A stretch of 39,414 bases of DNA from Basidioascus undulatus (taxonomy: Eukaryota): assembly GCA_000826855.1 (NCBI GenBank), contig JTLS01000357.1:1-39414 (forward strand). The letters are read 5' to 3'. The notes under the pieces were generated by a model, which was given only the letters and a program-made list of their open reading frames with translations, was not told where the DNA came from and searched no databases. The translations under genes were made by a program, and so were the position numbers. Positions 1 through 39,414 of this stretch are shown here, one piece after another; position 1 is the stretch's first letter; every line of letters begins with the position of its first letter.

Positions 1-37
1 AATCAGGGGGTTGCAGGTTCGATCCCTGCGTCGGTCA
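1..37 (+). tRNA. 3' half of tRNA-Arg(ACG): anticodon 3' stem, variable loop, T arm, acceptor 3' strand, discriminator A
   Basis: A2 (position 38), TCAGG 3-7, GGGTT 8-12, GCAGG-TTCGATC-CCTGC T arm 13-29 (B-box), GTCGGTC 30-36, A37. Upstream part lies outside the window. Confidence 0.9.
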
Positions 38-38
38 T

Positions 39-74
39 GGCCGGCTGGCTCAATGGTAGAGTATCTGACTACGA
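39..74 (+). tRNA. 5' half of tRNA-Arg(ACG) up to position 37, with no downstream 3' half
   Basis: GGCCGGC 39-45, TG, D arm GCTC-AATGGTA-GAGT 48-62 (A-box), TCTGA 64-68, CT-ACG-A 69-74. GGCCGGC pairs with GTCGGTC (30-36) and TCTGA pairs with TCAGG (3-7). Confidence 0.88.
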
Positions 75-75
75 C

Positions 76-80
76 TTTTT
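76..80 (+). terminator. Possible RNA polymerase III terminator (T5); second T5 at 116-120
   Basis: TTTTT just after the tRNA 5' half. It could instead lie inside an intron remnant. Confidence 0.4.
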
Positions 81-354
81 GGTTCTCGTGCATGAACTCT
101 ATTGCCTCAAAACCCTTTTTAATGCGCTGATATGGACCTAGCCATCCGCCGGGTCTTCCGAGCAAGCTAGTTACGAGTCGTGTGGAGGATTCACACCGCT
201 TCACGCGACCTACCCGATAACGCTACGCAACTCTCGAACTGACGTCGACCACTCGCCTCTACTCTTGTTCACTTAACTTGTTCTTCGCTTCAACTGACCT
301 TCGAGACTCCTGCTCTCTTGATCCTATGTTCTCAACCGCCTCGAGTCGGTAGCC

Positions 355-1963
355 ATGCCCGATCGCGAGGCCCTCACGCTCGATCTGCACACACGCGTGT
401 ACTTCCCGGGAGACACAGTCTCCGGCGAGGTATTGCTCGATCTATCGCTCGCTCAGAGGGATCACATCCAGGAGGTGTTTGTTATTCTCATGGGTACTTT
501 ACGAATGTGCGTCCCAGTTTCCCTTGCGTGAGACCCCGACCTGCTTTGACCTGCTCTGCGCTGCCGTCAGACAAATCGGCCCACGCCGTACCGCCGCCCG
601 GCCACCGCCGGTGGGTCCTGGTCCGACCGTCGTAGCAAGGGACGACCAAAGTATAGTCCTATGCCATGCGCGTTCCTCGCTCTGGACGATCGGCTCGGCG
701 TACCCTCCCCCAGGCTCCCACCTCCTTCCTCTCCGCTTCGCCCTCGCGCTGCCGGCGCGTCCCGAGCCCCTTCCCAGCTTCGCCGCCCCCACGGGCGCGT
801 CGCAGGGCGGCTACGAGTGCGCCGTGCGGTACTGGCTCGCGGTCATCGGGCGCCGGCGCCACGCGGGAGCGAAGGTCAAGTTGCTATTTGAGGGGGATAG
901 GAAGATCGTCCGGCCGCTGCCGGTTGTGCGGAGAGATCGGGAGGGCGCCGAGATCAAGGCGCTTCTGGGTGCGAGTGGTGGGATTTGGGAGGGCGAGTGG
1001 GGGATGAGGAGCGAGAGTAAGAAGGTCAGGAGGGGTCTGTGGGGCGGGCATGGGATTGCGAGCGCCGAGGTGCGTTTTCGGTCTCGTTCTTCCGATCATA
1101 CAAAGAAAGCTGAATGTTTTTTTACTTTCCGCGAGACAGATCCGAATACCCAACATTTCCTCCTTCCCAATCGCCACGCGCATCCCCTACGCCATCCACG
1201 TCCGCACCTATTCCAAGCCTCTCACTTTACGCACGCCCTCCGCGCCACCAGCGCTCTTCCCCCCCGCACCAACAGCGCCCTCCTCCCTCGCGCTGTACCT
1301 GATCCAGCGCGTAAACCTGAGCGCTTACGGCATGCGGCACGAATTCGAGGACCGGCTCGGCGCGCTCGGCGCGCTGGGGCCCGCAGCCTCTACCGATGCC
1401 GAGGGCCACCAGGGGGATGACGATGACATGCGGATTGATGTAGGCGAGTGGACGTGGGATGAGGGCCCGTGTGAGAGGGGACGGGGGAGGTGGAGGAGAG
1501 ACGTGAGGTTCGAGGGCGCGTTCGTGCTCAAGTGCACGCCCACGTTCAGCCATGTCAACGTGGATGTGAAGGTGAGTGTGCATGCGAACAGGCAGCGAGA
1601 GGGATGGCTGACGTTGGAATGGATTTCTCAGCACTTCCTCGACCTCCACGTTCCCTTCCCCGGCGTTGGCAACTCGCTTGACGTCCGCGTCCCGCTGAAC
1701 ATCACCTCCGGCATGGCCGGCACCCCGCGGACGGGCGTAACTGCGCAGGAAGTCGAGGCATTGCCGTGGGTTCTTCACTTACGTCTCGTAAGAGTATGAA
1801 AGGCTAATAGTTGGGGCGAGCGAGCAGGTTGTACGAAGCGGCAGTCCCGCCCGGGCAGGTGCAGGTTCAGACGCCGTTAGCGGATGGGAGTGGAGACCCG
1901 CTTCGGGGACGGCGGGGTGGGCGGACAGAGGACGCGGTCCAGAGCGCTGTACAGGTCACGTAG
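355..1963 (+). CDS. Alpha-arrestin (arrestin-N/C-like adaptor), 4 exons: 355-506, 571-1069, 1140-1765, 1828-1963
   Basis: N-terminal VYFPGDTVSGEVLLDL, internal LPSF...VRYWL, CTPTF, and a C-terminal LPLY (L/PPxY) motif formed across intron 3. GT..AG introns keep the frame open to TAG at 1961-1963. Confidence 0.78.
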
Positions 1964-2179
1964 GCGGCGAGTCATGCATGATCACTCTGTGAAGTCTGGC
2001 AGCCAGACAGCCTTTTTCGGTCGGTATCGTACTCCCCCGGCCAGCGACGAAGGGCTGTGTATCTCTTTCACTTTCCGCTGCACTTTCAATTCGTGTCTGC
2101 TTAGAAATGGTTGAATAGTAGCAGTCGATGTATACAGTACGAGATCATCTATCCTTCCCCCCTTGTTCCTTCCTTCGCA

Positions 2180-3100
2180 CTAGAGCTGCGTGGACCTCAG
2201 GACCCCCAATTCACGCAGCACACGCACTGGCCCGAACTGGTACGCATCGGTCCTCCCAGAACTCCATGTACGGGTTCTCGCTGGAGTTTCTCGCGCCACT
2301 ATAGAATCTGACGCGGCTGTGCTCGTCGCGCCAGACCTCCGCGTCCTCGCACACGGCTTCCTACCGCCTGTGTCCAAATTCGGGGCAGTTTGTGGCGCTG
2401 AAGGCGGGATCCAAAGCATGCGGCGATTAAGGTTGCGAGCGAGCGCAGGATAAGACCGTTAGCAAATCCCCAGGCGCTGTCCAAGCAGCGCTCGACGTAC
2501 AACTTCTGAACGACCTCCGCAAAGTCCGCAACCGTCACTCCGTCCTCATTCTCCACCGTCACCGTCGTCTCGAACTCGCTTCGAGGCAGGTGCGGCGCAT
2601 TGACGTCGAGCGTCAGGCGCGTGACGGGCGGCGCACTCGCGAAGCTGAAGAGCGTGTCCGGGGAAGGCGCGGAGCGGGACCTGGCCGTCTTGGGACGAGG
2701 GATGACGTCCCACGGATCGACGTCCTCGTCGAGACGGGGGAAGCGGAGAGGTACCGGTGCATGACGAGCACGAGGTCGGAGTTCGCGACCTCGAGCGGAG
2801 ACAAGCGCACGAGGGCGACGGAGAACGCGAATATTAAGCATGAGACCGTAGATGGCCAACTGCGTCAGTAGCAGTTTAACGATCGCGAACGGACGAATGC
2901 CGGATGGATACTAGGACGCACGAGCAATCCATTCAAGCCAGTCGTGTCGAACATGTTATCCGGGATGAGCGCATCTGGATCACCTTCGTGAGGGCGGTCC
3001 TTCCCTCCAAGGGCCTTTCCTTCAAAGCCTTACAGCCGGCGGCGTCGTGCCCACGTCGCCGTTCCACGTCTTCGCCTTCGCCAGCAGGCTCGCGAGAGCG
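2180..3100 (-). pseudogene. Hypothetical protein remnant with a C-terminal segment like basidiomycete F-box-associated proteins; structure unresolved, probably degraded
   Basis: ASAPPVTRLTL...TVTVENEDGVTVADFAEVVQKL followed by a GTACGT donor. No clean spliced frame could be built up- or downstream. Confidence 0.35.
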
Positions 3101-4599
3101 CGCCAGCTAACCCAACCCACAATTCGACCCCAGCAGTACCGGCCCTCAACGTGTCACACAACGCCCACAGAACCGCAATGACCCCGTCAGTCGGACTCTG
3201 AGTACGAGTTGAGCAGCGATCGAGAGGTTGAGGCGAGGACGACGTGCGTGGGCAGGTCTCGCTCGTGAATCCAGGTTTTGATGAGGGTTGCAGCTCAGGT
3301 GGAGCGTGTTCAGATTGGGCATGAGAGCATGAAAGATGTGGAGAGTTCGGACTGGCAGTGCCGCAGCGAGCTTCTGCGAAGAACAGATCGAGGATGGAGG
3401 AATAAGGATGACGAGGAAGGATGGAAGGGAAAATGGATTGCCCTCAACCTGCGGCTGGGCAACGTCGTTTAGTCATGGTAGTGACCGCGTGTGCTTGTGC
3501 TTGTATACCCACCTATATCAACAACCAGATTGAGATACCACAAAAGCCTGAGGATTGAAGACTTCTCCACCCGTATTCCCCAGCGTAAGGTTGCCAGAGA
3601 TCCGTGAGGTTCCCTCAAGACCCGAAAATCCAACTGTCAATTTTAAACTGTCCCTCTCAGAAAGCTTGCGTTCAGGTCAACTGTTCCTGAACCCCTTTAT
3701 TCGATTTATTGATGTATTTTAGATAGTAGGCTCCAAAGTACCAAGTCAACAAACAAGAAAGGTGAACTTTGGTTCCTTCCTTTGGGTCCGACTCGGACTG
3801 CGTTTCGAGCTGTCGTGTGCCTCGTGGGCTGCTGAGTAGTCTTGAAAGCTTGTAGAGCACAGAGATTGGTATTTGTTTCTTCCTACTGATCCAAGGACGT
3901 CGCATTCTCTTGCTCCCGAGAAGAGGGGTCTGTCTCGAACGAGGCCCCTGTACCTTGCCGCTATACAACTGCTCACGTTTTATCCCAGTTTCAGCGACAT
4001 CATGCCCTCTGCTCATTGAAAGCAAATAGCAGGGCCGCGAGAAATTTGAGCGATAAGTTAGTAAACAGTCGGTGCAACTTCAAAATCCAATAATATACGG
4101 AACTACAATCAGAAATGAGGGAAGATGGAACTATGATCGGTTGCCGTAAAGGATCGCTCGTCGCAGGTCATACAACATCATGTCTGTCCCATCGATGCCG
4201 CCTCAGTAGTTTGCACTTCTAGTAACCCACAGCATGTCAGCATCGAGTCGACCCGCACAGCAGCAGGGAGGTGGAATGCATTGTGTAAGAAGGGCAGGGG
4301 CATGGAATCCGTGAGGAACTCACCCGTCCAACATCCACTTTTCCTGGCCCAGCATGAGCGTACACCATTCGTTGATGCGCGGAGCGCATCGGCTTCGGCA
4401 CGCGACAGAGGCACGTCGTCCGGGACGGGATCGAGTATCGCAAAGCGCGCCGCCTAAAGTCAGAATAAGGCTGTCAGCAAGTTTTTTGAATATCCTGGGG
4501 ATAATGAGGCGAGCAGAGAGAATGAAGAGTGAATGCACGTTGTCCAACTGCCAGAGCCGGTTAAGGAAGAAGCCCGGTCGCTGCGTCGACTCTTTCGCA

Positions 4600-5165
4600 T
4601 CGGCGCCGCGAAGGAACCATTACATCTATTCGTTCATGAGAATATGGTATGTTAGCCACGGACACTGAGAAGGCGGATCGGCTAGAGGGCGCACTTGACT
4701 GCCGGCAACGGCTGCGATGGTACAGAGACAACGTCGAACATGATGCGCTGACAGAACGATCTCTGGACAGAGGTTTTCCTGAGAAGGGAAACGACACTCA
4801 CGGTAGTGTCCCGACACCCAGCTTATGCTTGACCGCGGGAAGGCCATCTTGGTGTTGATGATCGACTCTCGTACCCGCGCACGGTACTGTTGAGGCCCCG
4901 CTCTTGCCGTAATTGAAGCAGTGATTGTCGGTGCTGCTGTCAACTTCGGCACAGAAAACTCGTCGCCCCATCGGCCACTGGAAGATTAAAAACATCTCCG
5001 TCAGGTTTGAAAAGCTTCAAAACTACGAATGCAGCCTAATAATTCGGGTGCGGTGGTGCTGTCTCCCGTGAGAATGAAAGTGACAGGGCGCTTGTCGATC
5101 GGCTGGCTGAACACAGCAGTAGAGAAAATGAGGGAAAAGCAAGCGACCGAACTAAAGGTAATCAT
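4600..5165 (-). pseudogene. Secreted SGNH/GDSL esterase (rhamnogalacturonan acetylesterase-like) pseudogene
   Basis: Signal-peptide-like MITFSSVACFSLIFSTAVFS, block I FILTGDSTTA and block II CFNYGKSGAST. The W-G-D-x-F-C segment near 4950-4970 is frameshifted and later blocks are not recoverable. Left end is approximate. Confidence 0.65.
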
Positions 5166-6156
5166 CGTTGGAGTAGGGAGATTTGTGCCGGGACAGGTAC
5201 GCTCACTCACATTTTAAAGTCCTAGCCTGGCCCTCCCTGTCTAGAGCAGCTGGCACATCCGTCCCGCCGTACAACCCGTGAACGAGGATCCTGATGAGCA
5301 CTCAGCATGACTTTGACCATCTGATTATAGAGAGACTTGTATTCCAAGAACTCAGGCGTCGTAAAGATGAGCCGACAGCAAGAACATGGGAGTCGTCCTC
5401 GTGCTGTCGCTCTCCGACCGCGGTCAGCCGCTCGCTTAGGAAATGCCTCAGAAGCCGTGCAGGGCCTCCGTTTATACTCGATTGATAAGCATAATTACTA
5501 TTATAATATTGAGCTTGGATTAGTGTTGTAGAATGCCAGCGGTAGCCAAATCAACATGGGAGTGAAACTCACCCAGCACCCATGGCGGTCCAATTGACAG
5601 CGACTGTCGTCCGTTTCAACCCGATATTCAACTCGCTGCTGTAAAGACTCAATCAACACTAAACCCAATGCATCATTTCAACAATTTTTGGAGTGTTCCT
5701 CTTCATCATTTTGCGCTTGAAAGTAGTGCCAATCAATTGACTGTCTACTGCAAGCCCACACTCGCATCGTGAGAACTTTGCGCAACGTCCGAGATTGGTC
5801 GAGCAGTTCCAATAGTGAGAGCTGTGAGGCCTGCGAGGCCAGAGATTTAAATACCTTCTCTCTATAGGAAGGTCTGTGTAAGGATGTGGCCGGGAGTACT
5901 TCAGGTCCCAGGGGGGAAATAAATGTCGGAAGAAGACTCCAAGACCGTTGCATGAGCGCCAGTTGCAATGTTTGTCTGCGCAATGGACGGCGCTGGATTG
6001 TATATCCAAGAACGTTCTAATGGGTTTACACCAGGGAACACACGCAGCCGCTGCGACAGAGTTTTGCTGGTTGCCGACTGAACGCCCGCACTCTCTCCAT
6101 TGCCATTCTCTGCCTCCCTCTACCGTGTTGTTTTCGCGTCTAGTATCCTCTCCGCA

Positions 6157-7030
6157 ATGCTCATCCCAACACCTGAGCAGGACACCATGACTTACGTATC
6201 AAATAACCCCTCCTTCTCCCGCATTCTTAGGGTCTGCGCGAGCTGCGGCATGCCGAGCCGAACGGGCAGAAACACCGAGTCTGCGGTCAATGCAGAGAAG
6301 GTGCGGTTCGTACGACATTCTTACCGACTGAGTCTCATACTTACTCGCACTGGATACTTTTCAGTCTTCTACTGCTCCAAGAGTGCCAGAAGCTTCATTG
6401 GCCGCAGTAAAGGGCGCCTGCCGCCATAATTCCACGCTCTGCAACCTCCTCGCCGGCTCGAGCTTCCCCGCCCCCGGCTCGCTTTACGAGTCGCTCTGCC
6501 AGCGCGATGGAAGCAGACAAGTTCTCCTCTCTTCCTTTGATGCAAGCGCTTCAGCAATGGTATTTCGTCCACTTCACCAGCGTCGAGGCAGCGCTGTTCT
6601 TCGCCTGCGGCTGTACAAGGACGGCTCGACCTGCACGCGCCAAGCGCTGCGCCTCAGCGTCCGACTGCTCAGCCTCACTCCTCCTCGCCTCGAGCTCGAA
6701 AAATACGAGGTCCTCCCGCTGGAAGAGGCGAAGGAGGAGGTGCGTCGCTGGACGGGGCAGACGCGGTGCAGGACTTGGAGGAGATCCACAAGAGCAGTGA
6801 GCGCGCGCCCTTGACGCCATGTTTCCCTCGAGGCTGACACTGATTCGAAAGTGGAATTCCTTTCATAGAGCTAGAGAAGGGTTTGCAAGGCGCCGCGCTG
6901 GTTCTTCTGGAAGCTGAGCCTGCGTTCCTACGCATCCCGGTCGAAGTGCCGAGCCAGGCCACGTTTGACCGTCGACCAGTGCCCGCGGAAAGTGAGGGGG
7001 ATTGGTATACTGTTGTGCGATCGGTAGTGA
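6157..7030 (+). pseudogene. MYND zinc-finger protein pseudogene
   Basis: Pieces CASCG / HRVCGQCRE|VFYCSK / ECQKLHWPQ / KGAC fall in different frames (indels near 6250, 6380, 6410; TAA at 6408-6410). End is approximate. Confidence 0.75.
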
Positions 7031-7154
7031 GGATGAAGCAAGGTTGAACAGCCTTCCGTTCGTGAGTGCAGAACACCGCCTCCTGTTCAATGCCTTGCCC
7101 TATCGTCGACAGTGGTACAGGCACTGCTTCGATGCTTGAGCAAGTCGACCGCTA

Positions 7155-8480
<1,326 letters not shown>

Positions 8481-8668
8481 GGCTAAGTGCGGAGAGTAGA
8501 GAAGAGAGGAGAGAAGTCAGTTGCCGAAGGAAGACGGGCGGGGCTCGGCAGTGGGCGAAGGCGCGGCGGGATGGGGTCGAGGTGAGTCGGGGGGAACGGG
8601 GGATAATGTGCAATTATCGTTGGAATGGTATGGTCGCTGTTGTGGATGGTGCGGGCGGCAATACTCAC

Positions 8669-8841
8669 TGGACTGTCTTGAGGTTCACGACGAAAGACCG
8701 GACGCACTGGTCGTTGGTTTGGTTGACCTGCGCAAATCCGCTCGCGAGCGACGTTACGGTTACTGCTCTGGCTGCCCTGCGGAAAAGCCTGCCCTCGTCC
8801 CAACTTCGTCGGATTCTCTCAACCACGAGTCGTCGATTCTT
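8669..8841. promoter_or_regulatory. Shared bidirectional promoter and first non-coding exons of RPS15 and RPP2
   Basis: Lies between the predicted 5'UTR intron donors of the two divergent genes. Contains the perfect palindrome CGCTCGCGAGCG (8739-8750). Confidence 0.55.
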
Positions 8842-8989
8842 GCAAGTCCCCTCCCTCACAGCCTATATAATTCTCACAGCGCAGGATGATGCTGACCGGC
8901 GACCCCAACGTCTCCAGCGATTAAAGCTCTCGTAGCAGATTCGCGGACTTTCCCTTCGTCAAGCCAGCAAAAGTTGGTCTTCTTTTCCT

Positions 8990-9018
8990 CTCGCCCTCGC
9001 CCTCGCCCTCGCCCTCGC
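8990..9018 (+). repeat. (CTCGCC)n hexanucleotide microsatellite, about 5 units, in an RPP2 5'UTR intron
   Basis: ctcgccctcgccctcgccctcgccctcgc read directly. Confidence 0.85.
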
Positions 9019-9048
9019 TCTGACTGGGACTGCTGTGTTTCCCTCCAG

Positions 9049-9521
9049 ATGAAGCACGTCGCGGCCTACCTCCTCCTCACCATCGGTGGCAACACCTCCC
9101 CCTCCGTCGCCGACGTCAAGTCTCTCCTCGAGACTGTCGGCATCGAGGCTGACGAGGAGCGCCTCTCCAAGCTCGTCTCTGAGCTTGAGGGCAAGGACAT
9201 CAACGAGGTTCGTTTATCTCTTCCACCCCGGGACCTCAGACGGCGCTCATTAGGCTTTCCGCTTTTCCCGCAACAGGTCATCGCTGCCGGTACCGAGAAG
9301 CTCGCGTCCGTTCCCTCCGGCGGTGCCGTCGCTGCTGGCGGTGCGGCTGCCGCCGCTGGCGGTGCCGCCCCGGCCGCTGAGGAGAAGAAGGAGGAGAAGG
9401 CTGAGGAGAAGGAGGAGTCTGGTACGTCTGCTGCCTGCTCTGGTAGACTTCACGGGATGAGGGCTTACTTGTGTTGTGCGCTGGAACAGACGACGACATG
9501 GGCTTCGGTCTCTTCGACTAA
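9049..9521 (+). CDS. RPP2: 60S acidic ribosomal protein P2; exons 9049-9207, 9277-9421, 9490-9521
   Basis: [19 protein letters not shown]...[22 protein letters not shown], an Ala-rich hinge, and the canonical C-terminus [13 protein letters not shown]. Confidence 0.97.
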
Positions 9522-11218
9522 GCGTATCACCGTACCCTCCCTCGGCTTCGGCTTTGCTGCTCTTGTATGCTATGGTCCTACCGTCCTATGCATGCATCCG
9601 CAACCTCGCTACGCAACTGCTGCCTGCTTGTCTGCTTGTCTATTCATGAGGCACGCCCTGCCAGTTCACATGAGCAGGGTGATGACGGTGCTTACACACC
9701 ACAGGAAGGCTTCCAAATCACTTCTTACCGAGATGGGCGTCATTGCGTTTCCTCAACTCTCCGGCCTGACAGTCGGTCCCCTTGAGCACACACGCAGCAC
9801 CTGGAGCGTCGCGCTTGTGCATGAATGACTTTTCTGAACAATAATGACCATACCGTATGTACGTTCGAGGATAGGCTGCGCTGCGGCCGTGCGGTGGCGC
9901 CAAACGGCACAGCCGAAAGACAATGTATGAAGGGAGCTTTCGAGGCCCTGTCTGGCACGTTGTCCCCTTCAGTTCGCCTTGATACCCTGACTACTGAGCG
10001 GTTACTGAGGTTACTGAGAAATTTGTTTGCGTAAAGTCGACTGGAGCGTGCACAGGACCCACTAGATAATTGTGCGCAAAGCATGCGTCAACTCTGCAAC
10101 GCGTCGCAGCCAGACCCCGACTACGGACTCGCCCTTTGCGCACGGGTTACCCCCTCTCTACGCCATCCGAACTTCTAAATCTTCTCCCTCCCAGTCCTTT
10201 CTGGGGTACTCTCGAGAGTCGACGGCCTGCATTGAGAGGGTATTGAAGCACCTTGGCGCCATGTAAGTCGCATGCAGTCGCACGGCACGCAATTCGTGAT
10301 TCGGTACCAGAGACCGTAGTCATCAATATTAATGCACAGGACACTTTCAGCCTTCCTAGATCCACTACTTGCCTCCGTGGTAATCGCGACCGCGTGAGTG
10401 CCAAATCGGCGTCGTCGCTGGTAGGCCCGCTTGACTTGCTTGACTGGCCCCGACGCAGTGGCAACAACAGCGTCCTCCCTCGACGCCGCGGGGTCAAAGT
10501 CGTATCGCATTTCTGAACGTGGGCAATCGCCGGATCGTTTCACTGTCTTCCTCCGGACGAAAATTCTTTCCCTCCGCTACCTCAAGCGGAATGCGAGCCT
10601 GTCACCGACTTGCACCTCGCCGCAGAGGAGGTCGCTGCGGTAACAAACTTGGCCGGCGCTGGAATTTGTCGAAAAAGGTGAGCTTATATCAAAGATACCT
10701 TGTTACATAGATGCCCAATCAAGCCTGACCACTTTGGCCGTCAGAGATACGAATCACGACGTTCGTACGAGCCGCCCCTGTGGCCTTGACGACTGCACGC
10801 GTTCCTCCACATGAATTGCTCTAGTCAAATGATCAAAGTTTGGTATTGGTGCTCGTCAGAGAAAACAACTGCTTCGTACGCTCTGTGCAGAGGGTCTAGC
10901 TGCGCCGTGGCAGAATCTTTCCTGTCGGCAATCCAGCGTGCTCATGAAAACTCAAGTGGCCACTTTAACCATGTATTGTGTTACCATCAGAGGAGTCTTC
11001 CTAATTATAGAGTTAAAAAAACACATGATGAAGTGCATATCGACAAACAAGCAAGCCAAGCAAGGCCAACCATTTCACCGTTGCACCCCCGCCTCGGCTC
11101 CGGCGACTGGCGCTTGCGCCGCGCTGACTCGACTTCCCACATGAAGAGCTCGCGCTGTGGCCCTTACCTTGACCAAGCACGTCCGTCTTTCCCAGACATC
11201 CGACTTCATCCAGTTGCC

Positions 11219-11980
11219 ATGTTTGACCTGAAGCGCAGCGCAGCCAACGGGGGAGTCCGCATCCTCGTATTCGGTGCACAAGACCTGGTCTTTCTTCTGT
11301 GTTTAGCCACCGTCGTGTTGACATTGGGGTTGATTCCAGGACACTCTGGCTCGGGGAAGGTGGTTACCGATCCCTTTCCAGTGCCGTAAGAAGCTCTCTT
11401 TAATTATGCGTCAACCCCCAGTCTACGCTCGCTGCGGAGCTTTCGCGAGTCCTCGCGATCCCTTTCATCGAGCTTGATGCGATCCACTGGAACGACGACT
11501 GGGTGGAGAGCTCCCCTGATGTCTTCCGCGACCGGCTTTTGAGTTCAATGGCCGCTGCCGGATCGTCTTGGATCATCGCGGGCAACTATCTTCGCCGCAC
11601 GCCCGATGTCTCCTGGCCATGTGCAACTCACGCGATCTGTATCGATATCCTCGCTCTACAGCATCCCTTGCAGTTCTGACTGATCCGAACCTCAAATAGT
11701 CCTCGACTATCCACTTCCCATCATTTTCTGGCGCATCCTCAAGCGCACGTTCTGGCGCTGGTGGACCCAGGAGCATCTGTGGGGCACAAACTGCACCGAG
11801 CAGCTCAGCGAGACGTTCTCGCGGCGTGGCATCCTGTGGTGGTGCCTCTCGCAACACGCCGACCACAGGAGGCGCATTCGAGCATCTCTGGAGGCGTATG
11901 AAGGCCATATAGAATTGCTGCGCTTTACGAAGACAGTAGATTGCCAGAGGTGGCTTCGGCAGTTGCAGAAGGGCTCATGA
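11219..11980 (+). CDS. P-loop kinase of the FlaR/adenylate-kinase-like family (copy 1, intact, 4 exons)
   Basis: Spliced: MFDLKRSAANGGVRILVFG|HSGSGK|STLAAELSRVLAIPFIELDAIHWNDDW...SWIIAGNY...THAIF|LDYPLPIIFWRILKRTFWRWWTQEHLWGTNCTE...RWLRQLQKGS*. Not visible as one ORF in the ORF track. Confidence 0.85.
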
Positions 11981-12631
11981 ATTTGGGTGCTCGGACAAGT
12001 GTCGTTTGCAGAAATTGTTTGTTCATTACAAGGAACATGAGTATAGAGATATTTGCCAAATAGTTGAGTTGTCCACCAACCTGACACTGGCGGGAAGAAG
12101 TCAGACAGGACAAGCTGGTTCGCGTCTCTGCCGGCTGCCTCGACTCTTATATGCCGACTTTCAGCAATACACCATTGCGCGGGGTGAAAGGGGCTTAGGG
12201 GAGTTCTCATGCACCTAGATATCTTCCGATGACCATTGTCCGCTGGTGCGAACGCCTCCACATTACTACAGGCGCTGCACAGTATTCGCTGCAAACCGGC
12301 CTCACCTGAGCCTACTCATGCAAGGACAATGGGACTTGGGGGGCACATGAGATATTGCAAACGTCGAAGTTCCGGTCTTGTGGAGCGATTCTCCGCATGA
12401 CGGACGTGTTATGCTGTTGACCGCAAACCGCGAGCTCCGGGCCGAACCGTGCCTTGCGCACTGGCAAGCTGAACTTTGCCTACAGGCGGAACATCAGAAA
12501 AGGTTCGGGCAGAATAACGAACAGCGCAGCTTCCACCGTCCTGACTCGGCTTCGGGGCATGCTGACTGAACACCAGATAAAGCGCAGGGTATACCTTCCA
12601 TTCTGAAGCCCTGTCTTCTCACCTCCAAGCG

Positions 12632-13393
12632 ATGTCCGATCTCAAGGACACCCTGGCGAATGGGGGTCTCCGCCTAGTAATACTCGGTGAACAAAGTTGT
12701 TTCATTCTCAGCCTTGTGAACCTTGATTGACACCTCTTCCTCGACCACAGGCCACTCAGGCTCAGGAAAGGTGCGTTATCATTGTCGGATAGTGTTAAGC
12801 AGCTTCGACTCAACTTTTCCCTACCATCCAGTCGACGCTCGCTGCGGAGCTTTCACGCACATTTGGTATTTCATGCATCGACCTCGACGCCATCCAGTGA
12901 AACGACGACTGGGTGGAGAGCAGCGACGTCGACTTTCGAGCTCGTCTGTTGGGCGCAATGAACGCATCCGGACACTCTTGATAGTCGCTGGCAACTACCT
13001 CCGCCATACACGCAGCGTCGCGTGGCCGGCCGCCACTCACGCAATATGTAACCTCGCATTCACATATTGACACAGTGGTTAGAAACTTATCCTGACGCCA
13101 AATTCTTTTCGGTTCTGGACAATTCGCTCCCTACCATCTTCTGACGCGTGCTAAAGCGGATGTTCCGGCACTGGTAGACGCAGGAGCGCCTGTGGGGGAC
13201 CAACTGCAGGCAGCACCTGGGCAGGACATCCCCCCTCGGGGAATCCTGTAGTGGTGCATTTCGAGGTACCAAGCAAAAGAGGAGGGTGGTCCAGGAAGGT
13301 TTGAAGACCGCGGGGGGCAGATTAGAGGTGGCGTGGTTTACAAGCGCGGCAGAGTGCGACCGGTGACTTCAGCAGCTGCAGGAGGATGCATGA
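12632..13393 (+). pseudogene. Tandem paralog of the FlaR-like P-loop kinase, pseudogenised (copy 2)
   Basis: Same intron positions and motifs (LRLVILG|HSGSGK|STLAAELSR, IVAGNY, LWGTNC), with five in-frame stops, about three frameshifts and an intron-3 acceptor reading CGG. Confidence 0.88.
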
Positions 13394-13625
13394 CATGAAC
13401 GATGGACTGGATCTTAAGTACCTTCAGGATGCTGAGCACATGGAAGAATTGGGATGCAACAAGGATAGTGACGCTTGAACACAGCCAACTTTGACTTCGG
13501 TCGGTTACCGAAGTAGATACTTACATGATTCCTGCCGAGGCCATGATAGTCAGAGCGTTGCTGCAAAATTCAAAAGCACATTCAAAGTCGTGTCCGGCAC
13601 CAACAACAGCCATGACCGGAGCCCT

Positions 13626-14822
13626 CTACTCGTCATCCACGCCCAGAACCTTTTCCACAATCCTCTCGCAAGCATCCCAGAAGTCTTGGTCGACCTTGTC
13701 ATCTCGGACAACCCGACTCCGCTCCGTTACCTTCCCAATGGGGAGTAAGAACTTTCCCGACAGGGAGCGCGCTTCCAGGGCCGCTGCCGCGAAGATCAGG
13801 TTACGAGCCCCCTCCGCAGATGTCTTGAGGAATCGGCGGGCGAGGAAGGAAGGGATCCAGGGGGAAGAGGCGGAAAAGCCCGAAGTGTTTACTATGCCAG
13901 GTGGACCGACAGCAAGGCGATGGGGTTGGACTGGTTGAGGCGACAGTGGAGCGCGCGAGTGAAGAGCATGAGGCCGGTCTTGCAGTCAGATTACCGTCCG
14001 TGAGCAGTTAGAAGTGTGAGCAGGTATGAGAAGTATGCGACTTGCTGTAGCGCATTCCTCAGCCTAGACCGCCCGCACCGCCCGAGTACGGCTTGTTGAT
14101 ACCCTCCAGAGAAGTATAGTCCGCGTCGCTTGGCGCGTAGGTGTGCATAGCCGAGCCGATCTGCATCGTGGTTGGGGGGCTACAAGTCAGCCAAGTAGAT
14201 GCTACTTGGAGAGTAGAGATTACTAATACTTGCATTGACGATACGCACATCCGTGTCAGGCAGACCGGCGGTTCTCTTGAATAACGGCAGGAGCGTGGTC
14301 GTCACAACGAAAGGAGCGAGTACGCTAAAGACAAGATGTTGAGCCGCTATCCGGGGCCAGTAAGTAACACAACTTGGAGAAGTGCTCACTTGGCCGCGTA
14401 GATACTCTCGATGCCATCAAGTGTAAGCGTGTACGGCGCTGCCGTGCAGCCTACGTTGTTGACTGTCGGTGTTTCAAGGTCCCAGCACATCAGTCGTCGA
14501 CTATACCTAGGCCTGTGCATCCTTTTAAACAAAAGGACTCACCAAGTATATCTAGTCTCTTCTCCTTCTTCAGCACCTCCTCGCTGCCTCTTTGGCACCT
14601 CGCAAGTCCCAAAGTCCATCTTGAGCCAGACTACATCTCTCCCTTGGGCTCGCGAGCTCTCGCGTCGGAGGGAGCGCCCATGTACACCTTCGCGCCCAGC
14701 GATGACAGTACAGAGACAGTCTCGAAGCCGATGCCGCTGTTCGCGGCGGTGACCACCGCTACTTTGCCTTTGAGAGACGGGAAGGTCGAGGGGTTGAACG
14801 TGGTCGAAGAAGTGTTGCCCAT
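13626..14822 (-). pseudogene. Short-chain dehydrogenase/reductase (retinol-dehydrogenase-like) pseudogene
   Basis: LKGKVAVVTAANSGIGFET, KEKRLDIL, LLPLFKRTA..DVRIVN, SVH-PGIVNT, KTSAEGA. Frameshifts near 14640, 14590 and 13900, and in-frame TGA at 14059-14061. Confidence 0.85.
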
Positions 14823-15623
14823 GGCAATTGGTGTTGAGGTTGTGTGAGATGAAGAATACTTCGTGAGCGGTTGAAGCGGACCCGACGGCATATGTACGCT
14901 TCAACGTCGCTGTGCCTTCCTGTGCCCCGGCCGGTATCTGACCTTTTGTATAGGTGGTTTGAATATTCATTTTCTCAGCTCTCCGCGGCTGATGTCACCA
15001 CAGCTCCAGAGACGAGCGTTTGGTCAACAGCGGCGGAGCCGAGGGTTGCGTGGCCCCGGCACCCTCCTCGCAGACGGCAAGCGCAAGCGGGTATCTTGCA
15101 ATGCTGCAACTGCGGACCTTGCGGTGTAGATTACAAAGCCACTTTGTCAGGCTGCTTATGCCAACGATTATGAGCTACTGAACCCCGAGCCAGCCGGTTG
15201 GTCGGCCGTGGGCGACACCGTCATGGTCGTGTTAAAACATCTACACGGTCATAGCCCCTACACCGTACGAGCAACAAAGAATCCTGGGTCGCCTGGATCG
15301 AGCGGAAGTTCAACCTCACAAAGAAAAACATGTAAAACCTCGTGAGTGGTGTGCGCAGTCCAGAGCTAGCTGCTGAAACCGGATCACACCAAGCCAAAGC
15401 GAAGATATAGACACCGCTAACCAGGCCGATGTCACCGCATACCACAAGATGCCTTCAATGGCATCAACTCCTCCCGCAAGAGAATGTGGCACGACGGCTG
15501 CACGGAGATGTTGCGATGGGACCGGGTCGACCCGCCAAGGTTGCAGGAGACCCATGACCTGGCGCAGACATTCGCAGCAGACGCCGCGAAGACTTTCAAG
15601 CAGATGCAAATCTTTACCCTGCC

Positions 15624-16573
15624 TTACAGTTCCAACTCCAGCTCCTCGTACCCGTCCTCCAACCACCCGTCTTCGCGCCAGCGGGCCCCGCGGTCCTCCC
15701 AATAGAACCCACCCTTCACCGCCATCGTCTCTCCCTTCCTCCTGATCCTGGCGCCCCAGACTAGAGCCTCCTCGAACTCCACCCAACCGAACAGATTCTA
15801 CCAGCACATGCTCTCCAGCTTGCTCAGCTTCCTCGCGAGGTCTTCGAGCGCGCTCCGGAGCGCCGGCCGGACCTCGTGCATCCATTCGGTCGATTGCCTG
15901 TTGCTGTCCTCGTGGTGTTTTTCCCGAAGCTCCTCCTAGTCCGCGTCGTCGTACTCCATCTCGGGAATATCACCGTCCCTCATGGCGTCCAGCCAGCTCG
16001 GCAGGTACGGGGGCACGTGGGAGCAGTGCACTGGTGGCAGGCAGGCCGAGATGTGGACATAGCGGAGGGAAGGGAGGGGCGAGATGAAGGCGGCGACGAG
16101 GTTCTATGGCGAGCGGGAGGGGCTCCCGGTTGGACACGCCGCCGTGCAGAGCTACAACGGAGAGGTGTTGGGAGGTTGGGCAACGCGACGATCGCAGCGG
16201 CGCAACCGTCGAAGGTGGGATAGACGTCCGGAAGTGGTGAAAGCCCGACAAACTTGCCCCTCAAACGAAGTCGCCTTTGAGGAAGCCGACTGTCAATATA
16301 AGACTTGGACAGCTCCGGAAGATTTTACAGCATCGCACCTGACCAACTTCGCACCCTCCCATTTCCCCTCGCGGATCCTCCGCACGTCGTTCACCTGCGG
16401 ACGGTCGGAATGGAGCAGAATCGAGGTGTTGATGGAGCGAAGAACCCGCGCGTGCACGGAGACAACGATCCAACGAGAGACGAGCGAAAGCGACTTGAGC
16501 TCGTCGCGAGCGAAAAACAGCGCGCAAAGGTCGAGGACGAGCGCGTTCTTGTGAGCTGAGGTACCAGAGCCAT
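15624..16573 (-). pseudogene. Degraded, internally deleted copy of the F-box/LRR-like gene at 35909-37525
   Basis: Clear nucleotide similarity to exon 1 (HKxALVLDLC...LKSLSL...EGxWEGAK) and the C-terminus (WREDGWLEDG.E..ELEL*). Frameshift just after ATG, and about 0.65 kb shorter than the other copy. Confidence 0.75.
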
Positions 16574-17207
16574 CACAGCGGCGGGGACTGGGTCAGGGAG
16601 GAATGGGACAAAAGGAAGGAAGGAGGCAATGGGTAAGAAAAGAGGTAGAGACGACATGCAGTGATGGTGCTTCGGAAAGACATGGAGGACGCCGACGTTA
16701 AATTTGGCAGTCTCACGGGGATGGGCCCCTTTCTCCATCATGAGAGGAGGATGTGTCAAAATAGGATGCGGTGTGCATGCAAGAATACGCGAAACTAGTT
16801 ACTTCGGACGTCTCCGGTGCGCTCAGCCAAGGGACGCTGTGATCTTTTGCAGCTGGTGCCGATTACACCAAGGCAACGCCGCTTGACATAATAAAACAGC
16901 CGCCACCCAAAAGCACAAAGAAATTAAACAAATCAATTACCCTCGAACAAATCAAAACAGATGAGAACAAGTAAGGTCCAGCCGGCAAAAGGCAGCAGTA
17001 GAGATGAGACGAACAGCGAGCAAAGCGAGAAGACTGTGGGATCACGTATTCGAGGAAGGTGTGGGGTGTATACGGATGAGAACGACCGTGTTCGAGGAGG
17101 GGGGGAGTGAGTACAACGACAATCGAGTGTGAGAAACACAGAGCTAGAGGAACCAAAGAAGAACGATCGATCCACGTCAAGCAAACAAGCGAAGAACCCT
17201 CAGCGCC

Positions 17208-19514
17208 TCAGCGCCTCGCCCTCCAGCTGCGCGCGAACTTTGCGAACGAGAGGGCGACGGTGACGGTCACGCCGACGCCGCAGAGGAAGACGAACGCGGG
17301 GAGGCGGCGGAGCGTGGGGACGGAGAAGAGCCACTTGTCCTTGTTCTCTTTCTTCTTCTCCTTCGGCGTGGCGGGGTCGGGAGGAGTGGCTTTGAGCGCG
17401 GCCAGCTGCGTCTCGAGTTCGGCCAGGCGTGAGCGGAGGGAGGAGACCAGGTCAGTATCGGGGGCGGCGATGGGGTCGGGCGCCTTGGGGGGCTCCTCGA
17501 CGGGCTCCGCCGCCTTCTCCTTCTCCACGTCCTGCGCTTTCGTTACGACCACCGCGTCCTCCACCGCCGGAGGCGCATCGTCCTTCGGGGCAAGGGACCG
17601 CGCCGTCTCCGCCGGTTCAGGCTGTTCGAACAGCCCGCCGAGCCTGCGGGGCGGCTGGACGGTCTCCTGCGTGCCCGTGCCGGGTACCTTGCGCATCGTG
17701 GTGATCCGCTCCCCGTCCTCGTCGTCCGAGTCGCGCGCCCACCCTGCCGCCGGGTCATAATCCACCACGATGCTCGCGCTGTCGTCCGTCTCGTCCTCGT
17801 CCTCCTCGTCGGACGAGAACGCCAGCTCCCCAGCTCGGCCCTTCTTCCCCGACGCGCGCGAGAACGACGCGGCGAGGTCCCGCCCAGCCGCGCGGGAGAA
17901 CGAGCGCGCGGACGCAGCGAGGTCTTTCTTCCCGCCCGCGCGGGAGAAGGAGCGGAGCTGGTCGGGCGAGAGGCGGGAGGGCTTGAGCGACGAGTAGGGC
18001 GACGCGTGCGAGAGGATCTGCGACATATGCTCCGGGATGGGCGCGGCGTCCGGCCCGGCGACGAAGATGGCGGGCGTCATGGACGGGCCGTCGTCGGACG
18101 TGGGCGGAGCGGTGGACGCGGAGGATTCGGAGGAGGCAGATGAGGCGGAGGACGCGGAGCGCTCGGCCTTGTGCTGCTTGAGCGTGCCGACGGGTGTGCG
18201 CTCCCCTTCGATCTGCCCATCCTCCGACCCCAATGCGCCCTCCTTGCGCGGCGTCGCCTCCAGCTCCTCCAGCAGCGCCGGGAGCGACCTGCGTGGCGAG
18301 CCCTGGCGGGAGGACGAGGGCGGCCGCTCGTCGTCGTCGTCCTCCGAGCAGCTGCTGATGGACCCCGTCTCGAACGCGCTGACGAGGCCCTTGACGCGGC
18401 CCGGGTGGCGGGGGAGGCTCGCACGCGCGTACTTGGGCGAGCCCGGCGGCGAGGTCGACTCGGAGGACGCGGAGGAGAACGAGCTCAGCGAGGCGCGCGG
18501 CTTCAGCGTACCCTCCGAGATCGTCGCTGGCGCCGCCGGCGCGGGGGAGCCGAAGCCGAAGATCCGCCCTGGTGGTGGAGTGCGGGTGAGCGCTGTTGCG
18601 CGGTTGGGTGTAAGATGTGTGGGTGCGGGACGTACCCTTCAGGACGTCCTTCCGCAGGTTCTGCACCGCGTCGAGCAAGATCCCGCGCCAGCGCTCGTTG
18701 ACGCCCATCCTACCAGCCCAGCGAAGCGCCACGTCAGCCAACGCTCTAGCCTTGCAGTGTGAGCGTCGTCGGTCGACCCACTCGATCAGGTCGTCCTCAC
18801 GCAGGCGGAGGAACACGCGCCCGCCGATGCGCGCCTCGTCCGTGACGTAGCGGGAGAGGTCATCGATGACCGGCTGGGGGATGAGCTTGAGCGCGTGCGC
18901 GAGATAGATGGCGACTTGGGAGGGGGCTGGAGGGCGAGTAAGTCAGAGGAAGTGTCGATATGTTAGAATATTCGGCGGCTCGAAAACGCACTCCAGATCT
19001 TTGGGTTCTCCTGCGTGATGGGATTGAGATGAGCATCACATTAACAAGCCGAAGATGAGGTCAGATGGGAACGCACCGGAAGGTCCTCGACCTTGAGCCT
19101 CCTTGCCTGCGCCTCAGCCGGCTTGGGCGGGGGAAAGCTAGGGAGGGTATCGCTCCTCCTCATACGCCTGGGCTTCGGACTCCCATCGAGCTCCACCACT
19201 CCCGAGATCATGTCCGCTCCCTCATCATCCGGCCCAGCCTGCTCCCCAACAGCCAGAATGGCGATCGCGGACATGCTCTTTGTCGAGCGGTGCTTACGTA
19301 CATATGGCGCGGGCGCGGGCTCGGACTGGCCCTCGTCTGAGTTGGAGGAGGTCGAGCGCGAGTGTGGGTGGCTGGTGGTGGACTTGAGCGAGGTCGAGCG
19401 GATGAGGGAGGGCGAGGGCTGGGCGGGGTAGCGGGCCGAGGAGGAGGTGAAGGACTGGGAGCGGGAGAGCTTGAAGCCCGTCGTCGGCGGCGCCGAGGGC
19501 GGCGAGGTAACCAT
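17208..19514 (-). CDS. Hypothetical protein with a SAM-like domain, long Ser/Pro/acidic low-complexity regions and a C-terminal transmembrane tail
   Basis: Spliced VEDLP|ENPKIW|TPSQVAIYLAHAL...IGGRVFLRLREDDLIE|GVNERWRGILLDAV (SAM-like pattern). Long last exon ends LPAFVFLCGVGVTVTVALSFAKFARSWRARR*. Confidence 0.7.
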
Positions 19515-19918
19515 CTTGCTTCGAAAGAGGGAGAGAGATTGATGGCTATTTGAGATTTGGACTGGGGGAATCGCGGCGCGGTCGGGAACCCGTCGCTAGG
19601 TCTGAGGGCTACGGCACAGGCTCAGGCCGGGAAGTGGTGTGGAATGGAGATTCGTGAATGGGTCGTGAGGCTGGTCGTTATGATTGTCGTTGCCAAAGAT
19701 CGTTAGTGTCGTTAATGATATTTGAACTGGGAGATGAAGATGAAGGTCCTGGTCGAAGATGGAGGCGGAGGCAGGGCAGCGGGCGGGGTCCAGACGGACA
19801 GAGCCCCTATCGAGGAGATGTTCGCTCCCAATTCACATTCATACTCAACGTGCACCTTGCTCGCCAACCGCAGTCCATAATCCAGCATGTGTGCCATTAC
19901 TTTCCACAATCCTTGTAG

Positions 19919-20022
19919 ATTGGCACATGTAATCCATGCGGAGTAGAACCAACAAGCACTTTTCTCACCAACGCTTGAAGAACGCACATCTCTCTGTCAC
20001 AAAATGCCAATCGCGTCGCGTC
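19919..20022. promoter_or_regulatory. Candidate CCAAT boxes and tandem CGCG element upstream of RCF1
   Basis: ATTGG at 19919-19923, CCAAT at 20007-20011, CGCGTCGCGTC at 20012-20022. Short motifs; function is inferred only. Confidence 0.3.
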
Positions 20023-20191
20023 TCCAACCCGCGCACTATCCCCGGACCACCCGCACCCTTACATCACCGCGGCTTCCCGAAGCCGCCTTCTCGCCTCAAT
20101 CGGCTGCCGAGAGTCGTCCGACCTTGCCTCGACAATCATCTTATCGCGCAACCCACTCTCTGCATCTCAACTCACCTCTTTATAGAGCACC

Positions 20192-21037
20192 ATGGCATCC
20201 CAAGTCCCCATCCCTAAGCCTGAGGCGTCCCCGCGCCCGCCCGGCCACGAGGACCCCATCGACAAGATTCTCCGCAAGGTCAAGCAGGAGCCGCTCGTGC
20301 CCATCGGTGAGTCTGGAGCAAGGATCACAGTGTGAAGGGAGGGCGGGACGTAACCACGTCGCATCAATTTGTGTTCGTAGTCCTCAAGGGACGAGGTCGA
20401 TTGGAGGGACGAGTCGAGTTTTGGACGTCTTCTCCATGTCACCATTTCTGCCCGTGCAACGCACCATCAGAAGCTCACGCACCTCAATCCCAACCATGCT
20501 AACAAACACTTCAACCCAGGTATTGCCGCCACCATCGCAGCCCTAACGCTCGCGTCCGTGCAGCTGCGGCGGGGGAACTCCAAAGAAGCGAACCGCTACT
20601 TCCGCTACCGTGTCTACGCGCAGGGCTTCACCGTCGCCGCTGCAGTGGGCGGTATGCTCTACTACGGCACGGGCGTCGAACAAAAAGGTGCACGGATCGA
20701 AGCGGAGCGCGAAGCGGAGCGTCTGCAGTTCGAGGAGCGCCTCGCGGACGCCGGGCGGGCGGAGTCCCTCCGCGAGGCGGGAGCGTCGGGCGCGCGGGGG
20801 GAGAGCAAGGTGCTGAAGGGCTTGGAGGGCTTGGATTTGAGGGGGACGACGTGGGAGAACATTGGGAAGGCGTCGGACCCGGTGGTTGTTCCTGTGGAGA
20901 AGGTGGAGAGTCGCGCGCCGGTCAGCGCGAGTGGGAAGGTCCGCACGAAGGACCCGATGGACCGCAGGAGGCCTGGGGACTTCGTGGAGCCGGAGAAGGA
21001 GCCCCTCGTCCGCCCGGACGCGGTGCACCCTTCTTGA
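20192..21037 (+). CDS. RCF1: HIG1-domain respiratory supercomplex factor Rcf1-like; exons 20192-20306, 20520-21037
   Basis: DKILRKVKQEPLVPIG|IAATIAALTLASVQLRRGNSKEANRYFRYRVYAQGFTVAAAVGG matches the HIG1 domain pattern. Confidence 0.88.
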
Positions 21038-21648
21038 GCGGCTCCGGGACGCGGATCCGACCATGCATTTCATCGCCACTCGCTCGGTTCGGCGCGCAGT
21101 CGGCGGCGTTGCGATGGTGCTCAGCTAACCTGCTCACGCTTTTCGAGTCGACTTGATTCGCCACCATGAACAGCCTCTGGCCTCTCTTAACTCGATCGCT
21201 TCCCACCGGCTTTCGCATCCCCTCGCTCTGACAGCTTCGCCTCTCACTCGCCTGTGGGGTGGGCCATTCTTTTTTCATTCCTTGCGCTGAACTGCGCTGC
21301 AGACGCCTAGGACCTGGCGCCGGTCGGGTGGGAGATTTTGCTCTTCCATCGGAGCCGGGACGCATCGTACTTGGAGACGACCTCGAGCTCCTCCGCCGGC
21401 AGGCAAAATTGGTCGATCAAGCGAGGGTTGGCACCGTTATCGGGAGCAACATGTCACGGTCAGGTGTGGAGACTGACACGGTCGAAAAAATAATAGGAGA
21501 AGAATAGAACTGACTGCTATCACGACTATCGGCCATGTGGCCACGGGAGGAATCTCGACAGCTTGCCGGTTGAGGATACGGTGAAGCGAGGAGTCGACGC
21601 CGCTTTCTACCGCGCTAGAAGCGGACACCACGGGTTCGACAAAACCCC

Positions 21649-21996
21649 TCATCTAGGTAGCGGAGGCTGGTCAGGGTCCGAGAATTTCGACACCGCAGCA
21701 ATGCAAGGCTCATCCCACTTGAACTGCCCGCAGACAAGGCAATTTGATACCCCGTCGCACCGGCCCCGCCCAAACTTCGCGAGGGCCACGCGTGCTGCCG
21801 AAAGCCCCTCTTCGGATACGAGCGGGGCGCCAAGCCCGTATGCGTGAAGGCGCGATACAATCGACTTCTCGTCGCAGATCTGCCTGAGCCGGGCGCAGGC
21901 CTGAGAGAAGGCCCCGAAGCACGCGAGCGTCGGCAGCTCGGAGGCGATTTGATCGAGGAGCTCCGCGGAGAGGGAGAGAAGCGAGGCCGGGGCCAT
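21649..21996 (-). pseudogene. F-box protein, probably truncated or frameshifted (remnant may extend to about 21150)
   Basis: MAPASLLSLSAELLDQIASEL...FSQACARLRQI is an F-box. The frame stops at 21649 while protein-like sequence (HRIL...ATWPIV) continues in another frame. Confidence 0.55.
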
Positions 21997-22551
21997 TAGT
22001 TGTGAGTTGAGTGTGGGCGGGTTTTGAGAGTGCGGATGATGCCGGGTCAGGGCTCGAACCGTCGATGTGAGGTGATGGTAATAGGCAAGGAGGAAGTGTC
22101 GCGGCAATGCGCACCGACATCCTCGCGCCGACCTCGCCTTTTGACCTCGGGCAAGTCTCACCCCTTCTTTCCATTACATTGCTGTCAAGTATGTGCAAGG
22201 AAGTGGATGAAATATTCAACGAACCGTTAAATTTGCAACTTGACTGTGGCAGGCTCGCGCGATTGGTGACTTTCGGACAGATTTCACAACGCAAGCTGCG
22301 CCCATTTATATCCCGTTGGGCTGATCCATATTTGTACAAGAGAAATTTAAATCCTTATCAATCATGCAGTCCTGATCTTTAGGTAGACGTATGCACCTTG
22401 GTACAGTCAAGTTCACTGTCGGTATGGCAGCATTGAACCACGCTACACAGCGGCGCGCACATATCTCACATGATAACATTCGTTTATGGGTACATTGAAG
22501 GTGGGATTATCTTCAAGCTCTGGTCATATTGCACAAAGTTCGCTAAAACCG

Positions 22552-23496
22552 TCAGTCACCCCACTCAGACCGCGCCCGCCTGCCTCTTCTCCCCGCGTCC
22601 TTAATCCTCAACCACCATCTTATTTCCCCTTCATCCTCATGACGCAAAGGTTCGTATCCCTCCTCGTCCTCAATCCTACCCCTCCGTAGTCTCAGTGTAA
22701 TGCCCCTGGGCTCGAAAAAGTTCCTCCTCCACGTGCGGATCACCCTCCTCGCCCGCCACGGGTCTTCCCCCAGTTTGAGCTCATCCTCATCCTCTCCCGA
22801 GCGAAGCTTGATCCGCCTGAACAGGCGGCGCATCCCGAAGCGAGATCCCTGGAAGCGGGATCCCTCCGGGCTGCTGTCCCCGCTCGAGTCGCTCGAGTGC
22901 GACGAGTCGGAGGGCGGACCGGCCAGCTCCTGCTCGACTGCAGCCTCGGCGATGTCGTCGAGGAAGCGCACCCACTGCTCGCGCGATATACCGCGATGGG
23001 AGAAGGGGTTTGGCGCGTGGGCGGGCAGGTGCACGGGAAAGCTATCAGACAGCCGCGAAGTGTGCGAAGGAATGGAGAAAGAGCGGAAGGGCAGCGGTGG
23101 GCGGAAATCAGAGGAATGAGGGGTGCTGTAAGCCGAGGGAGAGGATGCGTCGCTGTGTCGACGGCGTCGACCTTGGCTGTAGCCCGAATCGTAGCCGTCA
23201 CGACGGCGCCTAGTCGTGTAAGGCGGGTATTCGTAGACCGTTCTCGGAGACGGCGGATAGCCGTGCGGTGGGCTATAGCGGGAGTGGCCAGCCGTGGAAG
23301 AAAGCGGTGACATCGGGGTGAACGCCGAAAGAGGTGAGAGCGGTGGTCCGGTCGGTGGAAGCGGAGGGGAGTGATATGCGAAGGGGGTCGCCGGTACAGC
23401 ATGCGGGCTGACCTGCAGCGGAGCGACGTACGGAGCCCCAGCATACTGAAATGCTCGGGTGGGGCCCGATGGGCCGTAGTATGAATGGCTCGACAT
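22552..23496 (-). CDS. Intronless hypothetical protein: Pro/Ser/Tyr-rich N-terminus and a conserved-looking C-terminal domain
   Basis: Open frame of about 314 codons from MSSHSYY. Motifs FSHRGISREQWVRFLDDI and WRRNFFEPRGITLRL resemble fungal Erf4/Golgin-A7-like hypotheticals (recall, not verified). Confidence 0.7.
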   Translation of the reverse strand: MSSHSYYGPSGPTRAFQYAGAPYVAPLQVSPHAVPATPFAYHSPPLPPTGPPLSPLSAFTPMSPLSSTAGHSRYSPPHGYPPSPRTVYEYPPYTTRRRRDGYDSGYSQGRRRRHSDASSPSAYSTPHSSDFRPPLPFRSFSIPSHTSRLSDSFPVHLPAHAPNPFSHRGISREQWVRFLDDIAEAAVEQELAGPPSDSSHSSDSSGDSSPEGSRFQGSRFGMRRLFRRIKLRSGEDEDELKLGEDPWRARRVIRTWRRNFFEPRGITLRLRRGRIEDEEGYEPLRHEDEGEIRWWLRIKDAGRRGRRARSEWGD

Positions 23497-24022
23497 GATT
23501 GTGAGTAAGAGGTGAACTCGATCTTGGCTGGGACTTTCTTGGAGTGGAGCAGCCAGGAGAAAGTCGAGCAAGTTATTTCTTCATGTCGTCAACAGTGTGG
23601 AAACTTCGATCTAGAATAAACGCCCGGCAGGCACTGGGCAAACAAGGTGGTGACCATGTGCTACCCAGCGCAGATCTGTCAAAGGAAAACGCCGAAATAG
23701 AGTTGCAGTGGTGCCCGCTGCGGATGAGATTCAAGGGACGGCACACGGGCAAAATGTTCGGTGAAGATCTGTCGTCGACCACAGCTGGATGAGTGGCTTC
23801 ATAACGAAGAAATTGAAATTGATGCTGAAAATTTTGCTGGTACTGAGGTCGAACGTCTGTACTTGATGGCATTCCGAGAAGCCACGGCGCTTGCTCAACC
23901 CTGCTACTCTTTGATGCGAACCACTTTCAGGCATGTGCCATTGCAAAATTCTCCATATAGCCAGAGGACATTCTAAACCACAGCGGTTCATGCAAACATG
24001 TCGCCACAACGTTGACGCTTCA

Positions 24023-25123
24023 TCACTCTTCCGGCTCCCACTCGTCGCACCCGGCCCAACTCAGCCACATTTCCCACTGGTCTTTCAGCATGTACAAACT
24101 TCGAAACTTGAGCAGCTTTGGCCTTTCTACGGCATATGAAATGATTAGCGCGAACTGGCGGGAGGAGAGCACCCGCGGCACGCCGTCACCGCCAGCGTCC
24201 AGCTCGCGAAGAATGGCGATCCGGACCTCCTGCGGGATGTTTGGCAAAGACGAATAGGTCTGATTGGGATGGCCTTGAGCGTGAAGAAAGATGCGAGCGG
24301 TGATCAAGACGAGGCGGGCGGTCTCAGAGCTGGCTTGAGCGAGGTCGCGGTTCCGGTTCAGGATGGCTTCGAATCGACCTCCGAGAGGCGTTAGGATCTC
24401 GATCCTGTAGCCCTCTTCGTCGTGGCCTTGGACATAGCACTCGTCCAGAGTCCCATGCACCAGGTTGTGGTGGCCGCTCTCGAGAGTGCTAAGGAGCAAC
24501 TCGACAGCGGCAGGCCCGAGGGCGCTGCGGGTGAGATCGAGTTGCCTCATGAGTCGAGCGTTCGGAGACGAGAGACATTTGATGAGTGCGTTCGAAAATG
24601 AATCGGGCCGGAGACCATGGTTCTCGACGCATGTTCACAAAGCGGGAGGCGGTCGCTCGAGAATAGGGAGCAAAGCTTCGACATGCGCCGGCTGGTCGGC
24701 GACGCTCTAGTCCGCCCAGTCGTCGTAATAGTCGCTCGCACCGAAAAAGTCCAAAGACGCACTGCAGACCCTCAGAGCCTCGCATATGGCCAGAAGTGCG
24801 GCGGGTCCGATCGAGTTGTTGCCGCCGATGCCGAGCGATTGGAGAAGGCCGCCCTTCGCGCGAAGCCAGCGAGCCAGTTCGAAACCGGCCTGGTCGCCGA
24901 GGTCGCATTTGTTGAGCTCGAGAATTTCGAATTGTCCGAAACCGCGAATAAGGATGGCCCCGCCCTCGTCCCCAAATCGATAACGAGAGAAGTTGAATCC
25001 TCGCTTGTGCTCGAGGTCGTGGCGCCAGCGAGAGGTCATGTAGCGGGCGAGCTCGACACCTTCGAGACCTTCGTGGTCGAGAATGACGATGGGGCTGTCG
25101 GAGACTGGTTTGAAGTCAAGCAT
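24023..25123 (-). CDS. RNI-like leucine-rich-repeat protein; frame interrupted by two stops (unresolved intron or pseudogene)
   Basis: LRR units FNFSRYRFGDEGG, LELNKCDLGDQAG, LGIGGNNSIGPAA, LDLTRSALGPAAV. ORFs 24707-25222 and 24023-24550 share a frame, with TAG at 24707-24709 and TGA at 24635-24637. Confidence 0.6.
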
Positions 25124-25751
25124 CGCACGATGGCGGTAAGGTCGAAAGTATGGCGGGGGGTGAAGGAGGCTAGAGAGGAAGAGAAAGTGAACCGTCGACT
25201 GAAGCACAGACCTTTGTTTCATTCCCCACAGCTGTCAAGTCGGCTTGGGCTTGGCGGTTGCACGGCCGAATTTTGTCATGTCACTGCAACACACTGCAAT
25301 CGCCATGGATGTAGGTCAACATCTTACAGCAAGTTTAGTGCGACTGTGTGCGACACAGCCGGTCATCATCTTGGAACGCCCGTCACGACAGTTTAACTTG
25401 CTGCGGTCGTTCAGCAGTACTCACACCAGGCCTTTATTATAGCCCACTCTTCGACGTAGCTGTGTTTCGTTCATCATCGTGTACGATTCATTAGTCAAGG
25501 GTATCAGAGGAAACTGCCGAACGATGCGGTGCGGAAGCGGCGGTGGCGGATAGCGGTAAAGACATGGTGGAAAATACGGCGGAGAGGGAATGGGTTGGAA
25601 ATGCGGGGAGTGGAAAGAGACGGCGATAAACAACACAAACATGCCAGGAGTGAGTGGGGAGATCTTCGTGTGCATCCGCGCGGACAGCACGGGGCGAGGG
25701 AGGGCAGAAGTGAGATGAGAGAGAAGGGAGCTGCGTCGCTGCGCGAGTTGA

Positions 25752-28297
25752 TCACCAGAGGATATAGCCGACGGCGAGAAGCGGCGGTCCGGCCATGAGG
25801 CCGAGCCAGAAGACGATGTTGCCGATCGTCTTGCGGCGCTTCACGGCGGGTATGCGGCCGATGGCGATCATGGGCAATTGGGCCATCTGCGAACGTGCTC
25901 GTAGTAAGTTCGAGCCCTGTCGGGGTATGCGAAGAGGATCTGACGTACCTGAAGAACGAAGAGGTACATCCTGCGAGGGGGCAAAACGTTATCAAACGCC
26001 GGCGGGCGAGAAAGAAAGCAGGGACAGCTTACCGAATCTTCTTGGTCACGACAGCCATGACGAGCTCGTGCACCAGTGACGACAGCAGGAAGGTGATGAG
26101 CGTCGCGGACTGCTTCGAGATCTTGTACGTCGCCATGGTCGAAGCATCTGGCACCGTCGGGGACGCCAAAAGCCTTCAGTCAGCTACCGTCCGACTGCAG
26201 CGGGCGAAATGATGGGCAAGACGAACAGACGTGGCGCAGCAGGAAGACGTGTACGGGCTTGTTCCACTTGCGGGCGAACTGGTCCCAGGATGTGGCATTC
26301 CACCTGTCGAGCAGTCAAGTCAGCTATTGAGCGACCGCTTCGATGAATGCAAGAACGACAAACCAGTCTTGATAGAACTCGCGGTCGGCGAAACTGGACA
26401 GAACGCTCAGCTGCTCGTGCGCTGCAGGCCTTTGTCTGAAGGCTGGCGTACCAGGAGATCTCGGCGAAGGCATTGCAGATGCACTCGAAGCTGCACGCAG
26501 TGCCTGCTGTCAACGCAGTATCAAGAAAGGGATGCAAATAGCGATGCACATGATATAGAAGCTGTGGTGAAAGACATGTGAAGGTCTGTCAGTCTGGCGT
26601 GGACGAAGGGGCAAGATGGGGCACGACGGACATGAGGACGTAGTTCAGCATGAAAGGCAGAGACAGGTCGAGCATCGTCCGCGCGAAGCTCTGGTCCGGC
26701 CGAGGCATCTTGGGCGAGATATAGTGCTCCGTGATGATGTCTGCGCATTGCCCGCGAATGAGTAAGTCTGCGACTGCGGAAATTAAACGAGCCAGACTGG
26801 TCGCCTACAGAGAAGAGTGAATGTGCCAAACGTCGCCAGCGTCTTCTCGAGGACGTAGGCGGGGCGGATCCTGCGTTGGTCATTTGAAAGCGGCAGTCAG
26901 ACCCGAAAAATTAAGAACGAAAAGCAGGAGTACGCACTTGTCCGTCCTCGGGTATTCCAGCTCGTAAACGAGCGTAGGCACGATGAGGTAGTCCGCAAAG
27001 TTGTAGTACGAGATGCTCTGCGGCCAGACGACCTTGTTCGGGCCCTTGCTCGTGAGCTCCGCCTTGAGCTCCTCGACCTCGCGCGCGAGGTCCGCGACGC
27101 GCGAGTCCGGGTGGTGCACGAGCGGGTGCTCCGGGAGGTCGGACGTCTTAGCGTGCGCGGGCGCCATCGCGGTAACGGGCGTCTGCGTGCCCGAGTCCGT
27201 CGGGGAGACGGCGCGCTGCCGCAGGGACGAAGACGCAGCGTCGACGAGGTCCTTCCCCATGGAGGTCGGCTCGGGTGTGGCGGTGCTTGAAGACGTGGAC
27301 GCCCTCGAGGCGGCCGTGGAGACCGACACGGCGTGTTCCCAGCCGCCTCCCGAGGTCTCGACGAGCTTGCGCAGGCGCGCCTCGGTGGAGCGGAGCTGCG
27401 CGCGCAGGGTGGCCATGTAGCCGTTCGTGGCGAGATAGGAGTGGATCTGCGAGTGCCCTTCCAAGCATGAGGACCCTTCGAGGAGCGATGAGGATAACAG
27501 CGCACCTTCATAAGCATTGTGAGCGCGTGCAAGGTGAAGAAACCAGCCTGAACCCAGGGCCAATTCCTAGACGCGACCAACCACCGCCTCAGATAAATCT
27601 TCTCTGCCCAGCTACGGAAACCTCATCCAGCGCCAGAATGCGAGAACATACCTCTTGAAAGTCCACATGACGGCAATCGCCAAATACACACCCTGGAGGA
27701 TGTGCTGGATGATCATGCCGGTCGGATTGTATCGAATCCATCCCCGCTCCAGCAGCTTGACGAAGGGGACACAGAGGAACATGCTCCCGACGAGCACGGC
27801 GTCGCTGAGCGCGAGGGTCTTCGCGTCGCGCGAGATGAGGGTGCCGAACGTGAGGCCGAGGATGCTTCCCGTCTGCTCGTAGCTCTCGACGAAGGTGCGG
27901 ATGACCATCATTGCGCTCGCGATCCAGAAGAGGGTGTAGAACCCGCGGAAAGTGTCCATCGCGCTCGTCGCATTCTCGCGGTCGAAGTGCGACGCCCGCG
28001 GCGTGAACGAGACGAGCGCACGCAGCTGCTTCGCGGAGGCGTTGGTGACGGGTCGGACGTGGACCGTGCCCCTGTCGGTCTCGAGGTGAGACGAGTGGGT
28101 GCGGCTGATCGTCTGCGGGGGCACTTTTCGCTTGTCGTCCGTGTCCTTGACGTCCACGACTGCGAGCACTGATCTGCAGAGGCGGAAGAGATCAGCGAGA
28201 CTGCAGCCTCGGGCTGGCCCCTAAGACAACGAGCGCACTCGGCCTGCCCTTTCCCTTTCGACGGGTGTGTATCCGGAGGGACGTTGAGGCCGTCCAT
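25752..28297 (-). CDS. ARE2: Sterol O-acyltransferase (ACAT/ARE, MBOAT family), multi-exon
   Basis: SFTPRASHFD, FRGFYTLFW, MK|IHSY, PTLVYELEYPRT, FECICNAFAEI, EFYQDW|WNATSWDQFARKWNKPVHVFLLRHV, catalytic-His motif SSLVHE, GNIVFWLG...YILW*. ARE1 versus ARE2 cannot be distinguished here. Confidence 0.93.
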
Positions 28298-29127
28298 GCT
28301 GTGGTCTAGCTGGGGTGTATCTGCAATGTAGATAGGGGGAACGCGATGGCGGTCGGGGGTCAAGAAGTGCAAGGAGAAGGCCAGGGAGTGAGCTGCGCCG
28401 GGCGGTGACGTCGGTTCTTTCCCCACGTGCGGGTTACGAGCGCCTGCTGACATGAGTAACTTTGACTGTGAACAGCGGAGAGTAGTTCATACGCTGAAAA
28501 AATGTTTGCTTCTGATTGTCAGCAAACAGGTTCTCTGGCAAAAGAGTAGCCGCGGCGGTGGGTGGTCGTGACCATTTCAGGCGTTTACCAAGACTACACG
28601 CGCCTGTGCGTGACAGCCTCGGCTGCCTATCGAAGACAGCTCTTGAGAAGCACTTTGGTGGAAAAGCAGCTGGAAAGATGCAGTAGTGATTGTATACAGC
28701 CACTCAGGTACGGAAGTACACTGCCATCACTGCTTAATAAGTCGGTCAAAGCGCTGCACTGAGGGCACGCTGCACGCTCTAAGGTTGCTTTGCCCAGCCT
28801 CTTCCTCAGCTGTCAAGGGAGAGAACCGTTCGAAAATGAACTAAGTGCAAATTAACCATTCAGACCTTCTCATTGCTCAGCTGGCATGCACCGGTACACT
28901 GTATTCGCAAGGAAGCGGTTGCAGCACACACTCTCGTGTGCTTCCGCAAAGAAAAAGCGTTGAGCGGCAAGGTAGAAAGATAGATGAAAACAGATTCTCC
29001 AGACTAAATAGTATGCTAACCCTCAGATTGCTAGGAACAAGACGCACACGAACCTAGACGTAGATACCATACATTCCGGAGACCTTCGCAGGCAGCCCTT
29101 CACCCCTTTCCTTGCCATCTGACTCCA

Positions 29128-29898
29128 TCATGCCCCCAGCACAATGATCTCCTTAACCCGCTCTAAGGCAGTGAGCTGAGCGGTACGAAGTGCATCTTCG
29201 GCCCCCGGATGATAGTAGAGCTCGGACACGATGAGCAGCTCGAGAGAGGGATTCTCGGCAATGTAGATCACATCTTCTGCGTCGCAATCCCCGAGAGTGA
29301 GCTCGCGCAAGCGAGCATGTCATAGATGCTCGACGAGATTCATCATGTGCGGCACAACTGGAACTGAAGCGGAGCCCCTGCCAGTTCTCGATGAACACGG
29401 TGAACGCCTCGTCAAAATTATGCTGGTTTTCCCACCACGTCGTAGACGACAGCGTGAACTCGTGCGGCCTAAGGCGGGCGAGAGCGCGCGCCAAGTCTAG
29501 CATAGCGGACATGGTGAAGGGCACCTCCCCCCAGGCGTCGAGGAAAGAAAGCGTCAGGTGTTGTCCGCGAGGGCAGCGCCGGGTGATCTCCGATATGGGA
29601 AGTTCTGCACCCCCGAGCTCGAGCTGCAGAGCGCGGACGTGGCGGCCGAGGTCGGAGCGGCTTGCGAGCGTCGAGCAAAAGGGGGCAAGCTGCTCCTTTG
29701 TCTGGAGGGCTATGTCGTTGAAAACGATCGGGTTGAGAATGTCTTCGAATACCCGGTTGACAAGACGGAGTGATAGAAGGAAGCGGCGCGCGTCATTTCC
29801 GAGCTCGATCGTGGGCGATGCGGCTGTGGAGCGCGAGGAATCGTGGGCGAGCGCCGAGAGATCATCTTCCAAAGTTCGATAGGAATGACAGGCGGCAT
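29128..29898 (-). pseudogene. F-box-like/LRR-like protein pseudogene
   Basis: MPPVIPIELWKMI, a 1-nt frameshift near 29860 into SALAH...LLSLRLVNRVFEDILNPIVF, a second frameshift near 29365, and in-frame TGA at 29320-29322. Confidence 0.7.
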
Positions 29899-31077
29899 GA
29901 GGGGCGACTGAGCGCGAGAGCTCGGTAAAGAAAAAGCATGAAGAGTTGGAAGGATGGGAGGCTATAGAGGCCTCTTCGAAAGGCGCGATGCTTTCGATTC
30001 GAGGAGGTGAGGATGGTGGCGTGACACAAGAAGCGAAAGCAGGCAGAAGGTGGGAGGGCCGTAAGTCACGAGAAATAACCTAATATACTACCGCTGCCTT
30101 ACCGTTGGTTGCACGTTTCGATTGATTGGCATGATTTTCATTTGAAAGCTCTGACGGTCTGGCATGGGTTGATGCATGTTCGTAAGCAGAGCATCCAGCC
30201 ACGCTAGGGGCGTACCTACGGCCCGTCAGCAGTAACCTGCCCTCGTCGGATCTAAGGAGGAGCGGACCTTACCCCCTCATAAGATACATTGACGGGTTGG
30301 AACAGCCTTGTTCTTCTCTCCGGGATGTGTCCGAAATAGACGCAGATGAGGCCGTTGAAGGTTGAGCTTGCTATCCTCCAACAGATTCAGAGCCCGCAAT
30401 CCACCGTTCCACGTTCTTAGCGTGTTCACATGATCTGCTCTTGGAAATTCCTATCATCCGAATTTGAACCACTTCGAAGGGTTTTGAAGGTCCCCGTCCG
30501 TACCTCTTCGCTATCTTCAGCCCACCCAATCCTATGCTGGGAGTGCGCTGCGATTTGACTCGAACCGTTGCGAAGAGTCCTTGACACCTTCCCGCCACGT
30601 TTATCGAATGGCTGCCTCCAGAACACGTTTGTAGGTGTTATTAATACTTTCTAAAGCAGGTGACGGACAAGCGAGTGCCTGTAGAAAGAAAGATGGCGTT
30701 TTGGGGGAAGGAACCTGTGCTGGGAGTACTGCGCGCTGGCTGCGTCTGCTTCCGACATCGTTTCGGTCACTGCAAGCATAGCAGAAAACCTTTGTTCTAG
30801 ATACACGCTTGTTCAGACAGCTCATTGTGGTACAGATAAAGGTATTAAACAAGATGAAGACAAATGTTCCTGCACCAAGCGGCGTTCATTCATCGACACC
30901 TATAAGTACACAAGTGCTTTCCTGCTCGCATGAATAGCACCGCTTTGTACAGATCGCAACGTCATTACGCACAGTCCTCTTGGCTCCCGTCCTATAAGTC
31001 GCTTAATGTGACTTTATTAGTCCGTCTTCACCTTTGACCTGCCGCTCACTTCTCACTTCACGGGAAGCGTCCTCATC

Positions 31078-32608
31078 GTGCGCGTCCTCACGCAACTTCC
31101 CCTCCTCATCGGTACCCTCGTCGGATCATCCATAGCCGCACACGCCAGCTTGCGAGCCTGGCTTGCCGTCTCGTCCCACGCTCGTCAAGTCGCTCCCTCT
31201 CAGGACGAGGCTACAGCGGCCGACAGGCGGCGCCGTCGACCGTGGTGGGACTTCCGGGGATGGCGTTACTTCGTCTCCCAGATTGTCACGTCGACCGTCT
31301 TCTCCACGTTCGCTCCGAACTTCCTGCGTTTGTCGCTCGGCACCAGTCGGAAACTCTTCGCTGGCTCCATCGCAGCCGTAGCTGGACTACACCTGGTGCG
31401 TATCTGTCGCTGTCTTGCTCACAAGCCTTCTCCAATCCGAGAAAACACTCATTTTTTAGGTTGGGACTCCCACCACAGCTGTGCGGAATCCAATTCCTTT
31501 TCGCACAAGTCCTGGAACCATCTTCCTTCGGCATCGTGACCGCGCAAGCAGACGGTAATGGCCGTGGTGCGTCCCCTGAGTCCTCGGATCGCTACGTGCA
31601 CAGGGATAGACAGAATGCTTACTTGCAGCCTGTTTCTTCTAAAACCAGAGCGGTACCACTTCACTCTCCTTGTGCCTGGACACTACGTAATGCTCGGCTG
31701 TCGGATCCCGAAATGGCTCTCTCTCTTCGTCACTTTCAGCTTGACCGCCCTCACGTTCGCCGCGCCAGGCTCGTCGGCGATGCGGACCCTGTCGGATCTG
31801 GCAGTCATCTCGGCGGTCCCAAGTCGGATGCCGCACATCTCACTTCGATCGCTGTTCCTGGGCTCGCTGGTGCTTGAGGTAGGACTGGAGACCAGATGGA
31901 TTGCTCCGCGCGCTGACCACGTTCAGACGAGTGCAGCTCGCTGGCGTTCTTCTTCTACTGGCCGGCATGCGTCCTGCATTGCTCCTCGAGAGCAACCTTC
32001 TCTTTCACTTTCGCCTCTGCCTCTCGGCCATCGATCACCCCGCCGCAGCCGGCATTCTCGCTGTCCTGCTGCGCCTGCTCACAGCGGCCTCCTACGGCGC
32101 GCTGGTGACTATCGCGACGGTGGCGTACCGCCTCGACTACTCTTTGTCCACTTTCGACACCCCCAGTCACCCGAACCATTCGTCGCCGCCAGTACTCGCA
32201 CCCGTACCCGCGCCCGGGCCCATGCCCACACCCTCGCCCGCACCTTTCGCCTCTCCATTCTCCAAACCCTACTTCTGGGCCGTTCAGCTAGCCATCGTAC
32301 TGTCGCAGATACTCGCGACTGCCGCCGTGCGCTACCCAGTCACGGTCCCGCCGTCCGGCAGCGGGGTACCGCCCGAGCAACTCGCCTCATCGCTTTTCGT
32401 GTTCCTCGTCTCCCTACACTCCTGGCTCTTCGCTTTCCCGCTCATCGTTATCGCTCTGGGGCTCGCTTCACTCGCACGAGGGGAGTGGGACAGGGTCTGG
32501 ACGTACAAGGAGGCTTGGGCTGGCGAGGTCGGCAGGGTGGCAGCCGCTGTGGATGGGGATGGAGCTGCCGCGAGGGAGGACAAGGAGGACAACGCTGGTA
32601 CGGCTTGA
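31078..32608 (+). pseudogene. Putative multi-pass membrane protein, probably disrupted
   Basis: Several hydrophobic segments over three ORFs with GTGCGT donors near 31396 and 31567. No ATG at the apparent start and a frame switch near 31900. C-terminus FAFPLIVIALGLASLARGEWDRVWTYKEAW. Confidence 0.45.
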
Positions 32609-33289
32609 GCGCTTATGACCGTTACTGTCCATATCTACCGAATCGAGCACTTCGAATCAAGTGGGCTGCATGCTTATGAAGTGCCTGCACACATCCTCAA
32701 CTGCCTATCGAAGAAAGCGGTATTTGAGACCTGTTTCTTGCTACCAATTTATTTAGACGTGCCGAATAGAATATAAGAAAAGGACTACAACCAGAATCAG
32801 CAAGGCAGCGCTCTCATTGCTTGACTCGGTGAACTCCAGCTTCGGTAGCGCTATGAGCGCAGTGCACACTGCGCTGGTATAATGTGCGGTTGTCTGGAGC
32901 CTCTTCCTGAACTACTCTTCTCATCTGCCCTCCGAAAAACAAACCGACATCCCAAACGGTCTTCAAAGTCACATCCATCGTTACAGCGGCCCGCACAGAG
33001 CGCTGTACAGAGAGTCCACTTTGCATGCTCTTTGTCCCACCGAGGTACCAAAAACTTCAAAAGAGGGTTTGAAATACGCCCTATCATGTCCATTCTGTAG
33101 AACGCTGCAAACAGTCCCTTGCGCACCTGGTGGGTTGTTTGCCACCAGCGCTGCCCAGAACAAAGCCGCAAGGCCGACAACCCTTCCTGGCTTTCTTCGC
33201 TCCCCTCCTGCTTCTCGCCTTGCCTGCATTCCTTTTCGCTATCTTTCCTCAACCAGCTTCGGTATTCCTTCCGCATTCCAGCCTCGGCG

Positions 33290-35257
33290 ATGACCCTCAG
33301 TAAGCGCCGCCGCCTCTTTCTCTGCTTCTCCTCCCCCTCACTCTGAGCCCCTCTCCTCCGTACAGCGGTCGGCCGCGCGGCCTCGCGCCTGACGCTCGTC
33401 TTTCTCTCCGGCCTCGGCGTCTACTACTCCTACACCGAAATCAGCCGCCGGCGCGAGGTCCGCCGGCGCAAGCACGCGTATGCGCGCTCTGAGCGCACCG
33501 ATCTGAGCGCGGCGGGCGCGGACGGGCGAGTCGAGCCCACCCCCGAGCGCGCTGCGGCGATTCGGGCGAGGTTCGCGAGCTACAAGTGCGGAGGCAGGTG
33601 GCAGAATCCCTTTGATGAGTGGAGGGAACAGGGTGAGCACGCTTTTTCCAAGCTCCTCCGAGAAATACGCCGAGTCCTGACACTGCCCACAGGCGCTTGG
33701 GAATGTCCGTCAACCCGCTCCTGCATTACTGACTGCCGAACGTGAAGCTGATGCGGGGCCGGACGAACAGGGGCTGTTTGGAAGATGGTCCTTTCCGTGA
33801 TCTCCCAGAAGCTCACCTTCAACGGCGGGCTGCCGGCGGATGGCCTGCACAGCCTCCCGGTCGAGCGCCCGGACTTTGAGCTCCTGTTTGGCGAGGGCAA
33901 GGGCGAGAAGGGCCTCGAGGAGTCGTGGGACCGGGTGGAAAAAGACAGCCAGCCGGAGCGGAGGGATACTTTCACCTGGGTGCGTGTGTTTCGTCTCTGG
34001 GGAATCTTGGGACGCCAGCGCAGCAGCTCACGGCGGTGTTGCGGCATGCAGATCGGACAGTCGACCTGCTTCGTCCAGCTGGACGGCATGAACATATTGA
34101 CGGACCCCGTCTTCTCGTTCGTATTTCTGCTGAGGCCTTTCGACCTAGGAACCCTCCGACTGAGGAATGCGCTCTGGATCTCACTCGCTGCGCAGCCATC
34201 GCACGATCGACTCGATGCTCGCGCCCGAGCGCCTGCGCCCGCCCGGGTGCACTCTCGTCGAGCTCCAGCCCGTCGACGTCGTCCTCCTCTCGCACAACCA
34301 CTTCGACCACTGCGAGGACGCGTCCGTGCGCGCGCTCGGCAACAGCGTCGTCTGGTTCGTGCCTGTCGGTATGGGCAAGTGGTTCGCCAAGCGTGGGATC
34401 CACAGGGTGCACGAGCTTGAGTGCGCGCTTTTATTGGGTGAATTCGGAGCACTGCAGCGGAGGCTGATCAGTTTCAATGAGGAATGCATAGCTGGTGGCA
34501 GTCTGCGAGGCTCCCCCACCCTCACGACCCGTCCAGGACGTTCGAAGTCGTCGCGACGCCGACGATGCACTGGGTGCGCCATTCCCTGCACCTCCGCCTT
34601 ATCTCAACAAGCTAACGGCTCCCCCTTACCGACAGAGCGCTCGCTCTCCCCTCGACACCAACACGACGCTGTGGAACTCGTTCCTCCTGCGCTCCTCGGG
34701 GCGCTCCTTCTTCCACGTAGGCGACACCGGCTACTCGCGCGAGCTCTTCGACGCCGTGGGCGAGATGGTCGGGCCCGTCGACCTCGCTGCGATCCCCATC
34801 GGCGCGTACGAGCCCGAGTGGCACCTCGGTGCGTGCATCCTCGAGTCGTGCGAGCTGCTATCGAATGCGGGGACTGATGCGGCTGGGGGTTTGGGTGCGG
34901 CGGCGCAGGCATTCAGCATACCAGCCCGGTCGGGTCGGTCGCGATCGCGCAGAGCCTGCGCGCGAAGAAGTCGATCGCTGTGCACTGGGGAACCGTGAGC
35001 GCTTCATTTCTCACTTTGCCCACGCCTTAAAGCTAATGTGTCTTTCTGCGGCCGGTCGGACAGTGGATCATGTCCGACGAAGCCTACGACCAGGTTCATA
35101 CCTGCTCTACCTCCCTGCCCGCAGTAGAACATCTCCTGATTATCTTTCGCTCTCTCCCTTCCAGCCGCCCAAGGACCTCGCTAAAGCGCGCGCAGCCATT
35201 GGGATGTCCGAGGAGGACTTCGAAGTCGTCCCCGTGGGCCGGACGCTCACTTTCTAG
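33290..35257 (+). CDS. FMP30: N-acyl-phosphatidylethanolamine phospholipase D / Fmp30-like metallo-beta-lactamase, multi-exon
   Basis: RWQNPFDEWREQG, FTW|IGQSTCFVQLDGMNILTDPVF, VVLLSHNHFDH, FFHVGDTGYS, AAIPIGAYEPEWH, IAVHWGT, GRTLTF*. N-terminal hydrophobic segment. Confidence 0.9.
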
Positions 35258-35908
35258 ACGCTTCCCTTCCTCCCTCCCCTCCCGCCTCGCCAGGGGCCCC
35301 CTCATCTGACAATCTCCCTCCCCTCTGTCTTTCGTCTTCCCCGTTCACCTCCCGTCCATCGCAAGTTGGTTACGCACCCTCGCACCCTCACCCCTTGTCC
35401 TTATTATAGACGCACACTCACTCGCACATGCACACGAGAACACGAGCATACGAACGCGCACAATGCATGCTTGCTTGCACCGATCTCAGTATTCAGATTC
35501 TGGGTGATGACGCATGCAGGAGGCGATGGAACTCGCGGCGCACGCGGATTAGACACGAGAACTTGGGAACAGGACATCCTTCGCTTTTGGGAGCATCTTG
35601 GGTTGGGGAAAAGCATATAGGTTGGTCATGCGTGCGGTGAGTGGATGGTGGCGCATGCCGCTCCCTGGACTGACAGGTTCAGTCGCAGGTGCTCGACATG
35701 TATTGCGCAAACCTGGCATTACAACTTCGCTTTGACGGTCCGCGGTGTCATTCCTTCGATATAAACAAGTCAATATACCAAGATCGGCGAAGAGGACCCT
35801 CCCGTGTTCCCACGTTTTCTTGAAGCACCACCATCACTTGCATGCCCCGCCGCCACCACTCTTGTTTTCCTTTTTCTTCCGTTCCTCTCTGCCCAGTCTC
35901 CCCGCTAC

Positions 35909-37525
35909 ATGACTTTCGGTAGCAATGCTCACAAGACGGCGCTCGTCCTCGACCTCTGCACGCCTTTTCTCGCTCTCGACAAGCTGAAGTCGCTCTCGCT
36001 CGCCTCCCGCTCGGTCTCGGCCTCCGCGCGCCCGCGTGTTCTGCGCTCGATCAACATCTTCCTTATGCACATGTCGGGCCTGTCGCAGGCGGAGGACGTG
36101 CGGAGAATCTGCGAGGGGAGATGGGAGGGCGCAAAGTTTGTCAAGTGCGATGCAAATCTTCCACTTTGTGCTAGCCTCATGCTGACGATTTGTTTTTTTC
36201 GAAGCGGACTTACTCTGAGCGCGAATCTGTGGAGCCTTCTCCCCTTCCTGGCGTGTATCTCACTTTCTACGACTGCGCCGCCACCATCGTCCGAGCTCTC
36301 CCCAACCTTCGTCACCTCGCCGTGTTCACTGTTTGGGGCACCGTGTCCGACTTGGAGACTTTCCCGCTTGCTGTCGCCGACTGCGCTTCACTTGTCTCCC
36401 TCGACCTCGGCAGCGGCAGTGGATGGCTCGCGTCCGTCACCTGCGCCCCTCCTCGCGATGAGCGCCTCGACATCCTTGGGGGGGGGGGCGGAGCCGAAAG
36501 GGAGGGTCTGGTCGCCCTCATCGCAAGCGCGGCGCCAACGCTCAAAGCGCTCAAGATCCGCTCGTTTCTGTACTCGACCCTGGTCCTTTCTACCCTGCTA
36601 CCGTCCAGTCCTCTTCCGTCTCTTCGAGCTCCGGATCCACCCTGAATTGCGCCACCCTGCCTCGTGGTGGCAGACTTTTCTTTCCGACCACCCGTCGATC
36701 GAGGTTCTCGAGCTATTCGCCGACGCCGACATCCCCTCTTTCTCTGACTGCCCCTCCCTCCGCCGCCTCCCCCTCGACCCGGATCTCACATGCGAGGCGT
36801 TGGCCCAGCACCTCGACACGCTGCCCAACCCGCACCTGCTCCGAGCGCTCCGTATGGAGCTCAGGCCCCAGTCGGACCACGAAGTTCTTAGGAGGCTCGT
36901 AGAGAAACTGGTCGACCTCGAAGAGCTCGTCGTGCATGGTTTCGAGGATGAGGACGAGAACTCCGTAGCTCACATCTTCTCACATTACCGTTCACCTGCA
37001 AACATCCTGCTGATCCTTCTTCCTGGCACTTTCACGCTGCTAGAATCTCATCGCCTCATTAATCTCGTCCCTCCCTTCCCCTCCGCTGCGTCCACGTCAA
37101 GGGCTGCTTGTCGCCGGTGTGCTGCTCCTCCGCGCCCCCGTGTCTGTTGAGCTGGCCGTAAGCCGTCAATAGAGAGTTCCCGGGGATTGAAGACATAGAC
37201 GACGCGGAATTCGACACACTTCAGGCAAAGGTCTACGAGGACGGCAACAGGCGGTCGACCCGATCCGGCCGGCGCTCCGCAGCGCGCTCGAAGACTTGGC
37301 GAGGAAGTCGACAAGCTGGAGAGGGTGTCGTGGCAGGAGTTTTTTGGCCCGGCGGCGTACAAGTTTGGTCCGGCCAGGTTTCCTCCGGCCTGGGGCAGCA
37401 GGATCAAGCGGAAGGGAGAGAAGGTAGGGCTGAGGGGTGGGTTCTACTCGGAGGTCGGCGAAGCTCGCTGGCGGGAAGACGGGTGGTTGGAGGACGGGAA
37501 AGAGCAGGTGGAGCTGGAACTATAA
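35909..37525 (+). pseudogene. F-box/LRR-like protein, near full length with at least one frameshift (about 36620)
   Basis: LVLDLCTPFLALDKLKSLSLASRSV, ALPNLRHLAV, APTLKALKI, HPSIEVLEL, LVDLEELVV. The coding frame switches between ORF 36190-36645 and ORF 35804-37150. Ends EQVELEL*. A sequencing indel is not excluded. Confidence 0.6.
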
Positions 37526-38155
37526 TGCAAGGGGGAGGTCTGCATCTTTTTGAAAGTTTAAGAGTCCTCGCTGCGTCCGCTTCCAGATGTCTGCCCCCCG
37601 CTCGTGGTTCTCGAAGGGAATCATTTGCGGGCCGCAACGGTGCCTCAAAGTAATTTTGCTATGATCTGAAGGATTTTGGGCATAGCCGGCGGGAACATCC
37701 AGCTGGCGAACAGATAAATCTCACCGTCGGGCGACTTGCCTTTCAGCGACTTTCTCCCGAATTACCTCCCAAATGGTGAGTGTCCATGAACGCCCCTCAT
37801 TATTCGGTATTCCTACCCACCTTCAAAATGGGAGTGTCCACACTTAGAAAGGTGCATGTGCGTCGCTGACGCTCTCAGCCTCCTTCGTAAATACGTACAG
37901 TCCTTTTTTCTTCTTCGGTGGCTCTCCAAGTTACCGTTCAGCGCTAATTGAAAATATCGTACATCTTCCTTCCAGGAACTTACACCGTTTTTGTGTCGGC
38001 CAGCCACACATGCAGTCTTCACGATGACTAGGTTCGTCCTATCGGACATTACCATATCCAGCTAGGTCTGCCATGTCGAAACGAGGAGTTTGAATGAGGA
38101 TAGAGGAGATACATGGTTACTATGGTATAACACATGCGATACAATGAGCCCAGGC

Positions 38156-39414
38156 TCAGTCAAAGTCAAACGACAGATCCAACTCGACGCTCGCGTCCTC
38201 CTCCGCTTCCGAGAGGCTGATGAGCTGGCGCTTGCGCTGCGTGGGCTGAGGGAAGTGCGGGGAGGGCGGGCGCTGGGCGGGTCGCCCTGAGTGGTCAGCG
38301 AGACGGGGCGGGAAATGGGGATGGAGAGGGAAAGGAGAGCGCACTTTGACATTGTTGAGGTTGAGCTGCGTGGGCTTGCGGTTGATATGGGTTTGGGAAG
38401 GCTTGAGAGGAAGAGGGGAGGGAGAGGGAGGCGTCTGGGCGGGAAGGGAAGGGGGAAGAGTGCGCTAAGGGAAGATGCAGGGCGGCGTGGGAGGCGGTAG
38501 CGCACCTCGACTGCTGCTCCGCGGCTCCGACGTACAGACACATCAGCGGCCGCGGACTTCCCCGCAGTCCAGGACGGTCCGTGTCCGGCGCTGGGATCCG
38601 CATCGTCGCTGGACGGCGCGTCCTGCGCCGGCGGGGCGGCAGGGGACTTCTCGCCCCCTCTCGCTCCCGCTTCTTTTTCGGCTCCCCGCGCGGCCGACCC
38701 CGGCCATGGTGCAGAACGTTTGGCGAGTGCAGAAGCGAGGAACGCCTGGAGGATGGGCGCGAGCGCCGCGAGCTGCTGGAGCTCTGGTGGGTAGGCTGGG
38801 CCGGCCGGAGGAAGTGCGGGAGGGGGAGGGGGAGGGAGCGCTTGGAGGAGCGTGGGGAGGAGCGTGGTGGCGTGCTGGGTGTGTGAGGAGGTGAGATGGT
38901 GAAGTTGCTAGTGGGGAGGGCGTGGGCAGTGTGAGTCCGGTGGAAGGGAGGGAGAGGAAGAGATGAAAAAGGAAGACGCAAGGGAGGAAGGAGGAGGGAG
39001 GACGGACCTGATTGAGCAGTGCCTGACCACGCTCGAGGGCCCCGATACGCGCTGCGAGGTCCGAAAGCGCCGAGTGTGTCTTGTCGTGCTGGGTTGTGAG
39101 GAGCGCGAGGAGGGACGTCTGGTCCGAGGGCGCGACGAGTGATGCCCGCAGGCGGGCGTTGCAGGTCGCGACTGTCGAACAAATCATCCATTCAGCGTCC
39201 GCGGTGCACAAAACAGTCGAGAAGGGATACGAGACGAGGAGAATAGGGATGAGGCGCACCGTCCGCCCGCAACCCCTCTCTCAGCCCCTCGCACACCTCC
39301 CTCAGCTCCAGCACCCCCTCGCGCACCCCCCTCACATCCTCCGCCGCAGCGCGCTCCGCCCCGTCCAGCCGCTTTGCGAGGCCCTCGACGAGCGCCTGCG
39401 TCTCGGTGAGGAGG
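38156..39414 (-). CDS. Hypothetical protein (coiled-coil then low-complexity), 5' end outside the window
   Basis: Exons ...LLTETQALVEGLAKRLDGAERAAEDV..., VATCNARLRASL...ALERGQALLNQ|, and a last exon ending EEDASVELDLSFDFD*, joined by GT..AG introns. Confidence 0.6.

Follow-up and report, generated by a model that had tools for sequence, protein, structure and literature searches.

Only a small number of algae and one archaeon have so far been described as carrying circularly permuted tRNA genes, and these are mostly single genes. Those of type II, in which the halves are exchanged at the 37/38 junction, occur in Cyanidioschyzon merolae, Ostreococcus, Micromonas and the Bigelowiella natans nucleomorph (Soma 2014, PMC3978253), and Auxenochlorella is also among the algal cases (PMC12633428). 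The 2014 review lists 34 permuted genes from six algae and Thermofilum, with no Arg(ACG) in its available text, and it considers the inverted A and B boxes unsuited to TFIIIC, the genes being driven by upstream TATA-like elements (PMC3978253). Permutation is accordingly linked there to TFIIIC-independent transcription and relaxed splicing endonucleases, and the same source notes that yeast-like eukaryotes could in principle carry 37/38-permuted genes while most do not (PMC3978253). In their accessible portions, a 2026 review (PMC13578239), the Auxenochlorella preprint (PMC12633428) and a nucleomorph paper (PMC4494063) name no hosts other than algae and archaea. The initial annotation of the locus described below knew of no fungal permuted tRNA gene, and our literature search, in which coverage of subscription journals was thin, found none either.

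The DNA analysed here, a stretch of 39,414 nucleotides from Basidioascus undulatus (the window), is the beginning of contig G000:C2278 and opens with a tRNA-Arg(ACG) whose halves stand in reversed order on the forward strand. Position 1 is the last base (-1) of a leader, as judged from an 80-base exact overlap with the end of contig C2199. It is followed by the 3' half (2-37; tRNA positions 38-73), with the 3' strand of the anticodon stem at 3-7, the B box at 16-26, the 3' strand of the acceptor stem at 30-36 and the discriminator A at 37. A one-base linker (T, position 38) separates discriminator A73 from G1, and the 5' half (39-74; tRNA positions 1-37) holds the internal A box at 46-56, the anticodon ACG at 71-73 and A37 at 74. 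The trailer (75-80), a C and five T, is likely an RNA polymerase III terminator. This layout, with its single intervening T and a 5' half ending at A37, agrees base by base with the initial annotation, as does the lack of a 3' half downstream of the 5' half, where the C and the T-run stand instead. ARAGORN finds no tRNA in the window in its native order, yet when the halves are put in normal order by script it calls tRNA-Arg(acg) with the full cloverleaf that had been predicted, including the conserved U8, A14, A15:U48, G18G19, U33 and U54U55C56. A pattern with the B box before the A box has a single match in the window and none in 200 shuffled versions. The sole good Rfam match in the window, YrlA (RF02553; 30.7 bits, the gathering score being 69), is below threshold and reflects the T-arm-before-D-arm order. 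In the alignment of the family introduced below, conservation stops at A37 and starts at A38, as expected of a 37/38 junction; CCA is not encoded in the permuted unit and the linker contains no T-run. In terms of sequence, the unit is a type II permuted tRNA gene.

With one upstream base visible in the window, the locus could also be an ordinary tRNA gene that extends beyond the window edge and is followed by a dead tandem half-copy, an option that the initial annotation had set beside permutation and made dependent on the sequence upstream. The last 80 bases of C2199 are identical to positions 1-80 of the window, and C2199 is the sole upstream-only contig end that matches both the window's -1 base and its linker base; judged from these matches, it is likely the left neighbour of the window contig. 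Its end carries the remaining leader of about 30 nucleotides (G000:C2199:22196-22229; L003/L143), with the hairpin, the A-box-like motif and the invariant T-5 and G-3 of the family, and no 11-mer of the 5' half occurs on the same strand in the 7.9 kb upstream. Nor was a 5' half found upstream of any of the 31 permuted copies whose upstream flank extends for 45 bases or more. Because no 5' half lies upstream in this likely neighbour or at any other such copy, the combination of a normal gene and a half duplicate is rejected, its probability being next to nil (it would require that C2199 lies elsewhere and that this copy alone departs from the rest), and the reading as a circularly permuted gene is supported.

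The latter reading gains from the distribution of the unit over the genome assembly (32.1 Mb in 2992 contigs), which is fragmented and whose contigs break at tRNA genes. A DNA search with the unit gave at least 40 matches (the best 40 of 45 candidates were scored). A 27-base pattern from the 5' half, with up to three mismatches, matched 33 times, always in permuted units, and a 28-base pattern from the 3' half 40 times, 39 of them in permuted units and the remaining one in a conventional intron-containing tRNA-Arg(UCU); the reversed patterns used as controls matched nowhere. Altogether, the permuted unit was found at 45 places, counting a decayed relic. Since many copies are split over contig ends, genes were counted from their flanks: 32 places have at least ten upstream bases, 30 at least six downstream bases and 18 both, 31 upstream and 28 downstream flanks being distinct, so that the family comprises, by this count, about 30-32 genes and one relic. 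This size is in line with conventional families in the same genome, as 27 equal-scoring Rfam matches (all 13 retrieved were Lys(CUU)) and another 12 (all ten retrieved were Asn(GUU)) indicate. The only DNA common to six loci of 6-9 kb and the first 8 kb of the window is the unit itself, of 79-107 bases, and the copies are therefore not passengers of a larger repeat. The relic (G000:C24:4562-4640, L028) has lost the leader and the first bases of the 3' half, and its anticodon is now ACA. Two permuted copies (G000:C2628:1686-1778 and 4247-4326, L144) share a strand, 2.5 kb from each other, and differ in both linker and leader.

That many copies sit at contig ends, in an assembly that contains foreign-looking DNA, could be taken to mean that the units are assembly artefacts or belong to a contaminating alga or protist. 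The observations behind the second point are two kinds of mitochondrial-type contig, one AT-rich with nad4L and one that has a VAR1/rps3 match and a GC content of 55%, and a tRNA-Ala of bacterial type whose CCA is encoded (L049, C1377; L073, C1206; L131, C2990; L074, C952), which together suggest that foreign DNA is present. However, at 18 places both unique flanks lie inside one contig, which makes the misassembly considered by the initial annotation very unlikely, and the genes of the window contig are fungal. The best matches of its ribosomal P2 exon are fungal (up to 85% identity), it has DUF6699 and DUF4646 matches, and Basidiomycota is the commonest phylum in the nearest DUF6699 clusters (a lead only, with scores under 0.9). 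The sole named match of a HIG1 exon, among only three matches, is to Wallemia ichthyophaga (44%). On this evidence from its genes, the window contig is that of a basidiomycete fungus. Six other loci have a GC content of 54-58%, like the window (58%), and four of the six show Pfam matches of ordinary housekeeping type, leaving the artefact or contaminant explanation with a very slight probability. Among the neighbouring genes in the window, an arrestin-like gene lies downstream of the tRNA unit (355-1799, forward strand; Pfam Arrestin_N match weak and below the cut-off, E 0.0015), and genes for an S19-family ribosomal protein (7842-8402, reverse strand) and for P2 (9049-9522, forward strand) stand head to head. 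S19 and P2 domains are found in one protein of another fungus (P0111), hinting at a conserved neighbourhood.

How the copies differ from one another is informative about what they do. Over the 44 places that remain when the relic is left out, the 3' halves show four differences from the majority in 1536 bases (99.7% identical) and the 5' halves six in 1512 (99.6%), both halves being identical in 23 of 27 complete cores. At the linker base that separates them, four alleles occur (C at 20 places, A at 12, T at 11 and G at one), that is, 45% majority identity. Conservation of the leader declines from 87.5% at -8 to -1 to 67% at -20 to -9 and 49% at -33 to -21, reaching 37-40% farther upstream, and a run of four T begins no more than five bases after A37 in 29 of the 30 places with at least six downstream bases. 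Frozen halves around a variable linker point to selection on the tRNA, because neutral spread or gene conversion would not be expected to spare one base amid 72 frozen ones. The same pattern bears on the idea that the units form a SINE-like repeat that descends from a tRNA but does not act as one, and that the assembly lacks the real Arg(ACG) genes. Such a repeat would account for dispersed copies of a unit about as long as an RNA polymerase III transcript, for the relic and for three or four copies with changed halves, and the fragmentation of the assembly could explain the missing genes. Yet there are no target-site duplications (the longest word shared by the flanks averages 4.1 within and 4.5 between copies, n=15) and no A-rich tail, no conventional half was found genome-wide, and the uneven divergence, with halves at 99.7%, a four-allele linker and a leader at 50-90%, resembles neither neutral copies nor plain homogenisation. 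A SINE-like repeat thus keeps a slim chance.

Genome-wide pattern searches, two of which allowed introns of up to about 27 bases, found no conventional nuclear gene for Arg ACG or GCG; in the accompanying Rfam tRNA search of the genome, the best 64 of 1162 candidates were scored. The conventional ACG/NCG patterns did recover six conventional Arg(CCG) genes, all but one with introns, and an Arg(UCG) on a mitochondrial-type contig. The sole conventional Arg(ACG) found lies directly before nad4L in DNA of 21-30% GC and is mitochondrial. No tRNA was present in 33 ACG/GCG candidate regions among 99 pattern matches (control 99), nor in the eight non-family matches among the 39 of a further ACG/GCG pattern search (control 20). 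An Arg(GCG) that appeared among many relaxed-threshold, long-intron ARAGORN calls in 8-kb loci was dismissed as spurious, being gone at default settings. Across eight exon pieces of the window (1116 codons), 95 codons specify Arg, and 60 of those 95 are CGU or CGC. The permuted family is, from these searches, apparently the sole nuclear source of tRNA reading these two codons, a very diverged conventional gene being possible in an assembly that is fragmented and was searched by pattern. Permuted genes of other isotypes were sought with four B-box-before-A-box patterns, which left out type IV junctions and long linkers with some A-box forms, and these returned only the Arg family and three matches that hold no tRNA (C2055, C2641 and C1051). 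Several conventional genes deserve mention in their own right. The exons of the six tRNA-Arg(CCG) genes (L125-L130) are near-identical, one gene being intronless and five having unrelated introns of 9-11 bases, four of which open with three T and are thereby one step short of a terminator. A conventional tRNA-Pro(CGG) (G000:C1089, L141) has a 26-base intron holding a small hairpin, and two tRNA-Cys(GCA) genes (G000:C1903:2172-2562, L080) are inverted and convergent, about 250 bases apart.

The part of the leader next to the 3' half may supply one strand of a splice site. All 31 leaders have G-3 and T-5, -4 is always a pyrimidine and G-6 is present in 28 of the 31; three of the four central pairs of a BHB-like (hBH) motif are possible. 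In the available text on a human TSEN/pre-tRNA-Arg structure, C32 is paired with G(-3) and a three-base bulge follows (PMC10539383). Against this register, the corresponding 32:-3 anticodon-intron pair, read by eye, holds in only four of the six conventional Arg intron genes of this genome. The folding model gives this splice-competent register (C32:G-3) a probability of 0.0 in 17 of 17 precursors. For seven of the 17 it assigns a probability of 0.7 or more to a slipped register, in which G-3 pairs with C35, Y-4 with G36 and U-5 with A37; the 5' splice site is then hidden, and the invariant pyrimidine at -4 is better accommodated. If the predicted fold is right, a slip to the splice-competent register on enzyme binding would be needed. 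The hidden splice site, together with the sub-threshold YrlA match, could instead mean that the units are transcribed and selected for a product other than a religated tRNA, either a nicked two-piece molecule or a Y-RNA-like tRNA mimic. A break in the anticodon loop means that decoding requires ligation, and no other tRNA was found to read CGU/CGC, which is hard to square with a nicked product. G-3 is invariant at the anticodon-intron position, and the YrlA score is 30.7 where 69 is called for. The chance of a nicked or mimic product is slim at best, and a religated tRNA is the preferred outcome.

Farther upstream, the leader combines a hairpin with a motif resembling an A box. The stretch from -34 to -7 folds at a mean of -6.75 kcal/mol (z -1.64, n=31), against -1.41 kcal/mol (z 0.11, n=31) for a control stretch farther upstream; the sequence preceding conventional Lys (n=10) and Asn (n=8) genes gives about -1.0. 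In a hairpin spanning -31 to -8, 81% of cells are paired, with two-sided changes in seven of seven pairs, a pairing matched by none of 500 shuffles (20-46% in slid controls), the structure having been drawn from the very sequences on which it was tested. From the raw alignment of leaders, RNAalifold derived no consensus structure, and the whole precursor of the window locus folds at a z of only -1.45. When compared with the A-box consensus TRGYNNARNNG, as quoted in the accessible text of PMC7954030, 23 of 31 leaders match at seven or more of nine positions (25% of shuffles do), and the motif lies at -19 or -20 in 27 of the 31. The G and Y of TRGY are missing in most copies, and because motif and hairpin overlap, their signals are confounded with each other. 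The equivalent of T8 is nearly invariant in the leader alignment though it falls in the hairpin loop, and it stands 34 bp from G53, where an unpermuted gene has 44 bp between the two positions. As for an upstream TATA-like signal, which is typical but not universal among algal permuted genes, there is a weak A/T enrichment at -58 to -45 (at most 0.54 bits). The genome has a match to the TFIIIC B-block profile, in a long multi-exon gene, a profile that also matches four of 14 prokaryote controls. From these sequence signals, there is about an even chance that the A-box-like motif restores the A-before-B order for TFIIIC and that the hairpin replaces an intron stem that the too-short trailer cannot form. 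The fullest version, in which the tRNA for most arginine codons would come from the roughly 30 permuted genes only, the leader would serve, as a new answer to the promoter difficulty of permutation, both as a DNA substitute for the A box, one helical turn closer to the B box than is usual, and as an RNA hairpin with a splice strand, and RNase P would face a one-base loop, is tentative and falls a little short of even odds.

While gene layout, copy number, conservation pattern, leader hairpin and terminator are read directly from the DNA, the steps of transcription and processing are inferred from the algal pathway, as far as it is set out in the accessible text of PMC3978253, and from general fungal biochemistry. 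RNA polymerase III would start about 30 bases upstream of A38 and stop in the T-run, giving a precursor of about 110 nucleotides that consists of leader, 3' half, linker, 5' half and short trailer. This precursor would fold like an intron-containing pre-tRNA, with the intron open at the tip and the acceptor end closed. The splicing endonuclease (TSEN) would cut at -1/38, where C32 would pair with leader G-3 next to a three-base bulge, and at 37/+1. Fungi possess a Trl1-type tRNA ligase, and such an enzyme would join A37 to A38 to yield a circle of 73 nucleotides. RNase P would then cut before G1 and the one-base linker would be trimmed. By modelling, the G1:C72 pair next to so short a linker is probably frayed, which leaves a four-base loop. 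CCA addition and editing of A34 to inosine would complete the tRNA. An order in which RNase P acts first, with no circle, is equally possible. The splicing machinery is needed anyway, because conventional intron-containing tRNA genes are present in the genome. Taken together, we consider it probable (approximately 0.87, from sequence evidence) that about 30 dispersed, nuclear, type II (37/38) permuted tRNA-Arg(ACG, read as ICG) genes yield functional tRNA in this basidiomycete. As to their origin, one may speculate that an intron-containing gene was duplicated in tandem and lost its outer halves, which would leave both an upstream A box and a 3' splice strand in the leader, in keeping with what is observed. 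Alternatively, a circularised pre-tRNA could have been reverse transcribed, and in this respect the commonest linker base, C, is the first base of CCA.

If the proposal of functional permuted genes is correct, permutation extends to opisthokonts and is compatible with heavy expression, from a high-copy family serving a major codon pair. About 30 natural variants would show, like a mutagenesis experiment already carried out, what promoter and splice site require, and the genes are directly testable in yeast, where TFIIIC, TSEN, Trl1 and RNase P are well studied; the one-base acceptor loop poses the question of its removal. Fungal genomes that seemingly lack an anticodon may hide permuted genes missed by standard tRNA finders. 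An Arg-specific permuted pattern matched nothing in prokaryote genomes or viral contigs, and once in metagenome contigs, in a contig that is not fungal-looking (L051:1487-1564, Ga0213867_1007608). This is a separate permuted tRNA-Arg(ACG), with a 37/38 junction, a 6-base linker, a T-run after the 5' half and a leader complementary to the anticodon loop; its halves are identical to the fungal ones at 25 of 36 and 22 of 36 positions, and it belongs to an AT-rich eukaryote, with a weak lead to diatoms.

Among the described systems, the YrlA Y-RNA-like sRNA (RF02553) shares the order of T-arm and D-arm, but scores far under threshold, and the fungal unit has complete acceptor and anticodon arms. 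The tRNA-Tyr(GUA) of Thermofilum pendens has, like the fungal genes, a one-base intervening sequence and is, as these apparently are, the sole gene type for its anticodon, whereas it is archaeal, single-copy, permuted at the 59/60 junction (type IV), encodes CCA and has an extra intron, according to the available text of the review (PMC3978253). Canonical pre-tRNA bound to TSEN, as depicted in the accessible parts of PMC10539383 and PMC10485636, has C32 opposite a G at -3, a three-base 3' bulge and cuts at 37/38 in common with the proposed precursor, in which, however, leader and trailer are separate strands and not one intron, and the acceptor stem is closed by the linker. The nearest likeness is to the algal type II genes as these sources describe them, which equally have the 3' half before the 5' half, the 37/38 junction, no encoded CCA, a T-run after the 5' half and a leader able to pair with the anticodon loop. 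They differ in that the host here is a fungus with about 30 copies, where the review's table lists single genes and one pair, that the linker is one base long against 5-74 in the tabulated eukaryotes, and that a leader with a hairpin and an A-box-like motif stands where the algae have a TATA or AT-rich upstream promoter. In C. merolae no TFIIIC has been identified, according to the review's available text, whereas this fungus has a TFIIIC B-block match.
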